A DNA stretch of 52,997 nucleotides. Source: Vampirovibrio sp. Lineage in GTDB: Bacteria; Cyanobacteriota; Vampirovibrionia; Vampirovibrionales; Vampirovibrionaceae. The notes under the pieces were generated by a model. That model had not been told where the DNA came from, searched no databases, and saw nothing but the letters and a program-made list of their open reading frames with translations. Positions 1 to 52,997 of this stretch are shown here, piece after piece (position 1 is the first letter of the stretch; every line of letters starts with the position of its first letter). The stretch covers positions 1-52,997 of the forward strand of contig JAJQJM010000003.1 of the NCBI GenBank assembly GCA_021323475.1, written 5' to 3'. The position numbers and the translations under genes were made by a program.

Positions 1-9
1 GAGGACAGG

Positions 10-981
10 ATGAAAATCGCCAAGGATGTAACCGAGCTGATCGGTAAAACGCCGTTGGTGCAATTAAACCGGGTAACGGAAGGCTGCCAGGCCAGGGTGG
101 TTGCCAAGCTCGAAAGCATGGAGCCTTGCAGCAGCGTCAAGGATCGCATCGGCAAAAGCATGATTGAGGGCGCGGAAAAGCGGGGCGAAATTACGCCCGG
201 CAAAACCGTGCTGGTGGAACCGACCAGTGGCAACACCGGCATTGCCTTGGCATTTGTGGCGGCGGTTAAAGGGTATCGGCTGATTTTGACCATGCCGGAC
301 ACCATGAGCATGGAGCGGCGAGTGTTGCTGCGGGCCTTTGGCGCGGAAGTGGTGCTGACCCCCGGCCCAAGCGGCATGAAAGGGGCCATTGAAAAGGCGA
401 AGGAAATTCTGGCCAAAACGCCTAACTCGGTGATGTTGCAGCAATTCGATAACGCCGATAACCCGAAGGTGCATTATGAAACCACCGGACCAGAGCTGTG
501 GGATGATACCGACGGGCAAATCGACCTGCTGGTAGCCGGGATCGGCACCGGAGGCACCGTAACCGGCGCCGGCGAATACATTAAAGCCAAAAAGCCGGAC
601 TTTAAAATTGTGGCGGTAGAACCGGTGGAAAGCAACGTTTTATCCGGCGGAGAGGCAGGGCCGCATAAAATTCAGGGCATTGGGGCCGGCTTTGTGCCCT
701 CAATTCTGAACACGGAATTGCTGGATGAAATTTTCCAGGTGAGCAGCGAGCAGGCTCTGGAAATGGCCCGCCGGATGGCCAAGGAAGAAGGGCTGCTGGT
801 GGGCATCTCTTCCGGGGCGGCTGTATTTGCGGCCCTGGAGGTCGCCAAGCGGCCAGAGAATGCCGGTAAGCTCATCGTGGTGGTTATTCCCAGCTTCGGG
901 GAGCGTTATCTCTCTTCCGTCCTGTTTGAAACATACCGGCAGGAAGCTCAACAAATGCAAGCCGAGCCGGTTCCGGTTTAA
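10..981 (+). CDS. cysK: Cysteine synthase A (O-acetylserine thiol-lyase)
   Basis: PLP lysine motif [43 protein letters not shown]; AGGA-type RBS at the window start. Confidence 0.97.
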
Positions 982-997
982 TCATTAAATAAACGCT

Positions 998-1047
998 AAA
1001 AAAAACGCCTTTCTCTCCGGTTCTAAACCCTGAGAAAGGCGTTTTTT
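998..1047. terminator. Bidirectional intrinsic terminator
   Basis: aaaaaacgcctttctc / gagaaaggcgtttttt inverted repeat with A/T tails between convergent genes. Confidence 0.85.
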
Positions 1048-1059
1048 CCCTATATTTTT

Positions 1060-1632
1060 CTACGCCAGAGGTTTCATACCGTTTTTGCGATATACGTCAA
1101 AGGGTATACCCAGGCTTTGGGCCTGCTTTTTTTGGCCCATCAGCACCTGGGCTTGCCCGTACAGCGACTGAGCATGGGCGGCAACCGCCATATCCTGCCC
1201 GGAGGGATCGGAAGGCGCCAGCGCAGCACCCCGAATGATGCTGTAGGCCCGCAGGGAGGATTCCGGGTCCTGGGCGTTCATACCGGGGATGGAAATGGGA
1301 ACGTGGCCTGCCCTGGCAACTCCATTGCTGTCGTACTCAATGCTAATGCCGCCGCCATAGCCACCCGCTGCGGATTGATGCGCCTGTTCGTGCCCTAAAA
1401 TGTGCGCGTAACTCTCGGCCTTGATTTTTTGCAGCATATCGTCGGCGCTGGTGGGCGTGGTGCATTGGGCGCAGGCACACATGTTGCCGTATGTGGATTG
1501 CAGTTGGCTGATTTTAGCCTGTTCTGCCGCCAGGCCTGATGGAATGGCGGCAAACTGCCCTGCGGGTGGTGCCGCCCGCCCAAACTGGACCTGCGAATTA
1601 TACGCATAGAGATTATTGAGAGAAATTCCCAA
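1060..1632 (-). CDS. SprA-related putative metalloprotease
   Basis: HEQAH (HExxH), GHVPI and RGAALAPSDPSGQDMAVAA match the SprA-related family pattern; TTG start after AAGGGG; N-terminal QVQFG motif. Confidence 0.75.
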   Translation of the reverse strand: MGISLNNLYAYNSQVQFGRAAPPAGQFAAIPSGLAAEQAKISQLQSTYGNMCACAQCTTPTSADDMLQKIKAESYAHILGHEQAHQSAAGGYGGGISIEYDSNGVARAGHVPISIPGMNAQDPESSLRAYSIIRGAALAPSDPSGQDMAVAAHAQSLYGQAQVLMGQKKQAQSLGIPFDVYRKNGMKPLA

Positions 1633-2026
1633 TGGATGCTTTCCCCTTCTTCTTCCGTTTTTGGGTTAATCTTTCACTTCTATCTTTTTGCTTGGCTTCC
1701 GTAAAGCCGCAACAAAACTTATATTGGCTAGAACAAGTAGGCAGTATTCTACCCATATCATGTTAAAAGATATTGTTAAATCTGAAAAGGCCTTTTAGTC
1801 ATTTTATTCCTGCTTTATTACAAAAATGTAATGATAATCCCCCCTGAGGTGTGCTCTAAAATTTACCCCTCGACTGTCTAATAGGATGAACCGGTTAACA
1901 TAATATAATCTATAGCTTGTTGTACTGTAACTGAGCTAAAGTAAAGGCTACTGGCTTTTTATACGGGATCGAAATGCCTTACCGTTCAGCCCTCCCCTAC
2001 AACTATGCAATTAAACAGGAAACCGA

Positions 2027-5000
2027 ATGAGTTCCCGGTGTATCGATAACAGACTGGGTAGCGCAATTAATGCACTATATAAAGCCTCTGACGAGTTTCG
2101 GGACGAAACCGGTTTTTGGGATGCTTTGCTGAGGGAAGCCCTGCTGTTTTTTGGCAGTGATTACGGAATGCTGCTGCGCTGTTCTGCCGGAGAAACCGGG
2201 TTAAAGCCGCAGGATTGTCAGGTGTTGGCGGCGACTGAACCGTTCAGGCTTCAGGAAATGTCCGGCTTGCTGCCGGAATTGGCGACGATTTTGGAATCAG
2301 GCAACCGCCTATGGGTGCAGACTGGCGAAAAAAGCCGTGGCTTCTGGCTGGTACCGCTTATTGCAGCGAATACAGCGCCCTTCGTGCTTTGCCTGGAAAC
2401 GGTTGAGGAAAGCTCGGCTGAAGATTTCAGGAACGATTTCAGGACGGATGATTTTTGGGACGCCGCCTCGGCCTTTGTTAACACGGCATCTCTCTTGCTG
2501 CGAACGCTGGAGGGCTGCTTACCCGAAGCTTCCTCAAAAACCCAGGACAATGGAACTATTCATTGTCAGCCGGTAGACAGCACCCAAGAACAAGGTAATT
2601 TGGTTACCGAGTCGGAACGGCTTGATATCTATCGCAATGCGTTTAACCGGGCCGTTGTAGGCAAAGCGGTGGTAACGCCTGATGGAAAGTGGGTGATGGT
2701 GAATCCCGCCTTCTGCGAGATGATGGGGTACAGCGAGTCGGAGTTGCTGGGCCGGTATTTCACCGAGATTACGCATCCGGACGATAAATGCGTCAATTTG
2801 CATTTGCTGCATCGGGTTGCCAAAGGGGAAATCAATTCGCTGGACTTGGAAAAGCGTTATATTCACAAGTCCGGCAGAATCGTGAATGCCCGGCTCCGGA
2901 TTTCCAGGGTGCAGGACAAGGACGGGACCGATTTATATCGGGTAGTCGACTTTGTGGACATTACACCTCAACACGAGCTGATTTCCCTGTACCGGGAAAA
3001 AGAGCAGTTACTGAACGCGGCTTTTCAAAACGCGCCCATCGGTAAAACCATCATTAGCCTCACTGGGGAATGGGTAGCGGTGAATGCCACATTTTGCCAA
3101 ATGGTGGGCTATACCGAGGAAGAGCTGATAGGCAAGGAAAGGGATAACCTGATCCTGGCAGAGGACCGGCAGGCATTTCGGGATTTTGTGAAGCAGGTGA
3201 CGGCGGGACAACAGACTCGTTGCCAGATTGAGCAGCGGTATATGCACAAGTCCGGCAAGGTGATCATGACCGAGGCGCATATTTCAATGATTCCCGGAAA
3301 TGACGGGAAACCTCAATACTTTATTTCCCAGGTGCAGGATATTACCCGGCGCAAGCAAATGGAAGAAGCGGTGCGAATGGGGCAGGAAAGTCTGCGCAGT
3401 GCCTTCGATCACGCCAGTATCGGGATGGCGCTGGTGTCCCCAGACGGCGTATATCTGAAAGTGAACTCGAAATTGTGCCAGATTACCGGCTACAAGGAGT
3501 CGGAGCTGATTGGCTTACGCATTGCCGATATTACCCATCCCGACGATATTCAGGAAGACATGCTCCTGGTTAAACGGATGCGGGAGCGAGACATCGACTC
3601 TTGCGAAGTGGAAAAACGTTATATTCATAAAAACGGCCATATCATCTGGATTCTACTGACGGCATCCGTCGTTTCCGCTAAACCGGACGGGGAAGTATTA
3701 TATTTCGTCTCGCAGATGCAGGACATTACCGAGCGCAAACGGGTGGAGCAGGCCCTTCGGGACAGCGAGGAAAATTTCCGGCGTGCCTTCGACGATGCGT
3801 CGACCGGTATGGCCATCATGTCGCTGGACGGTTATTTTTTAAAGGTCAATTCCAAGTTGAGCCGAATTACCGGTTACACGTCCCAAGAGCTGCTGTTGAA
3901 GAATTTTCAGAGCATTACTTACCTGGAAGATTTTGAAACGGATTTCCAATTCTGGCAAAAAATGATGACCGGAAAACTACAGACATGCGAATATGAGAAG
4001 CGGTATATTCATAAGCAGGGCTATTTGGCCTGGATTCTGCTGACCGGCTCCAGTGTGCGGGATGAGCATGGCAACCTGATGTATTTTGTGATGCAGATGC
4101 AGGATATAACTGAGCGTAAACGGGTAGAGCAGGCTCTTCGGGACAGTGAGGAACGGTTCCGCAGCGCGTTCGACCATGCCAGTATCGGGATGGCGCTGGT
4201 GTCTCCTGAAGGTCGCTGGCTTAAAGTCAACCGCATCGTAACCAAAATTACCGGTTACTCCGAAGAAGAATTGTTGGCCATGGACTTCCAGACCATTACC
4301 CACCCGGATGATTTGCCCATTGATTTGAGCCTGTTCGAGCGGATGCTTCAGCGCGAGATTGAGACCTATCAGATGGAAAAGCGCTACATTCACAAGCATG
4401 GGAATTCAGTCTGGATCCAGTTGAACGTGTCGCCGGTTTATACGCTGGACGGGCAAATCGCTTACTTTATCGCCCAGCTTCAGGATATTACGGATCGCAA
4501 AACCGCGGAAGAGCAACTGCGCAAAGCGAAGGAGGAAGCGGAAGCGGCCGCCAGCGCCAAATCCGAATTCCTGGCCACCATGAGCCATGAAATCCGGACG
4601 CCTATGAACGCGGTGCTGGGAATGGCCGCCCTGCTGGAAGCGACCCCCTTGACGGAAGAACAGCGCGATTTGCTGCACACCATCAAAAGCGGCGGAAATA
4701 CGCTGCTGGGCATTATTAACGATATTTTGGACTATTCTAAGATTGAGTCCGGAAAAATGGAGTTGGATTATCAGCCTCTGGAGCTGAAAAGCTTTATTGA
4801 GGAGTCGTTCGCGTTGTTCCGGCAGGAGGCGAACGGGCAGGGTCTGTATTTATCCTATGAAATTAACGAGAATGCACCGGCCGTTATTCTGGCGGATTCA
4901 GTGCGTTTACGGCAGATCATGGTCAATCTGCTGGGCAACGCGGTGAAATTCACCGAATCGGGCTCCGTGCAGGTATCGGTCAGCAGCAAGGATAAGCCGG

Positions 5001-6082
5001 ATGAAAACGGCCTGTTCAAACTGGATTTTCAGGTGCGGGACACGGGCTGCGGCATTCCTTCCAATAAATTGCAGGATATTTTTGATTCCTTTACCCAGCT
5101 TGCCCCGGCTACATCCCGTAAATATGGCGGAACCGGCCTGGGGCTGGCTATTTGCAATCGGTTGGTTCAGTTGATGGGCGGTTTTATTTGGGTGGAAAGC
5201 GAAGTGGGCAAAGGTTCCGTATTCCATTTTTCCATTCAGTCCCGTGTGGTAAGCTGGAAACCGGTTCGAGCCACACTGCCTTCCTCCGGAATTTATATGT
5301 TTGATTCGGAATTAGCAACCAAATATCCCCTTCGTATCCTGGTGGCGGAGGATAATCCCGTAAACCAGAAACTGATTTTGCATATTCTTCAGCGGTTGGG
5401 TTATCAGCCGGTTCTGGTTGATAACGGTTGGAGTACTCTCGCCAAGCTGGAAAGCGATACGTTTGATCTGGTGCTGATGGATATTCAAATGCCGGAGCTG
5501 GACGGCCTGGAAGCAACCCGCATGATTGTGGAACGTTTTGGCGCGGAAAATCGGCCCCGGATTATCGCCATGACCGCGTTTGGCTTAACGGAAGACCGGC
5601 AGCGGTGTATGGAAGCGGGCATGGATGACTATATCAGCAAGCCTATTTCCGCCCCGGAGATTGAGCAGTTGCTAAAGCGCTGGTCCCAGTGGAAATCCAA
5701 CGCGAAACTGGGTGCCAAAAGCGCGATTGAAGGAACCATGCTGTTTTCCCGCATCGGCAACGATATGGAAGCCTTGCAGGAAATGATCCAGATTTTTGAA
5801 GAGGATTGCGTTCGTCTGCTGGAGGCAATCCGGGTAGCCCTTGAACAGCCGGATGCTGCTGCCCTGAAGCGGCATGCCCATGAACTGAAGGGTGCTTGCC
5901 TGGCGTTAAGTGCCAGCCATATGCGGGATTTGGCCGCTAAGTTGGAAATGAACGCCAAGCTGCAAAAGCTGGAACAGGCTCCATTGTTGCTGGAAGCCCT
6001 GGAGACTGAGTTCCAGAAAGCCAAAGCGGAATTGCACCAATTAAGCAAACTGTCCCCTCCGTCCAAAATTAATTCAGCTTAA
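2027..6082 (+). CDS. Cytoplasmic multi-PAS hybrid histidine kinase (5x PAS-PAC, HisKA, HATPase, REC, HPt)
   Basis: Five AF..A..G...EKRYIHK..G...DIT units; H-box EFLATMSHEIRTPMN; NLLGNAVKFT, DTGCGI, GGTGLGL; receiver VAEDN/LMDIQMP/SKP; HPt AHELKG. Confidence 0.95.
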   Translation: MSSRCIDNRLGSAINALYKASDEFRDETGFWDALLREALLFFGSDYGMLLRCSAGETGLKPQDCQVLAATEPFRLQEMSGLLPELATILESGNRLWVQTGEKSRGFWLVPLIAANTAPFVLCLETVEESSAEDFRNDFRTDDFWDAASAFVNTASLLLRTLEGCLPEASSKTQDNGTIHCQPVDSTQEQGNLVTESERLDIYRNAFNRAVVGKAVVTPDGKWVMVNPAFCEMMGYSESELLGRYFTEITHPDDKCVNLHLLHRVAKGEINSLDLEKRYIHKSGRIVNARLRISRVQDKDGTDLYRVVDFVDITPQHELISLYREKEQLLNAAFQNAPIGKTIISLTGEWVAVNATFCQMVGYTEEELIGKERDNLILAEDRQAFRDFVKQVTAGQQTRCQIEQRYMHKSGKVIMTEAHISMIPGNDGKPQYFISQVQDITRRKQMEEAVRMGQESLRSAFDHASIGMALVSPDGVYLKVNSKLCQITGYKESELIGLRIADITHPDDIQEDMLLVKRMRERDIDSCEVEKRYIHKNGHIIWILLTASVVSAKPDGEVLYFVSQMQDITERKRVEQALRDSEENFRRAFDDASTGMAIMSLDGYFLKVNSKLSRITGYTSQELLLKNFQSITYLEDFETDFQFWQKMMTGKLQTCEYEKRYIHKQGYLAWILLTGSSVRDEHGNLMYFVMQMQDITERKRVEQALRDSEERFRSAFDHASIGMALVSPEGRWLKVNRIVTKITGYSEEELLAMDFQTITHPDDLPIDLSLFERMLQREIETYQMEKRYIHKHGNSVWIQLNVSPVYTLDGQIAYFIAQLQDITDRKTAEEQLRKAKEEAEAAASAKSEFLATMSHEIRTPMNAVLGMAALLEATPLTEEQRDLLHTIKSGGNTLLGIINDILDYSKIESGKMELDYQPLELKSFIEESFALFRQEANGQGLYLSYEINENAPAVILADSVRLRQIMVNLLGNAVKFTESGSVQVSVSSKDKPDENGLFKLDFQVRDTGCGIPSNKLQDIFDSFTQLAPATSRKYGGTGLGLAICNRLVQLMGGFIWVESEVGKGSVFHFSIQSRVVSWKPVRATLPSSGIYMFDSELATKYPLRILVAEDNPVNQKLILHILQRLGYQPVLVDNGWSTLAKLESDTFDLVLMDIQMPELDGLEATRMIVERFGAENRPRIIAMTAFGLTEDRQRCMEAGMDDYISKPISAPEIEQLLKRWSQWKSNAKLGAKSAIEGTMLFSRIGNDMEALQEMIQIFEEDCVRLLEAIRVALEQPDAAALKRHAHELKGACLALSASHMRDLAAKLEMNAKLQKLEQAPLLLEALETEFQKAKAELHQLSKLSPPSKINSA

Positions 6083-6109
6083 GAAGGTCTGGCCAGTTGG
6101 TTTTCAGGA

Positions 6110-7528
6110 TTAAGGCCAGCGTTCAAACGCCTGGGCGGCCCATTCGCTTAGAACGTATGCCTGGTTTGGCTCTGCGCCCAGAATTCGAATTAATGCTTTC
6201 TGCTGTAGATTGAAGAGCAAAGCATCCAGTGTTTCCGGTTCCTGATGTTCGAATTGTTCCAAAAGTTCCGCCTGCGTCATATAGCCACGCTGATGCAGCA
6301 GTTTTAACGCCTTCAGGTCATCCGGCTTCAATTCCAGCAAGACCTGGGCCACAGACCCGGCTAAGCCACGCTGGTCATTAATGGCTGCTGTCGGCTTTTC
6401 GGGTTTGGATGCAATTTTTCTCTTGGGTTGAGTGGGAGAAGCGGAATTGCGGATAGCTTTCGTTGTTAAATGCAGGTTAGCGGAAGATGGCAACGCTGTT
6501 TTCGCGGTGGCGGATATTACCGCTTGTACCGGGAGCGCTTGCTTTCTATCCGTCGGTTGAGCCTGCGATGGACTGTCTGTTGTTGGGGGAGCCTCTACAG
6601 GGGCGTGATTAGCGCTGGCTGTGGCTGGATTTGAATTGACTGCCGCCGTTTCGTGGAGCGCTTTCTGGTCGAGCACGTCTTTTGTGTCCGACTGGTCTGA
6701 CGTTTTTTCGGAATCCGCAGACTTTCCGGCAGATTCGGAATACCTGGTTTGAATGGCCTCATGAATGTATGCGAGGCGTTCGCTGCCGCCGGGATGGCTG
6801 GAAAAGAAGGCTGCTACCGGGCCGGAATCCGCCGCGAGTTTGCCGAACAGGGTTTCCATGGCCAAGGGGCTGTACCCTGCTTTCACCATGTAATCCAGAC
6901 CGACCAGATCCGCTTCTTTCTCGTAGGGCTTGCTAATGTTGCCTGCCACGTCAAAACCTCTCTGTCGGGCATTCTGCCATGCCTTTGCGCCGACCAGAAA
7001 AAAGGGGTAGGCCAAGCCCCCACTTGCCACTAGGGCGGTTGTGCCTGCCGTAAACAGGGTGGTGTTTACCAAAGCGCGGGTGGCAACCTGCTTTGGGTAT
7101 ACTTTACCGGTATGGCGCTTGGTAATATGGGCAATTTCATGGGAGAGCACCGCAGCCAACTCGTCGTCATTGTCAATCACATCCAACATATCCTTGTAGA
7201 TGCGAATGGTGTTTGGCCCCACAAAGCGCGAGGCGGAAGCGTTCCGGATGTCCCGGTTATCCACTAGGAATAGGATTTTATCGGGAATATCATTGGCTTT
7301 CAGGATTCGATGCCCGACTTTCAGTACCTTTTTCTCGTAGGAGGGGCGATTCCACAGCGGGTCGTTTGCTCCTTCCACGGGGGTACCTTCCTTCGAGGCG
7401 CCGTCCATGGCGCCGCCTTCTATGTTTCCTGCCGCCAGGGCCGCCAATGGAGACAGACAGGCCAGATTGAGTGCGCAAGCCAGTATCAATATCCGGCACC
7501 AAGTCTGAAATCGCATGCAAAGCTCCAT
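6110..7528 (-). CDS. Exported M48-family metallopeptidase with low-complexity linker and C-terminal winged-helix-like domain
   Basis: Signal peptide; DELAAVLSHEIAH, EKEADLVG, AGYSP, FSSHPGGSERL. Confidence 0.85.
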   Translation of the reverse strand: MELCMRFQTWCRILILACALNLACLSPLAALAAGNIEGGAMDGASKEGTPVEGANDPLWNRPSYEKKVLKVGHRILKANDIPDKILFLVDNRDIRNASASRFVGPNTIRIYKDMLDVIDNDDELAAVLSHEIAHITKRHTGKVYPKQVATRALVNTTLFTAGTTALVASGGLAYPFFLVGAKAWQNARQRGFDVAGNISKPYEKEADLVGLDYMVKAGYSPLAMETLFGKLAADSGPVAAFFSSHPGGSERLAYIHEAIQTRYSESAGKSADSEKTSDQSDTKDVLDQKALHETAAVNSNPATASANHAPVEAPPTTDSPSQAQPTDRKQALPVQAVISATAKTALPSSANLHLTTKAIRNSASPTQPKRKIASKPEKPTAAINDQRGLAGSVAQVLLELKPDDLKALKLLHQRGYMTQAELLEQFEHQEPETLDALLFNLQQKALIRILGAEPNQAYVLSEWAAQAFERWP

Positions 7529-7622
7529 CGTTTCATTAATCGCCCATGACTATAGCAGAATGGCTGAGCTTTCAAAAACGATAAATCTTCGGTTTTACAA
7601 AGTTTTGAGAAATGGTTTTCCG

Positions 7623-8216
7623 TTATGGAGGCTGGGTTGAGTAATCATCCGGCGTTGGTGATGCCGCTTGTTCCGGTGCCGTTGGTTCAAGATTCGCCAG
7701 ACGCTTGCCGTCCCGGATGATGATTTTGCCGGGAATGCCAACCACGGTACAATTTGGAGGGATGTCTTTCACCACCACGGAGCCGGAACCGATCTGGCTG
7801 CGCTGCCCGATGGTGATATTGCCCAATATTTTGGCGCCTGCACCGATTACCACGCCGTCTTCCAAGGTGGGATGGCGTTTGTCTTTCCGTTTGCCGGTGC
7901 CGCCCAGGGTAACGTGCTGGTAAATAGTGACGTCATCCCCGATTACGGTTGTCTCGCCAATGACCACGCCCATGCCGTGATCGATAAAAAAGCGCCGCCC
8001 GATTTGCGCCGCCGGATGAATTTCAATCCCCGTCCAGAACCGGCTGATGTGAGAGCCCAGGCGGGCCAGGGTCTTTAGGCCCATCCGCCATAGCCTGTGG
8101 TTGACACGATGCGCCCATACCGCATGCAGGCCCGGATAGCACAGGAATACCTCAACCGGGTTACGCGCGGCGGGATCCCGCTCCAAAACCGCCTTTATAT
8201 CTTCCCGGACGCCCAT
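7623..8216 (-). CDS. cysE: Serine O-acetyltransferase
   Basis: [46 protein letters not shown], hexapeptide repeats. Confidence 0.96.
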
Positions 8217-8316
8217 CCTGACTCCTCTCTCAATTCAACTGGAAGCGGTGACATGTTCACGATTTGCCTGCCGATCATCGGTGTTGAGACTATGATTTTA
8301 TGCCAAGCCGTGGCAA

Positions 8317-8347
8317 TTGACAAAAGCATTCGGTTTTTGTCTACTAT
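8317..8347 (+). promoter_or_regulatory. Possible sigma70-type promoter
   Basis: TTGACA (8317-8322) and TACTAT (8342-8347); the 19-nt spacer is long. Confidence 0.4.
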
Positions 8348-8371
8348 ATTCAACGTCAAATACGGGTTTTT

Positions 8372-8548
8372 ATTGCCGTGCAGTCAGCAACTCGCAAGCA
8401 GTCCCATATTAATTGGAATCGCCGACGCTCTCGAAGGACCGGGTCTTGGGCGCTTTCAAACTGCCTTGGCAATCTCCGCTAGCGGAATTCGCTTCAAAAG
8501 CCAGAATGAATCCCCGAGATCCAAGTCGATAACGGGGATTCATTTTTT
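8372..8548 (+). ncRNA. Candidate structured leader or small RNA ending in an intrinsic terminator
   Basis: attgcc/ggcaat plus gcagt/actgc closing stem, inner cgctc/gggcg and aggac/gtctt stems, tccg-ctag-cgga hairpin, then a 12-bp terminator stem; no recognised Rfam family. Confidence 0.4.
8504..8548 (+). terminator. Intrinsic terminator hairpin
   Basis: Perfect 12-bp stem aatgaatccccg / cggggattcatt with a 16-nt loop, followed by T run. Confidence 0.75.
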
Positions 8549-8623
8549 CCGGTTTTAACGCACAAAACCGGTTGGTCCCGATTTTATATACTCACCATTC
8601 ACCAGGATAGATTTTTACAGCCG

Positions 8624-8986
8624 ATGAGCCAACAACCATTTCAATTTGCCGACCGGGAGTCCCAGGCCAACGCCTTGGGGACATATCGGCATGATGTGGC
8701 CTATACGGCGGCCCTGAAATCCGAACAGGCGCTGGCTTTGGGTAGCTATCGGCACGATGTGGCTTATACCGCGGCCCTGAAGTCAGTTCAAGCTCATGCC
8801 CTGGGCAATTACCGGCATGATGTGGCGTACACCGCCGCCCTGAAATCCGCCCAGGCCATGTCCCACCAAGGGGGCACTAGCTTCAAGGGACAGTTAACCG
8901 AAGATTCAACCATCACTGGTGTTGAGCAATGCTTAGCACCAGTGATTTTTTTGGCGGCTCCGGCTGAGAAAGGCAAGGCCGCCTGA
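8624..8986 (+). CDS. Small protein with three 21-aa tandem repeats (QAxALGxYRHDVAYTAALKSx)
   Basis: Repeats differ mostly at synonymous third positions, which supports coding in this frame; stop overlaps the next start (TGATG). Confidence 0.8.
   Translation: MSQQPFQFADRESQANALGTYRHDVAYTAALKSEQALALGSYRHDVAYTAALKSVQAHALGNYRHDVAYTAALKSAQAMSHQGGTSFKGQLTEDSTITGVEQCLAPVIFLAAPAEKGKAA
8663..8857 (+). repeat. 3x 63-bp coding tandem repeat
   Basis: Units 8663-8725, 8726-8788, 8789-8851 plus a partial fourth (QA). Confidence 0.95.
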
Positions 8987-10713
8987 TGCTGGGAAGAGTG
9001 GATGGGTTCCTGTTCAACCCGACGGTGAATAAGACGCTGGCCGCCCTGGATGACAGCAAGTCCATGTTCTCGGTGGCCTCGCGGGATTTCATCGACAGCA
9101 GCGGCCGGACTTACATGGAATACAAGCGGGACAAACACGGCGGCCGCGAGCGGTTGCTGGAAGAGTTCCTGACGTTTGGCATCTGGGGTTTCGGGGTGCG
9201 GGCCATGAAGCAGGCCTACGACGCTTCCGTTATGAATATGCCCAAACTCGGCATTAAGCTGCCGGATTTGGATATCGATCTGCTGCCCAAAGCCACCAAA
9301 GCTGGGGATGATAGCCTGCAGAAGCTGAATATTGGCCTGGTTGAGAAATTTGCAGACAAGTTCAAGGATGCGGGTCAGTATAACGACTTGCTGACGGTGA
9401 TGAAATCGCATGGGTTGCAAAGCGCGTACCGCAAATCCAGCATTCTCAAGTTTATCGTGGCCAGCGGTGTACCCGCATTGGCCATCGCCATAGGGGTGCC
9501 GACCCTGAACCAGTGGCTTACCCGGCAATCCCTGAACAAGGAGAAGGCCGCCAAAACTCGGCAGCAACCCGCTTCCTCCCAGTTCGGCAACGTCAATAGC
9601 GCCAAACCGCCACTGGCAAATGGGCCGCAACAGCCGATGCAGGCTGGTGCCCAGGCGGCCAACCATTTTGCCCAGGTCACCAATTTTAACGGGTATCCCT
9701 CCTCGGCGGCACCGACCGGGCGGCAACCCTTCCGGATGAACATGCCCAATGTCGCGTCACCGTTTCAACAGCCGGGCCAACATCCTGTTCAGAAACCGGC
9801 TCAGCAGACCGCAGCAGGCAAAAACGGGCAGGTGCAGTTTGGCGGCATGGCCGATGTGGCTTCCGCCATCCTGCAAAACGAGCGTTTGAATACGCTGCTG
9901 ATTGACGGCACCATCAGTGGCGGACGGGTGCTGAAAGCCAGAAACCCGATGGAGCGCTTTGAAATCTTTTTCCGCGAGGCGGCGATTATTGCCTTCCTGT
10001 ACTGGATTCAACGGCCGTTGCAGGATGCCATCGGCAAGCAGATGGGCAAGGCTTGGAAAATCCCGGCGGATATGGAATTCAAGACCATTCAGTATCTGCG
10101 GAAACAGGAACATTACGCTAAAACCCCGTCCCTGTTCCATCAGGAATACAAACAGGGCCTGACCCACATTGCCGAAGCGATGGGCAAAAAGCTGGTGCCG
10201 GGCAAAAATGGCGCGTCCGCTAAAGACGTGCTGAGCGAGATTCTGAAGAGTTCCGATAATAAGGAAAAAGCCCTGCTGGAATCCGTTTACGATTACTTCC
10301 TGAATCACCGCGATAGTGCCAAGAGTAAAAACATGATTTTTGAAACCGCGATTGATTCCGGCCTGATTCCCACCATTTCCCGCGAGAAGCAAAGCATCTT
10401 CTCGGAAATGAACCCCATCAAGAATCAGGATTTAACCAAGAATAAATTCCTGGATCTGACCAAAAAGATTGATACCAAGGGCATTTTCTCCCTGATGGAA
10501 AGCCTGGAATCGTTGAGTGAGAAAACCATCAAGCAGCCCGCCCACCTGGAAGAAATGCTGAAAAAGACAATGCGCTTACGCTCGGGTGCCTGGTTCGCTT
10601 CCAATGCGGTGTGCTTCACCTTCTTGTCCGTGGTGATCCCCGTGTTGCAGCATTACATCACCTACAAGAGAACCGGCAAGAATTACTTCCCAGGTGTCCA
10701 GCAGGAAGCCTGA
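8986..10713 (+). CDS. Hypothetical membrane protein with two homologous halves joined by a Q/P/N-rich linker
   Basis: Each half has a D..SGR/GGR..E.F motif, a hydrophobic segment and a final hydrophobic helix ending P.L.Q/H..T; the linker ends in QVQFGG. Confidence 0.8.
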   Translation: MLGRVDGFLFNPTVNKTLAALDDSKSMFSVASRDFIDSSGRTYMEYKRDKHGGRERLLEEFLTFGIWGFGVRAMKQAYDASVMNMPKLGIKLPDLDIDLLPKATKAGDDSLQKLNIGLVEKFADKFKDAGQYNDLLTVMKSHGLQSAYRKSSILKFIVASGVPALAIAIGVPTLNQWLTRQSLNKEKAAKTRQQPASSQFGNVNSAKPPLANGPQQPMQAGAQAANHFAQVTNFNGYPSSAAPTGRQPFRMNMPNVASPFQQPGQHPVQKPAQQTAAGKNGQVQFGGMADVASAILQNERLNTLLIDGTISGGRVLKARNPMERFEIFFREAAIIAFLYWIQRPLQDAIGKQMGKAWKIPADMEFKTIQYLRKQEHYAKTPSLFHQEYKQGLTHIAEAMGKKLVPGKNGASAKDVLSEILKSSDNKEKALLESVYDYFLNHRDSAKSKNMIFETAIDSGLIPTISREKQSIFSEMNPIKNQDLTKNKFLDLTKKIDTKGIFSLMESLESLSEKTIKQPAHLEEMLKKTMRLRSGAWFASNAVCFTFLSVVIPVLQHYITYKRTGKNYFPGVQQEA

Positions 10714-10833
10714 GCCTTATTATCATCTGACTGGGCCTGATTGCCGTATTCTGTTCGTTAAACGCTAAACAATAGCTATTGCCGCCACCTGTTTTAGCGT
10801 TTTGTCTTCAGTATTTTGTTCGGTTGCGTATGG

Positions 10834-13800
10834 CTAGTTGACCAGAAAACCGACCGGCAAGTCCTTCAGAATGTCGGAAACATCAATTTCCGCCAGATGT
10901 TTGCCTTTGGCTCTGATGTCCTCTTTGCTCAGGACGTTTCGGAACGCATAATTCCGCATACTTTCCGGCAGCGTGATCGCCGTGTCTTTCCATAGCCGTT
11001 TCCCGCAGGGCATCCCATGTTTACGCATGCCCATGCTGTAGAGTAACCGTGGCGCAACTGTTATGGCTACTTTGTCCTCCCATTGCCGGGCAAAGGCTAT
11101 CACATGCTCAGACCCGGAACCGGTGACATCCAATGGCACATAGCTCCCATACTGGAACAATTCCCGGTTTCGCCCACGATAGTGCAGCACCGAGGCGATC
11201 AGGTATTGCTTGATGCGCCCGTCCGTCAGGTTATCGGTCAATTCCAGCAGAAACTTAGTCAAATGCTTGGGATCATCGGAGTAAACGGCTTCCTGAATCG
11301 GCCCCATATGAGCTTGCCTCAGCGAATAATCCACAGGCTGGCGGTTATCCGGGTCCACCATGCTGAAATCCCATAGCTCCGTCCCCTGGTACAGGTCGGG
11401 TACGCCGGGACAGGTCAGTTTGAGCAGGGTTTGAGACAAGGAATTGAACAAACCAAACCGGGCCACAACGCGCTGGAAGGGCACAAAATCATCCAGAAAC
11501 AAGGATGAAGGCCGTAACAGAACCCCACGGATGAACTGGGCCAAAGCATCCTCGTACTCTGTATCCGGGTTAATCCAACTGGTATTGGTTTTCGCCTCTT
11601 TGGCCGCTTTCATCATGTATTGAATCATCCGCTCAGCCAGGGACTCCAAGCCCTCCTTTCCCGGTGACGTCAAGGGCCAAACCCCGATCAGGGCCTGGTA
11701 AAACAGGTATTCCTCATTGACGGAGGGGGTCTGTTCCCCGTCCTGCAAATGTTTGCGCCAGTGGCGATGGAAGCGCCGCCATTGGCTCACATGGCGATGC
11801 CATTCCTCCGGCATCTCGGAAAGGACGCTGATGCGGGCGCGCACGTCTTCCGAGCGTTTGGTGTCATGCGTGGACGTATCCAGCAGCGTATTCGGCGTCC
11901 GTTTGCTCCGGTCCAGGTTGTGATGGTGGAAAGTGGACATGGAAATCCCGAACTGGTGGGGCTCGCCTCCCACTTCGTTCAGGGACACCAAGCGGTTATA
12001 CCGGTAGAAAGAGGTATCTTCCAGACCCTTTGCCATCACCGGGCCGGAATACTGCTGGAATTTCATGGCAAACCGGGTCACCGCCTCCAGGAAGGGTTCC
12101 TCGTCCTCCGTGTCGCCATTGGCTAGGGGGCGGGTGACGGATGACTTGCTTGCCTCACCCGCCGTGGTGCCTGCTGCAACCGGGTTATTGGCCCCGGCGG
12201 CTATCCCGTCTCCCAGGAATTCCGGCGCGAATTCCAGCAGCAACACGGAATGAATAAAGTCGAAAATGCTGGTATCAATGGCTTTGCTGCGCCGCTTGGC
12301 CAGCCGGACGGCCCATTCAATGTATTCGCGGTCTTTTTTGCTGATCTGATCCGGCGTAATGTAGGTGCGGTATACCGGGAAGCAGGCAACCACCTCCATC
12401 AACGCGTCGCGAAGGTTGTGCAGCGTGTAATCGCGGGTGCTCCAGTTCCGCTTGGAAAGCCGGTTCAATTGCTGGCTCAAAACCCCCAACTCGCTGTTCA
12501 GGGTGGTTTTCATAATCAGCTTTTTGCAACGGTACACCAGATCATCAAAGTCCACCTTCTCACCCAGCAAGCGCTCGTAAATGCGGGTGAATTCCTTCTC
12601 CTCATCCTGCTTTACGAAGATGCCGTTGACCAGGTTGGTGAATTCGTAACCCGTAGTGCCATGCACGGTCCATTCCTGCGGCAGCCGCTCAAACGGGGCC
12701 AAAATCTTCTCAATCAGCACGTAAAGCGGCAAATCCTCGGAGCTGAGCTGCCAGTCGGTGCGAATAGGCTTACCCAGTCGCTTGGCGGCCTCCTCTTGCA
12801 AGCGGTGGAAGTAGGCGGCAGGGTCGTACAATCCGTCCGGGTGGTCAATGCGCAGGCCGGTCACCAGGCCCTGTTCCACCAGTTCCATAATCAGCTCGTG
12901 CGTGTCGTTGAAAACCCGCTGGTCTTCCACTCGCACCGCCACCAGGTCGTTGATGTCGAAGAACCGGCGGTAATTAATCTCGTCGCTGGCTACCCGCCAG
13001 TTGGACAGCCGGTAAGCCTGCTGTTCCAGCAGGCGGTGCAAGCGGGTCTGATTGGTGGGATCGTCTTTCTGCGGGATGAAATCCTGCACGTTTTCATGGA
13101 TAAACGTGACGATATCCGGCGTTTGCCCGCATAGGATGACCAGCCGGTTCAGGCTGATGACCCGCTCTCGGGCGCGTTCTTCCTTCTTATCGAAATCATA
13201 ATTGGTGACCACCGGCAAATGCTCGAATGAGGACATAATGCTGCGGTACTCCAGAAAGGCCGGGGTGGTTTTGCCCAGGCGGGCTTCCAGGGTTTCCAAC
13301 CGGTGGCCCAGAATAATGGGGTAAGACACCGGATTGATGGGAATGGCGTTTTCGTAATAATCCAGCCAGAAACGCCCGTTTTCCGGTGCGAATCGAACTT
13401 TAAGCTCGCTATTGGTCAGGATTTTACCGTAAGCATCCCCCAAAATGGGTAGCAGAATCTTGTTTTGCAGGTCATCCGTCAGCGGATGCCAGTCAATATC
13501 AAAATAATCGGCGTACATGGAGGAGCGGCCATTCTCCAGCACGTCCATCCACCAGGGGTTGTCCTTGCCTGCGCCCATATGGTTCGGCACAATGTCCAGC
13601 ACCAGGCCCATGCCATGTTCCCGCAGAATATGGGATAGGTGCTCAAACTCCTCCTGGGTGCCAATTTCCTGGTTGAGTTGCTTGTGATCCGTAATGTCGT
13701 ACCCGTGAGGACTGCCCTCGCGCGCCTTAAGTAGCGGAGAGGCATAACAATGGCTGACCCCCAGTCGGCTGAGGTACGGTACCAGCTCAATAGCGTCCCG

Positions 13801-13854
13801 AAAGGTGAAGTTTCGGTTGAACTGGAAGCGATAGGTGGCGTGGGGAATGGTTAA
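10834..13854 (-). CDS. treY: Malto-oligosyltrehalose synthase (frame extends upstream of the ORF-track ATG; reached by -1 frameshift from malQ)
   Basis: IPHATYRFQF, YASPLL, SPHGYD, DIVPNHM, INYRRFFDI, GLRIDHPDGL, EKIL, TSTHDTKRSED, PGVPDLYQG, VDPDNR. Confidence 0.93.
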   Translation of the reverse strand, partial: LTIPHATYRFQFNRNFTFRDAIELVPYLSRLGVSHCYASPLLKAREGSPHGYDITDHKQLNQEIGTQEEFEHLSHILREHGMGLVLDIVPNHMGAGKDNPWWMDVLENGRSSMYADYFDIDWHPLTDDLQNKILLPILGDAYGKILTNSELKVRFAPENGRFWLDYYENAIPINPVSYPIILGHRLETLEARLGKTTPAFLEYRSIMSSFEHLPVVTNYDFDKKEERARERVISLNRLVILCGQTPDIVTFIHENVQDFIPQKDDPTNQTRLHRLLEQQAYRLSNWRVASDEINYRRFFDINDLVAVRVEDQRVFNDTHELIMELVEQGLVTGLRIDHPDGLYDPAAYFHRLQEEAAKRLGKPIRTDWQLSSEDLPLYVLIEKILAPFERLPQEWTVHGTTGYEFTNLVNGIFVKQDEEKEFTRIYERLLGEKVDFDDLVYRCKKLIMKTTLNSELGVLSQQLNRLSKRNWSTRDYTLHNLRDALMEVVACFPVYRTYITPDQISKKDREYIEWAVRLAKRRSKAIDTSIFDFIHSVLLLEFAPEFLGDGIAAGANNPVAAGTTAGEASKSSVTRPLANGDTEDEEPFLEAVTRFAMKFQQYSGPVMAKGLEDTSFYRYNRLVSLNEVGGEPHQFGISMSTFHHHNLDRSKRTPNTLLDTSTHDTKRSEDVRARISVLSEMPEEWHRHVSQWRRFHRHWRKHLQDGEQTPSVNEEYLFYQALIGVWPLTSPGKEGLESLAERMIQYMMKAAKEAKTNTSWINPDTEYEDALAQFIRGVLLRPSSLFLDDFVPFQRVVARFGLFNSLSQTLLKLTCPGVPDLYQGTELWDFSMVDPDNRQPVDYSLRQAHMGPIQEAVYSDDPKHLTKFLLELTDNLTDGRIKQYLIASVLHYRGRNRELFQYGSYVPLDVTGSGSEHVIAFARQWEDKVAITVAPRLLYSMGMRKHGMPCGKRLWKDTAITLPESMRNYAFRNVLSKEDIRAKGKHLAEIDVSDILKDLPVGFLVN

Positions 13855-16148
13855 GGAAGAGCTTCGTTCGCTTTTTTTTTCCCCGAATCTTCGGAGGGTG
13901 TCTCAATCGGGTTGATAGTGGGGCGTTCCGCCGAGATTGCCGAACAAATCTCCTTGACCCGGCTATCCGTAAACAGGGTTTCCAGCGGCAGGGTAACTTT
14001 ACGCTTCCAGCAGGCATAAACCGGATCCGTGGTGCCGGGCAGGTTGATCTGGTCAATCTGCTGCAACATGTCCTCGAATTGCACCATAAACACTTTAGCA
14101 TTGGTTTGTGCCACCAACCGGTGAATGGCCGTGGACAGTTCCGGCGAGATACTCGGCGTAGACAGTGGCCCGGCCGTCACATCCGGGGGCAGCAGGCCCC
14201 GTTCTTCCAGCAATGCCAGAATAGCCATCCGTTCCATCACCCGATCCTTGATCTGGCGTTCCCGCATTTCCTTGTTCGGGTACAAGTCCAGTTCGGTGCG
14301 AACCGCAATATCCTGCCCTTGCCAGAAGCCGCTTAGGGTAGGCAAGTCATGCGTGCTGACCGCAACGGCGGCGGTGTCCAGGTATTCTTCGGGCGATTTA
14401 TAGCGCTCGCCTTCTTTTTCAAAGTAGAACACCTTGTAGGAATAGATGCCCCAACGGTTCATGCGATCCCGTACCAGATCCGGCACGGTGCCCATGTCCT
14501 CGCCGATGACCATACATTGGTTGCGCTGGCTTTCCAGGGCCAGAATGCCGAACAGTTCATCCAGGGAGTAATGGATATACGCCCCCTGAGACGGCGGCAG
14601 GCCCGGCGGAATCCAGAACAGGCGCATCAGGCCCATCACATGGTCAATCCGCAGCGCGCCGGCGTGTTTCATATTCTGCCGCAGGATTTCAATATAAGAC
14701 TCATAGGATTCTTCCCGCATTTTCTCGGGAATCAGCGGTGGCAGGCCCCAGTCCTGGCCTTTCTGGTTGTACTCGTCCGGGGGAGCGCCCACCGCGCTGG
14801 ATTTAGCAAATAAATGCTGGTTGGCCCATACGTCCGCGCCGCCGCGATCCACGCCAACGGCCATATCCATATACAGCCCCACGCCCAGATTACTGTTCAG
14901 GCAACGCAGTCCGGCATCCCGAAGCTGGATATCCACCAGCCATTGCAGATACTGGTAGAAGCCGACCCGTTCCCGGTTGGTTTCCAAAAACTCCCGAACC
15001 GCCGGGCCTTCCGGATCCTGGTAGGCTTCCGGCCAAGCAGGCCAGCCCCACACAGAGGCGTCTTCCTTGTGGAAACGCTCCTGCAAGGCATGAAACAGAG
15101 CGAACCGCTCCAGCAGATGGCCGTGTTCGCTGATGTAACGCCGGAAATCCTGGGCTCGCTCCGTATTCTGCGATAAGTGCTTATGGCAGAAGTTCTGGTA
15201 CAGCAGTTCCAGCACTTCCAGCTTGCGTTGCCCAACTTCGGCATAGGGTACCATCGTTTCCTTGCGCAGACGCTCCAGCGCGGTCTGGTAGGCAGGGCTG
15301 AACACCAGCTGCTTGGCCTCGGCGGACTCCAGGAAATCTGCCACAGCCTCGACATCCAGGTACAGCACGTTAAAATACATGCGGCTGGACGGGGAATACG
15401 GACTGGAGTGGGCCGGGTTGTGCGGGAACAGCGCATGCAGCGGGTTCAGGCCCACCATGGCCGCGCCTTGCTCGGCGCACCAGTCCACAATGCGGTTCAG
15501 GTCGCTGAAATCGCCGATGCCCCAGTTGCGATGGCTCTGCACCGCATACAGTTGCACGGCGGGTCCCCAGACTTTACCGTTTTTGCCGCCATGTTCTTCG
15601 CTATCCAGCACATTGGGCATATAACAGCGAGTCGGTGTGATGACTAACAGCATGTTCACGGATTCGCCGGATTCCGCGTCCCGTACCTGGAACTGGTGAT
15701 ACCCTTGCGGCAAACCGCCTTCCAGGGCTAAGCGGTACTGCCCGATTTTCTCGTGATGTGCCGCCAGCTCGACGGTTCCCACCTGATGAAGCTCGCCAAT
15801 CCTGAACTGACCCGTTTTACTATGGCCGTCCTCGGTTTGAAGCTGCCACTGGAAGGTTTTTTCGTGGGCGCTTTCGGGCAGATGCACCGGAACATCGATA
15901 TTTGGTGCGGTTTCCGGCACTACCATCACGGGCTCCAGCCAGCGGGCCACGGTTTGGTGTTGCAGTTTATCAAACGCCAGATCGATATCGGACTGGGAGT
16001 GGATGTTGACTTCCATCGCGGAAAGCAGGGCCTTGTACATCTCATCGGTCACATGGTGCGCGTTACCCCAGATGTCGCGCCATTCCGGTTGAATACCGTA
16101 GGCCTGGGCCAGGTTTTGGAGGTTGCTTTCCTGCGTAATGGTTTCCAT
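13851..16148 (-). CDS. malQ: 4-alpha-glucanotransferase (amylomaltase, GH77)
   Basis: WGIGDF, GLNPLH, SPYSPSSR, DMAVG, GAPPD, GQDWG, LRIDHVMGL, IGEDMG, STHDLPT, INLPGT. Confidence 0.95.
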   Translation of the reverse strand: METITQESNLQNLAQAYGIQPEWRDIWGNAHHVTDEMYKALLSAMEVNIHSQSDIDLAFDKLQHQTVARWLEPVMVVPETAPNIDVPVHLPESAHEKTFQWQLQTEDGHSKTGQFRIGELHQVGTVELAAHHEKIGQYRLALEGGLPQGYHQFQVRDAESGESVNMLLVITPTRCYMPNVLDSEEHGGKNGKVWGPAVQLYAVQSHRNWGIGDFSDLNRIVDWCAEQGAAMVGLNPLHALFPHNPAHSSPYSPSSRMYFNVLYLDVEAVADFLESAEAKQLVFSPAYQTALERLRKETMVPYAEVGQRKLEVLELLYQNFCHKHLSQNTERAQDFRRYISEHGHLLERFALFHALQERFHKEDASVWGWPAWPEAYQDPEGPAVREFLETNRERVGFYQYLQWLVDIQLRDAGLRCLNSNLGVGLYMDMAVGVDRGGADVWANQHLFAKSSAVGAPPDEYNQKGQDWGLPPLIPEKMREESYESYIEILRQNMKHAGALRIDHVMGLMRLFWIPPGLPPSQGAYIHYSLDELFGILALESQRNQCMVIGEDMGTVPDLVRDRMNRWGIYSYKVFYFEKEGERYKSPEEYLDTAAVAVSTHDLPTLSGFWQGQDIAVRTELDLYPNKEMRERQIKDRVMERMAILALLEERGLLPPDVTAGPLSTPSISPELSTAIHRLVAQTNAKVFMVQFEDMLQQIDQINLPGTTDPVYACWKRKVTLPLETLFTDSRVKEICSAISAERPTINPIETPSEDSGKKKANEALP
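13872..13884 (-). promoter_or_regulatory. Slippery homopolymer GGGG-A9 (candidate -1 frameshift or transcriptional slippage site, or a sequencing indel)
   Basis: T9 at 13872-13880 on +; one extra A fuses MalQ in frame to the start-less TreY N-terminus. Confidence 0.6.
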
Positions 16149-16230
16149 GATGCGGGTGCTTTCTTTTAAAATTCGCGTACTATTTGGCTTTGTTTAATCA
16201 ATGAATGCTTTCTTTTGGAGAGGATGGCAG

Positions 16231-18123
16231 TCAGCCAATCTTCCAAAGAACCGCCCAGGCCGGGATCGTGCCTGACTCAATCTCTTGCGCGACCGTATCT
16301 CCACTTTGATAAATGACATTCATACGGCCGGAACGAATATTATCGGAAAGCGGGGACGGCAAAGTCAATGGCGTGGCGCTTGGGTTGGCAACCAAAACCA
16401 GGGTTTTTCCATTCGCAAGTGGCCACTCGACTATCATGCCGGATTTTTCCAAAATTTTACATTCGGGTTTACGTGGCGCCTCATGCGTTTGAGCTGCCAG
16501 ATGCGGAATGATCGCCTGCTTGCGAATGCTCAGCAACTCGCGGGTTAAGGCCAGCCACTCGGCATGCACTGGCTGGTGCAGCACGGTCCAGTCCAACCGG
16601 GATTGTTCAAAGGTGGACACGGCCGCCGGATCCGGGATGCGTTCGCGGGTTTCCGGATTGCTGAATTCCGGGAACCGGGCAAACTCTTTACGGCGGCCTT
16701 CCGTCACCAACCTGGATAATTCCGGGTTAAAGTCGCAGAAGAACAGGAAAGGCCGATCGCTTTGCCACTCTTCGCCCATAAACAGCATCGGAATGGAAGG
16801 CGCCAATAAGAGAACTTCAGTCAGCGATTTCATCGCTTCCGGCGGAGCCAGTTGATGCAAACGCTCCCCAAAGGCGCGATTTCCAACCTGATCATGATTT
16901 TGCAGGAAGTTCACGAATGCGGTCAGCGGGAGTTGATCGGTTTTTTCCCCGCGAGGATGCCGCCGGTACTGGGATTGTTCACCCTGGTAAGCGAACCCTT
17001 CGCTCAGGCAGCGGGCCAAATGGGCTACGGCCGGTTGATGGGAAGCGGCCTCATCGTAATCGGAGTAATAGCCCGATGCGTCCCCGGTGGCAATTACATG
17101 CGCCGCATGATGGAAATCATCATTCCACTGGGCGTCAAAATGCGTTTGGCGTTTTCCCAGTAAAAAACGAGACGCGTTATCGTCATTCTCCAGCACCAGG
17201 TGCACATGCCGATCCGCTGGAATCTGGCTGCGTACGGTTTCCGCCAGCTCATTCAGGAAGTGGGTCGGGGATTGATCGTAAATGGCATGCACCGCGTCAA
17301 AACGCAGACCGTCGATATGGTATTCCGTCAGCCAGTACAGCGCGTTTTGAATGAAGAATTCCCGCACCGGGCGGGGGCCTTCAAAGTTGATGGCCGCTCC
17401 CCACGGGGTGTGGTAATGCTCGGTAAAAAACGATTTTGCATAGGTATGCAAATAATTCCCGTCCGGGCCGAAGTGGTTGTATACCACATCCAGAAATACC
17501 ATCAGCCCTTTCTGGTGTGCGGTCTGGATTAAATCTTTCAGATCATCGGGCGTTCCGTAACTGCTATCGGGAGCATAGGGCAATACGCCGTCATATCCCC
17601 AATTCCGCTGGCCCGGAAAATCCGACAACGGCATCAGTTCAATGGCGGTAACGCCCAAATCCACCAGGTAATCCAGTTTGTTTTTTACGCCCTGATATGT
17701 GCCTTCCGGGGTGAATGTGCCGACATGCAATTCATACAGGCTCGTTTCTTCCCACGGGCGGCCTTTCCAATGGGTATCCTCCCACTCAAACCGGGTGGGA
17801 TCCACAACCTGGCTGGGTCCATGCACATCCTGCGGCTGATACCGTGATGCGGGATCCGGCACGTTCAAATCCCCGTTAATGCGAAAGCTGTATAAATCTC
17901 CATGCCGCGCCTGAGCGGAAAAACAGGTATGCCAGCCGTCCGCTTGGGCGTCCAACACCAGCGGCTGATCGTTTAACATCAGCTCGACGGATTGCGCGGT
18001 GGGTGCCCACAGGCGAAACGTGACTCCCGCTTTATCCGGCGCGATATGAGTGCCGTATGGCATTGCATGAATGCGACTTGTTTCCGTTGGCCCGGCATTG
18101 CCAGCCGCGTATACCCCAGCCAT
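16231..18123 (-). CDS. treZ: Malto-oligosyltrehalose trehalohydrolase
   Basis: FRLWAP, PDPASRYQP, YELHVGTFT, WGYDGV, DVVYNHFGPDGNY, DGLRFDAVHAI, QWNDDFHH, QNHDQVGNR, LFMGEEW. Confidence 0.95.
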   Translation of the reverse strand: MAGVYAAGNAGPTETSRIHAMPYGTHIAPDKAGVTFRLWAPTAQSVELMLNDQPLVLDAQADGWHTCFSAQARHGDLYSFRINGDLNVPDPASRYQPQDVHGPSQVVDPTRFEWEDTHWKGRPWEETSLYELHVGTFTPEGTYQGVKNKLDYLVDLGVTAIELMPLSDFPGQRNWGYDGVLPYAPDSSYGTPDDLKDLIQTAHQKGLMVFLDVVYNHFGPDGNYLHTYAKSFFTEHYHTPWGAAINFEGPRPVREFFIQNALYWLTEYHIDGLRFDAVHAIYDQSPTHFLNELAETVRSQIPADRHVHLVLENDDNASRFLLGKRQTHFDAQWNDDFHHAAHVIATGDASGYYSDYDEAASHQPAVAHLARCLSEGFAYQGEQSQYRRHPRGEKTDQLPLTAFVNFLQNHDQVGNRAFGERLHQLAPPEAMKSLTEVLLLAPSIPMLFMGEEWQSDRPFLFFCDFNPELSRLVTEGRRKEFARFPEFSNPETRERIPDPAAVSTFEQSRLDWTVLHQPVHAEWLALTRELLSIRKQAIIPHLAAQTHEAPRKPECKILEKSGMIVEWPLANGKTLVLVANPSATPLTLPSPLSDNIRSGRMNVIYQSGDTVAQEIESGTIPAWAVLWKIG

Positions 18124-18274
18124 AGCACAGCCTTTCTATTTTAAATAACGATAAACTCAATTCTCTGTGGAGGAGCGATGCCCGATCGGCCCTCTCCGTC
18201 TAGAAACCAGAAATTATATAATAAAAATTATTTTATAGCTCAGCTTTTTAATAGAGTGCTTTTTCTCCAGAACC

Positions 18275-18300
18275 AAAAAAAAGAGCCGGAAAACCGGCTC
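18275..18300 (-). terminator. Intrinsic terminator after the SDR gene
   Basis: On minus strand gagccgg-tttt-ccggctc followed by T8. Confidence 0.85.
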
Positions 18301-18382
18301 GATAAGATCCCCAAAAGAAAATCTGTTTCGCTATTTGTAATGGTGGTCAATGAATTGTGGTGGCCCGCAAGCTGTTCCCTAG

Positions 18383-19279
18383 TTAGCTATTGACAATGCG
18401 TCCGCCATTGGGATGCAGAATTTGCCCGGAAATATAGGATGAATCTTTCGCGGCCAGAAACACATAACACGGCGCCACTTCGGAAGGCTGTCCCGCTCGG
18501 CCCATGGGCGTGTCGGCGCCAAATTCCTGCACGTCCTTTTCAGAAAACGTGGCGGGTATCAATGGCGTCCAGATAGGCCCCGGCGCGACGCCGTTGACCC
18601 GGATTCCCCGAGAGGCCAACTGCTGGGACAGGGAACGGGTGAACGTAACAATGGCTCCCTTGGTGGTGGAATAATCCAGCAAATGCCCGGACCCTTTATA
18701 GGCGGTTACGGATGCCGTATTAATAATGCTGCATCCCTCTTTCAGGTGTTTTAACGCGGCCTGGCTGAGGTAGAAGAAGGAAAAGATATTGGTGCGGAAT
18801 GTTTTTTCCATTTGCCCCATATCCAGATCTTCCAGATTCTCCTCTTCCCAGTGTTCTGCGGCGTTATTGACCAGGATGTCCAGTTTTCCGTAGGTTTCAA
18901 TGGTTTTATCCACAACCTCGCGGCAAAATTTTTCGTTGCCGATATCACCGGCAATCAGCAGGCATCGCTGCCCTTTCTCTTCCACCAGGCGCTTGGTTTC
19001 CTGGGCGTCTTCATGCTCATTGAGGTAAACCACCACCACGTCGGCGCCTTCTTTGGCGTAAATAATGGCAACAGCCCGACCGATACCGCTATCGCCGCCG
19101 GTGATAATCGCCACTTTCCCTTTTAATTTGCCGGCGGCTAAATAATCCGGATCATCTTCCAGCGGTTGCGGGGTCATTGGCTTCTGGCGGCCCGGCTTTA
19201 CGGCCTGATGCTGTGGAGGGCGTTGCTGCAACGTCTGCTCGGTTTTACTTTGCGTGGCTGCAGTCTCTGCCATCGTCAT
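18383..19279 (-). CDS. SDR family oxidoreductase (general stress protein YhdF/YhxC type)
   Basis: TGGDSGIG, NNA, YSTTK catalytic motif, VNGVAPGPIWTPL, GRAGQPSEVAP. Confidence 0.92.
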   Translation of the reverse strand: MTMAETAATQSKTEQTLQQRPPQHQAVKPGRQKPMTPQPLEDDPDYLAAGKLKGKVAIITGGDSGIGRAVAIIYAKEGADVVVVYLNEHEDAQETKRLVEEKGQRCLLIAGDIGNEKFCREVVDKTIETYGKLDILVNNAAEHWEEENLEDLDMGQMEKTFRTNIFSFFYLSQAALKHLKEGCSIINTASVTAYKGSGHLLDYSTTKGAIVTFTRSLSQQLASRGIRVNGVAPGPIWTPLIPATFSEKDVQEFGADTPMGRAGQPSEVAPCYVFLAAKDSSYISGQILHPNGGRIVNS

Positions 19280-19626
19280 CTTTCCCCCAACAAAACAAAA
19301 TTCGATTGTATTTATATTGAAGTTTTTTTTCGCCTGACTTTCAACTAGCCGACTGTCTACAAAAATGGATGAGATTTAAAATGCCGGGCCGGGTGATTGA
19401 TTTCATCCACATTTCCCCGCATGGGCTAGCAGGTTGGGGATAGATCGTTCAAACCAAATTCAAGGGGCTGAATAAACGATATTTTCCCATCAACCGGAGC
19501 CGGAATTCACTCAAGCCGGTACTGAGCAGGGCTTTTCCTTTTTGAAATCGCCCCTTTTTACTGACTCTTGAAACGAGCATTTTAAGTAGCCATTCGCCGT
19601 TTTGGACGTGTTCGGTCATTTCGGGT

Positions 19627-20796
19627 TTATCGTAATACGTGGGCCAATAAGGGCATTAATGGCGGCAATAGTGGCCAGGCAAGGTTTTGAAGTTGTGTGG
19701 ACTCCAATAGCGGACGAAAGCGGTTCATGAAATGCAGGCGGGCCTGAAATCGACGCCGATACGCTTGTTGATACTGGGCTTGAATGATTCGATAATCCTG
19801 TTTGTTTTGCAGCCCGGTATGAATAATTTCCGCAGCCAGCATGCCGGTTTCCAGGGCATGCGCCATGCCGGAGCCGGTAAATGGATCGACGGTGACTAGG
19901 GCATCGCCGACGCGAATTAAAGCCGCATCATCAGGATGTTTACGTTTTTGCAGTTGATTTGCCAAGGGCAGGTTGATGTTGGCGGTGGTGCTAAAGTCGC
20001 CGTCCCGAGAGGTGTTGGTTAAATAGTGGCTGGCTGCGGGATTCTGGCCAATCGTGGCGGTAATGAAATCCCGAAACGGATCGTGCATGCTTTTGGCAAG
20101 GCTGGCATCCAGCATCATGCACAGGTTGGCTGTTTGGGAAGAAATGGGTTGAATGCCGCCATAGCCACCCGGAAACAGAAACATGGCCAAATCCTTTTGA
20201 GGTAATTTTTCATTGAAACGGACATGGCATTGAATGCCCACCCGGTGGTTGCCTTGGGCCTTGGGCGGCGGATGCGCCTGTAAAAACAGATTTCCATTGC
20301 GACCCGTAGCGTCAACCAGAATCTCCGCCTCAGCCTGTTCTTTGGGGCGGGTTAAATCGGCTTCTTCCCGCAGAACTTCCACTACAAATTTTGCATTCCG
20401 TAACCGGATAGCTGCCGTAATTCTGCATTGTTCGTGGCATTGCAAACCTAAGTCTTGTGCATGCCGAATCAGCAAATTGTCCAGCGTTTCCCTGGGTATG
20501 GCCAAGGCATAAGGCCATTGGCGATGAATCCAACGATGATGGATGGTGAGCGCCTGTCCTTTTTGGTTGTAGAACAAGGTTTTTTCAACCGGTCCATACG
20601 CATGGGCTTTCACCGATTCAAAAACACCCAGGATTTGCAGCAACGGGAATGCATCCGGCCCCAGGAATTCCCCGCATAATTTTTTTCGCGGAAAGCGGCT
20701 TTTATCGAAAATAACCGGGTCGTAGCCAAGCTGCTTCAGCCGAATCGCGCAAGCCATGCCGGCCAGACTGCCACCGCAAATAATGATGTTTGGCAT
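19627..20796 (-). CDS. FAD/NAD(P)-dependent oxidoreductase (geranylgeranyl reductase/halogenase-like superfamily)
   Basis: GGSLAG, FPRKKLCGEFL, VDATGR, VGDA..VDPFTGSGM; ATG at 20796 preferred over 20823. Confidence 0.85.
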   Translation of the reverse strand: MPNIIICGGSLAGMACAIRLKQLGYDPVIFDKSRFPRKKLCGEFLGPDAFPLLQILGVFESVKAHAYGPVEKTLFYNQKGQALTIHHRWIHRQWPYALAIPRETLDNLLIRHAQDLGLQCHEQCRITAAIRLRNAKFVVEVLREEADLTRPKEQAEAEILVDATGRNGNLFLQAHPPPKAQGNHRVGIQCHVRFNEKLPQKDLAMFLFPGGYGGIQPISSQTANLCMMLDASLAKSMHDPFRDFITATIGQNPAASHYLTNTSRDGDFSTTANINLPLANQLQKRKHPDDAALIRVGDALVTVDPFTGSGMAHALETGMLAAEIIHTGLQNKQDYRIIQAQYQQAYRRRFQARLHFMNRFRPLLESTQLQNLAWPLLPPLMPLLAHVLR

Positions 20797-20838
20797 CTCT
20801 TGTCCTTTTGAACAGAGTCCCATTACCGAGACGCAATT

Positions 20839-21591
20839 TTATGGTTGCCGTATCGAAGCGTTTTCCCTGCGCCAGCATAGCACCCAGCGGTAAGGACGAT
20901 GATGTTGAATCTCCAGTGTGGTGAGCCCGCTTTGCTGTTTTAACCGTTCCAAATCAGAGCGGTCAAATCCGCGTAAAACGGAGAGCGGCGCATCGTTTTT
21001 AAATATTCGCCCTTTGCGGGTTAAATGGCCCAGGGTCTTGATTCCCAGCCAGGCCAGCGGATGACGTTCCAAATCGTTCACAATCAATCCGATTCGGCTG
21101 ATCCGGGCCATTTCCCGTAACAATTGAACCGCTTGCGCATTATCCAGATGATGCAGGAACATGGAGCTGATCACGATATCAAAACTGTTTTCCGTATAAC
21201 TCAAATTCAGCGCGTCGGCCTGCACCACGGTAATTTCCGGGTATCCTTGGCATAATTGCCGAGAGACGGAGACGGCCACCGGATGAATGTCGCAAGCGGT
21301 AATGTGAAGTGGAGGTAAATTGAGATGGTTGGCGGCGCGGGCCCAGTTTGCCAACGCTCGCGGAATATCGGCGGAGCCGGTCCCGATGTCCAGCACTGAC
21401 AACGCTGCCGGTAAATCGGAGGGCAGCATGGATTGAAATGCGCTTAGCAAAACCTCAGTACCGCCCAGATTGCGGTTGACCCATTGGATATCCCGCAACG
21501 CTTCCGTAAATTCACCGGTGGACGTGGAGGGTAAATCCATCCATTCATCTTCATGCTTGCGTGATTTAAACAGGGTGAACAGGCCGCTCAT
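20839..21591 (-). CDS. Class I SAM-dependent methyltransferase
   Basis: EWMD, VNRNLGG, VLDIGTGSADIP, FLHHL, VNDLER, DAPLSVLRGF. Confidence 0.88.
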   Translation of the reverse strand: MSGLFTLFKSRKHEDEWMDLPSTSTGEFTEALRDIQWVNRNLGGTEVLLSAFQSMLPSDLPAALSVLDIGTGSADIPRALANWARAANHLNLPPLHITACDIHPVAVSVSRQLCQGYPEITVVQADALNLSYTENSFDIVISSMFLHHLDNAQAVQLLREMARISRIGLIVNDLERHPLAWLGIKTLGHLTRKGRIFKNDAPLSVLRGFDRSDLERLKQQSGLTTLEIQHHRPYRWVLCWRRENASIRQP

Positions 21592-21648
21592 CAGGGTTAA
21601 TTCCTCAGTTACAACACGTTTTGCTTAACACCTTGTTGAAGAAGCTCG

Positions 21649-22917
21649 TCAGCCGCTCCATTTTTTCAACACCAATGCGCTGTTTTTGGAGCCAAAGCCG
21701 ATGCAATTGCAGACGGCCCATTCCACCGAGTGTCGTCGGCCGATGTCCGGCACATAATCCAGATCGCAATCGGGATCAGGATCGGTTAAGTTAAGCGTGG
21801 GCGGCAACAGACCGGTTTCCATGGCGCAAATGGCGGCCGCGACTCCCGCCGCGCCGCTGGCCCCCTGGGGGTGGCCAATCATGGATTTGGTGCTGCTGGA
21901 TGGAATATGATAGGACTGCTTGCCGAACGCCAATTTCAGGGCGCGGGTTTCCGTCCGATCGTTCAATTGAGTGGAGGTGCCATGCAGATTGATGTAATCA
22001 ATCGTTCCGGCGTCCGTTTGGGGATTTAATCCTGCGTCCTGCATGGCCAGTTGAATGGCTCGTGCCGGCTCCTCGCCGGACTCATCCAGCCGCACCCGAT
22101 GGTAGGCGTCACATGTCGCACCGTAGCCGGCCACTTCCGCATAAATGCGGGCGCCTCGTTCCAGCGCGCAGTCCAATCGCTCCAGCAGGAATAGCCAAGC
22201 GCCTTCCGCCAGCACAAAGCCGTCCCGGTTTCTGGAGAAAGGGCGGGAGGCTTTATCGGGCTGATCATTCCAGGCGCGGGAAATAATTTTCATCAGGCTG
22301 AAGCCGGTCATGGTACCGGGCGTAATCGGGGCGTCGATTCCCCCGCACAATACCCGATCCAATCTTCCCGCCTGCAAATGGTGGTAGGCGTACCCGATAG
22401 CGTCCGTGGAGCTGGTGCAGCCGGTGGAAATCACATGGCTCAATCCTTTTAAATCAAACCGCATGGACAGTTCGCTGGACAGGGTGCCCATGGTGTTGGA
22501 AGGAATGGCATAGACGCTGTTTTGATAGGGTGTTTCATCAAAAAACAGTTTGTATTGCCGCTCCGCAAATTCAACACCGCCCCCGCCGCTGCCCACCAGC
22601 ACCCCAAACCGGCGACGTTCCTCCGCCGTTAATTGTGCGGGGTCTATTCCGGCATCCCTAAGCGCCTCGGTGGCTGCGGCAATGCCCAGAGGGACGGTGC
22701 GCGGCACATGCGGGGCATCTTTTCGGGATATCCAGATCAGCGGGTCAAAGTCCTGTATTTCCCCCGCAATTTGGCAGGGCAGTGTTTCCACCGGAAACGA
22801 CGTAATGCGTCGGATGCCACTGATGCCCCGGTTGAGGGCGTTAAAATAATGCGGCTTATCCACCCCGTTGGGGCTGATGCACCCGATTCCGGTTATCACC
22901 GCCGTTTGTTTCGTCAT
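21649..22917 (-). CDS. Beta-ketoacyl synthase (FabF / type II PKS KS-alpha-like)
   Basis: VITGIG, catalytic STGCTSS, DGFVLAEG, YINLHGTST..ND, KSMIGH, GFGSKN. Confidence 0.9.
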   Translation of the reverse strand: MTKQTAVITGIGCISPNGVDKPHYFNALNRGISGIRRITSFPVETLPCQIAGEIQDFDPLIWISRKDAPHVPRTVPLGIAAATEALRDAGIDPAQLTAEERRRFGVLVGSGGGGVEFAERQYKLFFDETPYQNSVYAIPSNTMGTLSSELSMRFDLKGLSHVISTGCTSSTDAIGYAYHHLQAGRLDRVLCGGIDAPITPGTMTGFSLMKIISRAWNDQPDKASRPFSRNRDGFVLAEGAWLFLLERLDCALERGARIYAEVAGYGATCDAYHRVRLDESGEEPARAIQLAMQDAGLNPQTDAGTIDYINLHGTSTQLNDRTETRALKLAFGKQSYHIPSSSTKSMIGHPQGASGAAGVAAAICAMETGLLPPTLNLTDPDPDCDLDYVPDIGRRHSVEWAVCNCIGFGSKNSALVLKKWSG

Positions 22918-23014
22918 GCTGTTTCACTTGCCTCAAACACACTATCCTCCGGCCACCATTGGCGGCAGGAAGGATAGGCAACCTCGTATTCCGAACCCTG
23001 TCTTGGGGCAGGGC

Positions 23015-23503
23015 TTAGTAAATGGTCATACCCGACGAAGGAAGAGACTCGTGAGTCATCTGGTTCTTCATTTTACTGGCCACATACAGTTGATCTTCCT
23101 CGCTAAGGTAGGCGTTTGCCCAAGGGAATATCGCCTGCTGGTCCGTTTTGCGGGCTACGTCCAGCAGATCGATCAACCGGCGCATGTCATTGTAAAACTC
23201 GCCGCTGGGTTCATCCACGTGCATCATGATGGCGTGTTCGGTCAGCTTCTCAATTTCCTGGTGGACGTTTCGAGCCCGCTCCAGCAAATCGTCGCATTCG
23301 CCGTTTTTGCGGATGAACGGAAAAATCAGGTTTCCCTCGATTTGCAGATAACTGTTAACCTGGTCCAGAATGGTATTGGCTTTTTCCAGACGTTCGGCGT
23401 CTTCCATCATCTTGTAATTGTCGACCAGTTCCCTGGCAACCCGTTGCGCCAGGTTCAATTTGGCGGATATCACGTCCAGAATTTCCATAAATTCCCTCCC
23501 CAT
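23015..23503 (-). CDS. Hemerythrin/HHE-like helical protein (degenerate)
   Basis: IE..IFP, VHQEI and second IFPWA...LS.E pattern; several His ligands absent. Confidence 0.55.
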   Translation of the reverse strand: MGREFMEILDVISAKLNLAQRVARELVDNYKMMEDAERLEKANTILDQVNSYLQIEGNLIFPFIRKNGECDDLLERARNVHQEIEKLTEHAIMMHVDEPSGEFYNDMRRLIDLLDVARKTDQQAIFPWANAYLSEEDQLYVASKMKNQMTHESLPSSGMTIY

Positions 23504-23866
23504 TGGCAGATATGGGTCATTTTAGCCCTGTCCGACCCGCTCTGCCATCGCCCGGGCGGCTATTTTGTAAATCCTCCGTAGCGGACCGCGCGATTACCCT
23601 CTTGTATACGAAATGCCTTTCCATTTTAATGATGGCGTATCGCAGAGAAGGGTTTGAACTTCCAGCAGTGGAAAGTATGTTCAATCAGCATAGCCCCCTG
23701 ATGCTCCGGAACCAGGAGCGGGAAGGTGGCTTTTTAGTATGTTTGGCCTGCCTTGCCCTGTCCCTTACAAGGATTCATGGAAATCCGCGCGGGAGGCAAT
23801 TCACTGTATGTTGAGGTTTTATTCACTCAGCGATGTGAGGATCACTGCCGAGGGTTTGAAAGGATC

Positions 23867-25591
23867 ATGACCGTAGCCACACTGCCCATGCCTGCCTTAA
23901 TGACGGGGATAACGGGCGTTCGTCCAAACCTGCCCGGGCTCAAGCAGCCTGCGGATTTACTGCCTCAACTGTCGGAGATGAACGGCAGGATCAGTGATCA
24001 ATTTATTCGACAAGCGGCTACCCTGGCAGCAGCGGCCATCCCGGCCATGAAACCCCCATTGGAGGGATCACCCGTATATTTGCCCCCCATCCCCCCCGCT
24101 TCAAAGCTTCCGGGTTATGCTTCCCTCCGTATCGTTTCCAATAACGACCCGCATGAAAAGTTCAAGGCGCTACCCCATTTGGTTAGCGCCTTTTCTATAC
24201 TGTCTCAACAGGGGCGCCAGGGTGGCTGGGATGTGCTCCGTTTGAATTCCGGCGACAACAATGTGGGCAAGGAGCCGCATGAATGGGCCTTGAACATTCG
24301 CCTGATGAATATGATTGGTTACCATGCGGTGACGGCGGGAAACCATGAGTTTGATGTGGGTAGCGAGCACTATGCCAAGGCGCTGGAGTATGCGACGTTT
24401 CCCACCTTAGTATCCAATCTGAGGATTCCGCCCGGCAGCGCGATGGATCAGATGGTGCGGAACGGTAAAATCCGGATCGGCCCGCAGATTGTTCAGGATA
24501 ATCATGGCGTTTATGGCCTCATTGGGGTGACCACGCCGGAGCTGAAGCAGGTGGTCAACAGCAAGGCCAAAATGCAGGGCGAAACGGTTCAGAGTTTCCC
24601 GGAAACCGTAGCCAACGTGAAAGCCCAGGTGGAATGGCTGGAAAGCCAGGGCATCAATAAGGTCATCTTGCTCTCGCATATGGGCACCGATCTGGATCGG
24701 AAGCTGGCCCAGATGGTACCGGGCATTGATGTGATCATTGGCGGGCATTCGCATGATGTCATCGAAGGCATCACGCCCGGTTACAACTATTTGCAAACGC
24801 CGAGAGGGGAGCCGGTACTGGTTCTGCAGGCGGGTAAAAACGCCCAATACATCGGCGTGGCGGATTTGCTGTTTGATCCCCTGGGTCGGGTGATTCCGCA
24901 GCAAAACAGGCTGTTCGATACGGCGGCCTTTCCCATCAACCCACAGGCAACGGTCATGAAGAATTCCGTGCTGGGGACGCCGCAGAAAATCGCCGATATT
25001 ACCACGGCTTACGATTGTAACGATAACCAGTACCATGCCGACCCGGTGGCCCAGTTCACGGCGGACGCCATTCGCGCGCATACCGATGCGGATATTGCTT
25101 TTGTGCGCTCCTCGGAAATCCGCAGCAATATTGAACCTGGAGCATTAACAGACCAGGACATCGAGGCCCTGATGCCCTTTAAGGATCCGATTGTGAAGGT
25201 CAACTATTCCGGCGAGGAAATTCTGAAATCGCTCTCCAAATCGGCCGAAGGTGTGGCCAAGCGGGAAGCCCATCCGGGCATGCTGCATCCCTCCGGCATG
25301 GCGGTGTCCATGAATAAGCAGACCGGCCAGGTGCAGCAGGCGTATGTGCTCAACAAAAATACCCGTCAATGGGAAACGTTAAACCCCCAAAAAATATACA
25401 GCGTGGCGCTGGGTGAATTCTCCGTGAGCAACAAGGAATTCCCCGATTTCTCTCACCCGGAGCGTCTCCAGCAAAATACCGGCCTGCCGCCCATGCCGTT
25501 GCAAACGTATTTTGCGATGGGTCTGCAACGGGCCGGCGCGCCGTTTAAGCCCATTCAATTCCGGGATGACGGCCGCTTACAAATCATATAG
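23867..25591 (+). CDS. Bifunctional metallophosphatase / 5'-nucleotidase with Pro-rich N-terminal extension
   Basis: NDPH, SGD, GNHEFD, LSHMG, GGHSH and C-terminal IR...LMPF domain; ATG 23867 after AAGGA. Confidence 0.88.
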   Translation: MTVATLPMPALMTGITGVRPNLPGLKQPADLLPQLSEMNGRISDQFIRQAATLAAAAIPAMKPPLEGSPVYLPPIPPASKLPGYASLRIVSNNDPHEKFKALPHLVSAFSILSQQGRQGGWDVLRLNSGDNNVGKEPHEWALNIRLMNMIGYHAVTAGNHEFDVGSEHYAKALEYATFPTLVSNLRIPPGSAMDQMVRNGKIRIGPQIVQDNHGVYGLIGVTTPELKQVVNSKAKMQGETVQSFPETVANVKAQVEWLESQGINKVILLSHMGTDLDRKLAQMVPGIDVIIGGHSHDVIEGITPGYNYLQTPRGEPVLVLQAGKNAQYIGVADLLFDPLGRVIPQQNRLFDTAAFPINPQATVMKNSVLGTPQKIADITTAYDCNDNQYHADPVAQFTADAIRAHTDADIAFVRSSEIRSNIEPGALTDQDIEALMPFKDPIVKVNYSGEEILKSLSKSAEGVAKREAHPGMLHPSGMAVSMNKQTGQVQQAYVLNKNTRQWETLNPQKIYSVALGEFSVSNKEFPDFSHPERLQQNTGLPPMPLQTYFAMGLQRAGAPFKPIQFRDDGRLQII

Positions 25592-25634
25592 GGATGCCAA
25601 CCGTCTGATACGAGCCTAAACCTGTTGGAAGGCT

Positions 25635-26594
25635 TTAGTCGTCTTCCTGTTGGGGAATCGGTGGCTGATCGGAAGGCGGGGGCTCCTGCGCATTTGACGG
25701 CGTTGGAGCCGGTTTCCCCGATTCCGGCGTGGTCGTATTGCCGCTATCCTGGGATTTGCGCTTTTTAGGTACGGGCCGTTCGTCAATGACGGCACCCGCA
25801 CCGGCTGGTCTTGCTTCCAGCGGTTGCTTCTTGATCTCGGACGCATTCATGCCCTGTACCGGCGTGGGCGGCGCATTCGACGGCGCGGCCTGCGGCGTTG
25901 CCTCAGGTGTCGCATTTTCCTGGGGTTTGGAACCGCTTTGCTCTGCGGATTCAGATGCGGGAGGCGTTTGCGTTGCCTGTTCACCGCTTTCGGTGGGTTG
26001 GGCCTGTTCGGCCGTCTCTTCCCCTTCCGGTTTGGGTGCGGTTTCCGCTTCCAAATGCGGGCTGTTGGCAATACATTGCAGGAATTGCTTATCCTTGGCA
26101 ATCCAATATAAGCCGTTCAACCTGAAATTCAGCCCGTTGGGCACAAAAACAAGCTGCTCCTCAATGCTTCCCTGAATTCGAATCACTTTCCGGTTCAACA
26201 CATCCAGGAAGTTTTTGGAATTCTCGCCGCCCACGAATTTTCGCCGAAAGCCCAGTTCATTGGGATTAAACTCCTCAATACCCCCCAGGTGGGTTTCCAC
26301 GCAGTTGCTCATAATCAGGAAACGACGGCGGCTGACGTTCTTTTTGAAACCATCGCTGCCGTATTCATCATAAATCTGGCCGTATTGCTTGCGGCGTTCC
26401 ATTTCATGAATGTCATCGGCCGCCATTTGCAGCAAGGCCAATTCATCCAGCCGGTAAGCATATTGCGGGCTGTTGGGGTCCTTGGCGTTCACCGAAACCC
26501 GATCGCTGCGGCAAGCGCTAAGCCCGATGAGCGAGCAGGCCAATACCACCAATGCCGTATGTTGCGCGATACGATGGGAACGCGGGAAACTCAT
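25635..26594 (-). CDS. Hypothetical lipoprotein with P/E/Q-rich disordered C-terminus
   Basis: Signal peptide with lipobox LSAC. Confidence 0.75.
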   Translation of the reverse strand: MSFPRSHRIAQHTALVVLACSLIGLSACRSDRVSVNAKDPNSPQYAYRLDELALLQMAADDIHEMERRKQYGQIYDEYGSDGFKKNVSRRRFLIMSNCVETHLGGIEEFNPNELGFRRKFVGGENSKNFLDVLNRKVIRIQGSIEEQLVFVPNGLNFRLNGLYWIAKDKQFLQCIANSPHLEAETAPKPEGEETAEQAQPTESGEQATQTPPASESAEQSGSKPQENATPEATPQAAPSNAPPTPVQGMNASEIKKQPLEARPAGAGAVIDERPVPKKRKSQDSGNTTTPESGKPAPTPSNAQEPPPSDQPPIPQQEDD

Positions 26595-26712
26595 GATGAA
26601 TCCGAACGCCTCTATCCAAATTGAATGACCGGCAAACCAACCTGCCCTGCCACTATTCTAACCTGAGATTAGCGAACGGTGGCGGTCAGATGCTTCATTC
26701 TTCCGTTTCGAT

Positions 26713-27483
26713 CTAGTCGATCTTCTGGAACATGTAGCCGATACCGCGAGCGGTCAAAATCAGTTCCGGGTTGCTGATATCGGTTTCCAGCTTGGAACGC
26801 AGACGGCTGATATGCACATCCACCACACGGGTATCAATCCGGTGATCCGGCGGGTATGACCAGACATGCTGCAAAATTTCGCCACGGGAGAACGGCTTGC
26901 CGGAATTGTTCACCAGCAGCTCCAACAGGCTGAATTCCATACCGGTCAGGCGGACCCGCTCGTTCTTTTTGAAGACCTGGCGCTTATTCAGGTCCACTTT
27001 CAGGTTGCCGACCACTACCACGTTGTTGGTTTCCTTGCTGGTGGCCGTGCTTCCACCGCCGCCTTTAGCCGCCGTGCGGCGCATAATGCATTTTACGCGG
27101 GCTTCCAGTTCTTTCGGGCTGAAGGGTTTCACCACATAATCGTCGGCGCCCAGTTCCAAACCGGTAATCCGTTCCGCCACATCGCCCAACGCAGTCAGGA
27201 TGATGATGGGGGTGTCGGCCTGTTTGCGAATTTCCTTGGTAACGCCATATCCGTCCATTTTGGGCATCATAATGTCCAGCACCACGATATCCGGGCCGAA
27301 CTTGCCGAATACATCCAGAGCTTCCTCGCCGTCGGCGGCGGTTGCCGTGTCGAAGCCCAGCATTTTGAAACGGGTTTCCAGAATGCGGCGGATGCTGGCC
27401 TCATCATCGACGATCAGGATTTTTTCGCTGCGGTTGGACGCTTTCTGGCTGCTGGCGGATTCTTTTTCGGATGTAGCGCTCAA
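26713..27483 (-). CDS. rpaB: OmpR-family response regulator RpaB (Ycf27)
   Basis: KILIVDDEASIRRILETR, ERITGLELGADDY, RLTGMEFSLLELL, DTRVVDVHISRLR, NPELILTARG.GY.FQ are the RpaB/Ycf27 signature. Confidence 0.92.
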   Translation of the reverse strand: MSATSEKESASSQKASNRSEKILIVDDEASIRRILETRFKMLGFDTATAADGEEALDVFGKFGPDIVVLDIMMPKMDGYGVTKEIRKQADTPIIILTALGDVAERITGLELGADDYVVKPFSPKELEARVKCIMRRTAAKGGGGSTATSKETNNVVVVGNLKVDLNKRQVFKKNERVRLTGMEFSLLELLVNNSGKPFSRGEILQHVWSYPPDHRIDTRVVDVHISRLRSKLETDISNPELILTARGIGYMFQKID

Positions 27484-27770
27484 TGGGAAAAACCTCTTGC
27501 CATTCCTAATAATTCTACAAATCAGACTCTCAGATAGTGATTATTATAGCTCTCTCTTCAGATACCCACGATGCCGATGAAAATCTCTCTCTTCCTCAGC
27601 CCGCAAGCGATCATACTAAAGACGGAAGCCTCCGTAAAGTCATCATTGCACTATTTTCGGAAAGTGGCAAGGTGTAATCCTATGCCGGTTGTAGGACGAA
27701 GCCCGGCACTTGGCGTGGCGGATTTCCAAGGGCGCGATTCTGCATGTGCCCGGCCCATGAGTGGGTACCC

Positions 27771-27802
27771 AAAACAAAGGCCCGGATTTTATGCCGGGCC
27801 TT
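27771..27802 (-). terminator. Probable intrinsic terminator
   Basis: aaggcccgg / ccgggcctt stem with T-rich tail on the minus strand. Confidence 0.65.
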
Positions 27803-27832
27803 GTGAGCTTCTTGATGATAATCGGAAAACGG

Positions 27833-28234
27833 TTACGCCTGCTGGATGACGACTTGTCCAATCAGATAATCGTCCACCATGGTTTGCAGGGTTTCAGGAT
27901 TGGGTGGGGTGCCGAATTCCGTGGTGTAAGCCTGGTTCATCAGCCGGGTGACCCGCGCGTGACGTTCCGGTGAAACGGCTTGCGTAAAGGCGAACATCGA
28001 CTTCTCGATGCCGGGGTTTTCAATGTTGCTGGGAATGTTGAACCTGGCCTGGGCCGATAGCAGGTTCATCATCCGTTCCGGATCCATTTTCAGGCTGGCA
28101 TACGGATCGCCAGGGGGCGTGGCCTGGGGTTGATTGTCCGCATTGGCGTCGGGCTTGGAGCCTTTGCCCTGTCGGTTGGCGTTGAAGTTGGCCCCCAGGT
28201 TTTTATCAGGATTAAATCCCGTGAAATCTGTCAT
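27833..28234 (-). CDS. Hypothetical protein, low-complexity N-terminus
   Basis: ATG after GAGG RBS, flanked by a sigma28-like promoter and a terminator. Confidence 0.75.
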   Translation of the reverse strand: MTDFTGFNPDKNLGANFNANRQGKGSKPDANADNQPQATPPGDPYASLKMDPERMMNLLSAQARFNIPSNIENPGIEKSMFAFTQAVSPERHARVTRLMNQAYTTEFGTPPNPETLQTMVDDYLIGQVVIQQA

Positions 28235-28273
28235 TGATGACCTCTCCCTCGTGGTTGGTAGCTCACTTTGAGG

Positions 28274-28300
28274 TGTTCGTCAAATTCACGCAAAGCTTTA
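28274..28300 (-). promoter_or_regulatory. Sigma28 (FliA)-like promoter
   Basis: TAAA-N15-GACGAACA versus consensus TAAA-N15-GCCGATAA. Confidence 0.5.
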
Positions 28301-28751
28301 GTCAGGTCCCGTCAAAATTTACAATGGTGTAACACTGGTTAATGCACTATGCCGAGTTGCTTCAGTATCCCTAAAAACACTTGTATTTATATTGTACTAA
28401 ATTATATATTTTTGACTGCGAAAAATTTTCCCACCGATGGCAGTTGGCGTTGGGGCCATAAATGACAAATCCAATTGAATTTGAAGTTGGTAGTCTAACG
28501 CCCACTTTCTTGCCTGGCACTTGAGTTGTGCCGATGCTTCGAATTATACCGGCTCCACATATCAAACTCAATGAAATGCGGGCCGCCGCGCATGAATATA
28601 CACCACCTGCAGGAGAGCGGGTCGATACAGGCTGGGCAGCGCGCTTCAGAATGAATCGTAAATATATACCTAATATTGGAAACAGATACGCAATCTTGAT
28701 TTACATATTGTTTTTATTTATTTAGCGCATTATATTTAGGGGTTTCCAGCT

Positions 28752-29078
28752 ATGAGTAAGAAAACGAAAACCAGCCGCACTCGTAAAACCAGTCCCGATC
28801 AACTGTCTCAACGGGAATTGCAAAAGCGTATGCAACTCTTGGGTTTCATGCGAGGCAAGGAACAGTTTTTAAATCTGTTGACCGAAATGCAACAAACGGA
28901 ACAGGAACTGGCCGAGTCGTACAAGCTGGCTCGCCAATGCGATACCGGCACGCCGGAAGAGGATGATTGTCTGGCCCATATTCGGGAACTGGAGGACAAG
29001 CGCTTCCAGTTATTGGGTCAATTGCACGGTAACCGGGTGAATGATTACCAGAAACTGACCTCCCGCGCAGAAGCCTGA
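28752..29078 (+). CDS. Hypothetical helical/coiled-coil protein
   Basis: AGGGG RBS, protein-like composition, basic N-terminus. Confidence 0.65.
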   Translation: MSKKTKTSRTRKTSPDQLSQRELQKRMQLLGFMRGKEQFLNLLTEMQQTEQELAESYKLARQCDTGTPEEDDCLAHIRELEDKRFQLLGQLHGNRVNDYQKLTSRAEA

Positions 29079-29195
29079 ATCGCAGGCATCCGGCGCCTTT
29101 CCTGAATTCGCTTGTTCGCAGGATGGCAAATGTCCGCGTTTCGTTCACAATTTAAGCAGTGGTGAATCAACCCGAATTGGGAACGGACGGCCTGC

Positions 29196-29945
29196 ATGGC
29201 AAACCTGTTTGAAAAGGAACTGGGCATACCGCTGCCCCGGTGCTGCAATACCGGGGCCTGTTGCAAGGGTGCGTCTCCCAGTACGCCGTATCACAAGTTA
29301 ATGGCGCGCGCCGCCAATGGGGATGAATTTGCGCAAGGGTTTTTCTCCATTATGGTGCCGTATCTCCGCCGGGAAGAAGCGGAGGCCGTGGTGCCCGGCA
29401 TTGTGGAGCGGACGCTGGCCGCTGCCAAAAAGCAGCCGGATGAATTCAAGACGGAAGAGGACATTGTTTTTTACCAATGCCGCTACCAAACCGCGGATAA
29501 CAAATGCGGCGTGTGGGAAGATCGGCCTCAGTTCTGCCGGGATTACCCGGATACGCCGTTTGTGGTGATGGCGCCCGGTTGCGCCTTTGAGCCATGGGCC
29601 GCCGCCTGCAAGGAAAAATACCATGCCATGAAGGCCGAGGTCGCCAAGCTGAAAGCGTTAAAAGAGGAGTTGGCAACCCTAAAGGCTCTACAGTCCGGGC
29701 AAACGGTTGCAGAGGATGCCGTTTTGCCCAATGTCGCTTTATCCGGCGAGGCGGGACTTTGGGGAGAGGGGCTTCTGGAAAGTGCGGAGCCGCCTGCCTC
29801 TGAAAGCACCCCTTACGGTGAATCGCACACGAAGATTGACGAGGCGCTATGGTCTTCCCATAATACCGGTAACTTGAGCCTGGTTCTTTCGCTGACCGGG
29901 CTGTACCTTGGGGCGCCGTTAAAAGCGGCATATTTTCTGCATTAG
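29196..29945 (+). CDS. YkgJ family cysteine-cluster (CxxCxxCC-type) protein
   Basis: CCNTGACC, CRY.....KCGVWEDRPQFCRDYP, PGC. Confidence 0.85.
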   Translation: MANLFEKELGIPLPRCCNTGACCKGASPSTPYHKLMARAANGDEFAQGFFSIMVPYLRREEAEAVVPGIVERTLAAAKKQPDEFKTEEDIVFYQCRYQTADNKCGVWEDRPQFCRDYPDTPFVVMAPGCAFEPWAAACKEKYHAMKAEVAKLKALKEELATLKALQSGQTVAEDAVLPNVALSGEAGLWGEGLLESAEPPASESTPYGESHTKIDEALWSSHNTGNLSLVLSLTGLYLGAPLKAAYFLH

Positions 29946-29971
29946 TTTTGCATTAGTGGGGTAACAATAAA

Positions 29972-31090
29972 ATGTCATACTTTGATCTGATCCATTCACG
30001 TGGGCATGAGGGTGTTTTCTTCTGCGCGGACCCGCATACCGGGCTAAGGGGCATCATCTCCATTCACGATACGACCTTGGGGCCGGCGCTGGGCGGTTGC
30101 CGCATGAAACCCTATGCCAGCGAAGTCGAAGCGCTGACGGATGCCTTGCGCCTGTCTCGGGCCATGACCTATAAATCGGCAGTGGCGGGGCTGAACCTGG
30201 GCGGCGGCAAATCCGTGGTGATTCTGGATAATCCGGACCAAAAAACGCCGGAACTGTTGAAAGCCTTTGCCGAACGTATCAGCCTGCTGAAAGGGAATTA
30301 TATTGGCGCGGGGGATGTGGGCTCCGACACCCAGGATTTGAAAACCATGCGGCAATACTCGCCTTATATTGTGGGGCTGGCGGAAGAGGACGGCGGTCTG
30401 GGGGATTCCGCGATCCTGACGTCGCTGGGGGTATTCAAGGGTATTCAGGCGGCGGTTAAAGAGCAACTGAACCGGGATGATCTGGACGGGTTGAAAGTGG
30501 CCGTCCAGGGTGCCGGAAAAGTAGGCTTTCTGCTGGTGGGGCATTTGCTGGAGGCGGGTTGCACCGTGTATCTGTCCGACATCGATCTGCATGCCATGGC
30601 CAATGTGAAAGAAGCGTATCCGGCAGTACGCCTGTGCAAGCCGGAAGAACTCTTCGGGCTGGAGGTGGATGTGTTCTCTCCCAATGCCATTGGCGGGGTG
30701 ATTACCGAAACCATTGCCCATACCCTGAAGGCCAAAATCGTGGCTGGGGGCGCTAATAATCCGCTGGCGGATGAATCGGTGGCGGCCATTCTGCATAAGC
30801 GGGGTATTTTGTACGCGCCGGATTTTGTGATTAATGCCGGGGGCGTGATAATGGTGGCCTGTGAGCTGGAACGCAAATCCTTCCGGCAGGCGACCGATAA
30901 AACCCTGGAAATTTACGACACCACGCTGAGGGTCTTCGATTACGCGCGTCGTCGACATTTACTGCCCTGGGATGCCGCCCAGCATCTGGCGACGCTCCGT
31001 ATTCAGGAGGCTCGCGCGGATGGGTTGCATGCCGGTTGGGGGCAACCACCGAACCGGGACGAACTGATTCGCCAAGCCGTTTGCGTGTAG
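29972..31090 (+). CDS. Glu/Leu/Phe/Val dehydrogenase (leucine dehydrogenase-like)
   Basis: IHDTTLGPALGGCRM, LSRAMTYK, GGGKSV, VQGAGKVG, GGANN, YAPDFVINAGG. Confidence 0.93.
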   Translation: MSYFDLIHSRGHEGVFFCADPHTGLRGIISIHDTTLGPALGGCRMKPYASEVEALTDALRLSRAMTYKSAVAGLNLGGGKSVVILDNPDQKTPELLKAFAERISLLKGNYIGAGDVGSDTQDLKTMRQYSPYIVGLAEEDGGLGDSAILTSLGVFKGIQAAVKEQLNRDDLDGLKVAVQGAGKVGFLLVGHLLEAGCTVYLSDIDLHAMANVKEAYPAVRLCKPEELFGLEVDVFSPNAIGGVITETIAHTLKAKIVAGGANNPLADESVAAILHKRGILYAPDFVINAGGVIMVACELERKSFRQATDKTLEIYDTTLRVFDYARRRHLLPWDAAQHLATLRIQEARADGLHAGWGQPPNRDELIRQAVCV

Positions 31091-31135
31091 CGCCCGCTGG
31101 TTTTCAATGAACCTAATGACCTGCTAATTCCTACT

Positions 31136-31289
31136 GAACGGGTTGGGCCACATGGCTGACCAGGCTCACTACTCTGAGCCGTTATCCGAGGCTCCGGCTC
31201 GACCCGTTCTTATTCTTTTTAGGAATATCTTATCTCTGCGGTAGATGGCTTAGAGGCTGATCAAACCCTACCTCCAATTAGGATATTCC
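31136..31289 (+). ncRNA. Candidate structured RNA (two adjacent stem-closed domains)
   Basis: 14-bp stem 31136-31149/31196-31209 (2 G-U) enclosing ggctca/tgagcc hairpin; 11-bp stem 31222-31232/31279-31289 (1 G-U) enclosing ggtag/ctacc. Confidence 0.45.
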
Positions 31290-31412
31290 ATTTTGTTTGG
31301 CATTTTTGTTCGGTATTAAATCACGGCAATAAGCAATATGTCGCACTTGCTAATATTAATTCGGTGTAAAAAGTGGTTCCATTAAAGCTAAGTAAGCGCA
31401 GGACCTCAGAAA

Positions 31413-31688
31413 ATGAGCCAGCAAAAGAAACTTAACTACCGGATTTGTGTAAGAGCAGAGTCTAACCACCCCATTGAGGCATCAAATCCTAATGAAGCGA
31501 TCAGTCTTTGGCAACAGGAAGTGTTTGGCAAGGAAATTCCCTATAAGGTCATTGAGCAAGAATGGATTAAAGGTGGCTTCCGTCTGGGTGTTGAACTTTT
31601 GACACACCTTTCACAGACAGAGCGGGACGAATTGGGTGACAAAATTAGTATAGATAACAAGATGAAATCCGGTGAGCATACAGATTAG
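31413..31688 (+). CDS. Small hypothetical protein (AT-rich)
   Basis: AGGA RBS, 91 aa, no recognisable motif. Confidence 0.55.
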   Translation: MSQQKKLNYRICVRAESNHPIEASNPNEAISLWQQEVFGKEIPYKVIEQEWIKGGFRLGVELLTHLSQTERDELGDKISIDNKMKSGEHTD

Positions 31689-31713
31689 TGTAAGTAAGGT
31701 GGCTCTATACTAA

Positions 31714-32301
31714 TTATGGTTCTGGCAATAAATAAGAGAAGCTGGCCTGCATTTCTCTGGATAAGCTATCCACCGACACGACTGTTAAACGGATTTGCTT
31801 GAGCTGGGCACCCCGCATTACGGTTAAGGTTATGGTGTCGCCCGGCACATCCGAAATGAGGGCATCCACCTCATCCACGTTTTTATCATAGGTGCGGATG
31901 CCGTTAATGGCCACTAATATATCCTTGGGTCGAATCCCCTGCTGTTGGGCCGGAGTGCCGGGAAATACGGATTGAACGATGGGGTAACTGTCGGGGCGGA
32001 TGGTCATGTCCAATCCCACCACGCCGTGGCTGCTTTGATCCGTGGACTGCTGCTGATGATAGGTTTCTCGAAGCACGAATGGTTTTGCGGAGCTGGAGGA
32101 CTGCTTGCCCTTGGACTGGGACACATCCAGTTCCGGCTGGCGGGGTGTTTGACTATGCAGCTTTTGAGGCGCTTGAGCGATGGCTGCCGGAATGCTATGG
32201 GTTAAACAGGCCAACGTGATGAGAAGGGTCGCCATGGCCGACCCGCTTGGATGCCAATACGGATGGGGTTGCTTTTGGGCATTCTGGGCATTCTGCTGCA
32301 T
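31714..32301 (-). CDS. Exported PDZ domain protein
   Basis: Signal peptide ending AIA-QA; GVVGL, VFPGTPAQQQGIRPKDILVAING; ATG 32301 after GAGGG. Confidence 0.85.
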   Translation of the reverse strand: MQQNAQNAQKQPHPYWHPSGSAMATLLITLACLTHSIPAAIAQAPQKLHSQTPRQPELDVSQSKGKQSSSSAKPFVLRETYHQQQSTDQSSHGVVGLDMTIRPDSYPIVQSVFPGTPAQQQGIRPKDILVAINGIRTYDKNVDEVDALISDVPGDTITLTVMRGAQLKQIRLTVVSVDSLSREMQASFSYLLPEP

Positions 32302-32586
32302 GGCCGTTTCCCTCGATTGGTATTCAAACAATATGCAGGATGTGTTCCCTGTCCATCCGAGATCTTCAAACTGGACTTTTGAAGCGCCGGGAAATTTTGG
32401 GAAATTTTTTTGAAACCTTTACAGGTCAAACCACCCTTCTTACAATTTAAAGATGTCATGGGGCCGGGTTGGTCGGCATCCTCCTATGGTAGGAGACGAG
32501 GCCGCCGAGATGAGGTTTCCGCCCCAAAAATGCTTTACAATATGGCCTAGTTACTGAAGCACACATCAATAACATAGGACGGTAAT

Positions 32587-32901
32587 ATGCCTTCATCCAA
32601 AACTTCCATTGAAACGATTGCGCGTCGTGTTTTGATTTCCGGTAAAGTGCAAGGCGTGGGTTACCGGTTTGCGTTGGCCGATTTGGCCCGTAACCTGAAC
32701 ATCCACGGCTGGTGCCGCAACCTGCCCGATGGTCGGGTGGAAGCATGGCTGCAAGGCGCAAAACCCCAAATGGAAGAGATTCTGGACTGGATGCAACGGG
32801 GAACGCCCAGCGCCGTGGTGGAGGATGTGTCGATAGAAAATCAGGCCATTCTGGAGCCCTTGCTCGGGGAAAGCATCGAAACGTTCGAGATTCGCAAATG
32901 A
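32587..32901 (+). CDS. acyP: Acylphosphatase
   Basis: ISGKVQGVGYR, GWCRNLPDGRVEA, C-terminal FEIR. Confidence 0.95.
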   Translation: MPSSKTSIETIARRVLISGKVQGVGYRFALADLARNLNIHGWCRNLPDGRVEAWLQGAKPQMEEILDWMQRGTPSAVVEDVSIENQAILEPLLGESIETFEIRK

Positions 32902-32915
32902 GACGGAATGGCTGA

Positions 32916-33608
32916 ATGATCCCAATTGCGCGCCCAAGCCCATTTTCTTCCAATCGGGTATTGGCCTGGGCCGCTGTGCTGGGTCTGATGATCTGCTGTG
33001 CTTCCGGTATCGGATGGGCGCAGGAGCTGGATCAAGATCCGTACATGGGTTCTCCGCCGGATACGCCGGCTCAGTCCGACTCCGGCAAGCCGGTACGGAG
33101 CGGTAAGGCCAAGCCCGTGTTTACCATGCGGGCCCCGTTAACGGCCACGGTTTCCAAAACCTTGTATTTGCCCCCGGCGATGTATGGGCAATGGAGTGTG
33201 ACCGGGAATCTGCTGCAAACCAACGTGCCCGAAACCTATCCGGTTTCCAATAACATCTGGATGCTGGAGCGGGTGGGGGACCAGGTGATTATTTCCAACC
33301 CGGAGAACGGGGCCTCGGCTTCCATTGATGTGAAGGCGGCGGAAGGCAATACGGCCACCTTTTTAAAGAGCAATCAAGTGGGGCGGATTACCATTTCCGA
33401 GACGGTCACCATTACCGTGGACGGAGATAGCTTTACCGGCCAGAACCTGAGCAAGCGGGAATACTTCAAGGACGGCAAGCCGGTGAAAACCCAATTCGCC
33501 CTGTTCCGGCTGAGCGGGGTGCGGATCGGCGGAGCCAGAACCCGCTTTAAGCCGGAAGCGGAAGACGCCGGCCCGGATTTTGAAATCCAGGACCTGAAGC
33601 GCCGATAA
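32916..33608 (+). CDS. Exported hypothetical beta-rich protein
   Basis: Signal peptide ending GWA-Q; beta-strand-like alternation. Confidence 0.75.
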   Translation: MIPIARPSPFSSNRVLAWAAVLGLMICCASGIGWAQELDQDPYMGSPPDTPAQSDSGKPVRSGKAKPVFTMRAPLTATVSKTLYLPPAMYGQWSVTGNLLQTNVPETYPVSNNIWMLERVGDQVIISNPENGASASIDVKAAEGNTATFLKSNQVGRITISETVTITVDGDSFTGQNLSKREYFKDGKPVKTQFALFRLSGVRIGGARTRFKPEAEDAGPDFEIQDLKRR

Positions 33609-33625
33609 CTTGCGCGTTCAAGCAA

Positions 33626-33653
33626 TTGACTCCCAATGTTGACTTTCTATACT
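33626..33653 (+). promoter_or_regulatory. Possible sigma70 promoter
   Basis: TTGACT-N16-TATACT upstream of 33701. Confidence 0.45.
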
Positions 33654-33700
33654 GGACACATTGTATAGGCAGACACTAATAGGATGTCTTTAGTAAGACA

Positions 33701-33946
33701 ATGCCGATGACATTGAGAGTAATGCCTTATCTTGCCGCCGCTTCTGCTGGAGGGATTCTGGGCTATGCGTATGCCAGGCCCCTGCAGCAATTACGGAAGA
33801 CTGCCGGTATACCGGCCCCTCCTTGTATTGTGGATCAGTTTGTTTTCGCAGTGAGAGATGTGCAAGGGAAACTGCCGCCGGTTATCCCTCAACCCTCGGA
33901 TGCTCATAATCCGTTTCACTGTTTGAGGGGCTATTTGAAAATTTAA
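33701..33946 (+). CDS. Small hypothetical protein with N-terminal hydrophobic segment
   Basis: 81-aa ORF downstream of promoter-like motifs; contains IVDQFV. Confidence 0.45.
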   Translation: MPMTLRVMPYLAAASAGGILGYAYARPLQQLRKTAGIPAPPCIVDQFVFAVRDVQGKLPPVIPQPSDAHNPFHCLRGYLKI

Positions 33947-33986
33947 ACCATTTATGAACTTTTTTTAAAATTGAGGGGTAAACGGT

Positions 33987-34013
33987 TCAGGTTTTCTTCC
34001 TTCCGGCCGATAG
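33987..34013 (+). promoter_or_regulatory. Sigma28 (FliA)-like promoter of the pilin cluster
   Basis: TCAG-N15-GCCGATAG. Confidence 0.55.
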
Positions 34014-34071
34014 GGTTTATATCGGATAAAACGCGTTTGGATCACTACTCACCGGAGAAGAAGACGAACGT

Positions 34072-34461
34072 ATGAAGCAGTTGAGACAGCACTTAAAACA
34101 CGTCCGGCATCAAGGGAACGCCTTGATGGAGTACGCTGTTCCGGCCAGCATCATCCTGTTTTCGGCAGGCGTTATGCTGACCGTAACGGATGCCACCAGC
34201 ATTATGGGCGAGTATTTTATGTCCGCCAGCGGGCATACCAAATCCAGCCTCAGCGGCAGCACCTTTAAAACCGACGGGTTGGGAGCTTCCGCCTATGGCG
34301 ATATGGACAACGGCTTATCCGGATTTACCAGTTTTGCGGCCGTAACGGATGGCAGTGGTGCGGCAACCGGCGAAAAGGCCGGAGGACTCTTCTTTTCAGG
34401 GGCAGTTAACCGCTCCGGCGGACGACAACCATCTCCCTCACCCGAATATTTATATCCCTGA
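34072..34461 (+). CDS. Flp/TadE-like type IVc (pseudo)pilin
   Basis: Basic leader then G|NALMEY (Glu+5, Tyr+6) and a hydrophobic helix. Confidence 0.75.
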   Translation: MKQLRQHLKHVRHQGNALMEYAVPASIILFSAGVMLTVTDATSIMGEYFMSASGHTKSSLSGSTFKTDGLGASAYGDMDNGLSGFTSFAAVTDGSGAATGEKAGGLFFSGAVNRSGGRQPSPSPEYLYP

Positions 34462-34511
34462 CTGATGGGCAATCATCTGACAGACAGCAGGACAGGAATA
34501 GGCAGAGCATC

Positions 34512-35042
34512 TTGATGACGCAATACCGTAAACATACATTGGCATCTCAGGCATACGGATTCACCGAAGGGTATTCCGGTCAGTCTCTGGCTGGTCAGTC
34601 CCTGGTTGAGTTCGTATTGGTCATGCCCATTCTGGTGCTGGTATTAATCGGCGGCTTCAGTTTCGGTATGGGTACCTACCAGGCCCATATGGCTTCGGAC
34701 GCAGTACAGATGCCCGCCATGAAAAAGCTGGACCTGAGCAATGAAACCGGCGCCGTGGGTGGAGGAACCCTGCAAGGGTATATGAACGGCAGTAATGTCA
34801 AAGGTAACTTCAACACCGGCTCCCTTATCGATTCCGTAACCGTGGCAACCGGATCTCCGTACACCAGTATTATGGTGGGCTCCAAAAACTTTACCCCCAC
34901 CGCGAGTTTTATCCCCGGTTTCACCATAAAGGTCGGCGAGGCCATTAACCGGAACCTGCTGGAACCTGCCAACTCCGGCGCGGAAGTACGCCCGGCCAAC
35001 ACGGCCTGGGTTCCGGGCGGCACCCCGAACCCGCCGCCTTAA
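34512..35042 (+). CDS. tadE: TadE/TadG-family pseudopilin
   Basis: G|QSLVEFVLVMPIL TadE motif followed by a TM helix. Confidence 0.85.
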   Translation: MMTQYRKHTLASQAYGFTEGYSGQSLAGQSLVEFVLVMPILVLVLIGGFSFGMGTYQAHMASDAVQMPAMKKLDLSNETGAVGGGTLQGYMNGSNVKGNFNTGSLIDSVTVATGSPYTSIMVGSKNFTPTASFIPGFTIKVGEAINRNLLEPANSGAEVRPANTAWVPGGTPNPPP

Positions 35043-35097
35043 TGCGAATCTATAATGACTCAGTAACCAGCCTGAAAATACTTATAAGGATTTCCAC

Positions 35098-36051
35098 GTG
35101 CTGAACCAATCCCCGCAACTATCAATCTCCCGCCATACCCGTCCGTTTCGCAGAAAGCAGCGGGGCGCCAACCTGGCCATTCTATGCGCCGTGGCGGTCA
35201 TGATTATCGGCTTTATGGGGATCTCCATATATACCGGCTTGCATGCCTTTATTGAAGGCGACTTGCAACGGGCCAGCATGAATGCGGCCATGGCCGGTGC
35301 CGCCGCCTATTACGGTAAAACGGACGGCAGCGGCAAGCCCACGCCCGATTCCGGTGGCGCGCAAGGCATCGCGACCTCCACCTTCAACGCCATTGTCAGC
35401 AATAGTTCCCTGGGCGGCTTTAGCGCGACCGCGACCGCCAGCAGCAACGACACCAACGACAGCATTACCATTACCGCCAAGGCCGGTATTCCCACCCCTT
35501 TGCTCACGCCGCTGGGCATCAGCAGTATTGAATCCAACGCCAAGTCCACGGCCCGCGCCTTGCGCTACGATCTCACCCAATTTACCGGCCCCCTCAAAAT
35601 TCAGCCGGTGGACGGCAATATCGGTTCCTACTCCAAGGTGGTCCAGTTGACGTTTCCTCTGGTGGACGGGCCGGGCACCGATATTTACGTGGAGCAGGAC
35701 GCGGCCATGCAGCAGGGCTATGTGCTGGAGGCTTGCAATAATACCGAATGCTACAACCTGACCCCCGGCGCCACCAAGGTCGGCTCCAGCCAGGTTTTAA
35801 CCGTAAACGGAATGCCGGTGGTCTATGGAACGGCGACCTTCGATCTCGGTAAGGCCGGTGTGCGCAAGGCCAGTAAACTGCGGATTACCCATTGCAACCA
35901 GTTCGACTTTTTCAACGCGGGCGCTGGCCCGACTCCTACCCCTACGGGTACCCCGCTCACGATTCGACGCATTTACCTGTTCGGCTATGCGGGCACTTGT
36001 GTGGATGACAAAACCTGTCCCATTCCCGCCGGGTTCTCCCCGGTAGAATAA
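35098..36051 (+). CDS. TadG-like pilus tip/pseudopilin protein
   Basis: RRKQRG|ANLAIL hydrophobic helix, LQRAS.NAAMAGA pattern, Cys pairs in the C-terminal domain. Confidence 0.72.
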   Translation: MLNQSPQLSISRHTRPFRRKQRGANLAILCAVAVMIIGFMGISIYTGLHAFIEGDLQRASMNAAMAGAAAYYGKTDGSGKPTPDSGGAQGIATSTFNAIVSNSSLGGFSATATASSNDTNDSITITAKAGIPTPLLTPLGISSIESNAKSTARALRYDLTQFTGPLKIQPVDGNIGSYSKVVQLTFPLVDGPGTDIYVEQDAAMQQGYVLEACNNTECYNLTPGATKVGSSQVLTVNGMPVVYGTATFDLGKAGVRKASKLRITHCNQFDFFNAGAGPTPTPTGTPLTIRRIYLFGYAGTCVDDKTCPIPAGFSPVE

Positions 36052-36068
36052 GCTCGTTCTCCCGTTGC

Positions 36069-36323
36069 CTAGTTCAGGGTGTTGTCTACGTAGAAGATCT
36101 CGGAAGACAGGATGTAATCCTTGAACACCCGGCGGTGCGATGCCTGACTGGCCGTGAAATTTCGTCCGGCTTCCAGCAGCGCGGCATTGTCTACGCTGGA
36201 CAACTGTTTACGTTCGTCGATTACGACGTTCAGTATCTCGGAGGTCATGGGTATCCCATCCTTGTGACTAACTGGGCTGATAACAGGGCTGGCGCTTGGG
36301 CCGATATCAATCGTGGTGTTCAT
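36069..36323 (-). CDS. Small hypothetical protein
   Basis: Fills the gap downstream of miaA; start uncertain (36323 or 36248). Confidence 0.5.
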   Translation of the reverse strand: MNTTIDIGPSASPVISPVSHKDGIPMTSEILNVVIDERKQLSSVDNAALLEAGRNFTASQASHRRVFKDYILSSEIFYVDNTLN

Positions 36324-36401
36324 ACGTACAAAAAATAGAAACCCCTTCAAAAATTGCGATGACTGTCGCAGCCATTCGTGGAAAAGTTTACAATTCGCAA
36401 C

Positions 36402-37370
36402 TCATCCGCAAACTGATTCTGTTATACGGGTTTTTACGAAATTCCGCAATTGCTCGCCTGTCATCTGATCGCAGAACAGCCATTGCACCTGCGGATTACG
36501 CCGGAACCAGGTCATTTGCCGACGGGCGTACTGGTGAATATTAATGCGAATCTGTTCCAGGGCGTCTTCCAACGAGCGCTGACCCAGCACCACCTGCACC
36601 AGTTCCGGGTAGCCGTGCGCCACCCCCAAGGCATGGGCCTGCGGGCCGTACCGCTGAACCAGCCCCTCCACCTCCTCCAGCCAGCCTTGGGCCATCATGG
36701 CGTCAATGCGCTGATCGATCCGCTGGCGCAGCAAGTCCCGGTCCATATAGGTCAACCCGAACCATTGCACGTTGAGCCCTTTGTTCTCGCTGCGTTTGGG
36801 AACGGGCTGGCCGGTGGCCTCGATAATTTCCAGCGCCCGGATAATCCGCACCCGATCGTTGGGATGCAATGCCGCCGCCCGTTCCGGGTCTTTTTCCCGC
36901 AGCAATTGATGCAGCGCTTCAGGATCGGTTTGTTGTTCCGCCCAGTCGGCCATGGCGGCACGGAACGCATCGTTGGGGGGCACGTCCGGAATAAAGTCCG
37001 CCTGGAGCAGGGCCTTCAGGTAAAAACCCGTTCCACCGGCTACCACCGGTACTTTATCTGCTTTCCACAATGTTTCCAGATGGGCGGACGCCTGCGCCTG
37101 ATAGGCTGCCGCGCTGAAGGACTCATCCGGCGCGGCCACGTCAATCATGTGGTGAGGAATGCCCTGCTTCTCCTCTTCGGTCGGTTTGGCGGTGCCAATG
37201 GTCAGTTCCCGGTATAGCACCTGGGAATCAGCGGAGACGATCTCCGTGTTCAACCATTGGGCAACCTCTACGGCCATGGCGGTTTTTCCGGTGGCCGTCG
37301 GCCCCACGATGGCAATGACGGATTTGGCAGCCGGTTTGCCGCTTGAAGCTGGGTTGGGCTTGGGTGTCAT
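36402..37370 (-). CDS. miaA: tRNA dimethylallyltransferase
   Basis: GPTATGKT, SADS, IGTAKP, PHHMID, GGTGFY, HPND..RIIRALE, YARRQMTWFR; start near 37370/37382. Confidence 0.96.
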   Translation of the reverse strand: MTPKPNPASSGKPAAKSVIAIVGPTATGKTAMAVEVAQWLNTEIVSADSQVLYRELTIGTAKPTEEEKQGIPHHMIDVAAPDESFSAAAYQAQASAHLETLWKADKVPVVAGGTGFYLKALLQADFIPDVPPNDAFRAAMADWAEQQTDPEALHQLLREKDPERAAALHPNDRVRIIRALEIIEATGQPVPKRSENKGLNVQWFGLTYMDRDLLRQRIDQRIDAMMAQGWLEEVEGLVQRYGPQAHALGVAHGYPELVQVVLGQRSLEDALEQIRINIHQYARRQMTWFRRNPQVQWLFCDQMTGEQLRNFVKTRITESVCG

Positions 37371-37386
37371 TTCCTCAGGCATCGCC

Positions 37387-38331
37387 TCAAACAGCCGGAG
37401 GTTGGCCGACCGTATCGCTGTCAGGTTTTTCTGCCGGTTGTTCCACGGGTTTGCCAACCGCATGGTACACGTAAACAAAGACGGCAATGACCATATACAC
37501 CAGCATCAGCAGCAAAAACAACTGGAACATAATCAGAACCAGTGGGCCTGCAATGGCGGATAAGGCAGTCAGGAAATATAAAGAGGTTCCCGTCAGCAGG
37601 AACAGGCCGCTCAGCGGGAACATCCGCAGCGGGTCTTTGAAGTATTGCAGGCTGGCCCGCCAGAATGCCTTCAGGGTACCGTCTCCATAATAGACGACAA
37701 AGGCCGGCCAGAGCATGAAAATCAGTAGAAAGCCGATATAGGCGAACATGCCAACCAGTAATACCAGAGATAGCTTGCCCAGATTGACCTGTTCGGCAAA
37801 ACTTAACGATTGAATGGCTGTCTCCCGGTGGCTTAGGTCAGCCTGAATCAATTTTTCAAGAATGGCTTGGTTTTCAGTCCACATGGGGTGAATGACGTTA
37901 AACAGCAGCAGGATGGCCACGCCGTGAATCAGCATGCCACCGGCAATACTGGGGAAAAACCGGGCAATGCCGGGGAAAAATTCTTTGTAAAGCGAAAAGG
38001 CCGCCAATGGGGACACGTCCCGCAGCGCCTCTTCCCTGGGGCGACCCAGAAAACGGGTGCAGGCGGACGCCACCATACTGAACCAGCCTGCGGCAATGGC
38101 GGCCATTACCTGCAGAACTACCGCGAATAGCAGCAGCCAGCGCCATTCCCAGGCGGGCAAAACGCCTTCCGGCAGGATAGCGCCTAATAAAAAGAGACTG
38201 AACAGAAAGATATAGACGAGTGTAAAGTTTCGTGTCCAGATAATCAGGCTATCGGTTAAAACGGTTAAAAGCAGTCGCATAGCCGAAAGCATACCACCAA
38301 GATATTGTTTCAGAAAGCCAAAAGCGTCCAA
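37387..38331 (-). CDS. Hypothetical integral membrane protein (about 6 TM)
   Basis: Multiple long hydrophobic segments; start may be ATG 38280. Confidence 0.75.
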   Translation of the reverse strand: MDAFGFLKQYLGGMLSAMRLLLTVLTDSLIIWTRNFTLVYIFLFSLFLLGAILPEGVLPAWEWRWLLLFAVVLQVMAAIAAGWFSMVASACTRFLGRPREEALRDVSPLAAFSLYKEFFPGIARFFPSIAGGMLIHGVAILLLFNVIHPMWTENQAILEKLIQADLSHRETAIQSLSFAEQVNLGKLSLVLLVGMFAYIGFLLIFMLWPAFVVYYGDGTLKAFWRASLQYFKDPLRMFPLSGLFLLTGTSLYFLTALSAIAGPLVLIMFQLFLLLMLVYMVIAVFVYVYHAVGKPVEQPAEKPDSDTVGQPPAV

Positions 38332-38520
38332 TTCCCCATTTGGGCAATAGCAATCCCTGTATTTAAAAATATAATTGAGTAGACTTCTTCGAGTAGGAGT
38401 GAACTCAAAGTTTTTCGCGCTTTTACAATTCTTTATTTATCGGTTTTCCAGAGTTCGATGAGAATCAACAGATCCCTTGGGGCATAAAACAGAGACGTGT
38501 ATAAGTAAAATTGAGGGTAA

Positions 38521-39015
38521 TTGGGCATGTTGCAAACGCCATCACAACCGAAAAAAGGCCGGCCATTGTTATCCAAGCCAATGGCTCCTGAGCTGCCGGG
38601 AGGAAGAATTCGGCAATATTCGCCGTATCCGGCTATTCCACCGGCCAAGTATTCGGGCATGCCCAATTTCATGCACTATTGCATCGGGCCGGGCGCGGAT
38701 TTACAGGGCGCGGATCTCTCCAACGCCGACTTGCGCTGGAGCAACTTCCGTAGCGCCAACCTGCGCAATACCAAGTTGCGCGGTTCCATATTATGGGGCT
38801 CCATCCTCACCAACGCCGATTTACGGGACGCCAACCTGAGCCATGCCGATTTTACCGGCGCGGATTTGGTGGGCGCCAACCTGACCGGGGCGGATTTGGA
38901 AGGCGCCTGCTTCCTGGGCGCCCGCTACGGCAAGACCACCCAGTTCCCCAAAAAATTCGGGGATCCGGAACGGAAAGGCATGGTCAGCCTGAGCGAGTCG
39001 ATGCAGTTCAGCTGA
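38521..39015 (+). CDS. Pentapeptide repeat protein
   Basis: A(D/N)Lxx repeats ADLQG ADLSN ADLRW...; C-terminal ARY..TTQFP..F.P...GM. Confidence 0.9.
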   Translation: MGMLQTPSQPKKGRPLLSKPMAPELPGGRIRQYSPYPAIPPAKYSGMPNFMHYCIGPGADLQGADLSNADLRWSNFRSANLRNTKLRGSILWGSILTNADLRDANLSHADFTGADLVGANLTGADLEGACFLGARYGKTTQFPKKFGDPERKGMVSLSESMQFS

Positions 39016-39171
39016 CGCAATCCGTTAAGAGGTCGCTTCGCGCGACGCATTCGATATTCAAAGGGGCTCGAGGTACAAGTGACTTCGGGCCCCTCTCTTC
39101 CGTATTGTTTACCGGCCTGGCTTGAATTAAGATGTCAGCATTGTCATACGTTTATGCGGGGATTCAGTACA

Positions 39172-39732
39172 ATGTCGGCTGACGATATTCAAAGTTTGGC
39201 GGAAGAGAAAATGAAGAAGGCGATTGCCTCGGTGCAGTACGAGATGGGCTCCATCCGTACAGGCCGGGCGAACCCTCTCATTCTGGACCGGGTTACGGTG
39301 GATTACTACGGCACTCCCACCCCCGTGCGCCAAATGGCGAACGTGACGGTTCAGGAAGGACAGACCCTGGTCATTCAGCCCTATGACAAAAGCTCGATGG
39401 GCGATATCGAAAAAGCCATTTCCAAGTCCGATATCAACCTGCCTGTCAATAACGACGGTACGGTGCTGCGCCTGAACGTGCCGCCGCTGACTGAAGAACG
39501 CCGCAAGGAAATGGTGAAGACCGTCAAGAAAATCGGCGAGGAAGGCAAAGTGGCTATCCGTAACATCCGCCGGGATGCCACCAGCGATGTGGAAAAGCTG
39601 AAGAAAGCCGAAAACCTGTCCGAAGACGAAGTGAAGCTGCGCCAGGACAAAATTCAGAAGCTGACCGATAAATACATCGGCCAACTGGAGCAGATGGTCA
39701 GCGATAAAGAGAAAGAAGTGATGGAGGTTTAG
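39172..39732 (+). CDS. frr: Ribosome recycling factor
   Basis: IRTGRANP, VDYYG, IQPYD, PPLTEERRKE, VAIRNIRRD, IQKLTD. Confidence 0.97.
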   Translation: MSADDIQSLAEEKMKKAIASVQYEMGSIRTGRANPLILDRVTVDYYGTPTPVRQMANVTVQEGQTLVIQPYDKSSMGDIEKAISKSDINLPVNNDGTVLRLNVPPLTEERRKEMVKTVKKIGEEGKVAIRNIRRDATSDVEKLKKAENLSEDEVKLRQDKIQKLTDKYIGQLEQMVSDKEKEVMEV

Positions 39733-39779
39733 CCATTCGTACGGAAGCCTCCGAGGTTAGTCAAGCCGGAAAGCGTAGT

Positions 39780-40601
39780 TTGTCCCGTGTTCGCATGGGG
39801 CTCATTATTGCGGTGGTCTTTTTCGGGGCTGCCGCCGTAGGCGGATGGTTCTGGTCTTTATTGGTATTCGCTTCCATTTACCTGGGCAACCAGGAATTCA
39901 AGACCTTGATGGGAAATATCGGCGTTAAGCCTTCCCAAATCATCATCATGGCCTCTGCGGTGCTGATGGTGCTGGTCGCCAGCCTGGATCAGTCCAAATG
40001 GCTTTCCCCAATTCTCACGCTTGCTATTATCGCGAGCTTTTTCCGTCTGCTGTTCCGTAGTCCCCGCGCCCACATCGGGGATATCGGCGGTACGCTGATC
40101 GTGATTCTGTATATGGTGTATATGCCGGTTTATTATATTCTGTTGCGGCAATTGGGCTTGCAATACCTGGTATTGACCTTGGCTGTTATCAGCGCTTCCG
40201 ATATTGCGGCGTATTATGTGGGTAAGGCATTTGGAAAACACCTGCTGTACCCGGAAATTAGCCCCAAGAAGACCCGTGAAGGAGCCATCGGAGGCTTACT
40301 GGGCGGCGTGTTGCTGGGCCTGTTGACCACTCTCATCTGGCCGATGCCCTGGTATCACGCGGTTATCCTCAGCGTGTTGCTGGTCATTGTAGGACAGTTG
40401 GGCGATTTAACCGAGTCCATGATGAAACGGGACGTGGGCTTGAAAGATTCGGGCATGTTGCTGGCCAGCCACGGCGGATTTTTAGATCGGGCGGACAGCT
40501 ATATTTTTTCCGGCGCAGTTTGCTACTATTATATATATTGGATTGTGCTCCGGCAGGGTTTGGCGCTTGATGTGATCCGCTGGTTTGAACAGTTCCATTA
40601 A
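39780..40601 (+). CDS. cdsA: Phosphatidate cytidylyltransferase
   Basis: SDIAAYYVG, ISPKKTREG, GDLTESMMKR..GLKDSG..L..HGGFLDRADS. Confidence 0.95.
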   Translation: MSRVRMGLIIAVVFFGAAAVGGWFWSLLVFASIYLGNQEFKTLMGNIGVKPSQIIIMASAVLMVLVASLDQSKWLSPILTLAIIASFFRLLFRSPRAHIGDIGGTLIVILYMVYMPVYYILLRQLGLQYLVLTLAVISASDIAAYYVGKAFGKHLLYPEISPKKTREGAIGGLLGGVLLGLLTTLIWPMPWYHAVILSVLLVIVGQLGDLTESMMKRDVGLKDSGMLLASHGGFLDRADSYIFSGAVCYYYIYWIVLRQGLALDVIRWFEQFH

Positions 40602-40738
40602 ATTTTCGTTCCAATTGAACGATACGTTGAATATAAACGCTCAATAGTACGGCTGGAGCCGCGTGTTTCCCTCTCTCTCCGGGAGCATCGGCGGCCAGAA
40701 ACCGCTAATCGCTAATTTGCTAATAAAGGACAACTCGC

Positions 40739-41515
40739 ATGGTTTCCACGGCTTCCGAAAGCCAAGGTAAAGAAAACCAGGACAAACCAATTGATAAGGA
40801 CAGAAAGCAGCAGATTCTGTCCTTGTTGAAAGGGCTGAATATCAAGCGTCCCCGCAATTACGAACTCTATGACCGGGCGCTGACTCATAGTTCGTTTACT
40901 TACGAGAACAAGCTGTCCGCCTTTGAAAACTACGAGCGCCTGGAGTACCTGGGCGATGCGGTGCTGAAGCTGGTAGTCAGCGAGTACCTGTTTGAGCGCT
41001 TTCCCGATTACCGGGAAGGGGAGCTGACCAAGATCCGGGCGGTGGTGGTCAGCGATGCCAAGCTGGCCGAAGTGGCCAAGCTGATGAACCTGGGCGAGTA
41101 CATTATTTTTGGGGCCAGCGAAGCCAAAAGCGGCGGGCGTAAAAAGGTATCCAACCTGGCTTGCGCGTTTGAGGCGCTGCTTGGGGCCATGTACCTGGAC
41201 GGCAAAACCGGGGAAGTTCGCGATATGGTGCGGGCCCAACTGGAAAGCTTCGTGACGGAAATCGATCTCAGCAAGACCAAGGATAACTATAAAGCGGCTT
41301 TGCAGGAACTGACCCAGGCGGACGGCGGTGTGCTGCCGGTTTACCGCACAGTAAAAGAATCCGGCCCGTCGCATAACCGCACGTTTTACGTGGAGGTTTC
41401 AATCAACGGGGAAGTGGTGGGCATTGGGGCGGGAAAATCCAAGAAAGAAGCCCAGCAGCAAGCGGCCCGGCAAGCGCTGGAAACCCTCAACGAACTGGAT
41501 GAGTCCGACATTTAA
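40739..41515 (+). CDS. rnc: Ribonuclease III
   Basis: ALTHSS, NYERLEYLGDAVL, EGELT, FEALLGA, dsRBD with GKSKKEAQQ. Confidence 0.96.
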   Translation: MVSTASESQGKENQDKPIDKDRKQQILSLLKGLNIKRPRNYELYDRALTHSSFTYENKLSAFENYERLEYLGDAVLKLVVSEYLFERFPDYREGELTKIRAVVVSDAKLAEVAKLMNLGEYIIFGASEAKSGGRKKVSNLACAFEALLGAMYLDGKTGEVRDMVRAQLESFVTEIDLSKTKDNYKAALQELTQADGGVLPVYRTVKESGPSHNRTFYVEVSINGEVVGIGAGKSKKEAQQQAARQALETLNELDESDI

Positions 41516-41617
41516 GTGAAGGGCTTCAGGTAAGCGTTGTCTTTTTGAGGCATGTCTATCGCTTGAGGATACTTTTTACTTATAATTCCCGTGCCTAAAA
41601 TCCAAGAGTAGATTTAT

Positions 41618-42742
41618 ATGACAACTTTATATAGTCACCCTTCCTACCAGGACAAAGTATTATCCAGAAAGCCCAGTCAACACACACTGGCGCATATGGG
41701 AAAGCTGGACAACGGCCTGAATGCGATTGCTGAGCGTTTAGATGCAGGTTCTCACCCCATGGATATCTTTATGCCGCAACAGACAGCCCAGTCTACCATT
41801 GCGCCCTCCCCGGCGGAACGTTTAATCCATGATGTTCATACGTCTTATGTCACGCCGGCTGATTACCAAAAGCTTGAGTCGATCCCGAATGTCACACCGG
41901 CTTTGCTTGAACGGCATTATGCAGCAATCAAGCAGAAAGACTACCAGACGGGCTCACCTGTAGAAGCCTCTATCAAACGGTTTGGGCTGCTGAGGGAAAT
42001 TGTGGATGAAGTGCGGACGAACGTACTTTTCAATTGGATGAAAAAGGCCCATGAGCTGCGTAAGCCGTATAACCCTAAAAATGATGGTTTATATCCTATC
42101 AGGCTTTCCAATGGAAAGGCGCTAGGAATTACCCGTATTGACGATATTGGCCAAAGTCAGAGCGGTGAACCCTATTCCTCAAAGCAGGTTTATCCTTTTA
42201 TCGATAAAGACAAGAGCCCTAAGGAACGGGCTGCTTTGTATAATCAGATTACCTGCAAGCCCATTAAGAAGGTTGCTAATCTGTTGGAAAGCGCTTTAAT
42301 TGGCCAGGATGGTGTTTTTGCAACCAAATTTATCCCGAAAGGCACCTGTATTGGTGTATACGGTGGGGTAATTTTTCCAAACATCCCGGTAACCAGATTA
42401 CCCCAGCATGAATCGAAACTGCTGGGCCACCTCGATACGTATTTGCTGTACCTGATGCGCGCAGGCCAGCCTATCGTCCCCATTGACGGGGATACCATCA
42501 TTTCAAAGGCAAACACAACATTTATTTATGAAGATGGTCAACCGGTCGATCAGGCTCCTCTTTCCGCATTTAACACCGAGCGGGTGGATTTTGGCGTTGA
42601 TTTGAGCAATGGCTTAAAAACCAATATTGCCACGCTATTTACGACGAAAGATATTCAGCCGGGCGAGGAGATTCGTTTTGACTACGGTTATGAGCCTGAG
42701 GATATTAAAAAGAAATTTAGAATACAGACCGCCAATCATTAA
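41618..42742 (+). CDS. SET domain protein (putative lysine methyltransferase)
   Basis: GQDGVFATKFIPKGTCIGVYGG (motifs I/II) and TKDIQPGEEIRFDYG (motif IV); NHS motif diverged to KANTT. Confidence 0.85.
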   Translation: MTTLYSHPSYQDKVLSRKPSQHTLAHMGKLDNGLNAIAERLDAGSHPMDIFMPQQTAQSTIAPSPAERLIHDVHTSYVTPADYQKLESIPNVTPALLERHYAAIKQKDYQTGSPVEASIKRFGLLREIVDEVRTNVLFNWMKKAHELRKPYNPKNDGLYPIRLSNGKALGITRIDDIGQSQSGEPYSSKQVYPFIDKDKSPKERAALYNQITCKPIKKVANLLESALIGQDGVFATKFIPKGTCIGVYGGVIFPNIPVTRLPQHESKLLGHLDTYLLYLMRAGQPIVPIDGDTIISKANTTFIYEDGQPVDQAPLSAFNTERVDFGVDLSNGLKTNIATLFTTKDIQPGEEIRFDYGYEPEDIKKKFRIQTANH

Positions 42743-42916
42743 TTCCAGTGAATGGCTATGATTTCTATGTTGTGTTTAGTACCTGCCGAATGGGCTTATA
42801 GTCTGTAAGTCGGTACTTTGGGCAATCACTCCATAGGATTTAGCCGATCAAGGGATACCCAACCGCGCTTGCTTGGTCTATAGTGGCTACTAATAGGCTT
42901 TTTTGCCGAGGAGATA

Positions 42917-43801
42917 TTGGTTATGGCACACACTGATTTGATTTTTGAAATGCTGGTGGAGGATCTAAGTGCTCCCCGCGTCCTGCTGGAGCAGGTGGTG
43001 AACTATATCAACGATCACTACAGTTATTCCACGGCGGACTTGTACCGCTTTTTTGATGAAAAATACCCGCAACTGGAGGATTACGAGGTTGATTTGACCT
43101 TCTCGCCCCAGTACACCCCGGCGGAGCATCATCGGCTGGAATATATCCCGCTGCTGGGCGCCAAGCATTTATCCAAGCTGGAGTTAACGGAGCTGAAGCG
43201 CCGACTGGAAGACGCGAAGCTGGAAATCATCCTGAAGTCCCCGGATGGGCGGACTGAAATGAAGGTTCCGGTGCATGAAACCTCGATTGAGCGCTATGTC
43301 AATCTGCTTCGCCTGGACTTGCCGCTGCCGGATGCGCTGTACCGGGAAATACTGGCGAACGTGCCGGAAGAGTCCCACAACGAAGTGAACTTGCTGTCCC
43401 GTGAGGACATCTGGCAAAACCAGGCCCGTCAGGATATTCTGGTGGCGTTTTTGCGGGCGTTCAAGCACCTTCATAATTTTTCCACGGTTAAAATCAGCTT
43501 TTTAACCAATTTTGTGCGCACCTATCGCCCGGCCCACTTGCTGGAACTGGAGCGTCAATTGGATAGCCTGATTGAATCCTGCCAGGTGGATATGGAGAAT
43601 GTGCAGGGCCGGGGCTTCCACGATGAATACCTGAAAGCCCTGAACGTCGGTAACGATTTAACTCAGGTTAGCGAACGGAATGTATGGTCGCATTACCAGC
43701 ATATGATGGATATTTCGGCCCAGTTGAAAGCGGATTTCCAGGCCATCGCCCAGGTTAGCCCGGAGAGTCTGGAAAAAGCCAAAAGCCAGACCGTGGTTTG
43801 A
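42917..43801 (+). CDS. Conserved-looking hypothetical helical protein
   Basis: 294-aa ORF with GAGGAG RBS and host-like codon usage; no motif recognised. Confidence 0.8.
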   Translation: MVMAHTDLIFEMLVEDLSAPRVLLEQVVNYINDHYSYSTADLYRFFDEKYPQLEDYEVDLTFSPQYTPAEHHRLEYIPLLGAKHLSKLELTELKRRLEDAKLEIILKSPDGRTEMKVPVHETSIERYVNLLRLDLPLPDALYREILANVPEESHNEVNLLSREDIWQNQARQDILVAFLRAFKHLHNFSTVKISFLTNFVRTYRPAHLLELERQLDSLIESCQVDMENVQGRGFHDEYLKALNVGNDLTQVSERNVWSHYQHMMDISAQLKADFQAIAQVSPESLEKAKSQTVV

Positions 43802-43841
43802 CTTTGATAATCCATTGCCGGGTTTAAACAGAAAAATGAAT

Positions 43842-43883
43842 AAGGCCAAGCCTTAACGGATTATTCGTGAGTGGCTTGGCCTT
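43842..43883. terminator. Hairpin between convergent genes (probable terminator)
   Basis: aaggccaagcc / ggcttggcctt inverted repeat. Confidence 0.7.
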
Positions 43884-43951
43884 TAAACTTGGATACAGCG
43901 TGAACGAAGCCATTGTTGTGTGGGATTGCGGTGTGGCTTCGCGTTTTTTGT

Positions 43952-44386
43952 CTAATTGTCTGTTTTGATGTTTTTCTTTGCAGGCCTCTTTGCTCGTTCA
44001 TTCTTCCATTTTTGATAATCAGACTCGGCTTTTATTCTTTCGGGAGTCAGAAGCAAGAATTTTTGCTGCATGGAATCAAAAACAAGCGCATGTTGTTTGG
44101 CATATCGTCTTGCAGAGAATGGATGACTGTCTTCATCATCACTCTGGTAGGGCGTTGTGACATACCCCCCATCATTCTCTCCCAGGGCTTCTCTTTCTTC
44201 TTTGTATTCCACGTCCTGGGGGCGGTTTTTCTCAAACCAATCATTCCGAGCTTCCAGAAAGGCATTTTGTTCTTCGTGTTTTGCACGGGCTTTATCCGCT
44301 GCCTGATCTTTATGGTGAAGATCACCTTTTTTCCCTTGAAAGGTAATTGACGATTGGCGTGAGACAGGAGTAAAACGTGTAAGCAT
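43952..44386 (-). CDS. Hypothetical charged protein with N-terminal SITFQG motif and basic C-terminus
   Basis: GAGG RBS before ATG; hydrophilic composition, unlike the Phe-rich antisense ORF. Confidence 0.7.
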   Translation of the reverse strand: MLTRFTPVSRQSSITFQGKKGDLHHKDQAADKARAKHEEQNAFLEARNDWFEKNRPQDVEYKEEREALGENDGGYVTTPYQSDDEDSHPFSARRYAKQHALVFDSMQQKFLLLTPERIKAESDYQKWKNERAKRPAKKNIKTDN

Positions 44387-44865
44387 GCTGGTACCTCAGA
44401 TTTTAGAAAGCGACATGGATGGAGTAGTTGTCAGATAGGCCGGAAGTGGTGATCATTCCGGCAAAATACCCAACGGAAATAGTGAAGGCTAAATTCACCC
44501 GGACCGGAATGGAAATCATGCCATGACAGGTACTATTTTTGAAGGATGAAAGTGGCTTATATAATTTGTGGCGCTTTATTTCCGCTTGCTTGTGTCGTAT
44601 GGTATTGGCGCAATCATGACTTGGCTTGACGTTCCAGGTCTTGCACTGTAACGTCGGCAACCGTCCGGCGTCGATAAACGAATTGGGATTTGGTTTAACA
44701 GACAATGAAATAGCTGGTTGTCAGTTACTTGATGAGGGTTTACTTGGGATTATGCTGATTTTTGACAGAATGAACCCCCCACACTATCACGGAGCGAGCC
44801 TGAAACTGTCCGGCATGACCAATCAGACGTCCTCCTATAATTTTTTGTCTGGAAGGCGGGTTACG

Positions 44866-45879
44866 ATGTCTTCCCGCTCCATTGCCTCCGGTGATCGGTT
44901 TATTCGCCATCCGGCTCCCAATGTGAATGATCCGTTGTATGACGCCTTTACCAAGACGGAATGGATGTATCGTTTCGGCAAACCGCTGAACCGGGCCGAT
45001 GCAGCGTTACAGAAAGCGCTGCGTGAAGGGAGAACCAAGGACATTCCACACCTGCTGAGGAAGGGGGCCAGTGTTAATTATCAGGATCCGATCGGCAATA
45101 CGCCGCTTATCGAGGCGGTGCTGCTGGATAATTTGCCGGCAATGGGTATATTGCTGGCGCATGGCGCCAGAACCGATATGATGGATGCATTTCAGGAAGG
45201 CCCGTTGTTCAAGGCGGCGAGTCAGCGGAACAAGGCCGCCATGAATATCCTGTTGTCAGCCGATGATTCCATTGCGGTGGACCAGGGGCCGGAAACCGGC
45301 GAAACACCGCTCAGTCTGGCGGCGTCATGGGGCGATCAATGGCTGGGAATAACCCAGCAACTGCTGGCCAGGGGCGCAAACCCCAAGAGCGCCAATATCC
45401 TGGGTATTACGCCCATGATAACGGCAGCCCAAAGCAACGCGCCCCAAACTGCACAATTGCTCTATGAGAAGGATGCAGACCCGAACGGGACGGATCGTGC
45501 CGGCCAATCCGTCCTGATGCATGCCGTTAAAGCCGGTAATTTGGAAGTCATTTCAAAGCTGTTGCAACTTAAAGCCGATCCGAATTACCGGAACCCCAAG
45601 AATGGCGATACGGTGATTCAAACCGCCATTATGGCGGATAACCCTGACGTGCTCCGGCTGCTTTTATTGGGTAAAGCCAAGATTCAACCGGAAGACCTGG
45701 ATCTGGCTCAGCGGCTGGAGCATCCTGCTATGGTGGAACTGCTGACGACGCCACCCGTTCCCGAGCAGGAGATATCCACCTTAATTGACTGGGTCAAGAA
45801 TAAACTGATTTGTTCAAAAATGCCTGCTTCCGACCCCAGCTCTGTTTCCGAGCCCAGCACCCCAGAGCAGAAAGAATAA
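44866..45879 (+). CDS. Ankyrin repeat protein
   Basis: GNTPLIEA, EGPLFKAA, GETPLSLAA, GITPMITAA, GQSVLMHAV, GDTVIQTAI repeats; ATG 44866 after GGAAGG. Confidence 0.9.
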   Translation: MSSRSIASGDRFIRHPAPNVNDPLYDAFTKTEWMYRFGKPLNRADAALQKALREGRTKDIPHLLRKGASVNYQDPIGNTPLIEAVLLDNLPAMGILLAHGARTDMMDAFQEGPLFKAASQRNKAAMNILLSADDSIAVDQGPETGETPLSLAASWGDQWLGITQQLLARGANPKSANILGITPMITAAQSNAPQTAQLLYEKDADPNGTDRAGQSVLMHAVKAGNLEVISKLLQLKADPNYRNPKNGDTVIQTAIMADNPDVLRLLLLGKAKIQPEDLDLAQRLEHPAMVELLTTPPVPEQEISTLIDWVKNKLICSKMPASDPSSVSEPSTPEQKE

Positions 45880-46030
45880 AAATTTGCACATGAATCCAGA
45901 CTCATCTGGATAGGCTGAGGCAATGACGCTGCAACTATCTGGGAATGCTAGCCGCCAGTTCCGCGAATGCCGGGAGATGAGGCTTTTCCTCAATTCAGTG
46001 GGCTGTTAAACCCTGAGCATTGTCGACTCG

Positions 46031-46267
46031 TTATTGAGACGTTCTGGTTGTATTGTGATGTGAATTGATGATGAGTTTCTTATAGGTCTCGCGACGGGCA
46101 TCGGAAGTCTCTTGAGGTTCACCGGGCAGCGGGGTGTATTCATCTCTGGCAAGCCGATCAAGATTTGTAGTTCTCTGTGCCATAGCCGTTTTGAGTTTAC
46201 CGAGCGCTACTTTTCGCTCCGCAGAGCCAAAATAAGGGGATGGGGAAAATCCGGAAATTGTATTCAT
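46031..46267 (-). CDS. Small hypothetical protein with N-terminal SPYFGS motif
   Basis: GAAAGAGG RBS before ATG 46267 (MNTISGFSPSPYFGS). Confidence 0.6.
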   Translation of the reverse strand: MNTISGFSPSPYFGSAERKVALGKLKTAMAQRTTNLDRLARDEYTPLPGEPQETSDARRETYKKLIINSHHNTTRTSQ

Positions 46268-46605
46268 TAAATTTCCTCTTTCATATTTCAACAACTACAA
46301 CAAGCATCTATGCAAACTTCTATACAATAGAAGTCTTGAGTATTTCGATGAAAACAAAATCGTTTCCGTTATTGCTAGCGGTTAAAAGTCTAAAAAACGC
46401 GACCTACCCGGCTTCTTTAGGCAGGGATTGAGAATGTTCCATTATGCAGCGTGAATATTGGCTCCTATTCAGAATCCAGGTGCAAATTCTCTTGTGTGGA
46501 GTGTAAGTTTCCGTCCCGGAGCGGTGGAAATTTGCTAGAATAGATGAGAAATAGGAATTTTTTTCCATTTTCCATGAGTGACAAAGCGGATTGAACATCG
46601 CCTGA

Positions 46606-47739
46606 ATGCAAGAGATGCAAGTCGGATCAACAACGCTAGAGATCCTGCAAGGGCAGGCCGTGGCCTTTTTTGCCTTTGATATGGGCTACGAGATTTCATT
46701 GGAGCAGGTCGGCCGCATTCTGGCCTCGAACCCCAAGCAGCCTTTATCCCGTAAAAAGCAGAACCCCAACTATCTGCAATACGCGCAAGTGCCACATGTG
46801 CACTCCCTGGGCGAAACCCAGGTATTGGACCATTGGGCCGGCGAAATTGAGGCGACCATTTTTGACTTCGGTGCGGTCAGTATCGCTTACCGCTGGAAAC
46901 TTTCCACCGATGGCGAGACGGTTCGGCTGGCTGACTTGCCGAGCCTGAGCCAGCAATTGTATGACCGCAATCTGGAAGATCATGCGCGGGCGCAGGTACA
47001 ATCGCTGATGCAGCGGATTCGGCCGGCCATTACCCGCCCCGAGCTGTCGGTGCTGGTGGAAGATTATTACGTGTTTATCATCGAATCCTTCAGTGAGCCC
47101 CTCAAGGCGGATGCGTTGATGCGCGGCTATGGCGATACCCTGGCCCAGGTGCTGCAATTCGATACCGAAAGCCTGAGCGAGGCTCAGCGGCAGGATGCCC
47201 TGACCAAAGCCATTTCCTACTACGATCGGGATCTGGTGCTCATCGATTGGAACGCCTCCATTATTTACGACAGTGATTACCGGGACACCCTGAACGTACT
47301 GGAGCTGTTAAACGTCGAGTTGCTGGAAGCCCGCTATATGGACGCCCAACTGGACAAGCGAATCAAAAATTACGAGGGCCTCAGTCCGAAGCAGCCTGCC
47401 TGGGTGATGCCGCTCTCCATTCCCTACCGGCAATCCATCAATGAGCTGGCGGAACTGCGCATTGAATCGGCGGTACTGGCCGAACGGGTGGATAACTCCC
47501 TCAAGCTGATTGGGGATTTGTACCTGGCGCGGGTGTACTCCGCCGCGTCCGAGCAGTTTTACATGCCCACCTGGGACGCCTCGATTTCCCGCAAGCTGGA
47601 TATCATCGGGAACCTGTACCAGTTACTGACCGACCGCGTAAACAGCCACCAGGCCCAAATGCTGGAAATCATCATTATTATCCTGATTCTGATTGAAATC
47701 TTCCTCAGCCTCTACAGCCTCTCCCATCCGGGAGCCTGA
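46606..47739 (+). CDS. RMD1/YagE-like C-terminally membrane-anchored protein
   Basis: IFDFGAVSI, LIDWNA, LLEARYMD, C-terminal LEIIIIILILIEI anchor. Confidence 0.65.
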   Translation: MQEMQVGSTTLEILQGQAVAFFAFDMGYEISLEQVGRILASNPKQPLSRKKQNPNYLQYAQVPHVHSLGETQVLDHWAGEIEATIFDFGAVSIAYRWKLSTDGETVRLADLPSLSQQLYDRNLEDHARAQVQSLMQRIRPAITRPELSVLVEDYYVFIIESFSEPLKADALMRGYGDTLAQVLQFDTESLSEAQRQDALTKAISYYDRDLVLIDWNASIIYDSDYRDTLNVLELLNVELLEARYMDAQLDKRIKNYEGLSPKQPAWVMPLSIPYRQSINELAELRIESAVLAERVDNSLKLIGDLYLARVYSAASEQFYMPTWDASISRKLDIIGNLYQLLTDRVNSHQAQMLEIIIIILILIEIFLSLYSLSHPGA

Positions 47740-47760
47740 GAGGAAGAGAGGCAATTCGCT

Positions 47761-52997: not shown

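Follow-up and report, generated by a model that had tools for sequence, protein, structure and literature searches.

A translated tandem-repeat gene with a predicted internal terminator follows a predicted arginine leader and precedes a membrane-protein gene in Vampirovibrio-like bacteria

The stretch of DNA analysed here (the window; 52,997 nt, contig JAJQJM010000003.1 of Vampirovibrio sp.) carries at 8624..8986 of its forward strand a small ORF encoding a 120-aa protein without Pfam or NCBIfam family. An array of three 21-aa units, A-L-G-x-YRHDVAYTAALKS-x-Q-x-x, occupies 8672..8860 of the same strand (residues 17-37, 38-58, and 59-79 of the product), and its 13-aa core, YRHDVAYTAALKS, is identical in the three copies (nt 8684-8722, 8747-8785, and 8810-8848), as a preliminary description of the locus had reported; Tandem Repeats Finder assigned to 8684-8856 a period of 63, with 2.7 copies and 76% matches. 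Directly downstream, 8986..10713 of the forward strand encodes a 575-aa membrane protein of a family without a name. The two genes are joined at 8968..8988 (forward strand) by a Shine-Dalgarno-like GAAAGGCAAGG and a TGATG stop/start overlap, and the overlap behind the earlier claim of translational coupling is real; in relatives, GAGG or AAGGAG is followed by an ATGA stop/start overlap. The nearby M48 protease of the same description is likewise present, as an M48 peptidase at 6110-7528 of the reverse strand. An M48 gene adjoins the unit in the window and in genome G013, that is, in two genera, and FtsH adjoins the membrane-protein gene in loci L015 and L018.

The small ORF is a real gene and is strongly conserved among Vampirovibrio-like bacteria. 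Across 43 repeat units from 14 loci, mean column entropy was 0.31, 0.18, and 1.34 bits at the first, second, and third codon positions, and pairwise codon differences comprised 6484 synonymous vs. 1969 non-synonymous changes; between the window's own three 15-codon cores, 20 differences were synonymous and three non-synonymous. Since variation sits at third codon positions, the small-protein sequence is under selection, and the purifying selection on amino acids that had been read from the window agrees with both measures. In DNA contigs of near-identical strains, all five SNPs within the ORF body fell at third positions, with two further strain SNPs in the variable tail. Moreover, the ORF was open in 14/14 loci and ended each time on the start of the next gene. 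The N-terminus varies among homologues, as does the linker between the last repeat and the hairpin described below (about 10 to 35 codons). The AlphaFold2 (AF2) model of the small protein consists of three isolated helices without a fold (pLDDT 50.5), and the ESM Atlas yielded no usable match to it. For the small and the big (575-aa) proteins alike, Pfam and NCBIfam gave no match above cut-off; kinship with PPI (PF22386), whose best E value in this search was 0.004, was rejected for scoring under the 27-bit cut-off.

A homologue search, as proposed in the preliminary description, gave 46 proteins with two to four repeats each, encoded by ORFs of 86-164 aa, and showed that repeat number varies and that synteny with the downstream gene is constant. 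The small gene lies directly upstream of the membrane-protein gene in 14/14 distinct loci, and in genome G016 as well, a fixed pairing which bears out the two-gene system envisaged earlier. Among 41 related genomes it was found in 11, always as a single copy and always adjoining the big gene. Of the 28 related genomes in which the big gene has a match, 17 have no repeat ORF, so the membrane protein does not need it. In one genus, represented by G013, the repeats and the membrane protein are encoded as one continuous reading frame; this fusion came from genome loci rather than from the search for longer homologues, in which the candidate fusions proved to be only two over-extended ORF calls of the four-repeat form (213 and 255 aa). 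It was seen in one lineage only, with one case among the 150 best-scoring representatives of 251 (E<=0.001). Together, the in-frame fusion and the overlapping stop and start codons suggest a polypeptide that the cell retains and employs. Across the same loci the repeat core hardly varies and the membrane protein is only 25-67% identical, which would be unusual for a co-evolving partner and suggests that the target is a more conserved one. A metagenome scan returned only five loci, one of them (L036) spurious.

The membrane protein consists of two helical modules separated by a Q/P-rich disordered linker (about residues 200-286), and only two of its segments are strongly hydrophobic (153-171 and 536-559). 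Its AF2 model (pLDDT 80.5, pTM 0.76) matched no PDB fold, the best Foldseek hit having an E value of 0.33, and a wide fold search with VIA did not exceed Z 6.1, which lies in the noise range of helical models. The earlier view of a duplicated protein did not hold, as the N-terminal and C-terminal halves aligned by BLASTP with an E value of 1.7. Homologues form 251 representative clusters at E<=1e-3, neighbours in the Atlas were restricted to Melainabacteria, and the protein is Vampirovibrionales-specific. Complex prediction for the small and big proteins scored 0.00, a verdict in neither direction.

Inside the small ORF lies a predicted intrinsic terminator, T2 (8912..8953, forward strand), with a 16-bp stem (8912-8927 / 8931-8946), an AAU loop, and a run of seven U (8947-8953). 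It lies in the final tenth of the repeat ORF, at 33 nt from the downstream start codon of the membrane-protein gene, and codes for I-TGVEQCLAPVIF-L. Its stability (dG -25.2 kcal/mol, z -7.06) was equalled in 0/200 shuffles, and the hairpin was found in 14/14 loci with DNA, the fused locus included. Nine of the 16 stem pairs have changed on both sides in a compensatory manner; in the alignment 90.2% of cells are paired vs. 31.7-49.1% for slid registers, and the covariation score was reached by 0/500 shuffles. A run of at least five U after the stem is kept in 12/14 loci (alignment read by eye). This RNA signal leaves its trace in the protein, where TG..AP covaries with TD..(A/S/T)S (P0009, P0023, P0026, P0028, and P0032), the Gly/Pro to Asp/Ser covariation of the peptide being the G-C to A-U covariation of the stem. 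At the C-terminus, the conserved motif TGVEHCLAPVIF is what the RNA hairpin and its U-run spell when translated; the terminator hairpin explains this "follower" motif at the RNA level, and it is not a recognition sequence. In this dual coding, a conserved "protein motif" is the shadow of an RNA terminator within a coding region, and motif-based annotation can be misled by motifs of this origin. No antiterminator for T2 was predicted in the MFE folds of 10/10 loci, which makes ribosome occupancy the likely control; terminators late in coding regions are repressed by translation, according to PMC4824070. An RNA ended at T2 would carry no stop codon, a costly product.

Upstream of the small ORF we observed a second set of signals, hereafter stage 1. 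An arginine leader uORF (8378..8482, forward strand; ...NWNRRRSRRTGSW...*), 34 codons long if GTG 8378 is the start, contains five Arg within seven codons (NRRRSRR). It is followed by a predicted terminator, T1 (8505..8548, forward strand; stem 8505-8516 / 8533-8544, U-run 8543-8548), whose stability (dG -23.2 kcal/mol, z -4.30) was likewise equalled in 0/200 shuffles. When folded without the 3' arm, a uORF segment at about 8441-8451 pairs with the 5' arm of T1 as a predicted antiterminator. A putative promoter of the leader, P1 (8317..8347, forward strand), was read by eye as TTGACA at 8317-8322 followed by a TCTACT/TACTAT-like -10; the GGCAATTGACAAAAG stretch at this place also occurs in relatives (locus L006), and a consensus promoter scan did not pick up P1. 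The RNA leader of the preliminary description thus takes the form of a regulatory leader with a uORF, T1, and a predicted antiterminator. An Rfam search of window positions 7500-11000 at E<=1 gave nothing beyond a chance snoRNA row, and five related loci searched at the gathering threshold gave tRNAs only.

Similarly built uORFs precede the unit of repeat ORF and membrane-protein gene in 8/8 genomes of the genus, and the GAAUCCCCG...CGGGGAUUC hairpin was flagged in six of the eight genus loci (L001, L002, L004, L005, L007, and L008), a T1-like hairpin being found at L031 as well. In more distant genera without the repeat ORF, modules of Arg-run uORF and terminator stand before the big gene, and the module is doubled at L015, L018, and L020. 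An automated count gave such modules in 15/24 loci; per-locus readings were preferred, because the thresholds of the count missed L003-L006 and it took in doubtful rows (L011 and L035). Furthermore, a near-identical leader (IRRRRSRRT plus terminator) stands in the same genome directly upstream of argJ-argB-argD-argG (G000:C96), an operon for ArgJ, an amino-acid kinase, a class-III aminotransferase, and argininosuccinate synthase. An Arg-run uORF precedes argJ in six of seven argJ-bearing genomes, with a flagged terminator also in four of the seven. With its codon run, its cognate operon, and an exclusive antiterminator by prediction only, 8378-8548 appears to qualify as an amino-acid leader-peptide attenuator.

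Between T1 and the ORF lies a conserved element (8560..8590, forward strand), in which GCACAAA (8560-8566), invariant in 10/10 aligned loci, is separated by about 17 nt from a TTTATAA-like box (8582-8590). It may act as a second promoter or be bound by a regulator. An element of this promoter-like kind could let transcription bypass stage 1.

Arginine codons are partitioned between the two ORFs. The seven Arg codons of the leader uORF are CGC (four), CGA (two), and AGG (one), with CGG in 0/7, and CGG accounts for all four Arg codons of the window's repeat ORF and for 47/58 in its orthologues. Each repeat unit holds one Arg codon, and over the 14 loci this codon is CGG in 39 of the 43 units. 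For reference, CGY/CGA make up 11 of the 38 Arg codons of the arg operon and 59% of those genome-wide, where CGG makes up 31%. The observed split accords with selective-charging theory as set out in PMC1183508; with CGG rather than CGY/CGA, the repeat ORF would still be translated quickly when arginine is limiting.

We consider the chances about even that the small ORF is the translated second stage of a ribosome-mediated attenuator and also encodes a probable cytoplasmic module of the membrane protein. In stage 1, scarcity of charged tRNA-Arg would stall the ribosome in the arginine-codon run, the antiterminator would form, and RNA polymerase would pass T1. In stage 2, a ribosome close behind the polymerase on the repeat ORF would block the T2 hairpin and then pass to the overlapping start codon of the membrane-protein gene, and lagging or untranslated transcripts would end at T2, following pyrL/pyrBI logic. 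The mature small protein would probably serve as a cytoplasmic accessory or N-terminal module with two to four copies of a helix of ~15 residues. Among sequencing runs recorded as RNA, none contains the 8624-8986 locus; the run labelled "RNA?" (X20) holds short adapter-bearing pieces that leave 8674-8945 uncovered.

The nearest known arrangement to stage 2 is pyrL/pyrBI of Escherichia coli. The translated pyrL ORF (44 codons) spans its attenuator, an intrinsic terminator, and extends to the structural gene; its peptide sequence is not known to matter. According to PMC5021804, the hairpin of this terminator is blocked by a ribosome that follows closely, with tight coupling across pyrL blocking termination and an upstream stall raising it. 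T2 shares this layout, being placed inside a translated ORF, 33 nt before the next start, with no antiterminator predicted. In contrast, the short, sequence-free leader of the pyrL type was not found here: the small ORF has 86-164 codons, encodes a near-invariant repeated peptide that can be joined to the protein downstream, and has ahead of it a distinct stage predicted to sense an amino acid. In pyrBI the signal is polymerase pausing that depends on UTP. For a pyrL-type leader alone, 120 codons with an ultra-conserved sequence would far exceed need.

Stage 1 resembles trpL, hisL, pheL, thrL, leuL, and ilvL in its codon run, terminator, predicted antiterminator, and cognate operon. It differs from these classical attenuators in that arginine would be sensed, in its Vampirovibrionales lineage, in having no Rfam match, and in also preceding a non-biosynthetic membrane-protein gene. 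A precedent for an attenuator peptide that acts as a product is peTrpL of Sinorhizobium meliloti, a 14-aa attenuator-encoded leader peptide functional in trans; its sequence is unrelated and the comparison is conceptual only.

A doubtful but possible alternative is that the YRHDVAYTAALKS units are cis-acting nascent-peptide sensors, each of which, from within the ribosomal exit tunnel, would slow or arrest elongation when free arginine or some other metabolite is sensed, uncouple the ribosome from RNA polymerase, and so let T2 form, the mature protein having at most a minor role itself. Nascent peptides that sense metabolites include SpeFL and the fungal arginine attenuator peptide, and the genes regulated by SecM/MifM encode membrane-biogenesis factors. 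TnaC is a further metabolite-sensing precedent, and like all of these the locus would have a conserved upstream-encoded peptide regulating a downstream gene, a putative role here. An extremely conserved peptide beside a fast-changing partner gene would suit an invariant target such as the ribosome; furthermore, the repeats lie within a leader with predicted arginine control and upstream of a terminator without predicted antiterminator, their two to four copies resemble a tunable delay, and in pyrL termination increases when the ribosome stalls ahead of the hairpin (PMC5021804). However, unlike arrest peptides, the small protein has two to four repeats and no known arrest motif noticed by eye, and it would act through a terminator inside its own ORF, not through Rho access or Shine-Dalgarno unmasking. 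The variable distance from the repeats to T2 (about 10 to 35 codons) and a length of 86-164 aa, long for a purely cis-acting peptide, also speak against it, and the fusion and stop/start overlap suggest a polypeptide that is retained and used. If the repeats should prove to be cis-acting sensors, they would represent a new kind of nascent-peptide regulator. Slightly less probable still is the specific form in which tandem YRHDVAYTAALKS sensors, each slowing the ribosome on sensing free arginine or a related metabolite, would through their summed delay decide T2 in series with the tRNA-charging sensor. The membrane protein would then be made only at low free arginine and low charged tRNA-Arg, and the array would be what the arginine attenuator peptide is in fungi, here in a bacterium and in several copies.

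Rather improbable, in our view, is a stable repeat protein (LRR-like, or a helical adaptor) for some other conserved target, for instance the M48 or FtsH protease, co-expressed with the membrane protein without being its subunit, and with T2 merely tuning the product ratio. The adjacency of M48 (window and G013) and of FtsH (L015 and L018) would accord with such a role, an ultra-conserved surface suits a conserved target, and the family profile matches the LRR domain of a Roco protein (5il7_A) with an E value of 3.2e-12, a value summed over repeats. However, single repeats of the 5il7_A match scored i-E 0.11-11 only, the Asn position is Tyr where LRRs, units of 20-29 residues with the pattern LxxLxLxxN, keep a ladder of Asn (or Cys), and the period is 21 instead of 22, with one core position missing; besides, the Pfam LRR model was matched by 0/18 family members at E<=10, and phmmer with a single protein returned unrelated proteins (best E 0.32). 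On these grounds kinship with LRRs was set aside. The low-confidence isolated helices of the AF2 model do not suggest a stable fold, and a ratio-setting terminator ahead of the stop codon would give a non-stop mRNA.

The preliminary description had favoured a RiPP or processed signalling-peptide precursor, and identical tandem cores in variable copy number are indeed shared with multi-core precursors (cyanobactins, graspetides, and the YxH of biarylitides). Such a multi-core or secreted precursor, with its enzymes elsewhere and the membrane protein as exporter or maturase, now seems very unlikely. A new enzyme or exporter is conceivable in a membrane protein without known fold, and an M48 peptidase is near the unit in two genera. 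Precursor-enzyme fusions occur in some RiPP classes, namely borosins and BURP-domain cyclases, and offer parallels to the G013 fusion, which otherwise, as an in-frame fusion of repeats to a membrane protein, counts against a precursor. However, a maturase was near the pair in no locus examined: as already remarked for the window, P450, radical-SAM, ATP-grasp, YcaO, and lanthipeptide-type enzymes are absent beside the pair, and none occurred in the 36 neighbouring ORFs scanned (93 listed, from 10 related loci), so that the likeness to biarylitides has no accompanying enzyme. A search of the genome itself (94.9% complete), which covered P450, YcaO, and SPASM, gave no P450, no YcaO, and a single SPASM protein, which is unlinked and lacks a neighbouring repeat peptide. 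There is no linked maturase, protease, or exporter family, no signal peptide or double-glycine leader was seen by eye in the small protein, and neither leader nor follower recognition sequence was found, the conserved flank being RNA structure. Finally, the predicted arginine-attenuator control would suit metabolism, not secondary metabolism.

That the repeats are RNA or DNA elements of a long untranslated leader (tandem aptamers or protein-binding sites), as the context of two terminators and the CGG kept in 39/43 units might hint, is already contradicted by the codon-position pattern (1.34 bits at third vs. 0.31 and 0.18 at first and second positions), by an ORF open in 14/14 loci up to the next gene's start, and by the absence of an Rfam match, and it has next to no probability left.

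Returning to the two-stage attenuator, the leader family would form, in the non-photosynthetic sister group of cyanobacteria, a regulon under predicted arginine leader-peptide attenuation, and would bring a new amino acid and a new lineage to leader-peptide attenuation. In the literature searched, no bacterial arginine leader-peptide attenuator was found, an argJ attenuator included, nor any paper on leader peptides or attenuators of Melainabacteria/Vampirovibrionia; the motif strings of the small protein occur in no paper, and the word "arginine" is absent from PMC2965389. The leader is what suggests that the membrane protein may be tied to arginine acquisition, and the expected induction on arginine shortage offers a first clue, open to testing, to what this orphan membrane-protein family and its ultra-conserved repeat partner do. 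The big gene was present in 21/27 genomes without argG vs. 7/14 with it, the genomes being related and not independent, a co-distribution with argG loss which we regard as weak. No argG was detected in the majority of the related genomes searched, and these bacteria may therefore need arginine from outside.

Comparative sequence analysis indicates that this locus is real and unusual, in that a leader ORF is itself a conserved repeat protein bearing a predicted terminator in its own coding sequence. We propose that it represents ribosome-mediated attenuation in a new form, and that an arginine leader-peptide attenuator not described before lies ahead of it.

The small ORF (8624..8986, forward strand) encodes a 120-aa protein in which YRHDVAYTAALKS recurs in each of three 21-aa units, and the repeat is visible in the DNA as a 63-nt period (2.7 copies, 76% matches), in agreement with the preliminary description. 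The purifying selection claimed there was also borne out, since codon differences among the three copies are 20 synonymous vs 3 non-synonymous, column entropy at codon positions 1, 2 and 3 is 0.31, 0.18 and 1.34 bits (43 units, 14 loci), and SNPs within the ORF body, between contigs of near-identical strains, fall on the third position in 5/5 cases. Taken together, these patterns argue for a gene that is translated and subject to strong purifying selection, and the codon-position pattern rules out a non-coding repeat. A word-indexed protein search returned 46 homologues at E<=0.01 among 1368 candidates, recorded as Vampirovibrio chlorellavorus, Vampirovibrio sp. and 'Melainabacteria'; the 36 inspected vary in repeat number, with 2, 3 or 4 units, and close with another conserved motif, (F)TG(V/A)EHCLAPV(I/F)F. 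By profile search, the gene is present in single copy in 11 of 41 related genomes, comprising 8/8 of the window's genus and a single representative from each of three further genera in that family. Pfam and NCBIfam hold no family for the small protein. Kinship with the LRR, a known structural repeat family that would have spoken against the earlier peptide reading, was considered and judged unlikely: the profile match to a Roco LRR (E 3.2e-12) is a sum of weak periodic matches that departs from the LRR pattern both in its period and at the Asn position, and finds no support in Pfam or single-sequence searches.

The multi-core RiPP precursor suggested by the repeated cores did not hold up, since no maturase was found beside the gene pair in the window or among 36 neighbouring ORFs scanned in 10 related loci, and the genome gave no P450 or YcaO match. 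A single radical-SAM/SPASM protein was found genome-wide (445 aa; contig C125, G000:C125:3019-4356, or 454-1791 of locus L046); its gene lies apart from the repeat gene, and no repeat peptide adjoins it.

The proposed two-gene system was upheld: the downstream 575-aa membrane-protein ORF (8986..10713) begins on the stop of the small ORF (TGATG), as had been noted, and its homologue lies directly 3' of the small gene in 14/14 loci and, by coordinates, in the related genome G016. In another relative, G013 (locus L017), a deletion fuses both genes into one 702-aa ORF with the hairpin retained, a form unique to that genome among the best 150 of 251 representatives (E<=0.001). The membrane protein has no match in Pfam or NCBIfam. 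AF2 models it with confidence (pLDDT 80.5, pTM 0.76), predicting two helical modules with a disordered Q/P-rich linker between them, and PDB searches with the model gave no matching fold. Its relatives are restricted to Melainabacteria, and it is encoded in 28/41 related genomes, 17 of these without the repeat gene. The gene neighbourhood beyond the pair is not conserved. The small product probably acts on the cytoplasmic side together with the membrane protein, to judge from the adjacency, the stop/start overlap, the fusion and the absence, by eye, of a signal peptide. A 978-aa paralogue of similar layout is encoded on contig C180 of the same genome (9398-12325, minus strand), with an N module, a Q/P/S-rich linker, a longer C module and a terminal hydrophobic helix; the 400 nt upstream of it show no Arg leader.

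Within the small ORF, 33 nt upstream of the start codon of the membrane-protein gene, the terminator scan identified a 16-bp stem with loop AAU (T2, 8912-8946) followed by seven U, with a dG of -25.2 kcal/mol and a z of -7.06 (equally stable shuffles, 0/200). This stretch codes for I-TGVEQCLAPVIF-L, and the hairpin occupies the same place in all 14 distinct loci with DNA. In their alignment, 9/16 pairs show changes on both sides, and paired cells amount to 90.2% vs 79.4% in shuffles (0/500 reach the observed value) and 31.7-49.1% with the partner slid. The upper stem is wholly rewritten among lineages (UUGAGC/GCUUAG, GUCGAU/AUGUCGG, GCGACA/UGUCGC, UUGAUC/GAUCAA); a GGU -> GAU change in the lower stem is compensated by CCA -> UCA, which is echoed at the protein level where TG..AP covaries with TD..(A/S/T)S (homologues P0009, P0023, P0026, P0028 and P0032). 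A run of at least five U follows the stem in 12/14 loci (alignment read by eye), the exceptions being L017 (U4GU4) and L007 (weak). Stem, loop, U run and covariation thus give T2 the anatomy of a predicted intrinsic terminator, and the conserved C-terminal protein motif is, on this evidence, an RNA hairpin. An RNA ending at T2 would carry no stop codon. No antiterminator for T2 was found in 10/10 folded loci.

The RNA leader anticipated in the preliminary description is represented by an Arg-rich uORF (8378-8482, ..NWNRRRSRRTGSW..) carrying a run of arginine codons, and a terminator, T1 (8505-8548; dG -23.2 kcal/mol, z -4.30). In fold predictions, a uORF segment pairs with the 5' arm of T1 once the 3' arm is removed, as expected of an antiterminator, and we consider 8378-8548 a predicted arginine leader-peptide attenuator. 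The uORF occurs here in 8/8 genomes of the genus, with the T1 hairpin flagged in 6/8. In genera without the repeat ORF, Arg-run short ORFs (..NNRRRPRR.., ..KRRRRPR.., ..QQRRRRP..) precede the membrane-protein gene, each with a strong terminator next, and three loci (L015, L018, L020) carry two such modules in tandem. The second uORF of L018 (5666-5854) traverses its terminator and overlaps the ATG of the membrane-protein gene, like the window's repeat ORF.

On contig C96 of the same genome (minus strand, ~5035-5190 of L038, G000:C96:6800-12300), a genome-wide scan located a leader nearly matching that of the window (..IRRRRSRRTFG.., again with a terminator), behind a putative TTGACA-N17-TAATTT promoter and directly upstream of argJ-argB-argD-argG (by Pfam: ArgJ, amino-acid kinase, class-III aminotransferase, argininosuccinate synthase). 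An Arg-run uORF precedes argJ in 6/7 related genomes having this gene, with a terminator also flagged in 4/7. The Arg leader matches no Rfam family, and our literature search found no description of such an arginine leader attenuator. Among 41 genomes (the window's own and 40 relatives), argJ is present in 7 and argG exceeds the Pfam cut-off in 14; argG is undetectable in most of the Vampirovibrio genus, which suggests arginine auxotrophy.

Arginine codons are partitioned along the locus. The leader uORF uses CGC (x4), CGA (x2) and AGG (x1) and no CGG, and CGG accounts for 4/4 arginine codons in the window's repeat ORF, 47/58 in its orthologues and 39/43 in the repeat units, where third positions other than that of the Arg codon vary freely. 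Genome-wide, CGG makes up 31% and CGY+CGA 59%, vs 11/38 CGY/CGA in the arg operon, whose genes shun these codons. According to selective-charging theory, leaders take the isoacceptor most sensitive to starvation, and other isoacceptors remain charged (PMC1183508); the CGG preference fits a repeat ORF built for quick translation during arginine shortage. At the sequence level, the Arg leader, its twins and this partition are comparative facts.

From these we infer the direction of regulation, from arginine shortage to read-through. In a first stage, scarce charged tRNA-Arg would stall the ribosome within the Arg run, the antiterminator would form, and polymerase would read past T1. In a second stage, a ribosome on the repeat ORF, keeping pace with polymerase, would melt T2 and reinitiate at the overlapping start of the membrane-protein gene; transcripts without a coupled ribosome would terminate at T2. 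The second stage would follow the principle described for pyrL/pyrBI, of coupled ribosome against terminator (PMC5021804), and agrees with measurements that translation represses terminators late in coding regions (PMC4824070).

Some observations sit uneasily with this proposal. The repeat core is near-invariant beside a partner that is 25-67% identical, which suggests a target more conserved than the membrane protein; in most genera that gene gets by without the repeat gene; and AF2 yields no fold for the small protein. Moreover, an element between T1 and the small ORF (8560-8590; an invariant GCACAAA, ~17 nt, then a TTTATAA-like box), conserved in 10/10 loci, may be a second promoter bypassing the first stage, or a regulator site. 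For these reasons we retain a bolder reading, improbable in our judgement, in which the repeats are cis-acting nascent-peptide sensors.

Regarding other genes, the attenuated unit proposed here is flanked by an M48 peptidase (6110-7528, minus strand) and a hexapeptide (serine-acetyltransferase-like) gene (7623-8216, minus strand), which also flank it in L017 (3965-4618 and 7814-8584), and FtsH is convergent to the membrane-protein gene in L015 and L018. Preceding the M48 gene in the window, a 1351-aa ORF (2027-6082, plus strand) encodes a putative hybrid sensor kinase, in which visual inspection indicates several PAS-like repeats together with a receiver domain and an HPt-like tail. Finally, a 305-aa antisense ORF (8809-9726, minus strand) overlaps the small ORF at its end and the larger one at its start, and is probably a shadow frame of these genes, which are moderately GC-rich.

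Follow-up and report, generated by a model that had tools for sequence, protein, structure and literature searches.

How a bacterium makes complete malto-oligosyltrehalose synthase (TreY) from a reading frame with no canonical start codon ahead of its conserved N-terminus is the question raised by this locus. The window, by which we mean the whole 52,997-nucleotide stretch of Vampirovibrio DNA analyzed, carries a treZ-malQ-treY cluster on the minus strand. The first gene, treZ (16231..18123), encodes malto-oligosyltrehalose trehalohydrolase and scored 717.8 bits against TIGR02402 (cut-off, 538.8). It is followed by malQ (13851..16148), a 765-aa open reading frame (ORF) under standard decoding for a 4-alpha-glucanotransferase, with matches to PF02446 (GH77; 397.8 bits), PF21226 (MalQ_N; 53.9 bits), and TIGR00217 (494 bits; cut-off, 205.65). 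Near the end of malQ, GGGG (13881..13884), which is not conserved in relatives, lies immediately 5' of a run of nine A's (13872..13880). Sequence and translation agree with the first-pass annotation that the MalQ frame crosses the run as GGG AAA AAA AAA GCG, encoding KKK, and it continues ...DSGKKKANEALP* to the TAA at 13853-13851.

The TreY frame is shut upstream by a TGA (13903..13905, minus strand, seen in both sequence and translation), after which it reads DTLRRFGEKKSERSSSLTIPHATYRFQFN... and remains open down to 10834. Its TreY part spans 1005 codons from TIPHATYRFQFN (10834..13851; stop codon, 10836-10834), and the frame scored 990.7 bits against TIGR02401 (cut-off, 498.65). The earliest ATG, GTG, or TTG is the ATG at 13609..13611, 80 codons within the conserved enzyme. 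Both statements made earlier about this frame held up: the ORF listing and sequence contain no such codon between the TGA and 13611, and the translations place 80 N-terminal codons, conserved as protein, ahead of that ATG. Passing from the MalQ frame to the TreY frame is a -1 shift, equivalent to one added A. At the run, the proposed slippage site, such a shift would connect MalQ K759 to TreY through a linker, SERSSSL (13852..13872), that overlaps the MalQ tail ANEALP*. The previously claimed 1771-aa MalQ-TreY product is arithmetically correct (759 + 7 + 1005 residues).

Elsewhere, the same two domains occur in the same order as a single protein. NF011077 (PRK14507.1), a curated NCBIfam model of fused MalQ-TreY, has 1693 positions and a cut-off of 2148 bits; MalQ covered positions 4-742 with 869.7 bits, the TreY frame covered positions 730-1693 with 1238.7 bits, and these ordered alignments make the two halves collinear with the model. 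Scored separately, each half falls below the cut-off, short of the one polypeptide that the model describes. Whereas relatives in this family carry one ORF, the halves in the window lie in different frames, and thus the DNA does not directly encode the fusion. In-frame fusions of 1726-1731 aa were found in three genomes (G010, G018, and G031), with a partial one in G019. Of 80 genome loci in other phyla, 8 had such a fusion (two of them weak matches), as did 19 of the 80 loci from metagenomes; more appeared among 2216 long proteins, of which 120 were listed.

The split arrangement is shared across the clade, which we represented by all eight genomes in the genus (G000-G007) plus one (G009) from a sister genus. 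malQ and treY are neighbors yet lie in different frames in all nine, an agreement among kin that counts as fewer than nine independent observations. The run comprises nine A's in six genomes and ten in three, begins exactly 44 nt ahead of the TYR codon in every case, and is followed within 0-18 nt by the MalQ stop codon in eight. Run identity across the nine genomes is 100%, compared with 34-44% for the 45 nt upstream and 55-65% for the 35 nt downstream, and TreY itself is only 66-85% identical. This comparison with relatives, proposed as a check in the first-pass annotation, came out in favor of its reading: A9 or A10 with split frames throughout, the run invariant and its flanks diverged. 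Vampirovibrio chlorellavorus NCIMB 11383 (locus L035) also has A9. In the TreY frame, the linker motif SS[A/S] is kept in seven of the eight genus members (NSA in G005). Protein databases give a similar picture, in that 16 of 18 stand-alone MalQ clusters with at least 68% identity end in KK(K) plus a short tail; the in-frame state was found in none of the nine A-run genomes and none of these 16 K-tailed clusters. G004 and protein cluster P0139 have the +1 configuration, and the G004 offset could also reflect an error in the metagenome-assembled genome (MAG) or a decaying gene. G022, which falls within the same clade, lacks an A run and instead carries CGT TTT TTT GTC (T_TTT_TTT in phase) within a -1 overlap.

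We then considered whether TreY has a start of its own. Between the upstream stop codon and the IPxATYRFQFN motif, the TreY frame lacks ATG, GTG, and TTG in seven of nine genomes, although TreY frames of roughly 1000 codons are open in all nine. Judging by codon positions, purifying selection acts on the start-less N-terminal part of TreY, with 571, 431, and 1454 differences at positions 1, 2, and 3 of the first 80 codons. Two lineages do carry a canonical start immediately ahead of the motif: in G009, a GTG directly after the run overlaps the MalQ TGA (matching gene call P0267), and gene call P0255 begins MIHGTYRF. In G002, a TTG lies 111 nt ahead of the motif. Some members may therefore initiate TreY independently or by coupling. 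Automatic gene callers place the TreY start at the ATG at 13611, and P0242 (99% identical; 925 aa) accordingly begins MGLVLDIVPNH. More broadly, 24 of 28 stand-alone TreY gene calls with at least 59% identity are N-terminally truncated and miss the motif, so genome surveys would score the trehalose pathway as damaged or odd.

These data bear on two explanations that would remove the need for recoding. A homopolymer miscount in the assembly or a recent inactivating frameshift (that is, a pseudogene) deserves next to no weight. A one-base homopolymer offset is the commonest assembly error, and the source assembly is a 216-contig MAG. Nevertheless, contigs from four sequencing runs in four studies crossed the run with zero gaps (one may be the source, and contigs conceal minority length variants), three of the four contig sets coming from variant strains that differ by 11-13 substitutions per kb. 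Other A9/T9 runs located in long ORFs of that assembly leave the reading frame intact, and nine separately assembled species share the split. On these three grounds we reject the sequencing error that had been raised as a serious alternative. Decay is opposed by the persistence of the split across nine species in which TreY is only 66-85% identical with frames of ∼1000 codons intact, and by the bias of substitutions in the start-less part toward third codon positions. It is also very improbable that malQ and treY are two ordinary genes, with TreY starting at ATT, ATC, or CTG or by re-initiation and the run serving as an unstructured A-rich leader. The overlap of GTG and TGA in G009 is a typical coupling layout, P0255 has its own start, and in the window an ATT, the codon earlier named as an example of a noncanonical start, lies four codons ahead of TYR. 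That ATT is unlikely to initiate TreY: its counterpart is ATC in three of nine genomes (G001, G003, and G007) and CTG then ATC in G002, and the codon encodes the Ile of IPxATYR, a motif common to the in-frame fusions. The two-gene arrangement is further opposed by the missing canonical start in seven genomes, the variable spacing from the MalQ stop codon to the candidate codon, and the conservation of linker codons between run and motif in the TreY frame. The truly unfused locus L145 looks different (TGA, GGGAGGG, ATG ACC ATT CCA).

We conclude that an ancestral malQ-treY fusion gene probably became a recoded gene in the Vampirovibrio clade, with complete TreY made only via slippage at the run. 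The invariance of the run, selection on the start-less TreY part, and the in-frame fusions in distant relatives support this reading, in line with the recoding first proposed from the window alone. The starting state would be one gene combining 4-alpha-glucanotransferase and malto-oligosyltrehalose synthase. Templated decoding would now stop a few codons past A9/A10 and yield free MalQ (765 aa here), whereas a fraction of expression events would shift frame at the run and yield the 1771-aa MalQ-TreY, the sole route to complete TreY. The most likely mechanism in the window is slippage of RNA polymerase on the A run, inserting one non-templated A, with a possible contribution from ribosomes slipping on A_AAA_AAA. 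The predicted outcome is that the trehalose-forming fusion and free amylomaltase are made in a fixed ratio, with the fusion at a low share. The locus combines sequence attributes used to recognize slippage sites, namely a run of at least nine, its conservation amid diverged flanks, an early zero-frame stop codon, and a long start-less ORF. The anatomy, its conservation, and the selection on the start-less TreY part are direct observations; we infer that slippage occurs, at which level, and how often.

With regard to level, RNA polymerase slippage appears more likely than -1 ribosomal frameshifting, the main alternative. All runs are at least nine long though seven bases would suffice for ribosomes, and no conserved RNA structure was found at the site: the alignment fold had four weak pairs and a consensus energy of -0.11 kcal/mol, and single-sequence fold z-scores were mostly within ±1.5 (exceptions, G002 and G009). 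Likewise, the clade alignment held no conserved Shine-Dalgarno (SD)-like element upstream of the run, where the sequence is not conserved. G004 and P0139 require +1, a change beyond the reach of a -1 shift by ribosomes but attainable if the polymerase deletes one A. We therefore regard as unlikely a purely ribosomal programmed -1 frameshift, in which P- and A-site Lys-tRNAs would slip on A_AAA_AAA of a faithful mRNA to give the same fusion, even though this heptamer is in the MalQ phase in eight of nine genomes (out of phase in G004). The in-phase T_TTT_TTT of G022, short for polymerase slippage at seven bases, also fits ribosomes, and Antonov et al. 2013 (PMC3711429) list A_AAA_AAA and A_AAA_AAG among frameshift heptamers. 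DNA-level phase variation, whereby replication would alter run length and produce an in-frame ON subpopulation beside a split OFF majority, is unlikely. A9/A10 tracts are slippery for DNA polymerase as well (Antonov et al. 2013, PMC3711429), and frame offset has changed in evolution, both in the +1 cases and in in-frame relatives of the G009 lineage (e.g., P0007 with ...SDQKKTANPVGLKIPRATY). Free drift of the tract, however, predicts about one-third of lineages in frame, and the nine species assemblies and three more strain-level contig sets are all out of frame, although contigs drop minority variants. Among the matches listed from a 5.8-billion-cluster collection that includes public-run assemblies, no fused protein was >74% identical to this MalQ.

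The proposed recoding also sits against a genomic background in which such runs are scarce. The 3.34-Mb genome contains 16 A/T runs of exactly nine and none longer, and the malQ-treY run is the only one of the 16 to lie at the junction of two long open frames (2340 and 3066 nt). Across 910 long open frames there are 56 KKK tripeptides, of which just one uses A9 (AAAAAAAAA); an AAA share of 0.56 would predict ∼10. The genome thus avoids A9-type runs within genes, and on both counts the malQ-treY arrangement exceeds chance.

Known systems share parts of this anatomy. Escherichia coli dnaX likewise has an in-phase Lys-Lys slippery heptamer (A_AAA_AAG; -1 ribosomal), with stimulators on both sides, an SD-like element upstream and a stem-loop downstream, for which no conserved equivalent was found at malQ-treY. 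According to Baranov et al. 2005 (PMC1088944), many bacteria show evident selection against RNA polymerase slippage once a run reaches nine A's or T's, and Thermus dnaX (A9) and Shigella mxiE exploit such runs. Thermus thermophilus dnaX (tau/gamma) is described there as a cellular non-mobile gene with A9, whose other frames reach a stop codon soon past the run and whose two products are made in a set ratio; its templated product is long and its slippage product short, the reverse of what is predicted for malQ-treY. In Shigella flexneri mxiE, as presented in the same article (PMC1088944), two overlapping ORFs also lie in different frames around a run of nine T's and are joined by RNA polymerase slippage, the upstream frame ends soon past the run, and the longer functional product requires one non-templated base. 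mxiE is one split regulator, whereas the joining predicted here involves two complete enzymes that belong to separate glycoside hydrolase families; unlike in mxiE, the upstream product is predicted to function alone, and in-frame fused orthologues exist. The candidate recoding clusters that Antonov et al. 2013 (PMC3711429) obtained with GeneTack, magnesium chelatase among them, combine adjacent ORFs, fused homologues elsewhere, and a conserved A-rich heptamer, and the comparative detection logic is the same as that for malQ-treY. The words "glucanotransferase" and "trehalose" are absent from the main text and two supplementary files of that study.

By its sequence, malQ-treY is a new case within a known kind of recoding. 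To our knowledge, very few bacterial genes that are cellular and non-mobile depend on homopolymer slippage. In their Background, Baranov et al. 2005 (PMC1088944) name two of them, dnaX and mxiE. The present locus, if the proposed reading is correct, would add a metabolic case joining two complete enzymes, for which natural in-frame and out-of-frame versions exist for comparison. It is conceivable, though doubtful, that the whole clade used slippage to un-fuse a constitutive bifunctional enzyme and that selection keeps the run and the out-of-frame halves, so that trehalose synthesis would depend on RNA polymerase infidelity; equally tentative is the associated idea that -1 and +1 offsets are tolerated and the in-frame state is not. 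If this were true and the frequency of slippage varied with nucleotide pools, temperature, or growth rate, the run would serve as a sensor that needs no protein, and more TreY would be made under stresses such as desiccation. The host lineage is a non-photosynthetic sister group of cyanobacteria, and Vampirovibrio is a predatory bacterium. The prediction is directly testable, since the named strain V. chlorellavorus NCIMB 11383 has the same A9.

The open reading frame (ORF) upstream of the junction (malQ, positions 16148 to 13851 on the minus strand, 765 aa) encodes a GH77 amylomaltase with a MalQ N-terminal domain (TIGR00217, 494 bits), and the downstream frame encodes malto-oligosyltrehalose synthase, TreY (TIGR02401, 990.7 bits versus a cut-off of 498.65). 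The gene preceding malQ (18123 to 16231, minus strand) is treZ (TIGR02402, 717.8 bits). Based on these three identities, the cluster is treZ-malQ-treY and represents the TreY/TreZ pathway, which leads from alpha-glucan to trehalose. On NF011077, a curated NCBIfam model of fused MalQ-TreY with 1693 positions, MalQ covers positions 4 to 742 and the TreY frame 730 to 1693, and the two halves are therefore collinear with a known single protein. Domain content and order place the window protein with NF011077; at the DNA level, it is not encoded as one polypeptide. Directly downstream of treY are three mutually overlapping ORFs of 200 to 580 aa (8986 to 10713, plus strand; 9757 to 10392 and 8809 to 9726, minus strand), and no NCBIfam model matched the three within 8809 to 10713 at E ≤ 1e-5.

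The junction anatomy described in the first-pass annotation is present in the sequence in every detail. On the minus strand, the 3' codons of malQ read GGG AAA AAA AAA GCG AAC GAA GCT CTT CCT TAA, with the A9 run at 13880 to 13872 and the TAA stop at 13853 to 13851. The TreY frame lies one base back from the MalQ frame. It is closed upstream by a TGA at 13905 to 13903, after which it reads ...GEKKSERSSSLTIPHATYRFQFN... in translation and is stop-free for 1022 codons, to 10834. It has no ATG, GTG, or TTG before the ATG at 13611, by which point 80 codons of the conserved enzyme have already passed. We recomputed the fusion product proposed for a −1 slip or one added A and obtained the same length, 759 + 7 + 1005 = 1771 residues.

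A whole-genome search with NF011077 (41 genomes, this one among them) and a search for the TreY N-terminus in 25 genomes of the family yielded 14 family genomes having TreY. The suggested comparison with relatives was informative: in nine of the 14, comprising the whole genus (G000 to G007) and one genome of the sister genus (G009), malQ and treY are adjacent in different frames with an A run. Another genome (G022) has the two genes in different frames with T7 replacing the A run, three (G010, G018, and G019) have one in-frame ORF, and one (G013) has a free-standing treY with an ATG. In G031, a genome of a different family in this order, malQ-treY is likewise a single in-frame ORF. Six of the A-run genomes have A9 and three have A10, and in all nine the run begins exactly 44 nt 5' of the codons for TYR, a conserved motif near the TreY start. 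The MalQ stop falls 0 to 18 nt past the run in eight of nine. TreY is offset from MalQ by −1 in all nine except G004, which needs +1. In run-anchored pairwise comparisons of the nine genomes, identity is 44%, 34%, and 44% in three upstream 15-nt blocks, 100% in the A run, and 55 to 65% in the downstream linker; their TreY proteins are only 66 to 85% identical to that of the window. These genomes, most of them MAGs, count as fewer than nine independent observations because they are related. Loci L016 and L024 of G022, which belongs to another genus of the family, show a −1 offset and a long overlap without an A run, and the overlap holds CGT TTT TTT GTC, an in-phase T_TTT_TTT heptamer.

The homopolymer sequencing error raised as an alternative by the first-pass annotation is rejected, given the same arrangement across relatives and the absence of gaps in independent contigs. 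Four public runs, each from a different study, supplied contigs for alignment on 13400 to 14400, and each run has a contig spanning the A9 with 0 gaps; one of the four may come from the source sample and the other three are strain variants (11 to 13 substitutions per kb), and in these Logan contigs minority A10 or A8 variants are invisible. A/T runs of exactly nine number 16 in the 3.34-Mb assembly, which has no longer A/T run. The junction is the only one of the 16 where two long open frames abut, and the other nine-base runs within long ORFs (on contigs C182, C115, and C59) are in frame. It is the comparison with relatives that argues most strongly against an artefact. KKK tripeptides in long open frames of this genome are AAAAAAAAA-coded in 1 of 56 cases, with ∼10 expected, and chance would not keep a KKK AAAAAAAAA-coded where the C-terminal tail is hypervariable. 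The longest homopolymers in the genome are G11 and C11 tracts at C10:29-39 and C201:4409-4419, one of them at a contig end; these may be phase-variable tracts or edges of the assembly.

TreY is translated through its start-less part, judging from the substitution pattern. Across the first 80 TreY codons of the nine genomes, differences number 571, 431, and 1454 at codon positions 1, 2, and 3, and the IPxATYRFQFN motif and many later residues are invariant, in-frame fusions included. From the upstream stop to the motif, no canonical start occurs in seven of the nine genomes. Of the other two, G009 has a GTG immediately 3' of the run, overlapping the MalQ TGA, and G002 carries a TTG 111 nt 5' of the motif. 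We also considered an ATT that precedes TYR by four codons in the window, which the first-pass annotation had named as a potentially refuting start. This position is ATC in G001, G003, and G007, and the codon is a poor start candidate because it encodes the Ile of the motif kept in in-frame fusions. The unfused metagenome relative L145 differs, with the MalQ TGA followed by GGGAGGG and then ATG ACC ATT CCA CGC GCC ACC TAT. The TreY N-terminus of G002 (locus L008) is altered to LINGTYRF.

The best named match among the genome-contig matches listed, and the only clade member there, is the locus of Vampirovibrio chlorellavorus NCIMB 11383 (L035), whose junction reads GCGC-A9-CAGTAG. The window organism is a soil relative of this predatory, non-photosynthetic bacterium of the cyanobacterial lineage. 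Among the 80 matches listed for genome loci of other phyla, MalQ lies in the TreY frame in eight (two of them weak matches) and in another frame only at L035, and 71 have no upstream malQ by the criteria applied. The 80 metagenome matches listed include 19 in-frame fusions, one ordinary two-gene case (L145), 55 loci without malQ, and five with too little upstream sequence; all are relatives of 50 to 62% identity, and none has an A-run junction.

Among 8000 scored candidates, 2216 were long proteins related to the window MalQ, and a near-identical fused version of the window gene was not found. The most similar fused proteins in this set, P0002 and P0003 (74% identity), lack a K run in the linker; these in-frame fusions carry a linker like that of G022 (…EHAARLAMMIPSATYRF). 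P0007, a relative of G009, is fused via ...SDQKKTANPVGLKIPRATY. Of 18 stand-alone MalQ clusters with at least 68% identity, 16 have KK(K) near the C terminus, followed by 0 to 8 residues in 14, 23 in P0123, and 17 in P0139; the two longer tails are those predicted of the +1 configuration. The 28 stand-alone TreY gene calls with at least 59% identity (P0242 to P0273) include 24 that begin inside the enzyme and do not contain the conserved IPxATYRFQFN strand; the codon at which they begin varies among Met, Val, and Leu. Among calls with the motif, two open with L in place of M, P0255 has a start codon at the position altered in its relative G002 (MIHGTYRF), and P0267 takes the GTG of G009. Such N-terminally clipped public calls are an annotation problem for surveys of the trehalose pathway. 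Four other stand-alone MalQ proteins (P0134, P0135, P0141, and P0146; 63 to 72% identical) have …ERPKRG/ERPRRG… tails and no K run, and TreY calls P0254 and P0256 open LRRNAPN…IPRATYRF. Together, these may represent another kind of junction.

We built a quick maximum-likelihood tree (LG+G4) from the first 560 residues of 25 TreY proteins. In it, G022 and the in-frame G019 group with the nine A-run genomes in a single clade (SH-aLRT, 99) in which G009 branches first, and the in-frame fusions other than G019 fall outside this clade. On the simplest reading, the MalQ-TreY fusion would be ancestral, and an A run would have put its halves in different frames at the base of the clade. Later changes would include an in-frame return in G019 and P0007, another slippery run in G022, and an altered offset in G004 and P0139. 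We can only infer this order, from fusion to out of frame to later changes, because the rooting of the tree and several inner branches are weak.

RNA polymerase slippage on the A run appears preferable to ribosomal slippage as the source of the fusion, and the same protein would result either way. Polymerase slippage is favored because many bacteria show evident counter-selection of such runs from a length of nine (Baranov et al. 2005, PMC1088944), which is also the length of the Thermus dnaX run; because all members keep at least nine A's, where a ribosomal heptamer needs seven; and because two lineages are +1, rescued only by a one-base deletion. It is also favored by the lack of a conserved stimulator, since no RNA structure or SD-like element around the site was found to be conserved across the A-run genomes. 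A hairpin (−25.9 kcal/mol, z of −4.7) lies 15 nt after the A9 run at L008, in G002 only, and pairs …AVELI… codons with FQFN codons. It is nevertheless quite possible that the ribosome contributes, as A_AAA_AAA is in phase in eight of the nine A-run genomes and the heptamer of G022 is likewise in phase. DNA-level phase variation of the run, which the mutability of such tracts might suggest, is disfavored because every assembly and contig set examined is out of frame, at a level of resolution where minority variants are invisible. We infer that most of the product would be free MalQ and a small fixed share MalQ-TreY, so that unequal output would supplant the 1:1 stoichiometry of the ancestral fusion.

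The arrangement resembles Shigella mxiE, where the longer product requires an added base at a 9-mer, there a run of Ts, and its logic is the mirror image of Thermus dnaX, whose run is also nine long (both systems as described in PMC1088944). Antonov et al. 2013 name neither enzyme in the main text or in the two supplements covered. The available sections of a 2024 alpha-glucan review (PMC11046441) name TreS-Mak, GlgB-MalQ, and GlgA-GlgB fusions and do not include MalQ-TreY. Literature on transcriptional slippage, frameshifting, and treY/malQ yielded no report of a MalQ-TreY case, and the titles and abstract openings of the Vampirovibrio papers listed contained nothing on the pair (PMC11505929, in its available part, is unrelated). 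The malQ-treY recoding would thus be an unreported case of a known type, with strong comparative support. This genome has a second A9 run (C182:6388-6396, locus L195), which is read in frame (…SYQKKRVDF…) at residue 742 within an ORF of 994 aa. The run falls in a linker that separates Wzz/GNVR chain-length-determinant domains from a WecG glycosyltransferase domain (residues 803 to 969). Slippage there would yield a truncated Wzz-only product, a Thermus dnaX-type arrangement.
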